64,000 nt of DNA. Origin: Candidatus Multivoradales bacterium (lineage in GTDB: Bacteria; Acidobacteriota; Thermoanaerobaculia; Multivoradales; Multivoraceae). A program made the position numbers and the translations under genes. Of this stretch, positions 1-64,000 are shown one piece after another. Position 1 is the stretch's first letter. Each line of letters starts with the position of its first letter. The DNA lies in assembly GCA_965223325.1 (NCBI GenBank), contig CBDCWI010000001.1, positions 1,536,001 to 1,600,000 on the forward strand, written 5' to 3'. The notes under the pieces are model-generated. The model was not told the origin of the DNA. It saw only the letters and a program-made list of their open reading frames with translations, and searched no databases.

Positions 1-571
1 GGTAGCGAATCCGCGCTCGACCCGACTCGTCTTGCTCTTCGGTGCGGTAGAGCAACTCGGCCGACGGGTCGTCGAGCCGCAGAAGGTCGCGGTTGGCGCG
101 GAAGAAGTTCGCGGCCATGCGATTGCGGAGAACACCCGGCTCGAGCGAGGCGTCTTCCTGTTTTGGTGTTAGAACTTCGCCGCGGATGCGGCGCACGGTG
201 CTGTTGTGTGCCCGCACCGAAACCTCGACGTCGCGGCCTATGCGCTCGGTAATCGACGACATGCCAGAAGTCGCGGCCTCTTCGGCCCGCATCAGGGTCT
301 CGGTACTCACCAGGGCGTGCACCGAGCCACTCAGTCGCGGCACCAGAACGGCGGTATCCGGCGCGGGAGCGTTGATCGCCTCGCTGTGTGACCCTGCCGC
401 GTCGTACGGAATGGGCTGAACGAAGAGCTCGGGGAGGCTCGACGGAGCCTGCGGGTCCTCGTGCCGGGGCTGGGCCGCGGCTTCTTTCGGCGCGAGCAGA
501 AAGAAGAGAACGATGATCAACGCCGGAGCGGCGAGGTAGCCAGTGAGAAAGCTGGTTGCACGGTATTTCAC
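1..571 (-). CDS. N-terminal part of a secreted protein, probably an M4/M36 metallopeptidase pre-pro region; runs off the window edge
   Basis: Not in the ORF track; translated by hand. GTG at 571 with GGAG upstream, signal-like VKYRATSFLTGYLAAPALIIVLFFLLAPKEAAA, ending ...NFFRANRDLLRLDDPSAELLYRTEEQDESGRARIRY, which resembles the start of a fungalysin/thermolysin propeptide. Confidence 0.6.
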   Translation of the reverse strand, partial: MKYRATSFLTGYLAAPALIIVLFFLLAPKEAAAQPRHEDPQAPSSLPELFVQPIPYDAAGSHSEAINAPAPDTAVLVPRLSGSVHALVSTETLMRAEEAATSGMSSITERIGRDVEVSVRAHNSTVRRIRGEVLTPKQEDASLEPGVLRNRMAANFFRANRDLLRLDDPSAELLYRTEEQDESGRARIRY

Positions 572-626
572 GGTCGGTCTCCAGGAAGTTCGGGGCCCCA
601 GGAGGGGGTAGAGGGCCTTCAACCAG

Positions 627-657
627 TGCCTTTCCGGGAAAGCGGAGGTTTGTTACA
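627..657 (-). promoter_or_regulatory. Conserved bipartite motif TGTAACAAAC-N8-TCCCGGAAAGGCA (ECF-promoter-like), copy 1
   Basis: 24/31 identical to 30173-30203; lies about 55 bp upstream of the GTG at 571. Confidence 0.6.
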
Positions 658-706
658 GCCCCCAGCGACAGGCCTCGCGGGGCCCAAGGCCCGGTAGGCT
701 GCCGGG

Positions 707-1438
707 ATGCGTAGAAGCGACCAGCGCGCTGGGCGTCAGGCACCGCTCCTGACCCCTTTCGGCGAAGGAGTCTGGCTGGCCAATCAGCCGGTGCGGATCC
801 TCGGGACGCGCCTCACCAGCACGATGGCCGTCCTCCGACTGGCCGGAAACGACCTCCTGCTCTTTTCGCCGATCGCACTTACCTCCCGCCTCCAGAGAGC
901 CCTCGAGGACCTGGGCCGCATCGCCCACCTCTATGCGCCCAACCTGTTTCATCACCTTTCCATCGGCGAATGGTCGGCGGCCTACCCGGAGGCCAGGCTG
1001 CACGCGCCCGCTGGGCTCGGCAGGAAGCGCCCCGACCTCAAAATCGACCGCGTTCACGGCAATGCGAAGGAGCCCGCCTTCGAGGGGGTCGTCGACGAGT
1101 TGCCGATCGCGGGCTTTCGACTGGCGGAGACAGTCCTCTACTACCGCCCGGCGAAGACCCTCGTGGTGGCCGACCTCGTCCACAATGTCGGTCGCCCCGA
1201 GGGCACCTGGACCCGGATCTACGCGCAGGCGATGGGCTTCTACGATCGGGTCGCCCTCAGTCGCGCTATCCGCTGGACAGCTTGGAGCGACAAGGCGGCG
1301 GCCCGCAAGAGCCTCGATGATCTGCTGGCGCTTCCCATCGAGAGACTCGTCGTCGGACACGGCGCTCCGATCGACCATCGGGCCCAGGAGTCCGTAGCAA
1401 ACGCTTTCGGCTGGCTACCGAGTACCCCGTACCATTGA
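707..1438 (+). CDS. DUF4336 family protein (metallo-beta-lactamase-like)
   Basis: Motifs MAVLRL..LLLFSPI, APNLFHHL, TLVVADL, VVGHG. Confidence 0.8.
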   Translation: MRRSDQRAGRQAPLLTPFGEGVWLANQPVRILGTRLTSTMAVLRLAGNDLLLFSPIALTSRLQRALEDLGRIAHLYAPNLFHHLSIGEWSAAYPEARLHAPAGLGRKRPDLKIDRVHGNAKEPAFEGVVDELPIAGFRLAETVLYYRPAKTLVVADLVHNVGRPEGTWTRIYAQAMGFYDRVALSRAIRWTAWSDKAAARKSLDDLLALPIERLVVGHGAPIDHRAQESVANAFGWLPSTPYH

Positions 1439-1672
1439 AACGCACAGCGTCTGCGCGGTCCTCGCGCTCGATCTCTGTGTTGTCACTCCTCGACAGATCA
1501 CCGATATGCCTCTGTCGTGACGCCTTGATCTCGAGCACGACCATCCGCTCACCCACTATCTGTTTCAATGGTACGGGGTACTAGACCTTCCGAAGAGACT
1601 TGAAGCTACGATGGTTCACCCACGCACGCCGGAGATGGCCAGTGACACCCACCCTCAACTCCAGAGCCCCGC

Positions 1673-2143
1673 ATGACCACCCGTGACGGGGCGGCCGTCC
1701 GCGTCCCGCCGCCGCTCGTCTTCCTAAGCCTCCTGATTGCCGGCTTCCTGCTGCAGCGGCTGGTCTACTCGCTGCCGCTTCCAGTGCCGCGCCTTCCTCG
1801 ATTGCTCATCGCGGCCATCCTGGGAGCAACCGGCTTCTACCTCCTGGGTAGCGCGGCTTCCCTGTTCAAGAAGACCGGGCAGGACCCGAAGCCATGGGTC
1901 AACACGCCCGAGATCGTAAGCACCGGCATCTACCGGCTCACACGTAACCCGATGTACGTAGGCATGGCGCTCATCCAGCTGGCATGCGGGCTGTGGCTCT
2001 CCAACCCGTGGATCATCGCGCTCCTCCCGCTCTCAATGTTTATCGTCCAGCAAACCGCGATTCGCCACGAAGAGGCCTATCTCGAGGAGAAGTTCGGCGA
2101 GGGCTACCTCGAATACAAACGCCGCGTACGCCGCTGGCTCTAG
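1673..2143 (+). CDS. Isoprenylcysteine carboxylmethyltransferase/PEMT family membrane methyltransferase
   Basis: GIYRLTRNPMY, EEAYLEEKFGEGYLEYKRRVRRWL. Confidence 0.9.
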   Translation: MTTRDGAAVRVPPPLVFLSLLIAGFLLQRLVYSLPLPVPRLPRLLIAAILGATGFYLLGSAASLFKKTGQDPKPWVNTPEIVSTGIYRLTRNPMYVGMALIQLACGLWLSNPWIIALLPLSMFIVQQTAIRHEEAYLEEKFGEGYLEYKRRVRRWL

Positions 2144-2208
2144 CCCCTGGTCACTCAGGCGCCGTAACCGGTCGCCTGGTGAGGCACAATAGTCCCGTCC
2201 TGACGTAT

Positions 2209-2703
2209 ATGAACGAAAGAACCACGATTCCTGCCCCGAAGAAGGCGACCCTCTCGCCGCTTCGCCATAGCGCCTGCTTCACGTGTGCGGGGCTCCTGGC
2301 ATGCGCGAGCCTCGTGTTTTGCGGCCTCGATGGGCTCATGTCTGGCCACGTCCACGTGCAGGATGGTTCGACACTCCACCACCGGCACCTTTTTGCCGGT
2401 GCGCATCAGCATGATGGCGAAGACGACCAGCACGCAGCAGACGAGTCCGGCAGGCTAGCTACGGAGACCGCCGACCCCGTAGAAGACCATCACGGTTCGG
2501 AGAAAGAAGCTCCAGAGAGCAGCAAGAGCACGATCTCGACGCTCGAACTCACCAACAGTCTCCAGGCGGAGACTCTCTCGGGCTCCCTGCTCGCCGCACT
2601 GCCTCTTGTCGCATTGCGCGTCGAGGTACGCCGCTCCGCCGCCCCCACTCGGTTCTACTTGACCGAGGGGCCACGGCCGCCGCCGCAAGCGCGACCTGGC
2701 TGA
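2209..2703 (+). CDS. His-rich exported protein with C-terminal GPRPPP; candidate regulatory leader of the TonB receptor
   Basis: Hydrophobic Cys-containing N-terminal segment, GHVHVQDGSTLHHRHLFAGAHQH, acidic linker, RPPP five codons before the stop; start chosen at ATG 2209. Confidence 0.65.
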   Translation: MNERTTIPAPKKATLSPLRHSACFTCAGLLACASLVFCGLDGLMSGHVHVQDGSTLHHRHLFAGAHQHDGEDDQHAADESGRLATETADPVEDHHGSEKEAPESSKSTISTLELTNSLQAETLSGSLLAALPLVALRVEVRRSAAPTRFYLTEGPRPPPQARPG

Positions 2704-2910
2704 CGTCGCCGGGCTCTCCCAGGCCTTCTTGCAGTCCCGGCCGCCCCCAACCTAAAGGTATTCGTGTGTCCCCGTCGCCAGACGACAGGGGACGACTTGG
2801 CATGCCCTCTCTCTGGGCGGCATAGCCGCATGCAGCTCGATCCTCCAAACGGCGGATCTGACCTCCGTTGCGCTAGACGTCCCGCTAGCGCTTCAAAAGA
2901 GAAGATCATC

Positions 2911-5076
2911 ATGAGTATGGACTTAGCTCCCCCTCCTACCGGCAGACCCCTGCCTCAGATTCGGTTGCCGCGAGGTGTCGCGATTCTCGCGGCCCTGGTC
3001 TTTGCAAACGGCATCCTCCTGGCACAGGAATCCGAGCCAGAAACCGCCGAGTCTCCAGGCGACGTACAGGAATCGCCCGGAGAAACTGATGGGTTCGGCG
3101 ACGAGATCGACGTGGTCGAGCGGGGGGACGACATGGTCGGCATCGCCGTTTCGGCTACCGAGGGCAGCACCGGACGCGTCGACTTGAGCCGCCGCGCCCT
3201 CTTGCGCTCAGGCGACGTCGTCGAGACGGTGCCAGGCATGGTCGCGACGCAGCACAGCGGGGGCGGCAAAGCGAACCAGTACTTCATTCGCGGCTTCAAT
3301 CTGGATCACGGCACCGACTTCTCCATCTCCGTCGACGGTGTGCCAGTCAACATGCCGACCCACGGTCACGGCCAGGGTTACGCCGACATGAACTTCCTGA
3401 TTCCCGAACTGATTCAGCGGGCCCGCTATCGCAAGGGCCCCTACTGGGCAGGGGTCGGCGACTTCTCGACCGCCGGCAGCCTCGACATCGACCTGATCGA
3501 CCGTCTACCAGAGTCGTTGATTTCGGTGAGCGCTGGCAGCAACTCTTACGGTCGACTTCTGTTCGCCGACAGCTTCGAGGTCGAGAATGGAACCTTGCTG
3601 GCGGCAATCGAAGGTTTCCACGACGACGGCCCCTACGATCGCCCCGAAGACTTCAGGGTCGCGCGCGGCTTGCTGCGCTACAGCCAGCGAAACGGCGACC
3701 GGCGCTTCAGCTTGACCGCGATGGGCTACGACGGCGAGTGGCTTTCGTCTGACCAGATTCCGCAGCGGGCAGTCGATGATGGTTCGATCTCGCGCTTCGG
3801 CCTGATCGACCCCGGACCTCGCGGCACGACCCAACGCTTCAGTCTGTCGGCAGAGGCGCTTCGCCCGCGCGAGAACGGTGGCGACCGCCTTTCGGCCTAT
3901 GTCATGTCCTACGACTTCTCGCTGGTCGGCAACTTCACCTACTTTCTCGACAACCCGGAGCTCGGCGACCAGGTGCTCCAGCGCGACGACCGCTTCGTAG
4001 CCGGCGCCGAGCTCTCGCGAAGCTGGCTCACCAGGCTCTGGCGTCGGCCACTCGAGGTGACCTCCGGAGTCCAAGTGCGCTACGACGACCTCACCAACCA
4101 ACTCGACCGTACGCGCGTTCACGAGGACCGCATTCAGCTCTTCGCTCCGGTCTTGCGCGCCGACGTCGAGCTGATCACCGGCGGCCCCTTCATCGAAGGC
4201 AGCATGCGTGTCAACGACTGGTTCCGGTGGTCCGGCGGAGTCCGCCTAGACGGCTACCAGGCGGACGTGGCGAGTGATCGCGCGGTCAACTCGGGGAGCG
4301 TCTCGGACACACTCATCAGTCCCAAGCTGAGCCTCGCCTTCGGTCCCTGGAAGCAAACCGAGATCTACGTCAACTACGGGCGTGGATTTCACAGCAACGA
4401 TGCCAAGGGAGCTGTGATCACCGTCGACCCCAGCACGGGCGATGCCGCCGACCGCGCCGAACCGTTGGTCGCGACCGAAGGCTTCGATGTCGGCTTTCGC
4501 ACCACCGCCATCCCTGGCCTGCAGAGCACCGTGACTCTGTTCAGCCTCGAGCTCGGCTCCGAGCTGATTTTCGTCGGCGACGCTGGCGTCACCGAGGCCG
4601 GTCGACCGAGCCGTCGCCTGGGCGTCGAGTGGACCAATCACTACCAGGTGAGTCCGGTCCTCTGGACCGACTTCGACGCCACCTGGACCGACGCTGAGTT
4701 TCGAGACGACGACCCCGCCGGCCGCGAGATCCCAGGCTCAGTGGGCAGGACCCTTGCCGCAGGGCTGTCGTTTTCCAACGACGGCCCCTGGTCAGCGTCA
4801 CTGCGCTGGCGCTACTTCGGCGACATTCCCCTGGTCGAAGACGGCTCGCGCATCTGGTCGAGTAGCGCAACGTTCAACGGGCAAGTCGGCTATCGCTTCG
4901 AAAACGGTCTCGAACTATCGCTTGAAGGGTTCAACCTGACCGATCGCGAGGACGACGACGTCCAGTACTACTACGCCTCACGGCTGCCCGGAGAGCCGGC
5001 CGACGGCATCGAGGACATTCACTTTCACCCCCTACCGGAGCGGTCCCTTCGACTGTCCCTGACCTGGCAACCCTGA
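2911..5076 (+). CDS. TonB-dependent receptor (probably for metal uptake)
   Basis: Signal peptide, plug motif QHSGGGKANQYFIRGFNLDHGTDF, THGHGQGYAD, barrel-like C-terminus HFHP..RSLRLSLTWQP. Confidence 0.92.
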   Translation: MSMDLAPPPTGRPLPQIRLPRGVAILAALVFANGILLAQESEPETAESPGDVQESPGETDGFGDEIDVVERGDDMVGIAVSATEGSTGRVDLSRRALLRSGDVVETVPGMVATQHSGGGKANQYFIRGFNLDHGTDFSISVDGVPVNMPTHGHGQGYADMNFLIPELIQRARYRKGPYWAGVGDFSTAGSLDIDLIDRLPESLISVSAGSNSYGRLLFADSFEVENGTLLAAIEGFHDDGPYDRPEDFRVARGLLRYSQRNGDRRFSLTAMGYDGEWLSSDQIPQRAVDDGSISRFGLIDPGPRGTTQRFSLSAEALRPRENGGDRLSAYVMSYDFSLVGNFTYFLDNPELGDQVLQRDDRFVAGAELSRSWLTRLWRRPLEVTSGVQVRYDDLTNQLDRTRVHEDRIQLFAPVLRADVELITGGPFIEGSMRVNDWFRWSGGVRLDGYQADVASDRAVNSGSVSDTLISPKLSLAFGPWKQTEIYVNYGRGFHSNDAKGAVITVDPSTGDAADRAEPLVATEGFDVGFRTTAIPGLQSTVTLFSLELGSELIFVGDAGVTEAGRPSRRLGVEWTNHYQVSPVLWTDFDATWTDAEFRDDDPAGREIPGSVGRTLAAGLSFSNDGPWSASLRWRYFGDIPLVEDGSRIWSSSATFNGQVGYRFENGLELSLEGFNLTDREDDDVQYYYASRLPGEPADGIEDIHFHPLPERSLRLSLTWQP

Positions 5077-5101
5077 ACTCGACCTGCGGTAACGTCGAGA
5101 G

Positions 5102-5431
5102 ATGACTTCCAACGACCATCCCAACGACAAACTCTTCTGGAACCTGGCCGAGGAGCACCTGGCAGGTCGCGGTGCCGAGCGCGGCACGATGATGGGCTCC
5201 CCTTGCCTGCGAACGAACGGTGACTTCTACGCCACCGTGCATCGCAAGACCAAGCAGCTGATCGTCAAGCTGCCGGAGGCGCGCGCCCTGGCACTGATCG
5301 AAGGCGGGACCGGCACCGAGTTCAAGCCCGCCGGCAGGGTGTTCCGCGAGTGGCTGGCGGTATCCGACGTCGACCGTCTGACCTGGGGCAACCTCATGGA
5401 GGAGGCGCGCGTTTTCGTTGCAGGCGAGTGA
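5102..5431 (+). CDS. Hypothetical protein (TfoX/MmcQ-like small protein)
   Basis: GTMMGSPCLRTNGDF, LIVKLP, GRVFREW pattern. Confidence 0.7.
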   Translation: MTSNDHPNDKLFWNLAEEHLAGRGAERGTMMGSPCLRTNGDFYATVHRKTKQLIVKLPEARALALIEGGTGTEFKPAGRVFREWLAVSDVDRLTWGNLMEEARVFVAGE

Positions 5432-5555
5432 ACGAACGACGTTCCCAACCCCCTGAATCCGCGCAAGAAGCCTGGCAGGCGTCCTAACGGTAGGATTCAG
5501 CGCTAAACATGAAATCTCGGAGTCTTACTCCGATTTTTCATGGTAGAATTTTCCC

Positions 5556-6707
5556 GTGATTGCTCGAAAAGCTCATACGGAGCGCATCGAAGCGCTCTTG
5601 AAGCGGAACCCGGTGGTGGCCATTCTCGGCGCCCGCCAGACCGGAAAGACGACCCTCGCCAACCAGATCCTCAAGTCGCGCCGCAAGGGCACCCGCTTCG
5701 ACCTCGAGGATTCCGCAGATGTCGCAAGGCTAGCCAGCCCTGGCGTGGCGCTCAGCGAACTTCGTGGCCTGGTCGTGATTGACGAGATCCAGCGACGGCC
5801 CGAGTTGTTTCCGTCGCTACGAGTCCTGGCGGATCGCAAGCCGCTTCCGGCGCGCTTTCTCGTTCTGGGAAGCGCTTCCCCCGAGCTTCTTCGTCAGTCA
5901 TCCGAGTCCCTCGCGGGCCGCATCGCTTTTCATACGCTCCCTGGATTCGACCTGATGGAGGTCGGCGACCAGAACTTTCATCGCCGCTGGCTGCGCGGTG
6001 GGTTCCCGCGGTCGTACCTCGCTCGCAGCCAAGCAGACAGCTTCGCCTGGAGGCAGGACTTCATCCGAACCTTCGTAGAACGAGATCTCCCTCAGTTGGG
6101 AATCGGCGTATCCGCTTCGACCATGGAGCGCTTCTGGACGATGCTGGCTCACTACCATGGTCAAACCTGGAACGGTTCTGAAATCGCACGAGCCTTCGGG
6201 GTCACCGACAAGACCGTCCGCCGATACCTCGACGATCTCACGTCCGCACTCGTCGTTCGGCAACTCAAGCCGTGGTTCGCGAACATCGGCAAGCGGCAAG
6301 TGAAGTCACCCAAGATCTACATCGCTGACAGCGGCTTGCTGCACGCACTTCTCGACGTTCGAGATCGCCGCGACCTCGATCGGCACCCCAAGGTCGGTGC
6401 CTCCTGGGAGGGCTTCATGATGAACCAGGTCGCACGTGCTCTCGGCCAAGACTCTGGGGCGCTGTACTTCTGGGCAACCCACACCGGCGCCGAACTCGAT
6501 CTCTTATGGACTCGGGGCCGCAAGCGCATCGGCTTCGAGTTCAAACTCACCGACGCTCCCAGACTGACCCGGTCGATGAGGTCAGCCCTCGAGGCTCTCG
6601 AACTGTCGAAGCTCTGGGTTGTTCATGCCGGGCAGCATCGGTTCCCGATGCACGAAAAGGCCGAGGCGCTGGGCGCCCGGGATCTCTCTTCAACCAGGCT
6701 GGTCTAG
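5556..6707 (+). CDS. AAA_14 ATPase with DUF4143 domain
   Basis: Walker A GARQTGKTT, Walker B VVIDEIQ, VKSPKIYIADSGL, ELDLL..GFEFK. Confidence 0.92.
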   Translation: MIARKAHTERIEALLKRNPVVAILGARQTGKTTLANQILKSRRKGTRFDLEDSADVARLASPGVALSELRGLVVIDEIQRRPELFPSLRVLADRKPLPARFLVLGSASPELLRQSSESLAGRIAFHTLPGFDLMEVGDQNFHRRWLRGGFPRSYLARSQADSFAWRQDFIRTFVERDLPQLGIGVSASTMERFWTMLAHYHGQTWNGSEIARAFGVTDKTVRRYLDDLTSALVVRQLKPWFANIGKRQVKSPKIYIADSGLLHALLDVRDRRDLDRHPKVGASWEGFMMNQVARALGQDSGALYFWATHTGAELDLLWTRGRKRIGFEFKLTDAPRLTRSMRSALEALELSKLWVVHAGQHRFPMHEKAEALGARDLSSTRLV

Positions 6708-6745
6708 AGGCCCGGTCCCCGCCCACCATCTCGTTGACTACAGTG

Positions 6746-6869
6746 CGACTGGTTCCGCTGGTCTGGCGGAGTCCGCCTGGACGCCGAGACCGACGCGGCG
6801 ACTGATCGCTCGGTCAACGCAGGCAGCGTCTCGGGAACACTCGTCAGTCCCAAGCTGAGCCTCGCCTTC
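6746..6869 (+). pseudogene. Degenerate 124-bp copy of an internal segment of the TonB receptor gene (4215-4341)
   Basis: Shared CGACTGGTTCCGnTGGTCnGGCGGAGTCCGCCT and CAGTCCCAAGCTGAGCCTCGCCTTC, with scattered substitutions and a net 3-bp deletion. Confidence 0.85.
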
Positions 6870-9606
6870 AGCCGTCTTCGCGTAAACAGACCTGGGGATC
6901 AACGGTGCCGGCACGACGCGCCGGAACCGCACACGCCACCAGCGCGGTCGCCAGGAGAAGCAAGGTGACTCCTGCGATCGCCAAGGGATCAGTCGGTCGG
7001 ACCGAGAACAGGGTGGCACTGGCAACGCTGGAAAGAGCAAGCGCAGCCAGAAGGCCGACCAACCAACCGGTTCCCACCATCACCATGCCCTCCCTCAGAA
7101 CACTCAGCACGATCCCCAGGGGCTCGGCTCCCAGCGCCATACGAACGCCGATCTCGCGGCGGCGCGAAGCCACCGAGCGCGACAGAACCCCGAACAGCCC
7201 AAGAACCGCGAGGCTAATGGCCACCGCCGAGAAGATCGCCAGCCAGGCAGTCAATTGGCGTGGCAGGGCGATTGACCGCTGGACGATCTCCTCGTACTCG
7301 GCTAAGTCAACGATCGGCACGGTGGGATCGAGAGAGCGCAACGTTTCTAGAACCCGGCCCATCGTCGCCTCGGTTGCGGCAGACGGCCCCGGGGCTAGAC
7401 GAACTGCAAACGTCATGTCTCGCGGTGAGTAGTACGCGGTCTCGAACGCCTGGGCGTGTGGCACGTACCAGCGGTCCTCAGCGGGTTGGTCGAGGCCGAA
7501 GTAGCGCACGTCGCCGACGACCCCCACCACCGTCATCCAGGGCGCATCCTCGCTGAAGACCCGGAAGCGTTTTCCGAGAGCCTCTTGCCCCGGCCAGTGG
7601 AGTTTGGCCATCGTCTCGTTGATCACCACCACTGGCACCGAAGCGACCGTGTCGGTCTTTTCGAAAGCCCGCCCGGCCTCGAGCCTCAGACCGAGAGCCT
7701 CGAAGGCCGACGGGGTCACCTGTTGAACTGCGGAGGCCGGCGCGTCACTCACCGTCGCCACGGGCTGCCCCTCGATCTCGATCGACCAACGGCTCACCCC
7801 GCCATCGAGCGGCAGGCTGCCCACCGAGCCAGCGGCTAGAACCCCCGGAAGCTCCCCGAGAGCGCGCTCGGCATTCTCAAAGAACGCCACCGCCTTCTCG
7901 TCGGTGTCGTAGCGACCCGGAGGGAGCGAGACGTCGAACACCACCACCCCGTCGGCGTTGAAGCCCGCGTCGACGCGCGCCAGCTCCTGCAGCGTTCGCG
8001 CCATCAGTCCGCAGCCGAGCAACAAGAGGACCGCCAGTCCGACCTGAACCACTACCAACCCGCGCCGGACCCACACCGCCTTTCTCGTCGCGCCATGGTC
8101 GCGGCGCGTCATGGCCCCCGAACGAATCGTTGACCGAAGAGCAGGCCACAAACCACACAGCACCGTCACTAGAACCGTCAGGCCCAGGACAACCGCCACG
8201 ACCCGTGGCTCGAACGACACCTGATCTGCGCGCGGCAGGCTCTCCGGCAAGAGCGCCGGAAGTAGCCGCTCACCCGCTTTGGCAATCGCCACCGCCAGCA
8301 GGCCGCCAAGACCCGCCAGGATGAGCGTTTCAACGACCAGTTGACTCACCAACCGACCACGTAGTGCACCCAGTGTGCGCCTGACGTCGAGCTCACGCTC
8401 GCGTTCCGCCGCCCGCCACAGCTGCAGGTTGGCAACGTTGGCACAGGTCAGAAGCAAGAGCGCTAACACGGCGGCCACAACAATCAGAACCGGTGTCTCA
8501 GCAGTACCAAGGAAGGCCTCGCGCATCGACTGCACGCGCAGTCGATGACCACCGTTGGCGTAGATCTCGGGATAGGCACTCTCGGTTTGTGCCGCCAGGA
8601 CGTCGGTTACGGCTACCGCCTCATCGAACGTGACACCGGGCGCTAGCCGAGCCACGACGTTGAGATAGTGGTTGTTGCGCGCCCACGGAGCATCGAGGTC
8701 GAGCTTGAGAGGGAAGTAGAGGTCGAAACGGGGCGTGGGGTAGTGAAAGCCTTCCGGCATCACCCCCACCACCCGAAAGGGTTCGCCGTCGAAAGAAACG
8801 GTAGCTCCCACCGCGTCGGGCATACCGCCCAGCGACGAGCGCCAGAAAGCGTGGCTCACCACGACCACATCCGCTCCACCGGGACTGTCTTCCGCCGCAT
8901 CGAAGAAGCGTCCCAACTCGGGCTGAACACCCAGGGTCTGTGCCAGATCAGCTGTCGCCTCGACCGCCAGCAGCCGACGTGACTCCGGCTCGCCCAGCAA
9001 GGTCACCGGACGCCCACGCCAACCCGTCAATGACTCGAAGGAGTCGAGCTCGCGCAGATCGTGCAAACCGGGCTCTGACGTCCCATGCCACATCGCGCCG
9101 CGGCTCTGGACCTGGATCACCGCCAGGTCTTCGGCAGCAGGATACTCGAGTGGCTGCAAGAGAATCGCGTCGGCGAACATGTAGACGACGGCGCTCTGCC
9201 CGATCCCGAGGCCGAGCATGGCCGCAATGAGAAGGCTGGCAGCCGGCCGGCGCTTGATCATGCGCACACCGAGCTGTAGGTCACGCCCCAACCAGCCGAT
9301 CGTGTTTCGAAATGATGAGGACTCAACCGTCATGGCGCGGCTCCTTTGAAACGAGTGGTCAGCGGGTTTGGGGGTGCGCGCTACGCCCCGGTCTCGAAGC
9401 GAGCGATGCCAGATCACCGAAAGGACCTGGCGCGCAAGCCAGAGCAGCTCGGCCGTGGCTGAGCCGCGTCGTGCAGTACGCCGCCGCCACTCCTCTGCCA
9501 GGTCGCCGGCAAGGAACTCACGCTCGTGCGTTGGGGCCAGTCGCTCAGCCAGGCCGAGCAACCGCCGAGAGAGCCAGCGGCGGACCCCCACTACACCGCC
9601 CGCCAC
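6868..9606 (-). CDS. ADOP family duplicated MacB/FtsX-like permease, copy 1
   Basis: Two MacB_PCD/FtsX halves, CANVANL, RRREIGVRMALGA, VPARRAGTVDP; GTG start overlaps the padR stop (start uncertain). Confidence 0.92.
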   Translation of the reverse strand: MAGGVVGVRRWLSRRLLGLAERLAPTHEREFLAGDLAEEWRRRTARRGSATAELLWLARQVLSVIWHRSLRDRGVARTPKPADHSFQRSRAMTVESSSFRNTIGWLGRDLQLGVRMIKRRPAASLLIAAMLGLGIGQSAVVYMFADAILLQPLEYPAAEDLAVIQVQSRGAMWHGTSEPGLHDLRELDSFESLTGWRGRPVTLLGEPESRRLLAVEATADLAQTLGVQPELGRFFDAAEDSPGGADVVVVSHAFWRSSLGGMPDAVGATVSFDGEPFRVVGVMPEGFHYPTPRFDLYFPLKLDLDAPWARNNHYLNVVARLAPGVTFDEAVAVTDVLAAQTESAYPEIYANGGHRLRVQSMREAFLGTAETPVLIVVAAVLALLLLTCANVANLQLWRAAERERELDVRRTLGALRGRLVSQLVVETLILAGLGGLLAVAIAKAGERLLPALLPESLPRADQVSFEPRVVAVVLGLTVLVTVLCGLWPALRSTIRSGAMTRRDHGATRKAVWVRRGLVVVQVGLAVLLLLGCGLMARTLQELARVDAGFNADGVVVFDVSLPPGRYDTDEKAVAFFENAERALGELPGVLAAGSVGSLPLDGGVSRWSIEIEGQPVATVSDAPASAVQQVTPSAFEALGLRLEAGRAFEKTDTVASVPVVVINETMAKLHWPGQEALGKRFRVFSEDAPWMTVVGVVGDVRYFGLDQPAEDRWYVPHAQAFETAYYSPRDMTFAVRLAPGPSAATEATMGRVLETLRSLDPTVPIVDLAEYEEIVQRSIALPRQLTAWLAIFSAVAISLAVLGLFGVLSRSVASRRREIGVRMALGAEPLGIVLSVLREGMVMVGTGWLVGLLAALALSSVASATLFSVRPTDPLAIAGVTLLLLATALVACAVPARRAGTVDPQVCLREDG

Positions 9607-9926
9607 TGTTCGTCGAGGCCGCGTGAAAGCGCCCGCAGGTCTCCCAGGGTGCGCTGCAGCGCCCGCTTGCCTGGGGTCTCGAGGCGGTAGAACTTTCGGC
9701 GCCGGCCGCCGCGCACGCCGGTTGGCTCTCCGACACGCGAGCGCACCATTCCCTTGCGCTCGAGACGATCCAATGTCTTGTAGACCGCTCCCAGACTGAC
9801 GCGGCGGGCCGTGTGCTCTTCAATCTCGCGCAGCATCGCCGCCCCGTAGGCGCCGTCGCCAAGGCGCAGCAGGGTCAACGCAAGCACCAGTTCAAAGTCA
9901 CCGAGACGCTTCTCGTCACGCTTCAT
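9591..9926 (-). CDS. PadR family transcriptional regulator
   Basis: AYGAAM..EI, SLGAVYKTLDRLERKG, GGRRRKFYRL. Confidence 0.92.
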   Translation of the reverse strand: MKRDEKRLGDFELVLALTLLRLGDGAYGAAMLREIEEHTARRVSLGAVYKTLDRLERKGMVRSRVGEPTGVRGGRRRKFYRLETPGKRALQRTLGDLRALSRGLDEQWRAV

Positions 9927-10011
9927 GATCCCTACCCTTCATGGATATCGATGATTTGTACGACATTGTCACAGAAAGGTTGCAAGCGCACGACACGGAT
10001 AGTCTCTCTGA

Positions 10012-10731
10012 GTGTCGACGGACCAACACAGCCCAATCATCTTCGACTGCGACGGGGTACTCGTCGACAGCGAGGCCCTTTCGATCTCGCTCGAGGTCGG
10101 GCTGCTCGAGGAGGCGGGCTTCTCGGTGTCAGCAGACGAGATCACCGAGCGTTTCGTTGGCATGACCTACAGCGGAATGATCCAGACACTCGAGGAAGAG
10201 CAAGGGCGGCGAGCACCACCAGCACTGCGCCAAACCATCGAAGAAACCGTGCTCGAGGCGATCCGATCGAGGCTCACCGCAGTCTCAGGGATGAAACAAG
10301 TGCTCGAGCACCTCGAGAAGCGCGGTATCCCACGTTCGGTCGCCTCGAGCAGCAACCTGGACCGCGTCGCCCTATCACTAGAAGTCACCGGTCTTCGCGG
10401 CCTCTTCGAAAGCGGCAGTCTCTTTTCTGCTGAGATGGTCGAGTGTGGCAAGCCTGCGCCCGACCTCTTCCTCCATACCGCAAGAACCCTGGGCTTCGAC
10501 CCCGCCGCGTGCATCGTCATCGAAGACAGCCCTCACGGCGTGATCGCCGCAGCCGCCGCGGGTATGCGCCCAATCGGTTTCCTGGGAGGAAGCCACACGG
10601 GACCCACCCTCAAAGAGCGCTTGCTCGCGGCAGGAGCTCAGCAGGTCGTCGATTGCGCCGAGTCTCTTCTGCCGCTGCTTGACCCTAACTTGAAACGATC
10701 GACTGTCGACCATCCGGAGGCCACAGAGTGA
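10012..10731 (+). CDS. HAD-IA family hydrolase/phosphatase
   Basis: IFDCDGVLVDSE, GKPAPDLF, VIEDSPHG. Confidence 0.92.
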   Translation: MSTDQHSPIIFDCDGVLVDSEALSISLEVGLLEEAGFSVSADEITERFVGMTYSGMIQTLEEEQGRRAPPALRQTIEETVLEAIRSRLTAVSGMKQVLEHLEKRGIPRSVASSSNLDRVALSLEVTGLRGLFESGSLFSAEMVECGKPAPDLFLHTARTLGFDPAACIVIEDSPHGVIAAAAAGMRPIGFLGGSHTGPTLKERLLAAGAQQVVDCAESLLPLLDPNLKRSTVDHPEATE

Positions 10732-11294
10732 TCCTGTTTCGGCGCCACGTTCTCCTTGGCGGCTTTGCGGCCGCTCTCCTCATCTCAATTGCCACTCCTA
10801 CGACCGGTCAGAACAAGTCGGCCGACCACCAACCGAACGAGCATCTAAGGGCCTTCGAGCCCTTCCTCGACCACGTCTGGAAGGCCAAGGTCAACGAGAC
10901 CGAGGACGGCAAGCCCGTTTTCGATGTCGCGCGCTGGGAACTCGCCCTGTCTGGTCAGGCGATCCGGATGTTCCATTCGGTCAACGAAGGCAGCTATGGC
11001 GGCGAGACGATCGTCATGTGGGACCGCGAGAAAGAAGCGCTGGTCTACACCTACTTCACCACCGCCGGCTTCTTTACCCAAGGCACGATTGAGTTCGACG
11101 ACGACGGCTCCTTCAAGAGCCGCGAGTTAGTGACTGGAAACCAGAGCGGCTTCACCGAGGTGGAATCCACCAGCCGCCTGCTGCCCGACGGCCGGATGAA
11201 GGTGCATACCCGCATGCTGCAGAACGGCAGCTGGGTGGATCGTGGCGAGGTCTTCTACGAGAAGTCACCGGGAACCAGGCTGGTCCTCGACTAG
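10728..11294 (+). CDS. Secreted hypothetical protein (beta-rich)
   Basis: Signal peptide; GTG overlaps the HAD stop; YGGETIVMWD, YFTTAGF. Confidence 0.8.
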   Translation: MILFRRHVLLGGFAAALLISIATPTTGQNKSADHQPNEHLRAFEPFLDHVWKAKVNETEDGKPVFDVARWELALSGQAIRMFHSVNEGSYGGETIVMWDREKEALVYTYFTTAGFFTQGTIEFDDDGSFKSRELVTGNQSGFTEVESTSRLLPDGRMKVHTRMLQNGSWVDRGEVFYEKSPGTRLVLD

Positions 11295-11295
11295 G

Positions 11296-12552
11296 TCACC
11301 CACCTTGTTGTGAACCCGTGCGATCAACCTCATGCGCAAGACGCCTTCGGTGGCGAACGAGCACCGAAGCGGGTGCGGCGAGCAGCGCCGCACCGATCCA
11401 ACAAAGGCCGTTGTAGCCCACCGCCGCCAAGAGAAGACTCGCCGACATACTCGAGATCGCCGCCGAGACCCAGACCACCGAGTCCGCAGCGCCCTGAACA
11501 CGCGCACGCTCGTTTTGCGGCATGCCAGTGACCAGGAGCGAGCTACCGCCAACGAAACCAACGTTCCACCCCAGGCCGAGAAGAAAGAGCGCGAAGAGAA
11601 GGAGCCGGAAAGAATCTCCCGCGACAACGGCAACGAGGGCGGCGGCGACGAGAAGGGATAGCCCCAACGAGATCGTGCGCACCCTGCCACTCCGCTCAAC
11701 CAGCCGCCCTACCAGAGGCGAGAAGGCGTACATGCCGAGGGTGTGGGCGCTCGCGATCAGACCAACCGCCGCCAGGCCATGACCACCATGACGCACATGA
11801 AGCGGTGTCATCGACATGATCAAGACCATCACCACGTGACCAGTCACCATAGTGACTAAAGCCACCTGCACGCGAGGCTCTCCGACACGTGCCCACAAGC
11901 CGGCCGCAGATTGCTCGGCGACTCGGGATCGCGGCCCGTCGTAGAGCAGGGTCGTGGGGTCGGGACGCAAGAAAACGAAGTAGAGCGACATCGCAAAACT
12001 GAAGACCGAGAACGAAACCAGGTATCCACCGGCGAGCTCCGGCAACTCGAACGAGAGCGCCACGCGACCCGCCGGCGCGAGCAGATTCGGCCCGACCACC
12101 GCACCGACCGTTCCCATCCACACCACCATGCTCAATGCAACCGCTCGTTGTTCAGGCGGCCTGAGATCGGCCGAGATATAGCGCGTTTGCACACTGGCAC
12201 TCTGCCCACAGCCAATCACCAGCATCCCGAGAACAAGCAACGGGAACGACGAAACAACGGTGGCAGTAAACGCCGTCGCCGCACCTCCCGCCGCAACCGC
12301 ATAGGCAGCGATCAGCGCGCGCCGCAACCCGAATCGTTCACGCAACCGCGGCAAGAGCGACGCACCGGTCGCCACCCCCGTAATACCTGCGGCAAACGGC
12401 ACACCAGCCCAGGTCGTCGCACCAGTAATCTGCTCGGCCACCAGAGTGCTGATCGTCGTAGCAGCAACCATCGCGGTATAGCCAGCAGCCACAGCCAGCA
12501 GCAAGAACCTGGTAGTGCGGCGGCGCGCAGCCTGAAGTTGCGACTCGTTCAT
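11296..12552 (-). CDS. MFS transporter
   Basis: About 12 hydrophobic segments, MFS loop motifs ERFGLR and ERSGR, MSMTPLH, AHTLGMYAFSP. Confidence 0.92.
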   Translation of the reverse strand: MNESQLQAARRRTTRFLLLAVAAGYTAMVAATTISTLVAEQITGATTWAGVPFAAGITGVATGASLLPRLRERFGLRRALIAAYAVAAGGAATAFTATVVSSFPLLVLGMLVIGCGQSASVQTRYISADLRPPEQRAVALSMVVWMGTVGAVVGPNLLAPAGRVALSFELPELAGGYLVSFSVFSFAMSLYFVFLRPDPTTLLYDGPRSRVAEQSAAGLWARVGEPRVQVALVTMVTGHVVMVLIMSMTPLHVRHGGHGLAAVGLIASAHTLGMYAFSPLVGRLVERSGRVRTISLGLSLLVAAALVAVVAGDSFRLLLFALFLLGLGWNVGFVGGSSLLVTGMPQNERARVQGAADSVVWVSAAISSMSASLLLAAVGYNGLCWIGAALLAAPASVLVRHRRRLAHEVDRTGSQQGG

Positions 12553-12661
12553 GGACGATCAGCTCACACGAACACTGTGAGGCCAACACAGCCTACACAC
12601 CACAACCGCACTGGGGACACAAGAACCCAACCGCGACAAGCGAAGCACAAGCAACAACAGA

Positions 12662-12777
12662 AAGCGCGACGTGCGAAGCACGAGCAGGCCCCGACACCAA
12701 CCCCAACAAGCGCGACGTGCGAAGCACGAGCAGGCCCCGACACCAACCCCAACAAGCGCGATGTGCGAAGCACGAGC
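12662..12777. repeat. 46-bp tandem repeat, about 2.5 copies
   Basis: AAGCGCGACGTGCGAAGCACGAGCAGGCCCCGACACCAACCCCAAC starting at 12662, 12708 and 12754 (partial). Confidence 0.9.
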
Positions 12778-12822
12778 GCACACCCCCCCCCACACCAAAT
12801 CGGACGCTGCGGACGACCGAGA

Positions 12823-12971
12823 GGGTTCGGAGCCTGGGGCGTGCGCCAGGGAGCAGTCAGGCGGCAACCATCAACGCGATGCCGAGAAAACCTGCAACCG
12901 CCGCCCAAACCAGCAGCCCAGGAAACGTCCGAGGACCGTCGCGGAAGGCGCACGCCCCAGGTTTCGAACCC
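12823..12971. repeat. REP/MITE-like element bounded by 25-bp imperfect inverted repeats
   Basis: GGGTTCGGAGCCTGGGGCGTGCGCC (12823-12847) pairs with GGCGCACGCCCCAGGTTTCGAACCC (12947-12971); the two mismatches are G-U. Confidence 0.7.
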
Positions 12972-13008
12972 GGCGCCACCCCCACAAACTCCCAACCACC
13001 ACGAACCC

Positions 13009-13064
13009 AACCAGTAACCAGTAACCAACAACCAACAACCAACAACCAACAACCAACAACCAAC
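13009..13064. repeat. Heptamer tandem repeat (AACCAGT)2(AACCAAC)6
   Basis: Eight contiguous 7-mers ending about 27 bp upstream of the GST start. Confidence 0.95.
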
Positions 13065-13090
13065 AACAGCCGCCTTATGATCGCAGCGTC

Positions 13091-13699
13091 ATGATGAAAC
13101 TCCATCACGCCCCCCGCACCCGATCAGTACGAATAGTCTGGCTACTAGAAGAACTCGACCTCCCCTACGACATCGAAGAACACGAGTTCGCGCCCGCTCC
13201 CTCACCATTCTCGCAAACGACACCCACTGGCAAGTTCCCCACCCTCGAAGACGATGGGATGGTCATGTCCGAGTCGGGAGCGATCGTCGAGTACATCCTC
13301 GAACGCTACGCCGAAGGGCGCCTGCAGCCGCCCCTAGGTACCGCCGCACGCGGTCCGTTCCTGCAATGGATCCACTACGCAGAGGGCACCGCTCACCCAC
13401 CATTGGGGACCATCCTCTGGCATTCGATCTACAGAAAGGACGCCGACGAGGAGAGCCCGGTGATCCAGGCAGCGAGGGAGCGCGCTCACTCCACCGTTGC
13501 GCACATCGAACAAGCGTTGACCGAAAACGACTGGGTCGCGGGCGCCGAGTTCACCGCCGCCGACATCATGGTGACGTTCACGCTGCTCGCCGCCCGGCAG
13601 GTCGGCATTCTCGATGAGCGCTACCCGAAGATCGCTCAGTACCTCGGGAGGGTGATGCAGCGACCAGCGTTCCAGAAGGCCGCTATCGGCTCTCTCTAG
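13091..13699 (+). CDS. Glutathione S-transferase family protein
   Basis: RSVRIVWLLEEL, GKFPTLED, ESGAIVEY, FTAADIM. Confidence 0.95.
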   Translation: MMKLHHAPRTRSVRIVWLLEELDLPYDIEEHEFAPAPSPFSQTTPTGKFPTLEDDGMVMSESGAIVEYILERYAEGRLQPPLGTAARGPFLQWIHYAEGTAHPPLGTILWHSIYRKDADEESPVIQAARERAHSTVAHIEQALTENDWVAGAEFTAADIMVTFTLLAARQVGILDERYPKIAQYLGRVMQRPAFQKAAIGSL

Positions 13700-13745
13700 C
13701 CCTGAAGCCTCTACCGCTCAGCGCTCGAACCAACGCACTAGACTA

Positions 13746-13777
13746 TGACTCCGTCTTCGAACTGACTCCGTCTTCGA
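13746..13777 (+). promoter_or_regulatory. 15-bp direct repeat TGACTCCGTCTTCGA x2 upstream of an RBS
   Basis: Copies at 13746 and 13763; AGGAGG RBS follows. Confidence 0.4.
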
Positions 13778-13798
13778 CCCGCACCTCAGGAGGCACCC

Positions 13799-14860
13799 AT
13801 GCGCAAGAACCTAGTCCTCGCCTGCACGATCTCGCTCTTTGTCGCTGGAGCCAGCGTCGCCGAAGACGAAACCAAACGCATGGCCAACGGCAAGCCGGAC
13901 CTTTCCGGCACCTACGACGCTGGCACCGTCACCCCAGTCGATCGCCCGCCGGCCTTCGGCACCAAGCTCTACCTGACGCCTGAGGAGGCCAAGAAGCTGG
14001 AAGAAGAGGCGGCTGCACGCATGGCCGAGGCGAACCAGAGAAGCGACGCCAACCGCGAAGCGCCACAACTCGGCGGCGATGGCAACAACATGTTCGGCGG
14101 CGGCGGTGTGGGTGGCTACAACGCGTTCTGGATCGACCCGGGCTCAGAGGCCGTGATGGTCGACGGTAAGTTCCGCACCTCCATCATCTCCGAACCCGAA
14201 AACGGCCGTCGTCCGCCGATGACGCCGAAGGGCATGCGAAACATGATGACCAATTTCGCATCCTTCACCTACGTTAACGACGGCACCGCGTCCTGGCTCG
14301 ACAAACCGGGCCCCGGCCCCTTCGACGGCCCCGAGACGCTGGCTCTCGCCGAGCGCTGCCTACTCGGCTTCAGCGGCGGCCCGCCGATGCTGCCGAGCCT
14401 CTACAACAACTATTTGCGCGTGATCCAGTCCGAAACCCACGTGATGATCCTGCTCGAGATGGTGCATGACGCGCGCATCGTACGCCTCGACTCGGAGCAC
14501 GGTCCGGAGGACGCCAAGAAATGGCTCGGGGACTCGATCGGCTACTGGGAAGGTGACACCCTGGTCGTTGAAAGCCGCAACTTCCGTGAGCGAACCGGCC
14601 TCTACGGCGGCGACGAGAACCTGCACGTCACCGAGCGCTTCTCGCGCACCGAAGGCGGCGACCTGCTCTACCAGTTCCGGGTCGAAGACCCGACCGTGTG
14701 GACCGCTCCCTGGGCGGGCGAGTACACCTGGAAGTCCAAGCCCGACAGCAAGGTCTACGAGTACGCCTGCCACGAAGGCAATTACGCGATGGGCAACATC
14801 CTGCGCGGCGCGCGGTTGTTGGAAGCGGAGTACGACGAGCCCAAGAAGAGCTCCGACTGA
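13799..14860 (+). CDS. Conserved secreted hypothetical protein (PDLSG...YEYACHEGNY type)
   Basis: Signal peptide, NGKPDLSG, WLGDSIGYWEGDTLVVE, YEYACHEGNYAM. Confidence 0.88.
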   Translation: MRKNLVLACTISLFVAGASVAEDETKRMANGKPDLSGTYDAGTVTPVDRPPAFGTKLYLTPEEAKKLEEEAAARMAEANQRSDANREAPQLGGDGNNMFGGGGVGGYNAFWIDPGSEAVMVDGKFRTSIISEPENGRRPPMTPKGMRNMMTNFASFTYVNDGTASWLDKPGPGPFDGPETLALAERCLLGFSGGPPMLPSLYNNYLRVIQSETHVMILLEMVHDARIVRLDSEHGPEDAKKWLGDSIGYWEGDTLVVESRNFRERTGLYGGDENLHVTERFSRTEGGDLLYQFRVEDPTVWTAPWAGEYTWKSKPDSKVYEYACHEGNYAMGNILRGARLLEAEYDEPKKSSD

Positions 14861-14880
14861 GGGTCACTCGGAGTCCACCC

Positions 14881-15477
14881 TCATCCGCTGTTCGAGCCTG
14901 AGCCAGCTTCTTGGCCGGGTCCGGCGTGCCGGGCCCCGAGGACGGCGCCGCCAGCCAGAAGGACCAGAGAAAGGACCAGCCCGACCAGGCCTGCGCCGCA
15001 ACTCTCCGCCATGCCAACCCCAAGGAGAGCTGGATGGCTGAGCCCTGCCTCGGCGAGGGCATCAATCGTTTCTCGAATGAGGCCGGGCACCAGGCCGGCT
15101 CCCACAAGGAGCGGGACCAAGACCAGGGGCCACAGCACCCGCCGCGCGGAGAGCCACCAGCCGAAGACACCCACCGCCACAAGCAGAACAGCGAAAGCGC
15201 GGCCGCCCGTCGCTCGCAGAAGCGACAACGGGTCAACCATGTCACCGAGTTGCTCTTTGAAGGCATCCTGGAACTCGGGATCGTCGAGCTGCAACACCTC
15301 GCTCAGCTCGACGCCCGACCGCCCGGCGGCCGTATGGAGCATGGCTCCCAGGATGGCCCATTGCGCGACCGCCCACCCGCAGGCAAGCGCCAGCACGACC
15401 AGAGCGGTCCGGTTGGAGCGAAACGCTGCTCTACGGTCGCTGGATCGTCTTTCCATGATCGATATCGAGAATGCCAT
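14881..15477 (-). CDS. Hypothetical membrane protein
   Basis: Four hydrophobic segments; start 15477 or 15456. Confidence 0.65.
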   Translation of the reverse strand: MAFSISIMERRSSDRRAAFRSNRTALVVLALACGWAVAQWAILGAMLHTAAGRSGVELSEVLQLDDPEFQDAFKEQLGDMVDPLSLLRATGGRAFAVLLVAVGVFGWWLSARRVLWPLVLVPLLVGAGLVPGLIRETIDALAEAGLSHPALLGVGMAESCGAGLVGLVLSLVLLAGGAVLGARHAGPGQEAGSGSNSG

Positions 15478-15604
15478 AGGGCGACAGTTCGCCCGGGGGG
15501 CTCGGCAAGTACCTAGCCCAGGCTCGGACAACCCGAGTTGCCCCTTCACCGGACGAGGTCGATGATCACAGGATCCCGCAACTCGCCTGGAACAGGAGGC
15601 AATC

Positions 15605-15976
15605 GTGAAGAAGTCGCTGTTATTCGTTCTCGTCGTGGCGGCCGCCGCCCTCTTCCTTTCACCAGTGAACGCAAAAGACGTCCCCAGGCCAGAGCTCGTC
15701 TCCGGGGAAGTCATCAGCCTGTCGAACTACATGATGAAGGGTCTGACCGGCGAAGAGAACCTCGGCTCGAGCCTCTTCCACTCAGACGACCACGGGTTGC
15801 CCGTCGCGATCCTCGACCGCGAGAATGGCCAGCTCTTCATTGCCGTCGGCAAGCGGGCGACGTCACCCAACCCCAAGCTGCTGCCCTTGATGGGCAAGAT
15901 GGTCAATGCCCAGGGACCTGTCTATCGCAGTCATGGCGTCCAGCTGATCGAGCTGCAGATCGTCGCCGAACAGTAG
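15605..15976 (+). CDS. Secreted hypothetical protein (OB-fold-like)
   Basis: GGAGG RBS, signal peptide, GEVISLSNY..GLPVAIL pattern. Confidence 0.8.
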   Translation: MKKSLLFVLVVAAAALFLSPVNAKDVPRPELVSGEVISLSNYMMKGLTGEENLGSSLFHSDDHGLPVAILDRENGQLFIAVGKRATSPNPKLLPLMGKMVNAQGPVYRSHGVQLIELQIVAEQ

Positions 15977-15984
15977 TCGCCGGG

Positions 15985-16725
15985 TCAGGTCCGCGCGAGC
16001 AGGAAACTGAAGTCGTCCCCGGCTCCGAGTTCCTGGGGCGGAGTGCCGTAACGAAAGACCCGACAGGTATTGGTGAGCGCTCCCTTGAGCTCGATCTGCT
16101 CGCCATCGATCTCGAACATGGTGCCCTCGCGTAGCCCCGCAACGTATATGTCCCGGTTGCGTTCGAGGAACTCCACGATGCGTTCCTCACGCGACTCACC
16201 GAAGTGACCCTCCGGTGAAGCATCGAGGTAGTGCGGGTTGATTTGAAATGGCACGAGACCCAGTGCCGCCTGTGTCTCTGGCTCGACGATCGGCATGTCG
16301 TTGGTCGTGCGAATGGTCGGGCAAGCGAGATTCGCTCCCGCACTCCATCCCAGGTACGGCACTGCGTTCTCGAGCACCCGCCGGCGAATCGCCTGCACGA
16401 TTCCTCGCTCCTGCACCTCTTTGAGCAGGTTCCAGGTGTTGCCTCCTCCGACGGCAATGGCTTCAGCTTCTTCGATGACCGTTCGATGATCGGCGCACGT
16501 GTGAGTACCCAGGACCTCGTAGCCGATCGCGCCGAACTTTCTGCGGACCCGCGCCTCGTAGGCGTCGTAGCCGCTCAGACCGCCGTAGGACTGGATCACG
16601 CCCGCGTAGGGAACGAAGGCGACTCGCTTGACCTGCCTGCCGAGGAAACCCTGGATGAAGGGCAACGCATAGTCGAGGTAGCCATAGCCTTCGGCCTTCG
16701 AGCTGCTGATGAGAAGGAGCCGCAT
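15985..16725 (-). CDS. pepE: Dipeptidase E (peptidase S51)
   Basis: VGGGNT, GWSAGAN, TIRTTNDMPI, FQINPHY, GESREERI. Confidence 0.95.
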   Translation of the reverse strand: MRLLLISSSKAEGYGYLDYALPFIQGFLGRQVKRVAFVPYAGVIQSYGGLSGYDAYEARVRRKFGAIGYEVLGTHTCADHRTVIEEAEAIAVGGGNTWNLLKEVQERGIVQAIRRRVLENAVPYLGWSAGANLACPTIRTTNDMPIVEPETQAALGLVPFQINPHYLDASPEGHFGESREERIVEFLERNRDIYVAGLREGTMFEIDGEQIELKGALTNTCRVFRYGTPPQELGAGDDFSFLLART

Positions 16726-16760
16726 GGCACCAGCCTACCGTCGCCACACTGGCGCCAGCC

Positions 16761-19462
16761 TTACTCCTCTTTGAGAACCGTCATCGGGGCAATCGCGCTC
16801 GCCCGGCGAGCCGGGGCCACGCATGCGACGGCCGCCGTGACGATGAGCGCAATGGCACCGGCCGCGAAGGTGACGGAATCGTGTGGTGCGATGCCGTAGA
16901 GGAGAGCCGCCATCAATCGACCAAGCACGAGGGCGCCACCGACACCCAGGGCAAGGCCGGCAATGACCGGACGGAATCCTTGTAGAAGAACCATGCGAGT
17001 GACCTCGGTGCGATCGGCGCCAAGGGCCATACGAAGGGCTATCTCGCGGGTGCGCTGGGAGACGACATGCGCGACGACGCCATAGAGGCCGACCATCGCC
17101 AGGAAGAGAGCCAGGAGGGCGAAGCTCGACAGCACCACGAGGTAGAAGCGGGACGGTCCAAGGCTCCGGTCGACTGCCTGAGTCAGGGTTTCGATCTCGC
17201 GCATCGGCAGGTCAGGGTCGAGGCTCGCGAGGGTGGCACGAGCAATCTCAACCACCTCGACGCCAGGGCGGGCGCGCACCAGAACCGTCATCCACGGTGA
17301 ACCCATTTGACCTTGGGCGAAGTACATCTCCGGCTCGGAAACCTGGTCGATTCCGTAGCCGCGGCTGTCGGCGACCACCCCAACGATCTCGAAGGGTTCC
17401 TCGTACTGCCAGTCGAACGAAACCCCTGGGTTGATGCGCTCCCCAACTGCCTCACCGTCAGCGAAGAATCGACTGACGAAGGCCTGGTTCACGATGGCGA
17501 CCGGCACCATGTCTTCTCGATCACCGGGACTGAACACCCGTCCGTCGAGGAGTGGAGTGCGCACGGTGTCGAAGTAACCCGGAGTGACGACGTTCAAGAG
17601 CGCCAGCGGCTCCTTACCGGGCGGAGGCGTAGGCCGGCCAACGAAATCGATCTCGGTGTTCACGCGGTTGCTCCCGAGAGGCCGCGAGAGGGCACCGCCC
17701 ACTGCCTCGACCCCGGGCACCTCGAGCAGCCGCCGCTCGAGCGCCTCGATGAGAGCTGCCGCATCCGGTGACTCGTAGCGGCTGTCGGGCATCGAGAGAT
17801 AGAACGTGGTGACGTTCTCGCGATGGAAACCGAGCTCGACGTCGGCCAGCTTGGTGAAACTGCGCAGGAGCAGACCCGCCCCGAAGAGAAGCATGAACGA
17901 AAGCGCGACCTCGGCCACTAGAAGCAGGCTTCGCGAAAGGCCGCGGCCGGATCGACCGCCGATCTGACGAACCCGCAGGGCATCAGACGACAGGCGCCAG
18001 GCAGGCACAAGGCCGAACAGGAGAAGCATCGCAGTTGCCAGGGTCACCGCAAACGCCACCGAGGAGGCTTCGAGGCCGACCTGATCCAGGCGCGGCAGGT
18101 CGCTTGGAGCGAGCGCCAGGAGACCGCCCAAGAGAGCAGCGCCAAGCATGAGGCCGGCAGCCGACGCCGCAGCCGCCAACAGGCCGTTCTCGAACAGCAG
18201 CTGACGAAAGAGTCGCTGCCGCGTAGCGCCGATTGCGGTGCGAATCGACAGCTCGCGGACACGGCCAGCGCCGTGAACCAGGAGCAGGTTGGCAACGTTG
18301 GCAGCGGCAATCAGGAACAAGAGACCGACCGCGCCAAATAGCAGGTAGAGCGGCGAGCGCGCGGTCGCGGTCATCTTCTCGAGCAGACCCACGACGGCGA
18401 AGCGCCCGTCGGTGCCAGACTCCGGGTACTCCGCCTCGATGCGAGCGCCCAGGGCCAACAACTCCTGTTCGATCGCCTCCTCCGAGATACCTGGCCGACG
18501 TCGGGCGATCGAACGGATCAGGTTGCAGCCCCGGGCGCAGCCTTCGTCGGTGACATATGGGATCCACAGTTGACTCTCTTCGGGAAAGTCGAAGCCCGGC
18601 GGAGCGACACCGACGACGGTGTGAGCCACCGAACTGATCTCAATCTTGGTTCCCAGGACATCCGGCGACTCGTTGAGTCGGTCGCGGTAGTACGACCAGG
18701 AGACCAGGGTCGTAGGGTCGGCTCCGGGTTCCGCATCTTCGGCCCCGAGGTCGCGACCGAGTGCGGGACTCAAACCGAAGGCCGCCAGTGGACCGTCAAG
18801 GACCCGACTGCCGTCGACCAGCTCGGCCCGTTCCCCTCCGGTCAGAGTGAGCGGCGTCGGCGCGTAGCCCAGCACCGCGTCGAGCGTCTCGCTCCATGCG
18901 CCGAGATCTCGAAGATCGGGCCACGAGAGATTGCCTTGGCGCCCCTGTGGTCCCTGATCGAGGTCGTACCGGTAGAGCGCAAACAAATCGTCCGCCGACT
19001 CATAGGGCAGCGGCTGCAGCAGGATCCCGTCGACGACAGTGAACATCGCCGTGCTGGCACCGATTCCGAGCGCCAGCGTCAGCACCTGAACCTGCGACTC
19101 CGTGACTTCTCGTTGGAGATCGCGGCGAGCGTGAACCCCGGCCTCATGCGAAGCGTTCGGGCGGCGTAGCGCAAGTCCTGGAGAATCTGGTCCATGTTCG
19201 AAGCCTCGGAGTAACGGTCGGTCCCACTTGGAGCCGCCGAGTGAATGGGTAGAGGGCTATGAGACCAATCCGTGGGCTCGAGGCGCTCGCGGATCCCGGC
19301 AGCCAGCAGCTGGACCAGGGTGATGACCGTGCGCCAGGGACGTGCGAGACGCGACGCGGCGCGTATCCACTCCTCGGCGGTGAGTTCGAGATCGCTCCCG
19401 AGTCGGCTCCGGAACTCGGCCGGAAAGACTCGAGACACCAGGCGCAGGAGAAGAGCTGTCAT
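16761..19462 (-). pseudogene. ADOP permease copy 2, frame broken by a 35-bp insertion (pieces 19079-19462 and 16761-19085)
   Basis: QDLRYAARTLRMRPGFTLAA and VLTLALGIGASTAMF join into the family consensus when 35 nt (about 19086-19120) are removed. Confidence 0.85.
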
Positions 19463-19475
19463 CGGCCGCGGACCT

Positions 19476-19814
19476 CTAGACCCGCGCAGGCAGCAGCTGG
19501 CTCTCTTCGAGCAGGTCAACGGTGCGACGAAGCCTCTCGGCCTCGGCGCAAAGTGCCCTCCGACCCGCCGCTGTGATTCGGTAGTAGCGACGCTTCTTGC
19601 CTCGCAGGGGTTCCCCCTCGCCTGCTTCGTGTAGAAGACCGGCCGCCATCAAGCGACCCAGCGTGCGATAGAGCGAACCAATGTCTGGTCGAACGGCACC
19701 GTCTGAAAGCCGCGCCATTTCCTCGAGCAGCGCGTAGCCCCAGAGTTTTCCCACGCGCTCAAAGGCGAGCAGAAGGTAGAAGTCGGTGGCGGAAAGGGGT
19801 GATCTCTGGCTCAT
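19476..19814 (-). CDS. PadR family transcriptional regulator
   Basis: WGYALL, GSLYRTLGRL, RRYYRITAAGR. Confidence 0.92.
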   Translation of the reverse strand: MSQRSPLSATDFYLLLAFERVGKLWGYALLEEMARLSDGAVRPDIGSLYRTLGRLMAAGLLHEAGEGEPLRGKKRRYYRITAAGRRALCAEAERLRRTVDLLEESQLLPARV

Positions 19815-19993
19815 GCCTCTATATACGTATGGCGCCTATATTGGTTGCAGTTCTGCCGCAGGACAGCAGCGCGCAGCAAGGATGGGCGAATCGGCTACCC
19901 CTCGAGATGGCTCGAAGCCAAGACCACCGACACAGGCGAGAGCTTGCAGCCTCAAGCCCTCGGGAAGTCCGATAGCCCATAGGATCCACGGTA

Positions 19994-20752
19994 ATGACCT
20001 GGTTCCTCTCCTTCTTCGAGCGCTTCTTCACCGAAGTCGGTCGCTTCTTCGAGATGCTGTGGCAGGTGTTGCGTTGGACGCCACGGCGGCCGTGGGACTT
20101 CCAGGAGCTGCTGGGACAAATGGTGAGGGTAGGAATTCTCTCGGTGCCGGTAGTGCTTCTCACGGCGCTGTTCACTGGCATGGTGATGGCGCTGCAGATG
20201 TACAGCACCTTGGCGCGGGTCAATGCTGAAAGTTATACGGGGTCGATCATTGCCTTGTCGCTGGTCCGCGAACTCGCACCGGTTCTCGGCGCGCTGATGA
20301 TCGCCGGACGCTGCGGCTCGGCGATGGGTGCGGAGCTGGGCACCATGCGGGTCACTGAGCAGATCGATGCGCTCGAAGTCCTGGCTACCGACCCGGTGCA
20401 CTATCTGATCGTGCCGAGGGTGTGGGCGACTGCTATCACTCTGCCACTTCTCATCGGCCTGGCCGACGCGGTGGGCATCTGGGGCGGCTATCTGGTTTCG
20501 GTCGTCATGATGGGGGCCAACCCGGTTTCCTACATGGACAAGTCGTTCCAGTTCATGGAATCGGCAGACATCGCGAGCGGCCTCATCAAAGCGGCGGTGT
20601 TCGGCTTCATCATCGCGCTCATCGGCTGTCAGAAGGGCTTTCACACCCGAGGCGGCGCCAAAGGGGTCGGTCGGGCAACCACCCAGGCCGTGGTGACGGC
20701 GAGCATCTCGGTTCTGATCGTCGACTTCTTCCTGACCAAGATTCTCTTCTAG
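19994..20752 (+). CDS. mlaE: MlaE family ABC permease
   Basis: RELAPVL, AGRCGSAMGAELGTMRVTEQIDAL, GGAKGVGRATTQAVV. Confidence 0.95.
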   Translation: MTWFLSFFERFFTEVGRFFEMLWQVLRWTPRRPWDFQELLGQMVRVGILSVPVVLLTALFTGMVMALQMYSTLARVNAESYTGSIIALSLVRELAPVLGALMIAGRCGSAMGAELGTMRVTEQIDALEVLATDPVHYLIVPRVWATAITLPLLIGLADAVGIWGGYLVSVVMMGANPVSYMDKSFQFMESADIASGLIKAAVFGFIIALIGCQKGFHTRGGAKGVGRATTQAVVTASISVLIVDFFLTKILF

Positions 20753-20767
20753 TCGAGCCGCCCGCCG

Positions 20768-21529
20768 ATGAACAAGAACGCCACCACCATCGAGATCTCC
20801 GGAGTGCACAAGAGCTTCGGCAGTAAGCATGTCTTGCGCGGCATCGACCTCGAGGTGTTTGACGCCGAGTCGATCGTTCTACTGGGAGGTTCAGGAACCG
20901 GCAAGAGTGTGCTCCTGCGCCACATGATCGGTCTCCTCCACCCTGACCAGGGGGTCGTCCGGGTCGACGGCGTCGATCTCAGCACGCTCGACCGCACCGA
21001 GATCACCGAGTTTCGCCGCCGATTCGGAATGGCCTTTCAAGAGGGTGCGCTCTTCGACTCGATGACGGTCTTTGACAATGTCGCCTTTCCGCTGCGACGC
21101 GCCGAGCGCTTCTCGAAAGGCGAGATCCGCGACCGGGTCGAAGAGTGCCTCGCCATGGTGCAACTCGAGGGCACCGGGCCGTCGTTTCCCGACGAACTCT
21201 CGGGGGGCATGCGGCGGCGAGTGGGCTTTGCGCGGGCCATCGCGCTCAAGCCCGAGATCCTGCTCTTCGATGAACCGAATACCGGTCTCGACCCGGTCAA
21301 CTCGGCTGTCATCGACGACCTGATCATCCGCATGCGCACCGAAACCAGCGCGACGACGGTCACCGTCACGCATGACATGCGGAGTGCGTTTCGGATCGCC
21401 AACCGTATCGTGATGTTGCACCGCGGGCAGATCATCGCCGACGCGCCACCCGATCAATTCAGGGACCTTCCCAACCCTTTGGTTCAGCAGTTCCTCGAAG
21501 GCACTGCCGAGCTAGCCACCGAACCCTAG
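20768..21529 (+). CDS. mlaF: MlaF family ABC ATPase
   Basis: GGSGTGKS, LSGGMRRR, DEPNTGLDP, VTHD. Confidence 0.95.
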   Translation: MNKNATTIEISGVHKSFGSKHVLRGIDLEVFDAESIVLLGGSGTGKSVLLRHMIGLLHPDQGVVRVDGVDLSTLDRTEITEFRRRFGMAFQEGALFDSMTVFDNVAFPLRRAERFSKGEIRDRVEECLAMVQLEGTGPSFPDELSGGMRRRVGFARAIALKPEILLFDEPNTGLDPVNSAVIDDLIIRMRTETSATTVTVTHDMRSAFRIANRIVMLHRGQIIADAPPDQFRDLPNPLVQQFLEGTAELATEP

Positions 21530-21541
21530 GAAAAAGACGCC

Positions 21542-23014
21542 ATGTCCAACATCGTCAAAGTCGGCCTTTTCGCCGTCGCCTGTCTCATAGCCGTTGCCGC
21601 GCTGATTCTCCGCGTCGAGGACCTCAACCCCTTCGGTGGCGATCCAATGCGCTACGACGTCTTGTTCGACACCGTCACCGGTCTCGACGACAAGGCCGCG
21701 GTGCGCGTCGCCGGCGTCCGCATCGGTCGCGTCGATGGCATCGAGCTGGTCGACCGGAGGGCCCGGGTCAGGTTGGTAATCGACACCCCCGTCGATCTAC
21801 CCGAGGGCAGCTACGCGTCGATCGCCAACGTTGGTCTGCTGGGAGAGAAGTACGTGGAACTGGTTCCGGGGCCGGCTGGCAACGCGCTCTTGCCTCCCGG
21901 CTCGACGCTCGAAGGTGAGGTGCCGTTGTCGTGGGATCAGGCGATGGCCAAGGTCTCTGAAATCGGTGACTCGGTGCTCGATCTGACGGCCGGCGTCAGT
22001 GGCGATGGCGGCAGCGGCAATCTCGGTCGACTACTCGACAACCTGGCAGCGATGAGCGCCGAGCTGCGCGAGCTGGTGGCAGCCAATCGCGGCCAGATCG
22101 AGGGCACGATCACCAACTTCGATGCGGTCTCACGAACCCTGGCGGTCGAACTTCCCCGCATTGCCGAGCAGATGGCACGAGCCCTCACCCAGATTGAGAC
22201 CGTAGTGGCCGAAAACCGCGACGACTTCGGTGAAGGCCTCTCGAACATCAAACAGCTCACCGAGAGTTTCAAGACCTCGGTCGATAACCTGAACGCCATC
22301 ACCGGCACGCTCGCCTCTGGCGAAGGCAGCCTCGGAAAGCTCCTCAACAGCGACGAAGCGCACGACGGCCTGGTCAGCACGCTCAGTTCGCTCGAAGGAG
22401 GCGTCGAAGAGCTGCGGGCCTCGCTCGGTCGCATCGACAGAATGCAGCTCGATCTCGGCTTCGAGGGCTACTACCTCGAGGATCGCGAGGACTTCCGCAC
22501 CGCTTTCAAGCTCAACATCGACCCGCAGACCAACCGCTTCTACCGCATCGAGGCCGTCGACGACCCCCGCGGCCGTCTGCGCACCGCTCGCGACACCATC
22601 ACCACCACAGTCGACGGAACGACCGAGATCAAGACCATCGAAACCCGGCGGCGCGAAGACAAGATCTTGATCTCGGCGCAGCTTGGGTTCGAGCTCGGTC
22701 AGTTCGATCTGCGCGGCGGGCTCATCGAGTCGAGTGGCGGCGCCGGCCTCGACTGGCGGGCACCATCCGACCGTTTCCGTCTGTCGCTCGACGCTTTCGC
22801 ATTCGGCCGCGACGGCGAGGGGCTGGACGGCGAGGACCTCGCGCCTCGCCTGCGCCTGACCGGCAAGTGGCTCGCCAACGACAACGTCTACTTCGTCGGC
22901 GGCTACGACGACTTCCTCGAGAGCGACACCGGTTCCCTTTTCCTGGGTGTCGGCATTCGCTGGCAGGACGATGACCTGAAGTACCTGCTGGGTTCGGTAC
23001 CCACGAATTTCTAG
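21542..23014 (+). CDS. mlaD: MlaD/MCE protein with a long helical region and a beta-rich C-terminal domain
   Basis: N-terminal TM, GL..KAAVRVAGVRIGRV, GLLGEKYVEL. Confidence 0.9.
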   Translation: MSNIVKVGLFAVACLIAVAALILRVEDLNPFGGDPMRYDVLFDTVTGLDDKAAVRVAGVRIGRVDGIELVDRRARVRLVIDTPVDLPEGSYASIANVGLLGEKYVELVPGPAGNALLPPGSTLEGEVPLSWDQAMAKVSEIGDSVLDLTAGVSGDGGSGNLGRLLDNLAAMSAELRELVAANRGQIEGTITNFDAVSRTLAVELPRIAEQMARALTQIETVVAENRDDFGEGLSNIKQLTESFKTSVDNLNAITGTLASGEGSLGKLLNSDEAHDGLVSTLSSLEGGVEELRASLGRIDRMQLDLGFEGYYLEDREDFRTAFKLNIDPQTNRFYRIEAVDDPRGRLRTARDTITTTVDGTTEIKTIETRRREDKILISAQLGFELGQFDLRGGLIESSGGAGLDWRAPSDRFRLSLDAFAFGRDGEGLDGEDLAPRLRLTGKWLANDNVYFVGGYDDFLESDTGSLFLGVGIRWQDDDLKYLLGSVPTNF

Positions 23015-23047
23015 CGCGCCCGTGGTTTTACCACGGGCGCGCTAGAA
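23009..23047. terminator. Perfect 18-bp-stem hairpin overlapping the mlaD stop and the first repeat unit
   Basis: TTCTAGCGCGCCCGTGGT-TTT-ACCACGGGCGCGCTAGAA; no U-tract follows, so the terminator role is uncertain. Confidence 0.5.
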
Positions 23048-23703
23048 GTCACATTGGCCGCGCATGCGGTCCGCCGCGTGTGTCGGATGCTCGGGCGCTC
23101 GCCCTGCACTTGCGCTCTTGCACTGCGAAGGGCCGGCGCGCGCGGCGGATCCCGGGCTCCGATGAAACGGTTCCCTGGCGAGAATGGGGGCACACACGGG
23201 CGCGCTAGAAGTCACATTGGCCGCGCATGCGGTCCGCCGCGTGTGTCGGATGCTCGGGCGCTCGCCCTGCACTTGCGCTCTTGCACTGCGAAGGGCCGGC
23301 GCGCGCGGCGGATCCCGGGCTCCGATGAAACGGTTCCCTGGCGAGAATGGGGGCACACACGGGCGCGCTAGAAGTCACATTGGCCGCGCATGCGGTCCGC
23401 CGCGTGTGTCGGATGCTCGGGCGCTCGCCCTGCACTTGCGCTCTTGCACTGCGAAGGGCCGGCGCGCGCGGCGGATCCCGGGCTCCGATGAAACGGTTCC
23501 CTGGCGAGAATGGGGGCACACACGGGCGCGCTAGAAGTCACATTGGCCGCGCATGCGGTCCGCCGCGTGTGTCGGATGCTCGGGCGCTCGCCCTGCACTT
23601 GCGCTCTTGCACTACGAAGGGCCGGCGCGCGCGGCGGATCCCTGGCTCCGATGAAACGGTTCCTGGAGAGAATGGCGGCCCACACGGGCGCTAGAAGTCA
23701 CAT
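23032..23703. repeat. 163-bp tandem repeat, 4 units plus a partial fifth
   Basis: Units start at 23032, 23195, 23358, 23521 and about 23683; the first three look identical, the fourth carries substitutions. Confidence 0.97.
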
Positions 23704-23731
23704 CCCCCTCGGGCAGCTCTGCCGGACCCGG

Positions 23732-26182
23732 TCAGTCCGCCCTCAGCGTTCTTGCTGGATCCAGCCGCGCCGCTCTCCTTGCCGGCAGGAAGCCTGCTAG
23801 TTGAGCGACGAAGAGGAGGATCAGGGAAACGGCGATGAAGGTCATCGGCCCGGCGGCGTTGGCGACGGCCAGGCCTTCGAGCTGACTGCCGGCCAGGCGA
23901 ATCATTGCGAACGCGAGCCCCAGGCCGATGACCAGCCCAATGACGGTCAGTTTCGCCGCCTGGCCGACGACCGAACGCACGATTTCTCCCGGCCGAGCGC
24001 CGAGTGCCATGCGGATGCCGATTTCGCGCGAGCGCTGCGCCACCGAGTACGACACCACGCCATAGATGCCGACTGCGGCGAGCGAGAGGGCAATCATCGC
24101 CAGGCAGGTCAAGAGACCGACGATGAAGGTGTTCTGCGTGTCGATTCTGCTGATCACCGAGGTCATCGGCAGCACCTGATCGACGGGCAGACGCGGATCG
24201 ATCTTCCAGATCGTCTGGCGTGCCTCGGCGGTCAGGGCATCGGGGCGGGCGCTGGTTCGCACGGCAAGGAAGACTCCTCGCTGCGGATCCTGGTCGACGG
24301 GCAGCATGACCACCGGCGCATCGCGCTCGGCAAAGCGCAGCGAATGCCGATACATCTGCACGCTTTCGATCACTCCCACCACCCGCCGCGGTGCTTCCGG
24401 CGCACCCCCGCCGACGAGCTGAACGGTGCGGTCGAGTGGAGTCTCGCCCGGCCAAAGGAGCTCTGCAGCGACGCGGTTGAGGACCACAACGGGTTCCGAG
24501 TCTGCGCGATCACGTTCATCGAAGAGGCGACCGCTGGTGAGCTCGGCGCCGAAGGTCTCGAGCCAATGCGGCCCGACCGAGAAGTGAATCGCATTGGGCG
24601 CCGACTCTTCGTCGCTGGCCACCTCGCCCGGTCGCACGGCACGCGTCGTACGAAAACCGGGCCCCAGGGTGAGCGGAAGAAACTGCGATGCGGTGGCCCG
24701 CTCCACCGCCGGCATGGCCGCCAGACCCTTGACAGCCTGGTCGACGAAGCGGGCGCGCTCGGCCGGTGTTTCGTAGTCGTACTCGGGCAGCGACACCTGG
24801 AGGGTGAGCAGGGACTCGGGATCAAAGCCCGGATCGAGCGAATAAAGGTGCTGGAACGAACGGATCAAGCCGCCGGCCGTCCCCAGAAGGGCCAGGGCGA
24901 GCGCAACCTCGGCGGTAATCAAGGCACCGCGCATGAAGCGTCGGCGCGGCCCACCGGATCCGCGACTGCCCTCTCGCAGGACTCCGGAGATGTCAGGGCG
25001 CGAGAGCTGAATGGCCGGCAGCAAACCGAGCAGCAACGCCGCGACCAGAACCACCCCACCGGTGTGTAGGAGCACAGCCGGGTCGAGATCGAGCTGTGCC
25101 GCCAGGAACCCGATGGCCGGGTCGGGCGCGATCAGGTTGCGCACGACGTTGATGCCGTAGCGCGCCAACGCCAACCCCAGTGCCCCACCGAGCATCGCCA
25201 GCAGCAGGCTTTCGGTGAGGAGCTGGCGAATCAATCGCCCGCGACTGGCGCCGAGCGAGGTTCGCATCGCCAGTTCTCGCTCGCGGAGGGTGGCGCGCGA
25301 AAGAATCAGGTTGGCGACGTTGGCGCAGGCGATCAACAGAACGAAGGTGATGGCGCTGTAGAGCAATCCCATCACCAGAGTCGCACCGCCCGAGGCGTTC
25401 TCGCGCATGGTTTCGAGAGTCACCGACCAACCCTTGTGGGTGGCGGGCCAGGTATTGGCCAAGCGCTCACCGAACGCTTCGACGCGCGCCAGGGTTGCCT
25501 CCTTGACGGCCGCATCGGGAAGCCGGCCCACGACGAGATAGGTGCGCGCGTCACGCGGCTCTTTGCCGCGCTCGAGACGCAGCGGCAGCCAGAGATGGGT
25601 CTCACGATCAGGAAAGAAGAAGTTCTCGGCTGCAACACCAACCACCGTGTACGTCTGCCCGTCGAGCACCAGCGAGCGACCGAGAGCCGACCGCTCGCCG
25701 CCGAGCTGCGACTCATAGAAGCTGTGGCTGACCACCGCGACCAGGTCGGCTCCGGTGGCCTCGTCACGACGTTCGATCCCGCGCCCGAGGGCGATCGTCG
25801 GCCCGAAGGCCTCGAGGAAGCCTCCCGAAACCGTCCAGGCCCGTTCGGCCCGCGGCTCGCCGTCGCCACTGCGGTTGACGACGATGTTCGTACCCGCCGC
25901 CAGTCGCTCGAAACCGTCGACCTGCTCCCGCAGGTCGAGAAAGTCGTCGGCCGACCAGACGAACTGGGTCAAGGCCTGTTCCTGGTTCTGCGTCCACACG
26001 ATGGTGAGGCGGTCGGGATCGTCGACGGCAAAAGGCGTCAGCAACCCGGCGACGAGACTGAACACCGTTGCATTGGCGGCAATCGCCAGGCCCAACGCAA
26101 CAACCGCCGCGACTGTAAAGGCAGGACTACGCCGTAGGCTGCGCATGGCGAAGGTGAGATCCCGTCGCAGGTCTTCGAACAT
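23732..26182 (-). CDS. ADOP family duplicated permease, copy 3
   Basis: GGAGG RBS, MFEDLRRDLTFAMRSLRRSPAFT, IACANVANL, REIGIRMALGA. Confidence 0.93.
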   Translation of the reverse strand: MFEDLRRDLTFAMRSLRRSPAFTVAAVVALGLAIAANATVFSLVAGLLTPFAVDDPDRLTIVWTQNQEQALTQFVWSADDFLDLREQVDGFERLAAGTNIVVNRSGDGEPRAERAWTVSGGFLEAFGPTIALGRGIERRDEATGADLVAVVSHSFYESQLGGERSALGRSLVLDGQTYTVVGVAAENFFFPDRETHLWLPLRLERGKEPRDARTYLVVGRLPDAAVKEATLARVEAFGERLANTWPATHKGWSVTLETMRENASGGATLVMGLLYSAITFVLLIACANVANLILSRATLRERELAMRTSLGASRGRLIRQLLTESLLLAMLGGALGLALARYGINVVRNLIAPDPAIGFLAAQLDLDPAVLLHTGGVVLVAALLLGLLPAIQLSRPDISGVLREGSRGSGGPRRRFMRGALITAEVALALALLGTAGGLIRSFQHLYSLDPGFDPESLLTLQVSLPEYDYETPAERARFVDQAVKGLAAMPAVERATASQFLPLTLGPGFRTTRAVRPGEVASDEESAPNAIHFSVGPHWLETFGAELTSGRLFDERDRADSEPVVVLNRVAAELLWPGETPLDRTVQLVGGGAPEAPRRVVGVIESVQMYRHSLRFAERDAPVVMLPVDQDPQRGVFLAVRTSARPDALTAEARQTIWKIDPRLPVDQVLPMTSVISRIDTQNTFIVGLLTCLAMIALSLAAVGIYGVVSYSVAQRSREIGIRMALGARPGEIVRSVVGQAAKLTVIGLVIGLGLAFAMIRLAGSQLEGLAVANAAGPMTFIAVSLILLFVAQLAGFLPARRAARLDPARTLRAD

Positions 26183-26442
26183 TGCGGCTTCCTCCTGAGG
26201 GTTGCCCGGACTACGACCGCACGCGGCCAGCTGTTTCGCTTCGCCGCCCATTGGAATGAATTGGTTCTCGCCCGGGCCGAATTCCTCGTAATTCTCGGGA
26301 GCGAGTTCGAGATCCGCTCGAAAACACCGGCGGAGGGAGGGTAAAACGACGTTCAGATGACTCCCAGTGCAATGAGATTCCGTCTTTTTCCAAGGGTGGC
26401 GCCCCTGCGGGGTGCGGTCCACCGTTCTCTCGGAGATGCCAC

Positions 26443-29400
26443 ATGTCAACCATGCCCCGCCTCCTCACGCTCCCTGTGTGCTCTGCTTTCTTCGCCTTCC
26501 TTGCCCTTCCAACTGGCGCACAGACCTTTCCCGACATTGCCGACGTCAACACGGCTGCGTGCTCTGACAACTACTCGCGCGTGCACGATTGCTACAACGT
26601 CGAGCTGCCCGACCCGCCAAGCCTCGAACGCTCGCTGTCGGCTTTCGGCGACGACGACGAACACGTCGTGACGATGCCCGAGGGCCCCGCCCGCGACGGC
26701 GCGACCCACGTGCTGCCCAACGTGCGCACCTCGAACGACGGTCGCCTGCTGCTGATGCCCGCCGGCGCCCGCCCGGGCTTTACCGTCTTTCGACCCGAGA
26801 CCCTCGGTTACGACCTCGAGCAGCGTGGCAGCGACCAGACCTTCGGCCATGGCGCCTACTCAGCCAAGCGCACGGTATTTCCCGCAACGCTCTTTGACCC
26901 GCGGCGCACGCTCTTTGATCTCGACCAGAGTTCCTGGCCGGCGATCTACCACGACTCGATCTGCGACGACTCCTCGACCGCCTACGACCTTGGATCGTCG
27001 ATCTCATCCGGGCGCAACCCACGCGCCTGCTCTGCACTCGTTGCACTCTCGGGCAACCCCCTCGACGCGGCCAACGCCCAGCTCGTCGATGGCGACTGCT
27101 ACGATGTCTCGATTCTCGCCAACGCCTCGAAAGACGAGATGTGGGAACTGATCACCAACAAGTTCACCGTCTTCGTACCGCGGGCCAAAGAACCCGACGC
27201 CGGCGAGCCGAAGGTCTACATCTACCCGCGCATGTCGGGCAACCAGCTGCCCTTCCACGGCGACTACTCAGCCTTCAACTTCCACTGGACCGGCACCACC
27301 TGGGACTGGAGCTGGCAGTTCGAGCTCCAGAAGCTGCGCCAGGAGTGCGTCGACAAACCGTCGTGGCAGCGGCCGGCGTACTGCGGGTTCCAGAACACCC
27401 TCGAGACTTCGGCAACGAACGGCTTCGTGATGGATCAGGACGGCGACGGTCAGATCGACTCGGGCGAACGTTGGAGTGGCAAACGCTGCTCGGCACAGAA
27501 CCCTGGCTCTGACTGCGGCAACTGGTTCCTGTTCGAGCCTTCGATCACCGCCGACGGTCGCCTCCTGGTCGTCAACGCCGCCGGTATCGGCCTCTACTAC
27601 TCCTACAGTGAGAACGCCTGCTCGGCCAACGGCTGGCGCTTCTTCCGGCCGCTCTCGGCGATGCCCTTCGACTCGCGACTAAAGGGTCGCTACCCGATCG
27701 CCGCCCAGCCCTTTCGAACCAGCACCGGCGAGCCGATTCTTCGCCAGAGCAACGGCAAGTATCCGAACGTGCGCGGCGCCTACCCGTGGATCGACCGGCA
27801 GGGGCGCAATCTCTTCTATTCGCCCATCAACGACGCACGCGATGGCTACGAGGCGCTCGACGTAACCGAACCATGCCCACCCGGCACACCCTGGTACAAG
27901 TGTGAGTACGACGCGTCGTACGCCGGCACCTACCAGGTTCCTGACGAGGGTCCCGGCAAGGGCACCTCGGTGATTGGCGCCTGGACGCGCGGCAAGCTCG
28001 TCCATCTCGACGGGCGGTTGAACTTCACCACCTTCGGCAACCTGCGCGCCAACAACGCCAACGTCAACCACAACAAGAAGAGCTCGTGGGAGATCCAGCT
28101 CTACAACGGTCCGCCGACCTTCATGGAACCGATGGGCACCACCCGTCTGCAATCGGCCGAGAACCTCTACAACGCCTACGACGCGCTGCGCCCCACCCAG
28201 CCGTTCGACGTCGTGTGGTCGGTGGCCGCCAACAATCAGCAGACCCAGGAGGTCGTCTTCGACGAGTTCATGAACTCGAACGCCTTCATCGTTGCGCCGA
28301 TGAATGCACCCTTTACGACTTTCGGGTCGCGGCAGGAGATCTTTCTCGACGACGGCTTCGTTCCGCGAAACCCCGAGAAGAGCGTGCGCTTCAACGGCCC
28401 CGGCACTGCCGACTTCGGCTTCCGTCGTAGCCCGAAGCTCCAGAACCAGTCGACACTCGAGGCCGGCGTTTGCACGGCGGGCTCGCCCGGACCGGGTGGC
28501 ACCTGCCGGCTGGTCACCTGGGGTGAGAACAACCGCACCTACACCTGGCTCTCCTGGTCGCATCGCATCCGGGTACGGGTTCCAGGTGCCTGGCCGCTGT
28601 GGTTCGTCAACTACTGCCCCAGCGGCACCCAGCGAGTCTCCAACTCGACATCGGGTTGGGATCGCATCCAGGAGTGTCGTGTGAACCTGCCGTCCGGAGT
28701 CTCGGGTGGCGATGCCTTCATCTCCGGCAACGCGCTCGCCTTCCAGGCTGCACCGCTCAATCCCTTCGAGCTCACCCCGCCGACCTATCTTTCGGTACGC
28801 GGCGGAGCGCGGGTCGAGCCGGTGGCTCTGGGTGGCGTGATCGGAAACGGCCTCTGGCTCGACGGCAAGAACGACCACATCGCCGCCTCCTATCCGGCGC
28901 CGCCGGTGCATGACTGGTACGTGGGAATGTGGCTCGACCCGCGGCCCTCCGACAACCAGCGGCGCACGCTGTTCACCTTCGCCGACGGCTCGCGCGTCAT
29001 GTGGCGACCGAATGAACTCTCGGCCTGGCACGCACCGAGCGGCCAGACCAAAGCGCGCGGGCTCGCCAACATCGGACTCGAGGGAACAGAGGGGCAGCCC
29101 GGGGAGTACTTCCACCTCGGACTGCACATCTCGACCAGCGGTTCGAACAGAGTCCTGCGCATCTCCATCGACGGTACCCGCCTGCCTGGGGCCCTCTCCT
29201 TTCAAACCACAGCGAGCAACCCGGGATTTGACATGAGCCGTCCCGGCCAGAGCCAAGGAGCGTTCTGGGTCGGCGACTTCGGTGGCGGAAGCGGGGCACG
29301 TCCTCCCTTCCGCGGTTGGATCGACGAGCTGCGCGTGTACGCTCTCGGTCCAGCCGAACGGGCCCCGAGCTCGTGGTTCGATGAAACAGCGTGCAACCTC

Positions 29401-30006
29401 GCCCTCGGAACCCTGGTTCGGGTGCAGTCGAACGATGGTAGTGCAGCCTCCCAGGGCCTGCGTGAACTGTGGGCGCGCGCCAACGACTTTGGCCTGCTCG
29501 GCAAGACGGCGGTTGGCAAGCGCGCCAGCCAGCCGGCGGGACAGCAGATCACCTCGGCGCGGGTCTGCGAGCAGTTGCGCTTCCGCCAGGGCTGGGCCGG
29601 CCCCACCGACCTGCCGCCCCAGAACGAAGAGCGAGTGTGTGTCGACCGGGTGCATCGCAACCAGCGCCCAGGACTCGAGGCACGCTGCCTGCGCCGGTCT
29701 GTCCTCGGAGTGGCGGGGCGCGACCTGGTCGCCGACCAGCCGCGGCCTGAGTTTGGGGACCTGCCGTTCTGCCAGAGCTGCCACACCGACTTCGCGACCT
29801 TCGATGGCCTCGCCCCGGAGGCTCTCGACGCCGGTGCGGTGCCGCGCTATCGGGACGATCGTCGCCAGCCGCTCGACTGGCCGGCTGTGCTGACCGGTTG
29901 CCACCCGACATCGCATCCGTTCCCAGCCGGTGGCGATTGTTCGGGCGGTTCCGAGTACCTCGACTTCATCTTTGATGAGGGGCCGAAAGTCGAACCCGAG
30001 CCCTAG
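26443..30006 (+). CDS. Large secreted Cys-rich protein with a LamG-like domain and a C-terminal CxxCH
   Basis: Signal peptide, DQDGDGQID, FEPSITADGRLLV, GLWLDG...FRGWIDELRVY, FCQSCH. Confidence 0.85.
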   Translation: MSTMPRLLTLPVCSAFFAFLALPTGAQTFPDIADVNTAACSDNYSRVHDCYNVELPDPPSLERSLSAFGDDDEHVVTMPEGPARDGATHVLPNVRTSNDGRLLLMPAGARPGFTVFRPETLGYDLEQRGSDQTFGHGAYSAKRTVFPATLFDPRRTLFDLDQSSWPAIYHDSICDDSSTAYDLGSSISSGRNPRACSALVALSGNPLDAANAQLVDGDCYDVSILANASKDEMWELITNKFTVFVPRAKEPDAGEPKVYIYPRMSGNQLPFHGDYSAFNFHWTGTTWDWSWQFELQKLRQECVDKPSWQRPAYCGFQNTLETSATNGFVMDQDGDGQIDSGERWSGKRCSAQNPGSDCGNWFLFEPSITADGRLLVVNAAGIGLYYSYSENACSANGWRFFRPLSAMPFDSRLKGRYPIAAQPFRTSTGEPILRQSNGKYPNVRGAYPWIDRQGRNLFYSPINDARDGYEALDVTEPCPPGTPWYKCEYDASYAGTYQVPDEGPGKGTSVIGAWTRGKLVHLDGRLNFTTFGNLRANNANVNHNKKSSWEIQLYNGPPTFMEPMGTTRLQSAENLYNAYDALRPTQPFDVVWSVAANNQQTQEVVFDEFMNSNAFIVAPMNAPFTTFGSRQEIFLDDGFVPRNPEKSVRFNGPGTADFGFRRSPKLQNQSTLEAGVCTAGSPGPGGTCRLVTWGENNRTYTWLSWSHRIRVRVPGAWPLWFVNYCPSGTQRVSNSTSGWDRIQECRVNLPSGVSGGDAFISGNALAFQAAPLNPFELTPPTYLSVRGGARVEPVALGGVIGNGLWLDGKNDHIAASYPAPPVHDWYVGMWLDPRPSDNQRRTLFTFADGSRVMWRPNELSAWHAPSGQTKARGLANIGLEGTEGQPGEYFHLGLHISTSGSNRVLRISIDGTRLPGALSFQTTASNPGFDMSRPGQSQGAFWVGDFGGGSGARPPFRGWIDELRVYALGPAERAPSSWFDETACNLALGTLVRVQSNDGSAASQGLRELWARANDFGLLGKTAVGKRASQPAGQQITSARVCEQLRFRQGWAGPTDLPPQNEERVCVDRVHRNQRPGLEARCLRRSVLGVAGRDLVADQPRPEFGDLPFCQSCHTDFATFDGLAPEALDAGAVPRYRDDRRQPLDWPAVLTGCHPTSHPFPAGGDCSGGSEYLDFIFDEGPKVEPEP

Positions 30007-30037
30007 AGTGGTGCACGGAGGCCCGCGGCCTCGTCGA

Positions 30038-30170
30038 GAAAAAAGAGGCCGCGTATCACGTGATACGCGGCCGGAACCCCTGACTTCGCTTCCGGTTCCT
30101 GGAGGTCCGCGGAAGCGTCGCCGGTTAGATGCCAAGGACTGTTTCTCGTGACCCAGTCCTCGCGTCTGTT
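30038..30170 (-). ncRNA. Candidate small RNA (or short leaderless ORF) with an intrinsic terminator
   Basis: Downstream of motif copy 2; stems 30135-41/30154-60 and 30087-94/30110-17; palindrome 30047-30072 followed by TCTTTTTT on the minus strand. Confidence 0.45.
30039..30072 (-). terminator. Intrinsic terminator-like perfect palindrome plus U-tract
   Basis: GGCCGCGTATCACGTGATACGCGGCC followed by TCTTTTTT on the minus strand. Confidence 0.65.
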
Positions 30171-30172
30171 CA

Positions 30173-30203
30173 TGCCTTTCCGGGACGAGGCGTGTTTGTT
30201 ACA
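30173..30203 (-). promoter_or_regulatory. TGTAAC-N14-CCGGAA motif, copy 2
   Basis: TGTAACAAACACGCCTCGTCCCGGAAAGGCA on the minus strand. Confidence 0.6.
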
Positions 30204-30242
30204 GGCATTGAGGGAGAAAAAGGGGGAAAGGTCCAGGTGCGG

Positions 30243-30282
30243 TGTAACGGATCGAGGTGGATCCGGAAGAAGGTGGTTGAAG
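30243..30282 (+). promoter_or_regulatory. TGTAAC-N14-CCGGAA motif, copy 3
   Basis: TGTAAC 30243-48, CCGGAA 30263-68, GGTTGAAG 30275-82; GGTTGAAG also follows copy 1. Confidence 0.5.
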
Positions 30283-30328
30283 CATGTGAAACCCCCAAAC
30301 TGCAACCGTCTCAAAGGAACCACCAACC

Positions 30329-31192
30329 ATGACGACCGTCAGAAACCACCGGGCCAACGCCCAGCCACTTGCCAACACTGAAACCGGCAATAGCAGCGCC
30401 GTCTCTTCGGGAGACGCGAGCCGCAATGGTGCCCGCATCCGCCTGGGCTCCGTCGACTCCTACGAACCAGCATCGAGCGCCATGCCGGGCGGCTGCGAAA
30501 TCGAGTTGAGGCCCATGCCAGGCCCCATCGCGTCCACGCCGGACTGGCGCCAGCAGATCATCGATCTCATTCAGCAGCTCAAGGATCTCTTGAGCGGCAA
30601 CGGACCGGTCCTCCGACCGGAACCGGAAGTTCCCCAGTTCCCCAGCTGGCCGGGAACGATCGGCGGGGAACTGGAGCCGGTCGACCCAGAGCTCCAGGCG
30701 CGGTTCACGTTCAGCGACCCCAAGAACGCCGAGATCTTCCGCGACGTGATCGAGAACCCGAACTTCCAGTACAAGATCCACCCGCCACCACCATCACTGC
30801 ACGAGGCCGCTCAGTCGGGCAACCAGGAGTGGATCGATCGCCACGTTGACCTCATGGCGCAACAGATTGCCCAGCGGATCCACGATCGAAGCGTCTTCGC
30901 GAAGTGGGACGACGGTGGGGAGTCCTCGTCGGAACCGCCGCAGCACCTGATCGACTCAGCGCGTGCAGCGTTGCTCGCGTTCGTCGAACGGGCAAAGACC
31001 GAACCGCAGGAAGACGCGATCGACGGGGCCTTCGAAGACCTCGGGATCAACGAGGATTGGGCGACAGGGAGCGACTCTGGCAGCGTGTACACCTCGAGCG
31101 GGCAGTACTCGACCGCCGAAGAGGCTGCTGCGGGGTTCGAGGAGTTCTCCGAGGAACTGAGACGTCGGGCACAGGGCGAAGTCACCGACTGA
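30329..31192 (+). CDS. Hypothetical acidic protein with a disordered Ser/Thr/Asn-rich N-terminus
   Basis: AAGGA RBS, genome-like codon usage, no recognised family. Confidence 0.75.
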   Translation: MTTVRNHRANAQPLANTETGNSSAVSSGDASRNGARIRLGSVDSYEPASSAMPGGCEIELRPMPGPIASTPDWRQQIIDLIQQLKDLLSGNGPVLRPEPEVPQFPSWPGTIGGELEPVDPELQARFTFSDPKNAEIFRDVIENPNFQYKIHPPPPSLHEAAQSGNQEWIDRHVDLMAQQIAQRIHDRSVFAKWDDGGESSSEPPQHLIDSARAALLAFVERAKTEPQEDAIDGAFEDLGINEDWATGSDSGSVYTSSGQYSTAEEAAAGFEEFSEELRRRAQGEVTD

Positions 31193-31407
31193 GCACGGTC
31201 AGGACCTTCGAACCCGAAATGGCGAAGTGGGCATCGACCTTTCGGTCGGTGCCCACCTTCTCTTTTCGCGCCCAAACCGGCCCCTCCTCCGCCACCCTGG
31301 CCCCCTGGCTCCCCACCAGCCTGTGGTAGAACACGAGGACCGTTCTGACATCCAGAAAGCGTCCCGGGCCTTCACGAGAAGCGCCCCCGGAGGAGTTGCC
31401 CCAGGGC

Positions 31408-32142
31408 ATGAAGATCGCCGGCGAGCATCACTACGACGTGCCGCGAGATGACGTCTTCGAGGCGTTGCTCGATCCCGAGGTGTTGTCGCGCACGCTACCC
31501 GGCTGCGAAGACCTTTCGCGGGTGGGAGAGAACGAGTACGCCGGAAAGCTGAAAATGAAAGTAGGCCCGGTGCAGGGCATCTTCCAGGGCGGTGTCGAGC
31601 TCACCGACCTCGACCCCCCGAACGGCTACAACCTCACCCTCAATGGGCGCGGCGCGCCCGGTTTCGTCAAAGGCACGGGCTCGATTCGCCTCGAGGAGAA
31701 AGACGGTGGCACGCTTCTCTGCTACGACATCGACGCGCAGGTCGGAGGGCGGATCGCGGCGGTCGGCCAACGACTGATCGAAAGCTCCGCCAAAGTCATC
31801 ACTCGCCAGGGGCTCAAAGGGCTCGGCAAACAGCTCGATGCGCGCCAGGCTGCAACGGCGGCTTCGAGCGCACCGAGCGATTGGGACGAAGCCGACGAAG
31901 AGACCTCGCCACACGCAACCCAGTCCGCGCCAGTGCTCACGGTCGAAAACGCCGCGACCGAAACGCGCGCGCTGCGCGACCAGCACAAAACGATCGTCGC
32001 CCCGGCGGATAGTGAGTTCGCCCAGGAAGTCGCGAGCCGCATCCCGTCTGCGAAATCCGAACGCTCGCTGGGGTGGGTCTACGTCACGGCTTTCGTGCTC
32101 CTTGCGCTCGCGGCAATCGCGATCTACTTGCGAGTGCGTTGA
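31408..32142 (+). CDS. coxG: CoxG (SRPBCC) protein with a C-terminal TM anchor
   Basis: [33 protein letters not shown]. Confidence 0.9.
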
Positions 32143-32194
32143 CCGCAACGCCCCCTCTCTTACCAGCAACCGTAAACCATCAGGGAGACCGCTC

Positions 32195-32662
32195 ATGGGA
32201 GTCACCATTCGTCTTGAAGTCAACGGCGAGGAGGTCGAGCGCACGGTCGATCCGCGCACTCTCCTGGTGCATTTCCTGCGTAACGACCTCGGGTTGACCG
32301 GCACCAACGTCGGCTGCGAAACCAGCCTCTGCGGTGCCTGCACGGTGCACGTCGACGGCCAGGCGGTGAAGGCGTGCACTCAGCTTGCAGCCCAGGCAGA
32401 TGGCACCAAGGTCACCACCATCGAAGGAATGGCCAACGGTGAAGAGCTCCATCCGCTGCAGCAGGCCTTCTGGGAGGAGCACGGCCTGCAGTGCGGCTAC
32501 TGCACGCCGGGAATGATCATGACCGCCTCCGCTCTACTGGATGAGAACCCCGCCCCCACAGAAGACGAGATCCGCGAAGGGCTGAAGGGCAACCTGTGCC
32601 GCTGCACCGGCTACCACAACATCATCAAGGCTGTTCAGAACGCCTCCGGAAAGGCGACCTGA
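32195..32662 (+). CDS. coxS: Molybdenum hydroxylase small [2Fe-2S] subunit
   Basis: [30 protein letters not shown]. Confidence 0.95.
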
Positions 32663-32663
32663 G

Positions 32664-35012
32664 ATGGCGAGCGTGCTTGGAACCTCGATCCGCCGTCGCG
32701 AAGATCCCGCCCTGGTCACCGGGCGCGGCCGCTACACCGACGACCTGACGCGCCCCGGGATGTTGCACGCCGCCTTGGTGCGCAGCCCCTACGCACACGC
32801 CACCATCAAGAGCATCGACGCCTCGGCTGCCCTGGCCATGGACGGCGTGGTGGCGGTCTACACCTGGTCCGATGTCGAGAAATCAGGCATGCCGGGCATG
32901 GTGCCGGTAGGCTGGCTCCACGACGACCTGAAGCAGGTTCCGCACACCATCCTGGCCAGCGACACGGTGCGCTACACGGGCGATGCGGTCGCCGTTGTCG
33001 TCGCCCGCGACCGCTACCTTGCGCGCGACGCTGCCGACCAGGTGTTCGTGGACTACGAGCCGCTCGAAGCGACCACCAACCCCAAGACGACGACGGCTGC
33101 CGGCGCACCGCAGATCCATGCCGACGCGCCCGGCAACCTGGCCTTCAACTGGCAGATCGGCGACGCCGAGAAGACCAAGGCAGCCATGGATGGTGCCGCT
33201 CATGTGGTTGAACTGACGGTGCGCAACAACCGCTTGATTCCGCATGCCATCGAGCCACGCGCTGTCCTGGCCGACTGGGACTCGTCAAAATCCGAGATGA
33301 CGATCCACATGACGACCCAGAATCCGCATGTGCATCGTTTGCTGATGTGCATGGCGTCACTCGGTCTGCCCGAGCACAAAGTGCGGGTCGTGGCCCCGGA
33401 AGTCGGCGGTGGGTTCGGTTCGAAGATCGACCACTACCCCGACGAAACCGTCGTTGCGCTGTGTTCGAAGCTCACCGGTAAACCAGTCAAGTGGGTTGCA
33501 ACCCGCACCGAAACCAACCAGACCGACGTACATGGCCGCGACCACGTCACCGACGCGCGCCTGGCTCTCGACGAGCGCGGGCGTATCCTGGGGCTCGAGG
33601 TCGAAACCTGGGCCAACATGGGTGCCTACCTTTCGACGTTCGCACCGGCAGTGCCGACCTACATGTACGCCACCCTGCTCTCGGGCCAGTACGACATCCC
33701 AGCGATCCACGCCCAGGTGCGCGGCACCTTCACCAACACCACACCGGTCGACGCCTACCGTGGTGCCGGTCGCCCCGAGGCGACGTTCCTGGTGGAGCGG
33801 CTGGTTCACCTGGCCGGCGCAAAGCTCGGCCTGGATCCGGTCGAGATCAGGAAGCGCAATTTCATCTCTCCCGATGCCTTTCCGTACGAGACCCAGGTCG
33901 CTTTGACCTACGACAGCGGCAACTACGAACCGGCGCTTGCCCGGGCACTCGAGATCGTCTCTTATGACGATCTGCGTGCGCAACAGAAATCGGAACGTGA
34001 TGCGGGCACCAGGAAGCGCACCGGGATTGGCTTCTCGGCTTTCATTGAAGCCTGCGGGCTCGCCCCGTCGCGCGTCGTTGGCCAACTCGGGGCACAGGCC
34101 GGCCAGTGGGAGTCGGCCGAGGTGCGGGTTCATCCAACCGGCTCGGTGAGCGTATACACCGGTTCGTCAGCGCACGGCCAGGGTCACGAAACGACGTTCT
34201 CGCAGATCGTCGCCGACCGACTCGGTATCGACCACGAGTCGATCGAAGTGATCCACGGCGACACTGACGAAGTGCAATTCGGCATGGGCACCTACGGCAG
34301 CCGTAGTGCGGCGGTAGGCGGCTCGGCCCTGGTGCGCGCCACCGAGAAGATCGTCGAGAAAGGGCTCAAGCTCGCCGCCCACCTGCTCGAGGCATCGCCA
34401 GAAGACATGGAACATGCCGATGGGCAGTTCCGCGTCAAGGGCTCGCCCGATCGGGCGCTGGGGCTGGGTGACGTGGCGATCTCGGCCTACCTGGCGCACA
34501 ACTACCCCGAAGACATGGAACCGGGGCTCACCGCCACGGCGTTCTACGATCCCGAGAACTTCACCTATCCGTTTGGCGCCCACATCTGTGTTGTCGAGGT
34601 CGACACTGAAACTGGCGCTATCGAAGTCGTGCGCTACGTCGCGGTCGATGACGTCGGCAATGTCATCAACCCGATGATCGTCGAGGGACAGGTCCACGGC
34701 GGCCTCGCCCAGGGTATCGGCCAGGCACTCTGGGAGCAGGCGGTCTACGACGAAACCGGTCAGTTGGTCACCGGCTCGCTGATGGACTACGCGCTACCGC
34801 GCAGCCACAGGCTACCGTCGTTCGAAACCGACCGCACGGTGACACCGTGTCCGCACAACCCGCTCGGCGTCAAAGGCGTCGGCGAGGCCGGTGCAATCGC
34901 GTCGCCGCCCGCAGTCGTCAACGCCGTGGTCGACGCGCTCGAACCGTTTGGCGTTACCCATATCGACATGCCGCTCCGACCCGAGAAGGTCTGGCAGAGC
35001 ATTCACTCCTAG
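32664..35012 (+). CDS. coxL: Molybdenum hydroxylase large subunit (form II putative CODH type)
   Basis: VGGGFGSK, active-site [31 protein letters not shown]. Confidence 0.93.
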
Positions 35013-35033
35013 TCGCCTGGAGGCCTATCCAAG

Positions 35034-35882
35034 ATGTATCCAGCAAGTTTCGAGTACCACCGCGCTTCCTCTGTCGACGAAGCGCTCGAGCTGCTCAACG
35101 CTCACGAAGACGCCAAGCTACTCGCCGGCGGGCACAGCCTGCTGCCGATGATGAAGCTGCGCCTGGCGCAGCCTCCGGCAGTCATCGACATCGGGCGCAT
35201 CGACGCCCTCCGCGGCATCACCGAATCTGGCGGCGGGCTCGAGATCGGCCCGCTCACGACCCATGCTGAGATCGCCGCATCCGCGACGGTGAAAGGGCAT
35301 TGCCCCTTCCTCGCCGAAGCGGCCGCACACATCGGCGACATCCAGGTCCGCAACCGCGGCACCATCGGCGGCAACATCGCCCACGCCGACCCGGCGTCCG
35401 ATTTGCCGGCCGTGCTGGTGGCAGCCGGTGCGGTGGTTCACATGGAGAGCACTGACGGCACGCGCACGTCGAGCATCGATGGCTTCTTCCGGGGCCTCCT
35501 CTCGACAGATCTCGGCGAAAAAGAGGTCGTTACCGCGATCGAGATTCCGGCCCTGCCAGAAGGCGCCAGAACTGCCTACCTCAAGTTCGAGCACCCGGCC
35601 TCGGGCTACGCAGTCGTCGGAGCGGCCGCCTGGATCCAGATGGACAACGGAAGCTGCAAGGGTGCGGGCCTGGTGTTCAACGGTGTCACGGAAACACCTC
35701 TGGTTGCCGATGTAACGGCACTGGTGGGTGGTAGCGCTGACGACTCAGCCATCGAGGCGGCCACCGCGGGGATCACTGCCCTAGAACCGCTCTCCGATGT
35801 TTTTGCGTCGGGCGACTATCGAACGCACCTCGCACGGGTCTACGGCCGGCGGGCGTTGATCGCCGCGCGCGATGCGGCCTGA
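35034..35882 (+). CDS. coxM: Molybdenum hydroxylase FAD subunit
   Basis: AGGHSLLPMMKLRL, VRNRGTIGGNIAHADPASD. Confidence 0.93.
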   Translation: MYPASFEYHRASSVDEALELLNAHEDAKLLAGGHSLLPMMKLRLAQPPAVIDIGRIDALRGITESGGGLEIGPLTTHAEIAASATVKGHCPFLAEAAAHIGDIQVRNRGTIGGNIAHADPASDLPAVLVAAGAVVHMESTDGTRTSSIDGFFRGLLSTDLGEKEVVTAIEIPALPEGARTAYLKFEHPASGYAVVGAAAWIQMDNGSCKGAGLVFNGVTETPLVADVTALVGGSADDSAIEAATAGITALEPLSDVFASGDYRTHLARVYGRRALIAARDAA

Positions 35883-35973
35883 CGCGGTGGACGAAGGTTC
35901 ATGACCGGCGATCGGCGCGTTTCTCCCCAGCCGGCGAGGACCGTCCCACCGCCGGCTCGCGTCGGGGCAGTGC

Positions 35974-36561
35974 CTACTTCCTGACCAGCCCGCGGACGTG
36001 GGTCTTGATGTGCTTGATGCTCACCTCTTCGAGCCCGTCGTAGTAGCCGCGTATCTGGCCGTTGCGATCGATCAGCACCAGACGGGTCGAATGGCCGAGC
36101 GGAAGATCGGACGCCGCGAGGAGTAACCCCTTCTCGGAAAGCTCGACGATTTCATCGATCGGGCCGCGCAGGAACCACCAGCGGTCGTCGGTCACGCCGA
36201 GACTCCGGGCGTACTCCTCGAGCCGTTCGGGAGTGTCGTTTTCGGGATCAACGGTGACCGACACGAGGCGGACGTCGTCTGAACCTTCGAAGGCCCGGTA
36301 GAGCTCGCCCATGCGCTTGCTCATCGCTGGACAGGCAGTCGGGCACTCGGTGAAGAAGAAGTCGAGCACCAGGACACGCCCGAGGAGATCGTCACGGGTG
36401 ACCGTCCTTCCCGACCGCTCCTCGAACTCGAGATCTGGCAGCTGCGAAATCACCGGGAGGTCGGCGACCGAACGATCGGCGGTCGCAACCACGGTGACCG
36501 ACAACATGAACAATCCCACGAGAACGCCCAGAAACAGTGCGGCCCCCTTGAGCGGACTCAT
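35974..36561 (-). CDS. SCO family copper chaperone
   Basis: FFTECPTACP (CxxxCP), VDPENDTP, HSTRLVLID. Confidence 0.92.
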   Translation of the reverse strand: MSPLKGAALFLGVLVGLFMLSVTVVATADRSVADLPVISQLPDLEFEERSGRTVTRDDLLGRVLVLDFFFTECPTACPAMSKRMGELYRAFEGSDDVRLVSVTVDPENDTPERLEEYARSLGVTDDRWWFLRGPIDEIVELSEKGLLLAASDLPLGHSTRLVLIDRNGQIRGYYDGLEEVSIKHIKTHVRGLVRK

Positions 36562-37523
36562 ACGAGCGCCCCTTGCGTTCTGCGGGCACCGCTCCAGAGC
36601 ACCAGCATCGCACCGATGAGGAGTGTCGAGAGCCAGCTGTGGAACAGCTGCACTGTCGGTGGCACGCCAAAGGCCACGAAGCCGAGCCCCACGAGAACCT
36701 GAAGGCCAACCAGCCCAAGCGACGTCAAGGAGCCAAAGCGCACCAGCCAGGACGGATCCTCGCTGTCGCGAAGAAAGCGGATACACAACCAACCAACCAG
36801 AAGGGCCACCAGAAAACCCATCGCCAGGTGAATGTGGCCGGGCCAGCCGAGCCCGGCAATCAACTCCGCGTCTGTCCGTAGAGGCCGCTCGTCGAGTTGC
36901 GTTTCTATCGCCCCGCGCAGCCAGGTTCCGAGACCGACCTGAGAAAGCGCAAGCGCCCAGGCCAACGCCAGGAAGCCACGCACACCCCGTGGATAGCGCG
37001 CCCCCTTGCCGTCACCAGGGTTCTCGAGCCGCCAGGCGTGAACGGCGATCGACACCAGGAGACTGATGATCAGAATGGCGAGAACGAAGTGCGCTGTGAT
37101 CACCCAGGGCTCGAGCAACGACGACACGACGACACTTCCCTGGTAACCCTGGAGCGCGACCAGAGCGGTGGCCACGATCGACCCCCAGACCAGAAAACGC
37201 TGCTGGCGAAGGCGCGCGACTGCTACCACCGCAAGCGCGAGGATCAGAAACCCGATCGTCACGCCGACCAGGCGGTTCAGGTACTCGATCCACGCCAGGG
37301 TGACGTTGAATTGTGACGCGAGCTCCGGGGGCACCTGCGAAAGATCGGTTGGCGGCACCCAGCGCCCGAAGCATTTCGGCCAGTCGGGGCAACCGAGCCC
37401 GGCGCCGGAAACCCGCACCAGCCCACCGACCCAGATGAGAAAGTAGGTCGCCGCACAGGCGGCGACCGCCAGCCGGCGGAAGGTCCGCAGGCCGGCTGCA
37501 GAAACAGGACTCGAATCAGCCAT
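36558..37523 (-). CDS. ctaA: COX15/CtaA heme A synthase
   Basis: GGLVRVSGAGLGCPDWPKC, WIEYLNR, several TM His residues. Confidence 0.88.
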   Translation of the reverse strand: MADSSPVSAAGLRTFRRLAVAACAATYFLIWVGGLVRVSGAGLGCPDWPKCFGRWVPPTDLSQVPPELASQFNVTLAWIEYLNRLVGVTIGFLILALAVVAVARLRQQRFLVWGSIVATALVALQGYQGSVVVSSLLEPWVITAHFVLAILIISLLVSIAVHAWRLENPGDGKGARYPRGVRGFLALAWALALSQVGLGTWLRGAIETQLDERPLRTDAELIAGLGWPGHIHLAMGFLVALLVGWLCIRFLRDSEDPSWLVRFGSLTSLGLVGLQVLVGLGFVAFGVPPTVQLFHSWLSTLLIGAMLVLWSGARRTQGALV

Positions 37524-37654
37524 TGCAGCCAGTGTAGCTGCGGCGTTGGCGTAGAAACCGGAGATTGACCGGTCCGGCGCTCGCGGTTTTCCGCGATGGC
37601 GGGTGCCAGGAAGGTACGCTACGCCGATCCAACCTCAGATCCCAGGAGAAACCC

Positions 37655-38626
37655 GTGAAAGCCGTCGTGTGCAAGGAATTCGGCCCGCCCGAGAAACTCG
37701 TCGTCGAGGAGGTGAGCGATCCCGTCCCCGGTCCCGGCGATGTCGTCGTCGAGATGGCTGCCGCCGCGATCACGTTTCCCGACACCCTGGTGATCGAGAA
37801 CAAGTACCAGTTCAAGGCCGAGCCACCGTTTGTACTCGGAGGCGAAGTGGCCGGTACCGTCACCGCGGTTGGCGAGGACGTTTCGAAGTTCGCGCCCGGC
37901 GACGCGGTGCTCGGTGGAAGCCACACGGGTGGCTTTGCCGAGAAGGTTCTGGTTCCCGAAGCGCAGCTACGACCTCTGCCGAAGGGACTGGAGCCAGCGC
38001 AGGCGACGGGAATGGGCTACGCCTACGGCACCGGGTACTACGCACTCAAGTACCGTGGCGATCTCGCGCCAGGCGAGTCCCTGCTGGTGCTCGGCGCCTC
38101 GGGCTCGGTGGGACTGGCAGCGATCGAGCTCGGCAAGATCATGGGGGCACGGGTCATCGCTGCCGCTTCGACCGAGGAAAGGTTGGCGCTATGTCGGGAA
38201 CGCGGTGCAGACGAGACAATCCTCTACTCGCAGGAAGACCTGAAGAAGCGTGCCAAGGAACTGACCGGCGGCAAGGGAGTCGACGTGGTCTACGACGCGG
38301 TGGGGGGTGAGCGCGCCGAGCAGGCCTTACGCGCCACCGCCTGGCGTGGTCGCTTCCTGGTGATCGGCTTCACTGCGGGGATTCCGAGGTTGCCGCTCAA
38401 CCTCACGCTGCTGAAGGGCTGCGACGTGCGCGGTGTCTTCTGGGGGGCCTCCCGGATGCGCGAGCCGGAGTTGTTCCAGGCGACGCAGGACGAGCTCGAT
38501 GCGCTGGCCGCCGACGGCCGGCTGGATCCGTATGTTGCGAAGCGCTACTCGTTGGACGAAGTACCACAGGCGCTTCGCGACATGAACGATCGATTGGTCA
38601 TTGGCAAGATCGTCGCCATTCCTTGA
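37655..38626 (+). CDS. NADPH:quinone oxidoreductase (zeta-crystallin/MDR family)
   Basis: MKAVVC..FGPPE, GASGSVG, GVDVVYDAVGG, NLTLLKG. Confidence 0.93.
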   Translation: MKAVVCKEFGPPEKLVVEEVSDPVPGPGDVVVEMAAAAITFPDTLVIENKYQFKAEPPFVLGGEVAGTVTAVGEDVSKFAPGDAVLGGSHTGGFAEKVLVPEAQLRPLPKGLEPAQATGMGYAYGTGYYALKYRGDLAPGESLLVLGASGSVGLAAIELGKIMGARVIAAASTEERLALCRERGADETILYSQEDLKKRAKELTGGKGVDVVYDAVGGERAEQALRATAWRGRFLVIGFTAGIPRLPLNLTLLKGCDVRGVFWGASRMREPELFQATQDELDALAADGRLDPYVAKRYSLDEVPQALRDMNDRLVIGKIVAIP

Positions 38627-38787
38627 CGGCTGTTCCTGGGTGATAGGGGGCAGGGTGGAATCGCCGCGTATGAGGTCGCGTGGGGCGGTTCGTGGTCGTT
38701 GGAAGAGCCTGAGTTGTGTAGTTTGTCGCCGTTGCCTGGTTGTGGCCGGAGTTGGATGGTCGCGGAGACGACCCGTAGGCCTGCCGG

Positions 38788-39966
38788 TTAGCCGTAACTT
38801 CGCGGTAGACCCAGAACGTTCTGGGCTATGAAGGCGAGAACCATGTTGGTCGAGATGGGAGCGGTACGGAAGAGACGGGTTTCTCGCCACTTTCGTTCGA
38901 TGTCGTACTCGCTGGCGAAGGCGAACCCGCCGAAGGTCTGAAAGCAGGTGTCGCCAATCTTCCAGGCAGCTTCGGAGGCCAGGAGCTTGGCGGTGTTGGC
39001 TTCGGCGCCGCAGGGCTCGCCGGCGTCAAACATGGCGGCGGCCTTGCGAACCATCATGTCGGCGGCCTGGATCTCGGCCCAGGACTGTGCAATGGGGAAT
39101 GCAACGCCCTGGTTCTGACCGATCGGGCGGCCGAAGACTTCGCGCTGGTTGGCGTACTCGACGGCTCTGGCCAGGAACCAGCGGGCGTCCCCTAGGGCTT
39201 CACCCGAGAGCAGAATGCGTTCGGCGTTCATGCCGTCGAGGATGTAGCGAAAACCAAGGCCTTCTTCGCCGATGAGCGCGTCGACCGGAACCCTCAGCCG
39301 CTCGAAGAAGACCTCGTTGGTGTTGTGGTTGATCATCGTGTCGATGGGTCGGATTTCGCAACCGCCGCTCTCGACTGCTGCGCGCAGGTCGATGAGAAAG
39401 ACGGAGAGGCCGTGGGAGCGCTTCTCGACGTCTCCTAGAGGTGTCGTGCGCGCCAGCAGCACCATGAGGTCGGACTGAAGGGCGCGGCTGGTCCAGATCT
39501 TCTGGCCACTGATGATGTATTCGTCGCCCTTTCGTTCGGCGAAGGTCTTGAGCTTCAGGGTTTCGGAGCCAGTGGTGGGTTCTGAGACGCCGAAGGCCTG
39601 GAGGCGGAGCTCGCCGCGGGCGATTTGCGGGAGGTAGCGCTCCTTCTGCGCTTCGCTCCCATGGCGCAAGAGCGTGCCCATGGTGTACATCTGGGCGTGG
39701 CAGGCGGCGGCGTTGCAGCCGGCTTCGTGGATGGTCTCGAGGATCACGACGCCGGCCCGCAGCGGCAGGCCTGCCCCGCCGTACTCTTCGGGAATCAGTG
39801 CCGCCAGGTACTCGTGCTCGGTGAGCGCCCGGACGAACTCTTCCGGGTACTGCTTCAGGGCGTCGAGTTCCCGCCAATACGCACCGGGGAAGCGCGCGCA
39901 GATGCGGCGCACGGGTTCGCGGAGGAACTCGAAGTCCTGCCCAATCTCGACCTGGATGGCTGCCAT
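38788..39966 (-). CDS. Acyl-CoA dehydrogenase family protein
   Basis: IPEEYGG, AFGVSEP, GQKIWTS, R.VFGRPIGQNQG, QTFGGF. Confidence 0.93.
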   Translation of the reverse strand: MAAIQVEIGQDFEFLREPVRRICARFPGAYWRELDALKQYPEEFVRALTEHEYLAALIPEEYGGAGLPLRAGVVILETIHEAGCNAAACHAQMYTMGTLLRHGSEAQKERYLPQIARGELRLQAFGVSEPTTGSETLKLKTFAERKGDEYIISGQKIWTSRALQSDLMVLLARTTPLGDVEKRSHGLSVFLIDLRAAVESGGCEIRPIDTMINHNTNEVFFERLRVPVDALIGEEGLGFRYILDGMNAERILLSGEALGDARWFLARAVEYANQREVFGRPIGQNQGVAFPIAQSWAEIQAADMMVRKAAAMFDAGEPCGAEANTAKLLASEAAWKIGDTCFQTFGGFAFASEYDIERKWRETRLFRTAPISTNMVLAFIAQNVLGLPRSYG

Positions 39967-40025
39967 CGCGCGAAGATAGCAGCGCCGGTCGCTCGACCCG
40001 AGAAATCCAAGAACCACCCCAGTCA

Positions 40026-40090
40026 ATTGCCCGGGAAGCGCCCGGGAAGCGCCCGGGAATTGCCCGGGAGAGGCCCGGGAGAGGCCCGGG
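40026..40090. repeat. 11-bp-period tandem repeat with core GCCCGGGA, 6 copies
   Basis: Cores at 40029, 40040, 40051, 40062, 40073 and 40084. Confidence 0.9.
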
Positions 40091-40136
40091 GCTTCGAGGC
40101 TTTCCGACCGCCCGGGAGCGTGCTACTCTCTGGGCC

Positions 40137-40276
40137 GCTCATCGAGACCGGCTGAGGGACTAGGCCCTTTGACGCCGGGGCAACCGCCAGAGGCTTCGCG
40201 GCCACTGGAAAGGTGCCAACTCCTACGGGGACTTCGCCCACCGCATGCGGCGAGCGAGGCCACCGGAAGATGAGAG
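40137..40276 (+). ncRNA. SAM-I (S-box) riboswitch
   Basis: CTCATC...GAGGGACTAGGCCC..TGA..GGCAACC...GGTGCCAACTCC...GATGAG matches the S-box consensus; upstream of metB; TGCTACTCT extended -10-like element at 40121. Confidence 0.9.
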
Positions 40277-40476
40277 CACCGAACGTCCTTCTGGACTGAA
40301 CGCGCTTCTCGAACGGCAGTTCTCCCCCAGAGGTGTTCCCCACCAGGGAATGGCGTTTGGCCGCGACCAACACTTCCTCCCCTTCGGAAACTCGTTGAGC
40401 CTGAATCGGCTTCGGGTCCGGTTGGCCGTCATTCGGGTGGCACGGAGACTCAGGAGCCAGAAACCAGGAGACAACC

Positions 40477-41784
40477 ATGTGTCCGATTCAGGCCCAGCCC
40501 AACTGTGAGGCCAAGAAGAAGCGACCGCGCAAGCTCAAGTCGGCGACGCGTGCGGTACGTGCCGCACTGGCGACTGACGAGCAGCACGGTGCGGTGATCC
40601 CGCCACTCCACCTTTCGTCGAATTTCACCTTCAGCGGGTTCGACCAGATGCGCCAGTACGACTACACGCGCTCGGGCAACCCCACCCGCTCTGCCCTCGG
40701 CCAGGCCCTCGCCGAGCTCGAGGGTGGACACAGCGCGGTGGTGGTTTCATCAGGCATGGCAGCAGTGACTCTGGTCACGCAGCTGCTCGAACCTGGGCAG
40801 CTGCTGGTGGCGCCGCATGACTGCTATGGCGGCACCTACCGCCTGTTTCGAAGCCTCGCCGATCGCGGCGCCTTCCGTGTCGAGTTCGTCGACCAGACTG
40901 ACGACGAAGCCCTGGCCGCGACGGTCGAGCGCGGGCCGGCATTGGTGTGGGTAGAGACTCCGAGCAATCCACTGTTGCGCATCGTCGACCTCGAGAAGCT
41001 CTCCGGTCTCGCCCGCCAGCATGATGCACTGCTGGTGGTCGACAATACGTTTCTCTCACCCGTCCTGCAGCAGCCGTTCAGGTACGGCGCCGATCTGGTG
41101 ATTCACTCGACCACCAAGTACCTCAACGGACATAGCGACGTGGTCGGTGGCGCAGTCGTCGCCCGCACCGCCGAACTCGGAGAGCGCATGCAGTTCTGGT
41201 CGAACTGCCTTGGTCTGACCGGGGCGCCGTTTGACAGCTATCTCACCCTGCGTGGTCTTCGCACCCTGCATGCGCGCTGGCGACAGCACGACGAGAACTG
41301 CGGCCGGGTCCTCGACCTCTTGACCGAGCACTCCGCAGTTCGGCGGGTCTTTCACCCCAGTCTCGAGAGCCATCCTGGACATGAGATCGCCAAACGCCAG
41401 CAGGCCGGGTTCGGAGCGATGCTCTCGTTCGAGCTCGAGCCTTGTCCCGAGGGCGGCGAGACGGCGGCTGTCGAGCGCTTCCTGAACGGCCTCCGTTGCC
41501 TCTCCCTGGCGGAGTCTCTGGGCGGGGTTGAGAGCCTGATCGCGCACCCAGCGACGATGACCCACGCCTCGATGGACGCCGGGGCACGAGAGGCCGCCGG
41601 CATCGGGCCGGGGCTACTGCGGCTGTCTGTCGGCATCGAGGACCCTGAGGATCTGGTGGCCGATCTCGAGGCCGCGCTCGATCGAGCTTTTGTCCCAGCT
41701 GGAGCGCTCCCCGCTGCAACGTCCAGAGCTGGAACGCCCAGAACCGGAAAGCCCAGAGCTAGAACGCTCAGAGCGGCGATCTAG
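40477..41784 (+). CDS. metB: Cystathionine gamma-synthase
   Basis: YDYTRSGNPTR, PHDCYGGTYR, ETPSNP, HSTTKYLNGHSD, SLGGVESLIAHPATMTH. Confidence 0.92.
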   Translation: MCPIQAQPNCEAKKKRPRKLKSATRAVRAALATDEQHGAVIPPLHLSSNFTFSGFDQMRQYDYTRSGNPTRSALGQALAELEGGHSAVVVSSGMAAVTLVTQLLEPGQLLVAPHDCYGGTYRLFRSLADRGAFRVEFVDQTDDEALAATVERGPALVWVETPSNPLLRIVDLEKLSGLARQHDALLVVDNTFLSPVLQQPFRYGADLVIHSTTKYLNGHSDVVGGAVVARTAELGERMQFWSNCLGLTGAPFDSYLTLRGLRTLHARWRQHDENCGRVLDLLTEHSAVRRVFHPSLESHPGHEIAKRQQAGFGAMLSFELEPCPEGGETAAVERFLNGLRCLSLAESLGGVESLIAHPATMTHASMDAGAREAAGIGPGLLRLSVGIEDPEDLVADLEAALDRAFVPAGALPAATSRAGTPRTGKPRARTLRAAI

Positions 41785-41816
41785 GGTTGCCTCAAGGGAC
41801 CCAGGCCCCTGCTTCT

Positions 41817-43304
41817 CTAGGAGCGTGCCTTGCGTCGGCGCACATGCGCCGGCGCACGCACGCGATGGATGCGCATGAGGTTGGTGGGCGGCCGCTCTCG
41901 AATCGGGTCACCGTGCAGAACGACAATGATGTCGCCGACCTTGGCAATGCCCTTGGCAATGAACAACCGGTCAACCAGCTCGACGACCTCGGTGTGCTGC
42001 TCGACACGCTCGTCGAAAAGGAGCGACTCGACACCCCAGACCAACCTCAGGTGGCGCGCCGCCTCGACCGACTGAGTCAGCGCGAAGACCGGGCGCGACG
42101 GGCGACGGCCGGCGATCTGCCGGGCCGTGAAGCCGCCCTGGGTGAGCGCGACGATCGCCACTGCGTCGGTTTGATGAGCCGACATGACGGCGGCGGCCGA
42201 CACGGTCTCGGGAATCTCGAGAGTGCCCGGCCGGTCCGGAGGGTCGAGGTTGTAGGCCCCCGGCGCGTTGATCGAACTTCCGGCGTGTCGGCGATGGTAG
42301 CGCTCCGCTTCATGGATGATCCGCGCCATCGTCTGCACCGCCTTGATCGGATGCCTGCCGGCTGCCGACTCGCCCGAGAGCATGAGCGCATCGGCACCGT
42401 CGAACACTGCGTTGGCGACGTCGGAAGACTCGGCGCGCGTCGGCCGCGGGTTCTCCATCATCGACTCGAGCATCTGGGTCGCAACGATGACCGGCCGCCC
42501 GAGTCGCCAGGCGGCATCGATGATGCGCTTCTGGAGGACCGGCACCTGGTGTAACGGCACTTCGACGCCCAGGTCACCGCGCGCCACCATCACCGCATCG
42601 GATGCCAGGACCAGCTCCTCGAGATGGTCGATGGCTCGGCCGCGCTCGAGCTTGGCAATGATTGGGATGTCACCACCGGCGCGCTTGATCCCGCGGCGCA
42701 CCGCATTCAGGTCGTCGGCGGTTCCGACGTAGCTGGCTGCTATGTAGTCGGTACCTTCTTCGACTGCCATCCTGATGTCGCGGCGATCTTTGCGGGAGAT
42801 GGTGAACGGGAGCTTGCTATCGGGAAGGTTCAAGCCCTTGTGATTCGAAACCGGGCCTCCCGAAACCACCCGGACCCGCACCCGCCGCAAGCGCTTCGAA
42901 ACCACTTCGAGCTCGATCAAGCCGTCGCCGATGAGGACCCTTTCGCCCTTCTTGAGGTGGTCGACGATCTCATCGCCTGACACTGGAAGGTCTTCGTTGC
43001 CCTGGTCTCCGAGCGTCAGAACTTCGCCCTCGACCAGCTCACGCCGCCCGCCGTTGATTGTTCCCAGCCGATAGCGCGGGCCCATGAGGTCTGCGATGAC
43101 TCCCACCTCGATACCCAGGCGCGCGCTCACCGCCCGAATGCGGTGAATGGTCTCGCGGTGCTCTTTGGGTTTACCGTGTGAGAGGTTGAGCCGGCAGAGG
43201 TCAGCCCCAGCCTCGAAAAGGCGCTCGAGGCTGGCCTCGTCCCACGACGCCGGGCCAACGGTCGCCACGATCTTCGCTCGGCGCCTCGGCGCCAGGTTCG
43301 GCAC
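41817..43304 (-). CDS. pyk: Pyruvate kinase
   Basis: KIVATVGPAS, RLNLSHG, MVARGDLGVE, ATQMLESM, PTRAE, MLSGESA. Confidence 0.97.
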   Translation of the reverse strand: MPNLAPRRRAKIVATVGPASWDEASLERLFEAGADLCRLNLSHGKPKEHRETIHRIRAVSARLGIEVGVIADLMGPRYRLGTINGGRRELVEGEVLTLGDQGNEDLPVSGDEIVDHLKKGERVLIGDGLIELEVVSKRLRRVRVRVVSGGPVSNHKGLNLPDSKLPFTISRKDRRDIRMAVEEGTDYIAASYVGTADDLNAVRRGIKRAGGDIPIIAKLERGRAIDHLEELVLASDAVMVARGDLGVEVPLHQVPVLQKRIIDAAWRLGRPVIVATQMLESMMENPRPTRAESSDVANAVFDGADALMLSGESAAGRHPIKAVQTMARIIHEAERYHRRHAGSSINAPGAYNLDPPDRPGTLEIPETVSAAAVMSAHQTDAVAIVALTQGGFTARQIAGRRPSRPVFALTQSVEAARHLRLVWGVESLLFDERVEQHTEVVELVDRLFIAKGIAKVGDIIVVLHGDPIRERPPTNLMRIHRVRAPAHVRRRKARS

Positions 43305-43307
43305 GCG

Positions 43308-44336
43308 CTAGTTCCTCTCGCCACCGGCAACCAAGAGCCGCACCAGATCGGCGACCCGGTTCGAGTAGCCCCACTCGTTGTCGTACCAGGATAGGACCCG
43401 CACATAGCCACCCGACAGCGTGGTCGTCGAAAGCGCATCAAAGATCGATGAGTGGGCATTGCCAATCACGTCGGTCGAGACCAGCGGGTCTTCGCTGTAC
43501 TCGAGAACGCCGCGCATGGGTCCTTCGGCGTGTTCGCGCACCAGCCCATTGATCTCGGCGACTGTGGGTTGCTGTTCGAGCCGCACTGTGAAGTCGACAA
43601 TCGAACCGTCGGGAACCGGAACTCGAATCGCCATGCCATCGAGCTTGCCGTCGAGTTCGGGCAAGACCTTGCCAACCGCGCGCGCCGCGCCGGTGCTGGT
43701 TGGAATGAGGTTCTCTGCCGCCGCCCGGCTCCTGCGCAGGTCTTTGTGTGGCACGTCGGCGAGTCTCTGACTGCTGGTGTAGGCATGCACAGTGGTAATG
43801 AGACCCTCACCGATTCCCCAGGCCTCGTGGAAGATCTTGGCGAGCGGTGCGAGACAGTTGGTCGTGCACGATGCGTTCGAGACCAACCTGTGTTCCGGCC
43901 GGAGGTCGTCATCGTTGACGCCCATCACCACGATCGCATCGAGGTCGTCCTTCGGCGGAACCGTGAGCACGACCTTGCCGGCGCCCGCCGCCAGATGGCT
44001 CTCGAGCTGCGCACGTTTCCGGAACACCCCGGTCGCCTCGACGACCACGTCGACGCCGTACTCGCCCCATGGGATCTTCGCCGGGTCGCGCTCCGCCGTC
44101 ATCACGATGCGCTCTGAGTTCACCGTCATGTCGTCTTCACCAACCTCGACGGGAAGCTCGAAACGGCCCTGCACCGAGTCGAAACGCAGAAGGTACGCCA
44201 GCTGCTCGTTCTCATAAAGGTCGTTGATCGCCACCACCTTGGCATCGTCGCGGTGAGCGAGAATCCGAAACACCGATCGCCCGATGCGACCGAAACCGTT
44301 GATGCCGACTCGAATTGGCTTCGCTGGAGCGCTCAT
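43308..44336 (-). CDS. gap: Type I glyceraldehyde-3-phosphate dehydrogenase
   Basis: GINGFGRIGR, SNASCTTNCLAP, PTSTGAA, MAIRVP, WYDNEWGY. Confidence 0.97.
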   Translation of the reverse strand: MSAPAKPIRVGINGFGRIGRSVFRILAHRDDAKVVAINDLYENEQLAYLLRFDSVQGRFELPVEVGEDDMTVNSERIVMTAERDPAKIPWGEYGVDVVVEATGVFRKRAQLESHLAAGAGKVVLTVPPKDDLDAIVVMGVNDDDLRPEHRLVSNASCTTNCLAPLAKIFHEAWGIGEGLITTVHAYTSSQRLADVPHKDLRRSRAAAENLIPTSTGAARAVGKVLPELDGKLDGMAIRVPVPDGSIVDFTVRLEQQPTVAEINGLVREHAEGPMRGVLEYSEDPLVSTDVIGNAHSSIFDALSTTTLSGGYVRVLSWYDNEWGYSNRVADLVRLLVAGGERN

Positions 44337-45374
44337 CTAGGCCGCCTCCCTTTCGAGTCGTCGTAGGCGGTAGATCAAGTCGAGGAGTCGGTTGACGTAG
44401 CCCTGGTGGTTGTCGAACCAGGCAATCGTCTTCGACAACCGGTCTCCCAGCACTCGAGTCGACGGTCCATCAAAGGTTGCCGAGTAGCGGCTGTTCTCGA
44501 TGTCGGTCGAGACGATCGGGTCGTCCTCGTACTCGACAATGCCGAACCAGTGGGCGCTCGCGGCAGTGCGAATCACTTCGTTGATCGAAGTCACATCGAC
44601 CGGCTCGCGATGCCAACAGGTGAGGTCGACGACCGAACCATTGGGCACCGGAACGTTCATCGCGCTGGCGAAGATCTTGCCGTTGAGCTGCGGCAGAACG
44701 CCAGTGATCAGCGGCGCCGTGCCGGTTTCCTGGGGAATGATGTTCTCTGCCGCGGCGCGCCCCGAGCGCATGTCTTCGGTGGGTACATCCGCCAGGCGTT
44801 GTTTGTTGGTGTAGGCGTGGACCGAGTTCAGAAAACACCGCTCGACGCCAAAGGCGCGGTCGAGAATCTCGAGAATCGGCGCTGCGCAGTGCGCAGTCGA
44901 TGACCCGTTGGAGATGATGCGATGGCCGTGCGCCAATTGATCGTCGTTGAGCCCCACGAAGGCCGTGATGTCGGGGTCATCGAGGGGCGGCACGCAGAGC
45001 ACCACGCGCCCCGCCCCGCGCTCGAGGTGCCCCTCGAGCTCGGCCCGCGAGCGCGACGTTCCACTCGCCTCGATCACAACGTCGGTCCCGTGCGCCGCCC
45101 AGTCGATCTCGCCCGGCTCGGTGGTGGCCACTAGCGGAATGCGCTGACCGGCGAGAAAGAGCGCTTCCTCGCTCGCCGAGACATCGACCGGGAAACGACC
45201 GGCGAGGGTATCGAAGCGCAGGAGGTACTCGAGCGTCTCGGAGTCTGCCGGGTCGGCGATCGCTGTGACCTCGACATCCTCGAGGTCCCAGACCAAGCGA
45301 AGAAAGTTGCGGCCGACACGGCCAAAACCAGTCAAGCCGACACGGATCGGCTTCTCGGAACGAGTTGGCGACAT
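44337..45374 (-). CDS. GAPDH-like paralog lacking the catalytic Cys
   Basis: GLTGFGRVGR retained; NGSSTAHC replaces NASCTTNC; SAMNVP; WFDNH. Confidence 0.9.
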   Translation of the reverse strand: MSPTRSEKPIRVGLTGFGRVGRNFLRLVWDLEDVEVTAIADPADSETLEYLLRFDTLAGRFPVDVSASEEALFLAGQRIPLVATTEPGEIDWAAHGTDVVIEASGTSRSRAELEGHLERGAGRVVLCVPPLDDPDITAFVGLNDDQLAHGHRIISNGSSTAHCAAPILEILDRAFGVERCFLNSVHAYTNKQRLADVPTEDMRSGRAAAENIIPQETGTAPLITGVLPQLNGKIFASAMNVPVPNGSVVDLTCWHREPVDVTSINEVIRTAASAHWFGIVEYEDDPIVSTDIENSRYSATFDGPSTRVLGDRLSKTIAWFDNHQGYVNRLLDLIYRLRRLEREAA

Positions 45375-45538
45375 GAGGTGCGCCTCTTGGATCGTGGAAT
45401 GAGAGTGCTCGGGAGTTCCCGAGACCGGACGGAAGCAGGCGGGACTTGGCGGCAGGAGGTCTCCCCGGCCTCTTGCTCTGGGCCTAGGGATCGGAGCGAA
45501 AGGCTATCGCAATCGCCGTTCTGGATCTCCCGTCACCA

Positions 45539-46672
45539 TCACTTCCGCTCGAGCGCCTGCGTGAGGTCACTCCACAGGTCTTCGATGTCTTCGATTCCCA
45601 CGCTCAGGCGCAGGAGCCCCGGAGGCAAGTGCTCCTGCCCGGGAATGACACTGCGGCGCTCCATCGTCGACTCGACGGCTCCCAGGCTGGTCGCATGTTG
45701 AATCAGTTCTACCCGCCGACAGACTTCGTCTGCACGTTCGCCGCCTCCCGTGACATCAAACGAGAGCATGCTGCCAAAGCCACGCAGCTGCTGACTGGCG
45801 AGCTCGAAGCCGGGATGTGAAGGCAAACCGGGATAGCGCACCAGCTCGACGGCCGGGTGCGCCGCGAGTCGACCCGCGAGCTCGCCGGCGTTCTCCTGGG
45901 CGCGCTCGAGTCGCAAGGCCATGGTGCGCAGGCCGCGAGTTGCGAGGAAACACTCGAGGCCGCCGGGCGTGGCTCCCGCCAGTAGGCGACTGGCCCTGAG
46001 CTGCTCATAGACCGCGTCGCTCCGAGTCGTCGCCGCACCGGCCAGAAGATCAGAGTGCCCACCGATGAACTTGGTGGCCGACTGGATCGAGACGTCGGCG
46101 CCGAGTTCGAGCGGCTGCTGGTTGAGCGGGGTTGCAAAAGTGTTGTCGACCGCCAGGATCGCTCCCGGCTTACGTTTCGCCCGGCAGATCGCCTCGATGT
46201 CGGCGATGACGAGCAGAGGATTGGAGGGCGACTCGAGCCAAACGAGATCTGCCTTTTGCAGGACCTCGATCCACCGCTCGGTGCTGGCGGTGGGAATCTG
46301 CACCACCCGGAATCGACCGAGCTCCTCGCCGCGCCGCGCCAGCCCGGTCACCCCTTGGTAGCAGTCGTCGGGCAGGGCGATGGTCGAGCCGGTGGCCAGC
46401 TGGTCGAAGACCGCTGCGATGGCCGCCATGCCCGAGGAGAAGACCACTGCGCGGCCCCCTTCGAGGCCACCCAACAGCGACTCGAGGGCGAGCCAGGTGG
46501 GCGTTCCGTCATCGCGGGCATACTCGAAAGTGCCACCGAGTTTAAAGTTCGACGCAGGCACGATGGGTACGTTCAGCGGCGCACCCTTCGCCGGACCTTC
46601 CCCTGTGCTGCGCCCTCCCGAGACCAACCGCGACGAGATCGTCCAGGATGGACGGTCGCTCCTTCGACCCAT
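45539..46672 (-). CDS. Second Cys/Met PLP trans-sulfuration enzyme
   Basis: YARDDGTPTW, ESPSNP, DNTFATP, SATKFIGGHSD, TSLGAVES. Confidence 0.9.
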   Translation of the reverse strand: MGRRSDRPSWTISSRLVSGGRSTGEGPAKGAPLNVPIVPASNFKLGGTFEYARDDGTPTWLALESLLGGLEGGRAVVFSSGMAAIAAVFDQLATGSTIALPDDCYQGVTGLARRGEELGRFRVVQIPTASTERWIEVLQKADLVWLESPSNPLLVIADIEAICRAKRKPGAILAVDNTFATPLNQQPLELGADVSIQSATKFIGGHSDLLAGAATTRSDAVYEQLRASRLLAGATPGGLECFLATRGLRTMALRLERAQENAGELAGRLAAHPAVELVRYPGLPSHPGFELASQQLRGFGSMLSFDVTGGGERADEVCRRVELIQHATSLGAVESTMERRSVIPGQEHLPPGLLRLSVGIEDIEDLWSDLTQALERK

Positions 46673-46681
46673 TTCCCCTCC

Positions 46682-48751
46682 TCAGTCGCCCGCCGGCAAA
46701 GGCAACGCGCGGCTCTCGAATGCCCGCGCCGCGGTGAACGCGCGCCGCGGCGTCTCACTGCGCACCTGCTCGAGCCACAGCACGCCATCGAACTCGCCGC
46801 TGTTGCCGCGCGTGGTCATGAAGTCGAGATCACCGTCGCCATCAAGGTCGCGGGCAATGAACATGTCGTTCATGCCACGCACCCGACGCGAGATGTCATG
46901 ACGCGCCCACGCGGCGTTCGTCGTCGCGTCGCCGCTCATGCGGTTCTCGAACCACGCGATGCGCCCCACCCGACTCTGTGCGGTGATCTCGGGCCCATCG
47001 CGATCGCGCGGCTCCTGGCTGTAGCCGCCAGTGATCAGGTCGAGATCACCGTCACCGTCGATGTCGGCGAGGGTGACTCCAGTGGGTGAGTCGGGGGCGA
47101 CCGAGCCAATGGGGTGAATCGACCATGGCTCGCTCCGGTCGCTGGGTTGTTCGAGCCACACATTCGTAAAGGGCGTCTCCTGCAAGACGACGTCGAGATC
47201 GCCGTCGTGATCGAGGTCGGCGAAGGCCATGTTCATCCCGGTCAGCCGCTTGGCGCCCGATTCTTGTGGCACCGACCGGCCGCTGACCTCGATGGGGTGC
47301 TCTTCGAACGCCAGGCTTCCGCGCTCGATGAGGTTCTCGAACCAAAAAACGCGCGCTTCGGCACGACTCCCCGCGATGAGATCGAGGTCACCGTCACCGT
47401 CGAGGTCGACCGGGCGGAGATTGATCGGCACTCCGATCCGGCGAAGCTCGTGTTCGGTCCAGCTCGCGTCGTCGAGCGGATCGCCATCGATGGAAAACCA
47501 AGACAGAGCCCGTAGGTCATCGGGATCGCCGGCGGTGAGCCCGGCGTAGAGCACCGCACCTTTGTTTGGCGCTGTTGCTTCGAGATCACCGTCGCCGTCG
47601 AGGTCGGCGAGAAAGGCCCTGATCCAGGAACCACGATCGACGGTCATCGACGGCTTGTGGCTGTCCCACACTCCACTCCGCACTGCGCTGGCGCCGCCAG
47701 GTGTCAAGGGGTTCTCGAAATAGATCAGGTGGTCGAGCTCGGCCGCCGCCAGCAGATCGAGGTCACCGTCCTGGTCGACGTCGCCAACCGCAACATCTTC
47801 AATGGTGTCGACGTCTTCACCCTCGGCCAGAGTCACGAGCTCCCAGCGATCCGGGTCGTCAGTGCCAAAGGCTAGCCGCAGGTGGCTCGAGTCTTCGTGC
47901 ACCGAGATCACGTCCTCGTACCCATCGCCATCGAGATCCGCCATCTGCAAGCCGTCGGCGCCACGCAGGGCGACGCCCGAGATGCCCTGATCGTCGACTC
48001 GATGCTCACGCCAGGTGATGAACGTGCCCTCCGGCGTCGTTGCCAGGCCCGGTTGGTCATCGACAGCAGAGCCCGCCGGGTCGAGAGCGCGCACTTGCAG
48101 ATCGGCAAAACGAACGTCGCCTTCGCGGAACTGCAGGCCGATCGCCGCCGGCGGCAACGGTTCCGGATCGAGATAGTCGACGACCCGCGCACCGTCGATG
48201 TAGACCGTGATGTGTCCCCCCTGCAGGCGAACCAGAAGGTCACGGGTGACGCCGCCATCGAAACGGCGCTCTGGATCGGGCGGCGGCACCGCCTGGGCCA
48301 CAGCCCGCGCCACCAGGCTGCCGGTGGGAAAGGGGTGGGAAGGAGGCGCGATATTGACTTCGTAGCAACCCGTCGCTGGCTCGGTGCAACCTTCGGTCAT
48401 GCGCAGAAAGATTCCAGAGTTGGTCTCGAGCGGTGACCAGAAGGTGAGCGACAGCTCGAAGTCGCCGTAGGGCTTCTCGGTAAGCAGAAAGCCTGGCTCA
48501 CCATCGTCGACTCTGATCACACCGTCTTCGAGACGCCAGTTGGCATCGCTCGTCGGCTTCCAACCTTCGAGACCATGTGCCCCCATGGGCGAAGTCCATC
48601 CACCGCCACGAACGAGCCACACCTTGGGTTTTCCGTCCGGGTCAGGAGCAGCCTCGCTGTCGCCGCCCGGCGAGCACGCAGAACCGAGGCCGATCACGCA
48701 CCCCGCCACGAGTGCGAGCATGACTCGAACGTGGGGTTCAGTGCTCTTCAT
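46682..48751 (-). CDS. Lipoprotein with DUF1080 and FG-GAP/VCBS repeats
   Basis: Lipobox LGSAC, NSGIFLR..YEVNI..IGLQ, repeated DLDGDGDLD. Confidence 0.88.
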   Translation of the reverse strand: MKSTEPHVRVMLALVAGCVIGLGSACSPGGDSEAAPDPDGKPKVWLVRGGGWTSPMGAHGLEGWKPTSDANWRLEDGVIRVDDGEPGFLLTEKPYGDFELSLTFWSPLETNSGIFLRMTEGCTEPATGCYEVNIAPPSHPFPTGSLVARAVAQAVPPPDPERRFDGGVTRDLLVRLQGGHITVYIDGARVVDYLDPEPLPPAAIGLQFREGDVRFADLQVRALDPAGSAVDDQPGLATTPEGTFITWREHRVDDQGISGVALRGADGLQMADLDGDGYEDVISVHEDSSHLRLAFGTDDPDRWELVTLAEGEDVDTIEDVAVGDVDQDGDLDLLAAAELDHLIYFENPLTPGGASAVRSGVWDSHKPSMTVDRGSWIRAFLADLDGDGDLEATAPNKGAVLYAGLTAGDPDDLRALSWFSIDGDPLDDASWTEHELRRIGVPINLRPVDLDGDGDLDLIAGSRAEARVFWFENLIERGSLAFEEHPIEVSGRSVPQESGAKRLTGMNMAFADLDHDGDLDVVLQETPFTNVWLEQPSDRSEPWSIHPIGSVAPDSPTGVTLADIDGDGDLDLITGGYSQEPRDRDGPEITAQSRVGRIAWFENRMSGDATTNAAWARHDISRRVRGMNDMFIARDLDGDGDLDFMTTRGNSGEFDGVLWLEQVRSETPRRAFTAARAFESRALPLPAGD

Positions 48752-48811
48752 GAGCTTCTCCGGCGGTCAAGAGTCCAAAGGGGCCGCCACTCACTGTACC
48801 CAACTGTCGCC

Positions 48812-49768
48812 TCAACTGACCTGATTCGGCGCTGCCATGCCGCCCAACACCGCCTGGATGTTCTGCACCGCCATTTCGGCCATGCGCAAGCGAGTGGCTT
48901 CGCTGGCACTTCCCAGGTGCGGCAGCAGCACGGTGTCGTCGCGCTGGCGTAGCGCCGCCGGGACCTCGGGCTCGCGCTCGAAGACATCGAGCCCGGCCCC
49001 GGCAAGCCCGCCCTCCTCCAGCACGTCGATGAGTGCTCGCTCGTCGACGACTGGTCCGCGCGCCGTGTTGATCAAGTAGGCAGTCGGCTTCATGCGAGCT
49101 AACCGCTCGCGGTCGAGAAGGTGGTGGGTGTCTTCGTTGTAGGCGGCGTGGAGTGAAACGAAGTCGGCACGCTCGAGAAGCGCATCGAGCTCACAGAACG
49201 CAACATCCAACCGCCGTTCCTCTTCTGGCGGGAGGCGGGTGCGGTTCCAGTACAAGACCGGCATCGAGAAACCGCGTGCTCGCCGCGCCACCGCACGCCC
49301 GATGCGGCCGAACCCCACGATCCCCAGGGTGCTCCCATGGACGTCACGACCGAGCAACTGCAACGGCCCCCAACCCGGCCAGTCGCCGCTGCGCACCCAA
49401 CGGTCGCCCTCGACGACCCGCCGCGCCGTCGCGAGCACGAGGGCAAAGGCGAGATCAGCCGTGGTTTCGGTCAGAACGTCGGGAGTGTTGGTGACGACGA
49501 CCCCACGCTCCCGAGCTGCTGCAACGTCGATGTTGTCGTAGCCCACCGCCATGTTGGCAACCACGCGCAGCTCTGGTGCCTGGTCGAGGAGTTCCGCGTC
49601 GACCCGATCGGTAACCAGCGACAAGAGGGCGTGGGCCCCCGAGGTGCCGGCCAGCATCTCAGCACGGGTGGCCGGCCGATCGGCCGTTTGTAGATCGACC
49701 GTAAGAGATCCCTCCAGTCGCTCCACCGCCGCTGCCGGAATCGGGCGGCTTACAAAGACCCTCTTCAT
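48812..49768 (-). CDS. D-glycerate dehydrogenase / glyoxylate reductase
   Basis: AVGYDNID, TNTPDVLTETTAD, GFGRIG, NTARG, LDVFE.EP, PHLGSA. Confidence 0.93.
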   Translation of the reverse strand: MKRVFVSRPIPAAAVERLEGSLTVDLQTADRPATRAEMLAGTSGAHALLSLVTDRVDAELLDQAPELRVVANMAVGYDNIDVAAARERGVVVTNTPDVLTETTADLAFALVLATARRVVEGDRWVRSGDWPGWGPLQLLGRDVHGSTLGIVGFGRIGRAVARRARGFSMPVLYWNRTRLPPEEERRLDVAFCELDALLERADFVSLHAAYNEDTHHLLDRERLARMKPTAYLINTARGPVVDERALIDVLEEGGLAGAGLDVFEREPEVPAALRQRDDTVLLPHLGSASEATRLRMAEMAVQNIQAVLGGMAAPNQVS

Positions 49769-49781
49769 CTCCGGCGGGCGC

Positions 49782-51122
49782 TCACGAGAGCACACCCTCG
49801 CGCGCAGCGCGGTCGAGGATCTCTGAGATGTGGAGAACCTGCGGCCTCGACTTCTCTGGCGCGAGGCGTGCGAGCGCCGCGCGCAGTTGCATCAAACAGC
49901 CAACGTTGGCGGTTGCGATGACTTCGGCCCCGGTCGCGAGGAGAGCCTCTGCCTTGCGGTCACCAAGCTCGCGGGCAACTTCCGGCTGGTCGAGGTTGTA
50001 GATGCCGGCCGAGCCGCAGCACACTTCAGGACTCTGCGGCTCGACCAGCTCGAGGTTCTCGATCTCCTCGAGCAGCAACCTCGGCGCCGCGTTGACACCC
50101 TGGGCGTGCAGAAGATGGCAGGCGTCCTGGTAGGCAACACGGGTTGGGGTCACCAGCGACAGCGCCGGCCGAGGCACCACGCCAAGCAGGAATTCGGTGA
50201 CGTCCTGGGTGGCCGCCGCCACCCTCTCTGCAACCTGCACCTCGCCCGAAGACGCGTCGCCACGACCCGCAGCGAAAAGAGCTGGCCACTCCGCCATTCC
50301 GGAGCCACACCCCGCCGCATCGGTCACCACCGCGTCGACGTCGCCCGACGTCAGAAGCTCGTCGAAGGTGTACATCGAAGAACGCGCCGCCTCACGGGCC
50401 AAGTCTTCTTCGCCCGCATGCAACGCCAACGATCCACAACAGGCGGCTGCTTCACGCACCACGACCCGAACCCCGGCGCGCTCGAGCACCGCGACGGTCG
50501 CACGATGGACCTCCGGAGCGGCAGCGGTTTGTACGCAGCCGCGCAGGACGGCGACCGACTCGTGGGCATCGGGCGGCTCCGCGACAGCCCCAAAAGTCTC
50601 CCTTCTCCTCCGAGCGGAGCTCGGCCCTGGCAGGAGGTCGAGCGGCGCTCGAAGCAGGACAGGCAAGAAGGGGAGGACCGGCCGGAGGATAAAGCGCGCG
50701 ACTTTGCCCAACCGAAAGGCGAGCGACGCCAGCCGCGCCGACATCAGAACACGCAGCAACGTGCGACGCCGCAAGCGCCTCCACCAGCCGTCGCGTTCTC
50801 GCTCGGTCAATGCCCGGAAGGGAGTGATCAGCTCCCGATACGCGACACCTGAGGGGCACGACGTTTCGCAGGCCAGGCAGCCGAGGCAGGGATCGACACT
50901 CGGCAGGACCTCCTCGAGCTCGAGCCCGCCCTCGAGCAACTCCTTGATCAGCAGAATGCGACCGCGCGGCGACTGCGCCTCCTCCCCAAGCACGACGTAG
51001 GTCGGACAGGTCGCGAGGCAAAAACCGCAGTGCACACACGCGTGAACCGCTCGAGCCATGCCCGAGGCGGCATGGTCGCCAACCTTCTCGGCGAGCTGCT
51101 GGTGCGGAATCGCGTGTTGCAA
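49782..51122 (-). CDS. glcF: Glycolate oxidase Fe-S subunit-like protein
   Basis: CVHCGFCLATCP, CLGCLACETSCPSGV, CCG domains, CCGSAGIYN. Confidence 0.88.
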   Translation of the reverse strand: MQHAIPHQQLAEKVGDHAASGMARAVHACVHCGFCLATCPTYVVLGEEAQSPRGRILLIKELLEGGLELEEVLPSVDPCLGCLACETSCPSGVAYRELITPFRALTERERDGWWRRLRRRTLLRVLMSARLASLAFRLGKVARFILRPVLPFLPVLLRAPLDLLPGPSSARRRRETFGAVAEPPDAHESVAVLRGCVQTAAAPEVHRATVAVLERAGVRVVVREAAACCGSLALHAGEEDLAREAARSSMYTFDELLTSGDVDAVVTDAAGCGSGMAEWPALFAAGRGDASSGEVQVAERVAAATQDVTEFLLGVVPRPALSLVTPTRVAYQDACHLLHAQGVNAAPRLLLEEIENLELVEPQSPEVCCGSAGIYNLDQPEVARELGDRKAEALLATGAEVIATANVGCLMQLRAALARLAPEKSRPQVLHISEILDRAAREGVLS

Positions 51123-51150
51123 ACGCTATTGCCCCGGACGCGGCCCGCTC

Positions 51151-51453
51151 TCAGGCCAGGTATGAGTAAGCGTCGAGGGTCAGGAACTCGTTGAAGCCGC
51201 TAGAGAGTGGGAGGTCGTCGAGCAGGTCAACGGCCGTGCCGTAGTGCGCGTTCCCACGACCGCCGAGCCTTTGGCGCTCCCCGTCATGCTCGCCGGCTTC
51301 GATGCGCGCATGACGTTCGGCGCGGGCGGCGGTCAACTGCTGGCGGCAGGCGTCGAGTTTCTTGTGCAGGTGTTCAACGAGCGCCAGGGCCTCGCGAGTG
51401 AGAACCTGCGGCGCCGCCGCACTCGTCGTGTCGAGGATCTTGATATCAGGCAT
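51151..51453 (-). pseudogene. aceB: Malate synthase A remnant with a large internal deletion
   Basis: N-terminal VLTREALALVEHLH..RQQL.AAR..R fused to C-terminal F.EFLTL.AY..L; only about 100 codons. Confidence 0.8.
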
Positions 51454-51548
51454 CGGCGAGGGAAACGGGCGGCGAGCGAGCACGCTGCCGTTCTAACGAT
51501 CAGAGTGTTAGAGGAAGAGACGGGATCATAGCAACCCTCCGGGTTGTT

Positions 51549-52470
51549 CTAACCGGTCTCCTCTTCTGAACCAACGGCGGCTTCCTCAGCCCGTGTCGGG
51601 CCGATCTGCTGGAGGGTCTCGAGAGAGGGCGGGACCATCGTGCGGCCCACGGTGTTTTCGAACACCTCCGTGAACTCGGGAAGATGCGCCGACAACTCGG
51701 CAGGAGAACGCACCTGCCACTCGTCCTCGCGAGGACCGTAGGCCTCCTGCAGATCCCACGCTGTTGACATGAACCAGTAGGCGAACTCCTGCATGACCAC
51801 CCGATCGCGGACGTGTGGATCCGCAATATCGTCGTAGGAGTCGATCTCGTAGATGCCGAGGGCGATCGCGCGCTCCATTGCCCTCTGGAGCGCAGAGGTC
51901 TCGTTGATCCCCCACGCATCCGGGAAGGTGTAGTGCAGGCCGATGTCTGAGACGTAGTGAAGGATGTGTTCCACCACTTCCATGACCTGAGCCGGGACCT
52001 CGGCCATGATGATGTCGCACACCGAGTGTGAACTCTCGACCACCTGCCATCCCTGGCTGTCCCACGAACGACATGTCGTCGCCCAAGGGCACCGGAATCA
52101 GCGCGCGGTACCGCGCGTGGTTGCGGAGTATCTCTTCCTGCAGCTCGAGATCGAGCTCAGGATCCTGCGGGAAGATCTCCCGAATCGCCTGCGCCACCAG
52201 GTCCAGAAACTCCTCGGGCACGTCATCACGAGCCACCAGCGTGAGACCGTAGACCTCGCGTTTCCTGGTGAACGGTGGGTAGGCGTCGGTCGACACTGTG
52301 CCGGAGTCGAGTCGCACAACCGGCGAGGGTTCGCCCGGTGTCGTCTGAATACATCCGCCAAGTGGCGGACTTGGTTCTAAGACTGAAACCGAGGCCAGCT
52401 CTCCCAGGCAACCCGACGAGAGGACGGCCACGATCCCAAACACGGCAACCGGGATGAAGACATGCTGCAT
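51549..52470 (-). pseudogene. Lipoprotein with an EHILH motif, frameshifted near 52062
   Basis: Lipobox LSSGC; DDMSFV continues as DSQGWQVVESSHSVCDII if one G of GTGGGAC is removed. Confidence 0.7.
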
Positions 52471-52578
52471 GAGACACCTCTCGAGAAGACCAGGAGGCCA
52501 AGGCGACGGGAAAGCGGCGAAGGCGCGCGACCACATATTTGCCACCCTACGCCCCAGCCTCTGTGTCATTCTCTCCGA

Positions 52579-53505
52579 ATGACGACGACCGACAAGGCGG
52601 GCGCGACTCTCGATTCGATCGACGCCATCGTCTCCACCCTGGCCAGCGAAGGCTACGTCGCTGATCGTGCCCTGGCGACGTCGATTCATCTTGCCTTACG
52701 GCTCGAGAAGCCGCTGTTTCTCGAGGGTGAACCGGGAGTTGGCAAGACTGAGGTCGCCCGCGTCCTCGCGACCGTGCTGGGCGGCGGCCTGGTCCGGTTG
52801 CAGTGCTATGAAGGTCTCGACCTTCATAGCGCGGCCTACGAGTGGAACTACCCCAAGCAGATTTTGCACATTCGCACCCTCGAGGCAACCGGGCAACACA
52901 CCGCCGTCGAAGACCTGTTCCGGCCCGAGTTCCTCCTCGAGCGCCCCTTGCTACAGGCCATCGACCCGACGCTTTCAGCAGGCGACCCGCCACCGGTCCT
53001 TTTGATCGACGAGCTCGACCGTGCCGACGAAGAGTTCGAGGCGTTCCTGCTCGAGGTCCTCGCCGAGTACCAGATCACCGTCCCGGAGATCGGCACCATC
53101 GAGGCCGGGCGACCGCCAGTCGTCATCCTGACGTCGAACCGCACCCGCGAGATCCACGACGCCCTCAAGCGCCGCTGCCTCTACCAATGGATCGATTTCC
53201 CGTCGTTCGAAAAGGAACTAGCGATCGTGCGGGAGCGGGTTCCCGAAGCGAGCGACCACCTGGCCCGCGAAGTCGTTGGCCTGGTGCAGGCCCTTCGGCG
53301 CGAGGAACTGTGGAAGCGCCCCGGCGTCGCCGAAACCCTCGATTGGCTCCAGGCCCTTCTCGCTCTCGATCAGGAAGTCCTCTCCGACGAGATTCTCGAG
53401 AGCACTCTCGGTGTGCTGCTCAAGTACCGCGATGACGTCGAGGCGATCGACGACGAAACCGCACGGCGACTGCTTCTACGTGCGCGCGAACAAGCCAACG
53501 GGTGA
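52579..53505 (+). CDS. coxD: MoxR/CoxD AAA+ ATPase
   Basis: LEGEPGVGKT, RLQCYEGLD, LLIDELDRADEEFEA, HDALKRRC. Confidence 0.93.
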   Translation: MTTTDKAGATLDSIDAIVSTLASEGYVADRALATSIHLALRLEKPLFLEGEPGVGKTEVARVLATVLGGGLVRLQCYEGLDLHSAAYEWNYPKQILHIRTLEATGQHTAVEDLFRPEFLLERPLLQAIDPTLSAGDPPPVLLIDELDRADEEFEAFLLEVLAEYQITVPEIGTIEAGRPPVVILTSNRTREIHDALKRRCLYQWIDFPSFEKELAIVRERVPEASDHLAREVVGLVQALRREELWKRPGVAETLDWLQALLALDQEVLSDEILESTLGVLLKYRDDVEAIDDETARRLLLRAREQANG

Positions 53506-53786
53506 AACACTTCTAGAAGCACTTCACTCGCCGCCGGACCCTTGGCGCCTTTCCGGTTGGTAGCCGCATCGCGTAGGTCTAAACAAAGGTGCACCCACAA
53601 GGACCGGTGCACAGGCGGGGCGGCGATTCTCTTTCCGGTGTGCGGACAGAGGGCGTATTCACCCTCTAGAGAGATCCCACATTCATGCCCGGTTTCGTTC
53701 GCTCGTGCTTCCTCATGGATTCACGCTGCCGCAAAGCGAAACGACGCGCATGATCCAAGAACCAAACCCGCACAGGAGATTCGCTT

Positions 53787-54485
53787 ATGAAGAAGCTACT
53801 GATTCTCGCCGGTCTGACCATTGCCATGGCAACCAGCGCCTCTGCACAGGAAAAGCTGGTTGCCGAAGCCAACTTCGGCAAGTTCACCCTCGAGGTGGTC
53901 GAGAACGGCCTCCTCTTCTCGCCCGACCTGGAACCCGGCATCTGGCTGGATGAGAACTTCGAAGAAGTACCGGTCGACGAGTTCGGCAACCCCACCGACC
54001 CCGACGCCATCCTCTTCCCGACCTACGGCGGTGAGTTCATCACCGGCGGCATTCTCTACCCCTCGGGCACCATCACCTGCGGCCCCGACGGCCTGGGTGG
54101 CCTGGCCTGCAACGGACTCCTCGAAGACGGAACCCCCGAGTTCCCTGACAAAGTCATCGGCACCTGGACCTGCCGTGGCTGGCACGTCGGTGAAGGTGCC
54201 TTCACCGCCACCGGCGCCTGGACCGCAACCAACCAGATCTACAGCTTCACCGCCAAGGTCACCGAGGAGTACGGCGCCATGACCATCACCACCGATGGCT
54301 TCGAAAGCCCTGAACCCAAGCGGGTGCAACGCGCCATCACCGGCGGCACCGGCTCCTACGCCGGCCTGCGCGGCGAGCAGGGCCAAAGGTTCCTGGGCTG
54401 GAACCCGAGCTTCGGAATCGCCCTCGCGGTCGACTTCCGCATCAGTCGGTTCTTTCGAGGCGCGGCCCCGCTTGCGCCCAACTGA
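53787..54485 (+). CDS. Secreted hypothetical protein (dirigent/allene-oxide-cyclase-like C-terminus)
   Basis: AGGAG RBS, signal peptide, IGTWTCRG, RAITGGTGSYAGLRGE. Confidence 0.8.
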   Translation: MKKLLILAGLTIAMATSASAQEKLVAEANFGKFTLEVVENGLLFSPDLEPGIWLDENFEEVPVDEFGNPTDPDAILFPTYGGEFITGGILYPSGTITCGPDGLGGLACNGLLEDGTPEFPDKVIGTWTCRGWHVGEGAFTATGAWTATNQIYSFTAKVTEEYGAMTITTDGFESPEPKRVQRAITGGTGSYAGLRGEQGQRFLGWNPSFGIALAVDFRISRFFRGAAPLAPN

Positions 54486-54489
54486 GTGA

Positions 54490-54790
54490 AGCCGGGGAGG
54501 CTCTGCAAGCGAGGTAGCAACGTGGGATCTGGAAGGCCCGTCGACCACCCCACCCGTCAGAGCCTTCCCACCCCTGTAACCCCCCACCCCAACAAGGCGC
54601 GATGATCGGTGGGACCCGAGCCGGGGAACGGTGGGTAGAGAGAGGGCCGAGAGTGTTCTTTCCGGCCGCACCAGTCGAACCTCCGAAGGCAAGAGCCTAC
54701 GAGCGGCCGGAAAGCGCAGGCGGCGCCCACCATCGCAGGCAAGTGAAGCGACGCTTTGCCCGGAGGCCAGGCGCCCACCGTTTCCGGCGG
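54490..54790. repeat. Intergenic region with nested inverted repeats
   Basis: CTTTCCGGCCGC 54658-69 / GCGGCCGGAAAG 54703-14; CCGGGGAACGGTGGG 54621-35 / CCCACCGTTTCCGG 54774-87; GAGGCTCTG / CAGAGCCTT. Confidence 0.6.
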
Positions 54791-54888
54791 CGCCGCCCTC
54801 CACCGCCAACAGTCCCGCCAGACAACCAGCCGGCCGCCAGCGCGCCAGCTCACCCCACGTCGCACCATCGAGCCGCTATCGTCGAGCG

Positions 54889-56157
54889 ATGGACGCCTCG
54901 AACCATCTGCTCGAGAACATGGTGCTCTTCGCGCGCCTTCTACGGGCCGGGAGCCTCGAGGTCACGCCGCTGCAACTGCAGGACTGGCTTCGCGCCACGC
55001 GCTTCATCGATCTCACCCAGCGCGATGACTTCCACGCCGCAACCCGCTCGATCCTGGTAAGCCGTGAGGCCGATCTGGCCTGGTTCGAATCCGCTTTTCA
55101 TCTCTTCTGGCAGTTTCGTGACCCACGCGAGCTCGAGAAGCTCGAAATGGGACTGCTCGTCCAACAGGTCACCGAGCGCACTGAACGACTCGCCGCCCAG
55201 CGCCTGGCGCCCAGAACACCCGCAGCCGAAAACGAGTCGGGCGCGAGTGAGAACGGCGACGGCGGGAAGCCGCAAACCCTACCCATGTGGGGTGAACGCG
55301 ACGTTCTGAGGCGCAAGGACTTCGCCGACCTGTCGGCTGATGAACTGGCCGAAGCAAAGCGCTTGATCGCTCACCTGCGCATCGACCTGCCGCCACGAAA
55401 GAGCCGACGTCAACGCGCCCACCGGCGCGGCCGCGGTGCTGATCTCAGGCGCACCCTGCGGGCAGCAATTGCGCGTGACGGCGAAATGCTGCCCCTTCGA
55501 AACCGTCGCCAGATCATGCGGCCACGGCCTCTGGTGCTACTTGCCGACGTCTCAGGTTCCATGGAGCCGTATGCCAGGTTGCTGCTGCGATTCGTCGCCA
55601 CCCTGCATCGCAACGATCGGCCGCGCCGCGGCGCGCTCTCCGGCTACGGGAAGGTCGAAGCGTTCGCCTTCGGCACCCGGTTGACGCGCATCACTCGACA
55701 GCTCGAGCAACGCGATGTCGACGAGGCCCTCAAAGGTGCCCAGCGCGAAATCGAAGACTGGGGCGGGGGAACAAAGACCGGCTTTGCCCTGGAACGTTTC
55801 CACCGCGATTGGGCTCGCCGGGTGCTCGGGCGAGGCGCCGTTGTGCTGATCATCAGCGATGGCTGGGATCGTGGCGACCCGGTGCGGCTGGCTCGCGAAA
55901 TGGCGCGGCTGTCGCGCCGCTGCCACCGGTTGATCTGGCTGAATCCGCTCCTGGGCTCACCGCGCTACCGCCCGCTAACGCGCGGTATGCAAGCGGCACT
56001 TCCCTGGATCGATGACTTTCTCCCGGTCCACAACCTCAACAGCCTCGAGCAGCTGGCGGTGGCCCTCGCCCAACTCGGCCGCGGCGTGAAGGCGTCTCGG
56101 CGGCAGGCGCTCACCAACACCTTCGCGGCGAGCTCGGAAAGCCAGCTACGATCGTAG
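54889..56157 (+). CDS. coxE: CoxE VWA domain protein
   Basis: DVSGSME, FAFGTRLTRIT, WGGGT, ISDGWDRG, WLNPL. Confidence 0.93.
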   Translation: MDASNHLLENMVLFARLLRAGSLEVTPLQLQDWLRATRFIDLTQRDDFHAATRSILVSREADLAWFESAFHLFWQFRDPRELEKLEMGLLVQQVTERTERLAAQRLAPRTPAAENESGASENGDGGKPQTLPMWGERDVLRRKDFADLSADELAEAKRLIAHLRIDLPPRKSRRQRAHRRGRGADLRRTLRAAIARDGEMLPLRNRRQIMRPRPLVLLADVSGSMEPYARLLLRFVATLHRNDRPRRGALSGYGKVEAFAFGTRLTRITRQLEQRDVDEALKGAQREIEDWGGGTKTGFALERFHRDWARRVLGRGAVVLIISDGWDRGDPVRLAREMARLSRRCHRLIWLNPLLGSPRYRPLTRGMQAALPWIDDFLPVHNLNSLEQLAVALAQLGRGVKASRRQALTNTFAASSESQLRS

Positions 56158-56159
56158 GC

Positions 56160-57236
56160 ATGCGAACGGTCCTCCCTGAGATCAAACGCTGGCAGAACGA
56201 CGGCCAGCAAGTCGCTCTTGCGACGGTCGTGCGCACCAGCGGCTCGAGTCCGCGCCCACTCGGTTCACGGATGGTGATCTCCTCCGGCGGATCGATGGCG
56301 GGCTCGGTCTCGGGCGGCTGCGTCGAGGGCTCTGTGTTCACCGAAGCGCAAGAGGTCATCGCAAGCGGCACTCCGCGGGTCGCCGAGTACGGCATCACGG
56401 ATGACGAAGCCTGGGCGGTGGGACTGTCCTGCGGTGGCCAGCTCGACGTGCTCATCGAGCCAGTGCCGGCACTCGCCGCCGAGGACCAGGAAGATCCGCA
56501 GCCGCTAGCCGCAATGTTCAACGCCGCCGCCTCGGACCAGTCGGCGGTTTCGGCTACCGTCCTCCTGACCCCGGCCACCACCGCGGGCCTCCTCGTCGGC
56601 AACCGGCTGTTCGTCGGTCGGTGCGCCGAAATCGGTTCTCTCGGATCGCCGGCCTTCGACGACGCGGCACGCCCCCAGGCAGAGAGGGCTCTCGAAGACA
56701 ACTCCTCACGAACCATCACGATCGAGACCGACGGAGAAAGCGCCTCGATCTTTCTCGACGTCACGCGACCAGACCCCAGGCTGGTGATCGTCGGCGCCGT
56801 TCACACCGCCATCCACCTGGTGCACTTCGCCAACGAGCTCGGTTTTAAAACCATCGTCGTCGACCCACGAACCGCCTTCGCCAACGAAGAGCGGTTCCCA
56901 CACTGCGACGAGCTCATCGTCGAGTGGCCGGAGCGCGCGATCGGAGCGATGAATACGCACGAAGAAGCCTACTTCGCCTTTCTCAGTCACGATCCCAAGC
57001 TCGACGACCCCGGGCTCGTTCGGGCCCTCGCCAGCGAAGCTCGCTACGTAGGAGCTCTAGGCTCGAAGAAGACACACGCGAAGCGCATCGCGTCACTCGA
57101 GGAACTTGGAGTTCCGACCGAACAGATCGAACGCATCCACAACCCCATCGGGCTGAAGCTCGGCGGCCGTAGGCCCCAGGAGATCGCCGCTGGAATCGCC
57201 GCCCAACTGGTCCAGGCGCGCTACGGTCGGCTTTGA
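56160..57236 (+). CDS. XdhC/CoxF/CoxI family Moco chaperone
   Basis: GSSPRPLG, GSVSGGCVE, GLSCGG, SHDPKLD, YVGALGS, HNPIGL. Confidence 0.93.
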   Translation: MRTVLPEIKRWQNDGQQVALATVVRTSGSSPRPLGSRMVISSGGSMAGSVSGGCVEGSVFTEAQEVIASGTPRVAEYGITDDEAWAVGLSCGGQLDVLIEPVPALAAEDQEDPQPLAAMFNAAASDQSAVSATVLLTPATTAGLLVGNRLFVGRCAEIGSLGSPAFDDAARPQAERALEDNSSRTITIETDGESASIFLDVTRPDPRLVIVGAVHTAIHLVHFANELGFKTIVVDPRTAFANEERFPHCDELIVEWPERAIGAMNTHEEAYFAFLSHDPKLDDPGLVRALASEARYVGALGSKKTHAKRIASLEELGVPTEQIERIHNPIGLKLGGRRPQEIAAGIAAQLVQARYGRL

Positions 57237-57865
57237 GCGCCAACCGCTATCAGCACTCAGGCAGCCAGCCGCCTGCATGCGCCGGCGTGCTCCTGGCCGC
57301 CGGCCGTTCCCACCGTTTCGGTGCCACTCTTCCCAAACAGCTCCAGCTGTTCGGAGGCGAGACCTTGGTTCACCGAGCGGCCCGCGTTCTTCTCGCGTCA
57401 CGCCTCGAACCCATTCTCGTCGTCACCGGCTACTGCGCCAGTGAAGTCGAAGGCGAACTCGACCGACTGGCGGTCAGAACGGTCACCAACGAAACCTGGG
57501 AAAGCGGCCAGGCGTCATCCGTCAAGACGGCCATCGACACCCTGCCTTCCGGGCTCGCTGGAGCTCTCTTTCTGCCCACCGACCAGCCGTTCGTCGACAC
57601 GCCGCTGCTCGACCTGCTGCTCGATCGCTTCATCGAAGGCGGCCAGGAGCACATCGTCGTCCCCACCTACCGGGGTCGGCGCGGTGCGCCGGTTCTCTTC
57701 CCGGTCGATCTCTGGGGTGAGCTCGCCAGTCTGGATGGCGACCAGGGCGGGCGCCAACTGCTCGCTGCTCACACCCGGCGCGTTCGCGAGGTCGAACTCG
57801 ACAGCGAAGCGCCGCTTCTCGACATTGATACCCAGGGCGACCTCGAACGGTTGGAGAAGCGATAG
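57233..57865 (+). CDS. mocA: Molybdenum cofactor cytidylyltransferase
   Basis: LLAAGRSHRFG..KQL, DQP, GDQGGR, DIDT..D. Confidence 0.85.
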   Translation: MSANRYQHSGSQPPACAGVLLAAGRSHRFGATLPKQLQLFGGETLVHRAARVLLASRLEPILVVTGYCASEVEGELDRLAVRTVTNETWESGQASSVKTAIDTLPSGLAGALFLPTDQPFVDTPLLDLLLDRFIEGGQEHIVVPTYRGRRGAPVLFPVDLWGELASLDGDQGGRQLLAAHTRRVREVELDSEAPLLDIDTQGDLERLEKR

Positions 57866-57930
57866 CCTGGCCTCGCCCGCTAGCGTCTCAGCGACCGTAA
57901 CCAGCACTCGACATCCCTTCGGAAGAGCCC

Positions 57931-59466
57931 ATGCAGCACGTCTACCGCCTCCGCAACCCCATTCAGAACTACGCCTGGGGCTCTCACCACACGATCGCTG
58001 AATTGCTCGGGCGCCCAAGTCCAACGCCCCACCCCCAGGCCGAGCTGTGGATCGGCGCCCATCCACGCGGGCGATCGATCGCGATTGCCGAGGTGGGTGA
58101 GGTCACACTCGACCAACTGGTCTCCTCAGGAGCCACCGCGGTGCTTGGCCAGCGAGCGGCGCGCACCTTCAAACGCCGCTTGCCTTTCCTGCTCAAGGTC
58201 CTGGCAGTCGAGAAGCCGCTCTCGCTCCAGGCCCATCCCGACAGGCGCCAGGCCAAAGCCGGCTTCCGGCGCGAGAAAGAGGCCGGCATCGCCCTCGACG
58301 CTCCTCGGCGCAACTACCGCGACAAGAACCACAAACCCGAGTTGGTGCACGCGCTGTCGCCTTTCGAAGCACTCTACGGTTTTCGCCCAGCCGAAGAGGC
58401 TCTAGCGGGTCTCGAAGATCTCGCAGTGCCTGGTCTCGCACCCTGGATCGACTTCCTGCATGGCGCCCTCCAGGCCAGTGCCCAGGAAGGCGCCGTCGAA
58501 GAGGCGACAGGGCGGCTGTTTTTGGCCCTCATCCGAACTTCGCGAGCCGAACAGTCCGACCTGGTCGCGGCAGTCCAGGAGGCGGTGGCCGAGCGCCTCA
58601 AAGACTTCGACTTACCAACCGCACCCCCTTCGCCCAGCGGCGAGGCGGCCGCCCTGCCCACCGCAGCAGAACCCAACGGAAGTGACGACGGCGAAGTACA
58701 GAGTGAAGTACAGAGTAGCGAGACCCCAACCCCCGCACCGCAATCGAACGCACCCGCCGAGCTGCTCTGGCTCGACCGACTGGCGCGAAGCGCGCCCCAT
58801 GACGCAGGGGCACTGGCACCTCTCCTCCTCCACTACGTGCGCCTCGAACCCGGAGAGGCCCTGTTTACCGAAGCCCGCGTCTTGCACGCCTATCTCAGTG
58901 GCACCGCGATCGAGCTCCAGGCGAGTTCAGACAACGTGCTGCGCGGTGGTCTGACCGAAAAGCACATCGACACCGAGGAACTGGCGCGGGTACTCGACCT
59001 GACCCCCCGCCCGCCCGAGATTCACCGAGGCGAAGCGCGGGGCTCGAACGAAACGGTCTTTGAAGTGCCGGTGCGGGACTTTGAGCTCTCACGCATCGAC
59101 CTCGACGCCGCCGCGGCCTGGCAGTCCGAGGAGCAGCGAGCCGTCGAGATTCTGCTCTGCACCGAAGGGAACGCAACGCTGGTTGCCGGTGAGAAGAGCT
59201 TGTCACTGCGTACGGGACAGTCTGTCCTGGTGGCGGCCGCCGGCCCGACCTACACCCTCGAGGGGGAGGGCTGCTTCTTCCGCGCCACGGTGGGCAGGCG
59301 CGGCCCCAATCCGTTCGCCGACGACGGCGAGGATGAAGATAACGATCAAGTCAAGGCAAACGGCGGCGATAAGTCGCCACTAGAAGAGAATGAGCCGGCT
59401 GCGAGCGCGAATTCCGAGGCGAATTCAGCAGCCGCAGTCAGCGCGCCGGCCGACAACGAGAGCTGA
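57931..59466 (+). CDS. manA: Mannose-6-phosphate isomerase class I with low-complexity insertion and tail
   Basis: QNYAWGS, AELWIGAHP, LSLQAHP, NYRDKNHKPE, LHAYLSG, SDNVLRGGLT.KH. Confidence 0.95.
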   Translation: MQHVYRLRNPIQNYAWGSHHTIAELLGRPSPTPHPQAELWIGAHPRGRSIAIAEVGEVTLDQLVSSGATAVLGQRAARTFKRRLPFLLKVLAVEKPLSLQAHPDRRQAKAGFRREKEAGIALDAPRRNYRDKNHKPELVHALSPFEALYGFRPAEEALAGLEDLAVPGLAPWIDFLHGALQASAQEGAVEEATGRLFLALIRTSRAEQSDLVAAVQEAVAERLKDFDLPTAPPSPSGEAAALPTAAEPNGSDDGEVQSEVQSSETPTPAPQSNAPAELLWLDRLARSAPHDAGALAPLLLHYVRLEPGEALFTEARVLHAYLSGTAIELQASSDNVLRGGLTEKHIDTEELARVLDLTPRPPEIHRGEARGSNETVFEVPVRDFELSRIDLDAAAAWQSEEQRAVEILLCTEGNATLVAGEKSLSLRTGQSVLVAAAGPTYTLEGEGCFFRATVGRRGPNPFADDGEDEDNDQVKANGGDKSPLEENEPAASANSEANSAAAVSAPADNES

Positions 59467-59622
59467 CTCAACCAGCGCCTAATGTCTTGCGATAGTCTAT
59501 TGCGACCGACAAGGCTCGCGGCCGAATGGTACTCTCCTAGGCAATTCTCGAAAACCCATACGGCGCCCGGTTTCTCCAGGGCCTGCGAAACCTCAAGCTC
59601 CTACCTCGAAAGGACCCGCTAA

Positions 59623-61261
59623 ATGTCTACCCCCCCCCCAAAAAAAGGGAAGGCTGCTAACTGCCGTTCTTCTGGCGGTCTCTATTGCCGCCCCTTCTGC
59701 CGCTGAAATCATTTACATCGATTTCAACGACACCCACTCGGCCAGTGAGATCACTGCCGCGCAAGAGGTCGTCCTTGATCGATTCGAACCGCTGGGTGCC
59801 ATCGAACTGGACCGTGATCCGAACACGCGCTCCCTCCTCGTCGACTTACCCGGCCACCTGGTCGAGGCGGTGAAATCCGACCCACTCGTCTTCGGAGTCG
59901 AAGACGCCACCGGATATCCATCAACGGTGCCCAACGGCATCCGTGTTTCTGTCGATGTCACCGGGTCTGGTCCCGATGACGACAAAAGAGACCGCCTGGC
60001 TGCCGACCTGGAACGGCTAGGGGTTCGAGAGGTCTGGCGGGCCAAACACACAAGTTCGATGCACTTCGACGTCCCCTTCGAATTCATCGGCGTGGTCCGC
60101 TCTCACGAGCTCGTCGAGCTTGCAGCAACGGACAGGGGCGGAACAGTTTCTCTCAACAAGAGTGTTCCTCTCGTCCTCAAGAACGCCGCTGGGGTGGGGC
60201 AGATCGGAAGGGGCTACTGGCACTCCTCGTGGGTACCCCGCTATGTCGTCGTGCTCGACACCGGGGTAGACGCCGGAACAGCGAACAACGGCCTCCTCGG
60301 CCGTGTCGACCATACTTATGGCGCGTGCTATGCGTCCGCGGGTGGGAGCTTCACACGCAATTGCCCGAATGGGCTGGACGAGCAGACTACCGGCACCGAC
60401 AAGGCATATCCGTGCGTCAACAACACCGGAGCCTGTGATCACGGCACCTGGGTCTCCGCAGTCGCTGCGGCCGATTCCGGCTACCCCACATCGAACAAGA
60501 TTGGCGTCGTCTCGAACTCCAACATGAAGGTCATTCCGATCAGAGTCTTTGCATCGCACACCAACCTCAACAACAGCGCCAATGCGGCCAGGTATGTGGA
60601 CACAGATGTCGAGAAGGCGCTCGACTTCGTTCTCAATCTCGTTATCTTCTCGGGCGTCAAAGTTGCGGCCGTCAACATGAGCATTGGGCGACATCACTTC
60701 CCGTCGGGCTCATGTACGGGCACCGGTCTCGACAACGAGATCGCCCTCCTCACGAACACCTACAAGGTCGCCGTGATCGCCGCCGCCGGCAATGTCAACT
60801 CGACAGACACGAGTGTTGGCACAGATGAAGATGAGTACGAAGGGCTGGAAAGCCCGGCGTGTGTCGACAACGTGATCGCCGTCGGCTCCACAAACGACAA
60901 CGCCCACCCCATACCAAGCTCCGAGTACGACAAGGTAACGGTCAATATCTGGAATGGCGGTGAGTACTTCAGTACCAAGAGTCACACAACCCTGGACCTC
61001 TGGGCCCCTGGAGCACGAGTCACCACCCGCGGTCCCACCGGGGGAATCGCTCACAACTTTGGCACTTCTTTTGCTGCTCCCCATGTTGCCGCGACGTGGG
61101 CGCGCCTCAAGGGCAAGTTCCCCAACAAGAGCGTTTCGTGGCTGCTCTCGCAGATTCAGAGCAAGTGCCCTACGAAAACCGACCCTCGCGACGCAACAAT
61201 CTCGACCGAGCGACTCTGTTTCGACGCCGCCTGGAAAGGCCAGCAGGACACCTCCTTCTGA
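59623..61261 (+). CDS. Secreted subtilisin-like S8 protease; the ATG is one base out of frame at a C10A7 tract
   Basis: Triad VLDTG / HGT / GTSFAAPHVA, AAAGN; signal peptide KKGRLLTAVLLAVSIAAPSAA in the protease frame; AAGGA RBS before ATG 59623. Confidence 0.85.
59630..59646 (+). repeat. Homopolymer tract C10A7
   Basis: ATGTCTA-C10-A7-GGG. Confidence 0.9.
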
Positions 61262-62166
61262 TGTCCAGGTCTCGACCAGCCATGCTGCAACTCCCAACCT
61301 GGGCGCGATTCGCCCTCACGCTGGCCGCCATCGTCCTCTTGCCTCTCACGGGCATGTCCTCGGTGCATGCCAGCGACGACTTCGATCTCGACCCGACGAT
61401 CCGCTTTTTCTTCAAAGCGAAAGGAACCGATCGAGACCAGCTCCTGGAGATCATTCCGGCGCTAGGAGGCGAGATCCTCTTCGAGGAGAAGGGGGGTAAT
61501 CGTTTGATCCTCGCGCGAATCCCCCCGGAGCATTGGGGCCTGCTCCGCGATCTCGCGCGGACCCTGGACACCTTCTGGTTCCTCCTCGAGGACAGCAGAA
61601 ACTGTTTGCCGTACGCCGAGAAGTGCAGTGAGCGCCCTGTCTTCGTGAGCGCCTATCCCGCCGAAGGAGCCAGTTGGGAGGATGTGGATGCGGCGGCCGA
61701 AGCCCTCGGCGCCTTCTCGTACGGTGGCGGTCAGTACGACATGCTCGAAGCTTCCCTGAACGCGTTCGAAGCCAGCGACGTCGTCGCCGATGACGTCTCG
61801 CTCGAATGCTACAGGTGCCCGCGTCCGATCGTCACGCCGCTCTATCTGGGCCCGGGCCATCGCTTCGAGGCCGAGGCTACCTGGAAGTCAAAGCGGGGCA
61901 GTGGCACCGCCCAACCCCGAGAGGTCTCGGAAGACACCGGGGCTCTATGGTTCTTCAGCCCGTCAAACTACGACCTCTTCGTCAAGGTATTGCGCGGGTG
62001 CGATCTCAACGGTTACTGGTGGGTTCTCGTTTCGGGGCTCACCGACGCCAAAGTCGACCTGCGGATCCGGGACAGGCTACCTGACCGGTACCAGTCCTAC
62101 GCTTCCCCTGGTGGAGAACCGTTCGAACCAATATTCGACCTGGAAGCCTTCCCGTGTGGCGAGTGA
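61261..62166 (+). CDS. Exported protein, tandem paralog A
   Basis: ATG directly overlaps the protease TGA (alternative start 61282); signal peptide; C-terminal WFFSPSNYDLFVKVLRGCDLNGYWWV..GLT domain. Confidence 0.85.
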   Translation: MSRSRPAMLQLPTWARFALTLAAIVLLPLTGMSSVHASDDFDLDPTIRFFFKAKGTDRDQLLEIIPALGGEILFEEKGGNRLILARIPPEHWGLLRDLARTLDTFWFLLEDSRNCLPYAEKCSERPVFVSAYPAEGASWEDVDAAAEALGAFSYGGGQYDMLEASLNAFEASDVVADDVSLECYRCPRPIVTPLYLGPGHRFEAEATWKSKRGSGTAQPREVSEDTGALWFFSPSNYDLFVKVLRGCDLNGYWWVLVSGLTDAKVDLRIRDRLPDRYQSYASPGGEPFEPIFDLEAFPCGE

Positions 62167-62320
62167 AGGGGCACTGTTGAACGGAGGGGGATCGAGTCGC
62201 CCCGAGGGACTCTGTAGGAACCAGGCAGTTCAAGCAGAGGGCTCGGGTCTGCTTCATTCCCGCCCCAAGACTCCGACAGAAGGAACGCCCCGTGCCGTGA
62301 AAGCCGTGACTGGACCAGCC

Positions 62321-63202
62321 ATGCAGCAACTCCCAACCTGGGCGCGATTCGCCCTCACGCTGGCCGCCATCGTTCTCTTGCCTCTCACGGGCATGTCCTC
62401 GGTGCATGCCAGCGACGACTTCGATCTCGACCCGACGATCCGCTTTTTCTTCCAGGCAGATGGCAACGATCGAGACCAGCTCCTGGAGATCATTCCAGCG
62501 CTAGGAGGCGAGATCCTCTTCGAGGAGAAGATGAGTAATCGTTTGATCCTCGCGCGAATCCCCCCGGAGCATTGGGGCCTGCTCCGCGATCTCGAGCGGG
62601 CCATGGACACCTTCTGGTTCCTCCTCGAGGACAGCAGAAACTGCTTGCCATACTCCGAGAAGTGCAGTGACCGCCCTGTCTTCGTGAGCGCCTATCCCGC
62701 CGAAGGAGCCAGTTGGGAGGATGTGGATGCGGTTGCCGAAGCCCTCGGCGGCACCGTGTGGGGCGGGCAGTACGAGATACTCGAAGCTTCCCTGAACGCA
62801 TTCGAAGCCTCCGACGTCGTTGCCGATAATGTTTCGCTCGAGTGCTACAGGTGCCCGCGTCCGATCGTCACGCCGCTCTTTCTGGGCCCGGGCCATCGCT
62901 TCGAGGCCGAGGCTACCTGGAAGTCGAAGCGGGGCAGTGGCACCGCCCAACCCCGAGAGGTCTCGGAAGACACCGGGGCTCTATGGTTCTTCAGCCCGTC
63001 AAACTACGACCTCTTCGTCAAGGTATTGCGCGGCTGCGACCTCAACGGCTACTGGTGGGTTCTCGTATCGGGGCTCACCGACGCCAAGGTCGACCTGCAA
63101 ATCCGGGACAGGATACATAACCGGTACCAGTCGTACGCTTCTCCTGGTGGAGAGCCGTTCGAACCTGTGTTCGACCTGGAAGCCTTCCCGTGTGGCGAGT
63201 GA
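62321..63202 (+). CDS. Exported protein, tandem paralog B
   Basis: Near-identical DNA duplicate of about 61274-62189. Confidence 0.85.
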   Translation: MQQLPTWARFALTLAAIVLLPLTGMSSVHASDDFDLDPTIRFFFQADGNDRDQLLEIIPALGGEILFEEKMSNRLILARIPPEHWGLLRDLERAMDTFWFLLEDSRNCLPYSEKCSDRPVFVSAYPAEGASWEDVDAVAEALGGTVWGGQYEILEASLNAFEASDVVADNVSLECYRCPRPIVTPLFLGPGHRFEAEATWKSKRGSGTAQPREVSEDTGALWFFSPSNYDLFVKVLRGCDLNGYWWVLVSGLTDAKVDLQIRDRIHNRYQSYASPGGEPFEPVFDLEAFPCGE

Positions 63203-63301
63203 AGGGGCACCGTTGAACGGAGGGAATCGAGTAGCCCGGTTGGCTCGGCACCAGCCGACGTTCAGCGACTTCCGGCGAACGCGTCGACAACGACAGCTGA
63301 G

Positions 63302-64000
63302 TCAGCCGGCGCGCAACGAGCGGCGGCGGGCGCGGCGTTCTTTCCGGGATTCCGGTTTACGACCGCGGCCCTGAACGACGAGCCCGACCAGCGCCAACGC
63401 GCCAGCGGCCACCAGCGCCACTTCGCCGACCAGCGGTAGCGCGCGCACGATCAACACGGCGCCGATCAACGACGTCGCGACCACCAGCGCAAATCGGAAC
63501 ATCAGCCCCGACGCAAAAGCGCCGACCATGCCGCCAACCGCGATCAGAACGAGCGGCAGCCAGGCGGCCATGGCGGACTCCGCACCGGCTCCTGGGGCTG
63601 GGATCCCCGCCTCGGCGAGGGTCCTGAGAAGGAAAAGTGCCACCAGCGCGCCGGCCAGAAACCCGGCGACGCTGACCACCAGCCTCTGAAGAGCCAGGCA
63701 GAGGACCGCACAGGCCAGGCCGGCGATGAGCCCGAACCAGAGGGCTGGGTCGGCGAACGGCTCGACCGTGTCGCTACCGAGAACGATGCGCGACAGGCCC
63801 ATTTGCGAGGCCGCCCACCAACCGAGGGCGAAGCCACCGAAGGCGACCGCCAGCACCCACAGGCGGCGGCCGGCCATGACCAGCAGTCCACCAACAATGA
63901 GCAGCACGACCTGAGACGGCAACGCGTCGACCGAGCCCAGGAACGGTTCGAGCTGGTCGCGGACCGCGCCCCACGAAGTCTGGGCTGCGAGAGTGAGCTG
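63302..64000 (-). CDS. Membrane protein (DUF4203/TMEM198-like); the frame is open to the window edge
   Basis: Six to seven Gly-rich TM segments, ATSLIGA, GLVVQ, basic tail. Confidence 0.75.
   Translation of the reverse strand, partial: QLTLAAQTSWGAVRDQLEPFLGSVDALPSQVVLLIVGGLLVMAGRRLWVLAVAFGGFALGWWAASQMGLSRIVLGSDTVEPFADPALWFGLIAGLACAVLCLALQRLVVSVAGFLAGALVALFLLRTLAEAGIPAPGAGAESAMAAWLPLVLIAVGGMVGAFASGLMFRFALVVATSLIGAVLIVRALPLVGEVALVAAGALALVGLVVQGRGRKPESRKERRARRRSLRAG

Follow-up and report, generated by a model that had tools for sequence, protein, structure and literature searches.

The stretch of DNA that was analysed (the window, 64,000 nucleotides from a Candidatus Multivoradales bacterium) carries a small open reading frame followed on the same strand by a gene for a TonB-dependent receptor. 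The components of the locus can be assigned as follows.

2209 to 2703, forward strand: leader open reading frame, 164 amino acids with a TGA stop, from an unnamed family of six-histidine leaders with R[G/A/P]PP
2269 to 2328, forward strand: hydrophobic segment, residues 21–40, predicted membrane anchor or signal
2347 to 2412, forward strand: six-histidine motif H47xH49-x8-H58xH60-x3-G64-x-H66xH68, predicted short β-hairpin and candidate metal site
2413 to 2532, forward strand: acidic, histidine- and proline-containing linker, of variable length as judged from the His-to-Arg span in the family
2533 to 2562, forward strand: short hydrophobic stretch, fixed at Arg–47 to –39 by family hydropathy registered on the arginine
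2674 to 2685, forward strand: Arg-Pro-Pro-Pro, predicted ribosome-arrest motif (RGPP, RAPP or RPPP in the family), on the basis of conservation and of ApdA/ApdP mutagenesis (PMC12992588)
2704 to 2910, forward strand: 207-nt spacer, C-rich in its 5′ part, containing several hairpins and a weak A-rich Shine-Dalgarno (SD) sequence but no intrinsic terminator
2911 to 5076, forward strand: TonB-dependent receptor of the HSGGGKANQ / HGHGQGY type, of a predicted Ni/Co class, with Pfam Plug and barrel domains; start at 2911 or 2917

All the elements of the leader described in a first-pass annotation are present, that is a signal or transmembrane segment, the HVH-x7-HHRH...HQH cluster, a linker, and RPPP five residues before the stop. 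That annotation ran the element from 2209 to 2910; the frame itself ends at 2703, and the rest of that span is spacer. Its gap of about 205 nt to the receptor ATG measures 207 nt, placing the ATG at 2911. The N-terminus is basic ahead of the hydrophobic segment (mean Kyte-Doolittle value 1.86 over residues 21–39), which suggests an N-in/C-out orientation. There are histidines at 47, 49, 57, 58, 60, 66 and 68, with others at 20, 75, 94 and 95, and after R156-P-P-P159 come QARPG and the stop codon. The cysteines at 23, 26, 32 and 38 fall within the hydrophobic segment, and none of them is conserved. AlphaFold2 predicts a helix from 16 to 44 (block pLDDT ∼90) and strands at 47–51 and 54–58 forming a short hairpin, at low confidence (pTM 0.32 in both models), and leaves the remainder unstructured; in neither of these two models is the Arg–47 segment docked on the hairpin. 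The leader has no match in Pfam or NCBIfam at E ≤ 1. Its nearest clusters in the ESM Atlas are unnamed (0.94), with one auto-named as a cobalt transporter family and CzcI at 0.92; recognition is below the reliable range here and serves as a lead only. Positions 2100–3300 are tiled by contigs from runs X1 and X2 with no differing letter; these runs come from one study and possibly from the source sample, so that their agreement argues only against assembly error. No consensus σ70 promoter was found in the leader or the spacer, and no conserved operator was seen by eye 5′ of the leaders at 25 loci. Many leaders have by eye a TAGAAT- or TACAAT-like hexamer ∼5–20 nt from the start and no clear SD; in the window it is CACAAT at 2185–2190, 18 nt before the leader ATG. 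This arrangement suggests near-leaderless transcripts.

How well is the leader conserved? The receptor is present in 20 of 101 related genomes, including that of the window. Searching upstream of 21 receptor 5′ ends with the six-histidine pattern alone gave a reading frame on the sense strand at 12, and none on the antisense strand. All 12 of these frames end in R[G/A/P]PP, a motif to which the selection was blind. The background is 457 of 54,765 frames (0.83%) with R[AGSP]PP in the last 18 residues, for stop-to-stop frames of at least 70 amino acids in the window's own genome. Such conservation was the check that the first-pass annotation had proposed, and both the histidine cluster and R-x-P-P are indeed conserved in leaders of orthologous receptors. 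Of the other nine receptor loci, six lack a leader, two have one that does not fit the strict pattern, and at one a contig end truncates the locus. The codons under R-x-P-P vary synonymously, and thus selection acts on the peptide. The leader is real and well conserved.

The family extends well beyond these relatives. A profile built from 14 leaders matches in 23 of 401 genomes of the class. The 13 loci outside the seed alignment all end in R[GAP]PP; 11 precede the same receptor, and at two the genes that follow are nucleoside-hydrolase-like/FmdE, a second kind of receptor and a member of the ZnuA family. A wider profile matches in 69 of 300 genomes of the order, where the 16 top-scoring new loci all end in R[GA]PP and all precede the same receptor. 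Taking class and order together, the leader is the first gene, on the same strand, before this receptor at 27 of 29 new loci. Another group of 27 order-level matches is weak, partial and confined to one genus; the two inspected are both without RxPP, and the group is probably a different membrane protein with a histidine loop. At the level of the phylum there are matches in 15 of 401 genomes. Two new loci precede the same receptor; at four distant ones the next gene is for an efflux-type outer-membrane factor, and the arginine is absent from two of these leaders. A search of the full library gave 131 representatives, seed proteins included, with RGPP in 68, RAPP in 44, RPPP in 16 and none of these in 3. 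Since the profile contains the motif, the counts of R[GAP]PP among its matches are partly circular, and the 12 frames chosen blind to the motif provide the clean test.

We aligned 107 of the 131 sequences, the 24 left out being mostly long, truncated or atypical. H47, H49, H58, H60, H66, H68, R156, P158 and P159 are invariant in all 107, and G64 is found in 99. None has a CxxC after the first conserved histidine. Hydrophobic columns are conserved at the N-terminal segment. The distance from the last conserved histidine to the arginine ranges from 66 to 114 residues, and is greater in two long members. When the sequences are registered on the arginine, without alignment, the mean hydropathy of the family rises from –1.8 at Arg–49 to between +0.7 and +1.8 at –47 to –45. 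The fixed position of this element, set against the variable His-to-Arg span, argues that it is not the metal site. The RPPP variants cluster on the leader tree, with 5 changes compared with at least 9 in 1000 shuffles, suggesting few origins.

The closest parallels are with the copper-sensing arrest leaders CruR and CutF (PMC9426467; PMC9973294). Like CruR (Bp2923 of Bordetella pertussis), the leader is a small first gene of exported type with a C-terminal R-x-P-P and a TonB metal receptor downstream, and both have a long spacer, 162 nt in CruR and 207 nt here (PMC9426467). Each has a conserved element ∼45 residues before the arginine; in CruR this is a CxxC at a fixed spacing of 45 from RAPP (PMC9426467), whereas here it is hydrophobic. 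The two differ in that the candidate sensor here is six histidines at a variable 66–114 residues from the arginine, without CxxC, in that the receptor is of the predicted Ni/Co type, and in having RPPP instead of RAPP. Membership of DUF2946 (PF11162) was considered and rejected; there is no match at E ≤ 1 and a genome search with PF11162 misses the locus, while just one of the 107 family members matches, at E 0.046. The lack of CxxC and the variable His-to-Arg spacing place the leader outside DUF2946, and by analogy it likely works like CruR and CutF without belonging to that family. With CutF of Rhodobacter capsulatus it shares an export signal and a metal motif outside the membrane (PMC9973294; bioRxiv 10.1101/2025.02.05.636593), and a terminal run of three prolines (PEPEGPPPRL in CutF, EGPRPPP here). 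However, CutF has CxxxC, and turns on a detoxifying oxidase through an SD hairpin (PMC9973294). Ozturk 2023 described CutF-like clusters 14 and 17 as His-only and lying beside HupE/UreJ genes, and suggested Ni/Co binding (PMC9973294). Compared by description only, these share the His-only character; they are under 150 amino acids against 164 here, and precede HupE/UreJ genes, whereas our leader precedes a TonB receptor.

The terminal motif connects the leader to a further group. Fujiwara et al. 2025 described RAPP and RGPP upstream frames before TonB receptors across Gram-negative bacteria, encoding small proteins with a localization signal, a terminal R-x-P-P and the receptor as the next gene, all as found here (PMC12992588). 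The six-histidine family has the traits of RAPP-like arrest leaders, namely an N-terminal localization signal and a C-terminal R-x-P-P in which arginine and Pro-Pro are invariant and the second position is G, A or P. In ApdA and ApdP mutants proline at that position retains the arrest in part or almost in full; RPPP in ApdP is near wild type in B. subtilis (2.4 versus 1.9 units), and weaker in ApdA (12.9 versus 3.0 units) and, for ApdP, in E. coli (491 versus 152) (PMC12992588). As only RAPP and RGPP were extracted in the survey, it does not cover natural RPPP leaders, and the text passages and supplement searches of the paper gave neither the six-histidine family nor a link to nickel (PMC12992588).

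Judging from these sequence features, the leader is very probably a regulatory arrest leader, and it probably senses metal through its histidines. It might instead monitor secretion or the envelope in the manner of SecM/ApdP, with the stall released by export force alone and the histidines serving only to aid folding, or it might be a plain metal chaperone anchored in the membrane, with no regulatory role for its proline tail. Anchor, linker and RxPP do reproduce the layout of ApdA, ApdP and SecM, PPP is an EF-P-dependent staller, and loops rich in histidine are found as well in ordinary membrane proteins to which the profile gives weak matches. Yet the genes downstream are metal transporters and not sec genes, the six histidines are invariant while the linker is free to vary, and a chaperone would have no need of the invariant arginine. 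We consider either role highly unlikely.

Which metal might be sensed? The receptor is 41% identical (682 aligned positions, E 7e-167) to the one beside nikR on the Afipia plasmid pHCG3B, which we infer to be pHCG3_081. Its best match among 79 named loci, at 52%, is in a Thermoanaerobaculia genome, which makes this acidobacterial class the probable one of the host, and its closest solved structures are BtuB and PqqU only (E ∼1e-9 to 3e-6). Five plug and barrel histidines are kept in 60–62 of 62 receptor sequences. In a tree of these 62, the receptors with six-histidine leaders form one clade with support 1.0, which also holds two leaderless receptors and a truncated locus, and those with RPPP leaders group at 0.87. 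pHCG3_081, Bll6948, Daro_3944 and RPA_4757 form cluster 987 of predicted Ni/Co TonB receptors (PMC3400609), and Ni/Co as the substrate of the Bll6948/pHCG3_081 class is a prediction. The likeness to that cluster lies in full-length homology and in the nickel-gene context of the relatives; the difference is that a NikR gene or nickel-permease operon stands beside the gene there, and a leader frame here, NikR not being found.

That context recurs. The relative on Afipia pHCG3B lies opposite nikR and after hypDEB, that on Cupriavidus pHG1 ∼4.4 kb after hoxN, and that on a Bradyrhizobium plasmid directly after hupN. NikR genes also adjoin relatives at L053 and L077, a NicO gene at L041, and hupE/ureJ at L003, L029 and L044, with a fusion to the receptor at L045. 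Among 58 neighbour proteins chosen from 138 candidates there were two NikR, one NicO and four HupE/UreJ (one receptor-fused), most of the others being unrelated. The first-pass annotation had left the metal as Ni, Zn or Co; the nikR, hoxN/hupN, hupE/ureJ and hyp neighbours narrow this to Ni/Co, which from such contexts is our best guess. We regard nickel or cobalt, rather than zinc, as reasonably probable.

The genome of the window (98.2% complete) has LarC, two HupE/UreJ-type genes, two DtxR-type regulators, Rho, and a His-loop permease like the one beside nikR and the receptor at L077. NikR, Fur-family proteins including Zur, and CbiC were not found there, with the controls working, and neither were Ni-SOD, [NiFe]-hydrogenase or urease. 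Ni-SOD, LarC or [NiFe]-hydrogenase is present in 22 of 26 leader-bearing genomes and NikR in 3, while four have none of the four nickel markers (one of these only 73% complete). LarC is also common in relatives without the receptor. Six genomes with a leaderless receptor have no NikR either, so lack of NikR does not predict a leader. Fur is found in 31 of 38 genomes tested, its absence being confined to the window's own genome and six others (two genera), and a family-wide rule that the leader replaces a missing Fur or Zur was rejected on this count.

Alternating histidines bind zinc well, and the leader might accordingly sense zinc (or manganese) in place of the missing Zur. The absence of a Fur-family gene and of hydrogenase, urease and Ni-SOD from the window's genome would fit with this, as would the two family members that head a ZnuA-type operon. 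We nonetheless rate it as very unlikely, given that relatives of the receptor repeatedly adjoin nickel genes and that most leader-bearing genomes do carry Fur-family genes. Moreover, the ZnuD-like receptor of the same genome has a different leader. This second leader (L203, G000:C1:1372614-1373096, reverse strand) has a hydrophobic segment, histidines and CAVCH, a CxxC, ∼45 residues before RGPP; it precedes an 811-codon frame matching ZnuD (E 1.6e-63), and was not matched in the genome search with PF11162. From its sequence it is a candidate zinc-type arrest leader, and zinc seems to be served separately by this receptor. The ZnuA-type operons and efflux-type outer-membrane factors found behind leaders indicate that the metal may differ by locus.

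How might such a leader work? We lean, with somewhat better than even confidence, towards the conserved, membrane-targeted six-histidine R-x-P-P leader being an arrest switch that keeps a predicted Ni/Co TonB receptor on when metal is scarce. The N-terminal helix would engage Sec during translation. The lengths of the ribosomal tunnel and the translocon are the basis for placing the histidine motif beyond the membrane at the point of arrest. With at least 66 residues between the last conserved histidine and the arginine, the hairpin would have passed the inner membrane by the time the ribosome gets to RPPP and, like CutF, would sense metal in the periplasm. When metal is absent, the ribosome would stall at RPPP; it would thereby cover the C-rich RNA at the end of the leader against Rho, and transcription could cross the spacer. 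As with CruR, binding of metal would fold or tension the chain, ending the pause so that termination can follow. In this picture the hydrophobic stretch fixed at Arg–47 to –39 would lie at the tunnel exit or in the translocon, and may transmit the pull. From the logic of uptake and the behaviour of CruR we infer that metal would switch the importer off. A more specific version is distinctly tentative: that the hairpin is a nascent-chain sensor of periplasmic Ni(II) that gates the RxPP stall and replaces NikR across an acidobacterial lineage, with metal uptake at the outer membrane in the window's genome governed by two arrest leaders of different tuning, six-His for Ni/Co and CxxC-His for Zn.

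The spacer bears on how a stall would be read out. The several hairpins noted in the first-pass annotation are real but modest (2670–2930 folds at z = –2.0, and 5 of 200 shuffles fold as well), and do not cover the receptor's ribosome-binding site in the model. Rfam gives nothing at its gathering threshold (best E 1.1), and leader and spacer are free of intrinsic terminators. The C and G fractions just after the motif are 0.40 and 0.22 in the family; positions 2711–2770 of the window contain 23 C and 15 G, a moderate excess, and C-richness at the motif is partly due to the proline codons. The presence of Rho, the C-rich stretch and a long spacer like that of CruR, with SD masking unsupported, favour Rho termination at this locus, which we put at a little under an even chance. 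The same leader could alternatively act on translation initiation, the stalled ribosome unmasking the receptor SD as in SecM or CutF. A predicted SD partner does lie at or just after the RxPP codons in ∼10 of 25 loci (L081, L083, L117, L118, L124 and L125 among them), and the own pairing of SD and stall window beats shuffled pairings marginally (235/5000), a family signal that is weak because the loci are related and the start codons were chosen by hand. In the window, however, the SD is near-open in both states, the modelled opening energy being 3.0 kcal/mol free and 3.3 kcal/mol with a stalled ribosome, and among the 25 loci it is here that SD and stall window pair most weakly. SD masking is thus not supported as the output at this locus, where it is unlikely, and some relatives may use it.

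A search of the text of mainly open-access literature brought up neither an arrest peptide that responds to nickel nor a description of this leader family. The concept is nevertheless published, both for RAPP/RGPP leaders before TonB receptors and for His-only CutF-like leaders suggested for Ni/Co, and RPPP has already been tested in print as a permissive variant (PMC12992588). The surprise is therefore limited, and the idea less new than first judged. Its interest is that CruR and CutF, the two metal-sensing arrest leaders characterized in the literature consulted, employ cysteines and copper, and the six-histidine family provides a cysteine-free candidate. Its six invariant histidines, a diversity of more than 100 sequences, a linker free to vary and a hydrophobic element at a fixed position make non-copper sensing, and the effect of metal binding on the stall, directly testable. 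Natural RPPP leaders exist, and surveys restricted to RAPP and RGPP miss them.

Some individual loci are noteworthy. At L081 and L100 (G010:C7:3163147-3169077) the whole leader-receptor unit is duplicated in tandem, both copies with RPPP, and there is a Fur-family gene ∼6 kb downstream. At L099 and L101 (G006:C37:81169-83105) the receptor is in two frames behind an intact leader, through either a real break or an assembly error. Six-histidine leaders at L119, L122, L152 and L153 (G409 and G253) stand ahead of genes for a secreted fusion (nucleoside-hydrolase-like/FmdE), a TonB receptor of another kind and a binding protein of the ZnuA family. Distant His-rich leaders at L167, L168, L169 and L172 precede IhpA/TolC-like outer-membrane factors, two ending in RGPP and two in SPAPP without the arginine. 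A membrane protein of ∼250 amino acids with an HxHxH-x4-HxHxH loop after a helix (L170 and L171; G000:C1 near 544300) scores weakly with the leader profile, and L077 has a protein like it after nikR and the receptor. Lastly, the same receptor family is also preceded by a second type of leader, with a hydrophobic segment, HLATHRxDHTH, a His-rich linker and HGRxSxAHF ∼45 residues before RGPP. Four of these were tested and have no Pfam match at 1e-8; they occur in other Acidobacteriota at L006, L023, L024, L026, L032, L033, L036 and L038, and in Polyangiaceae at L069.
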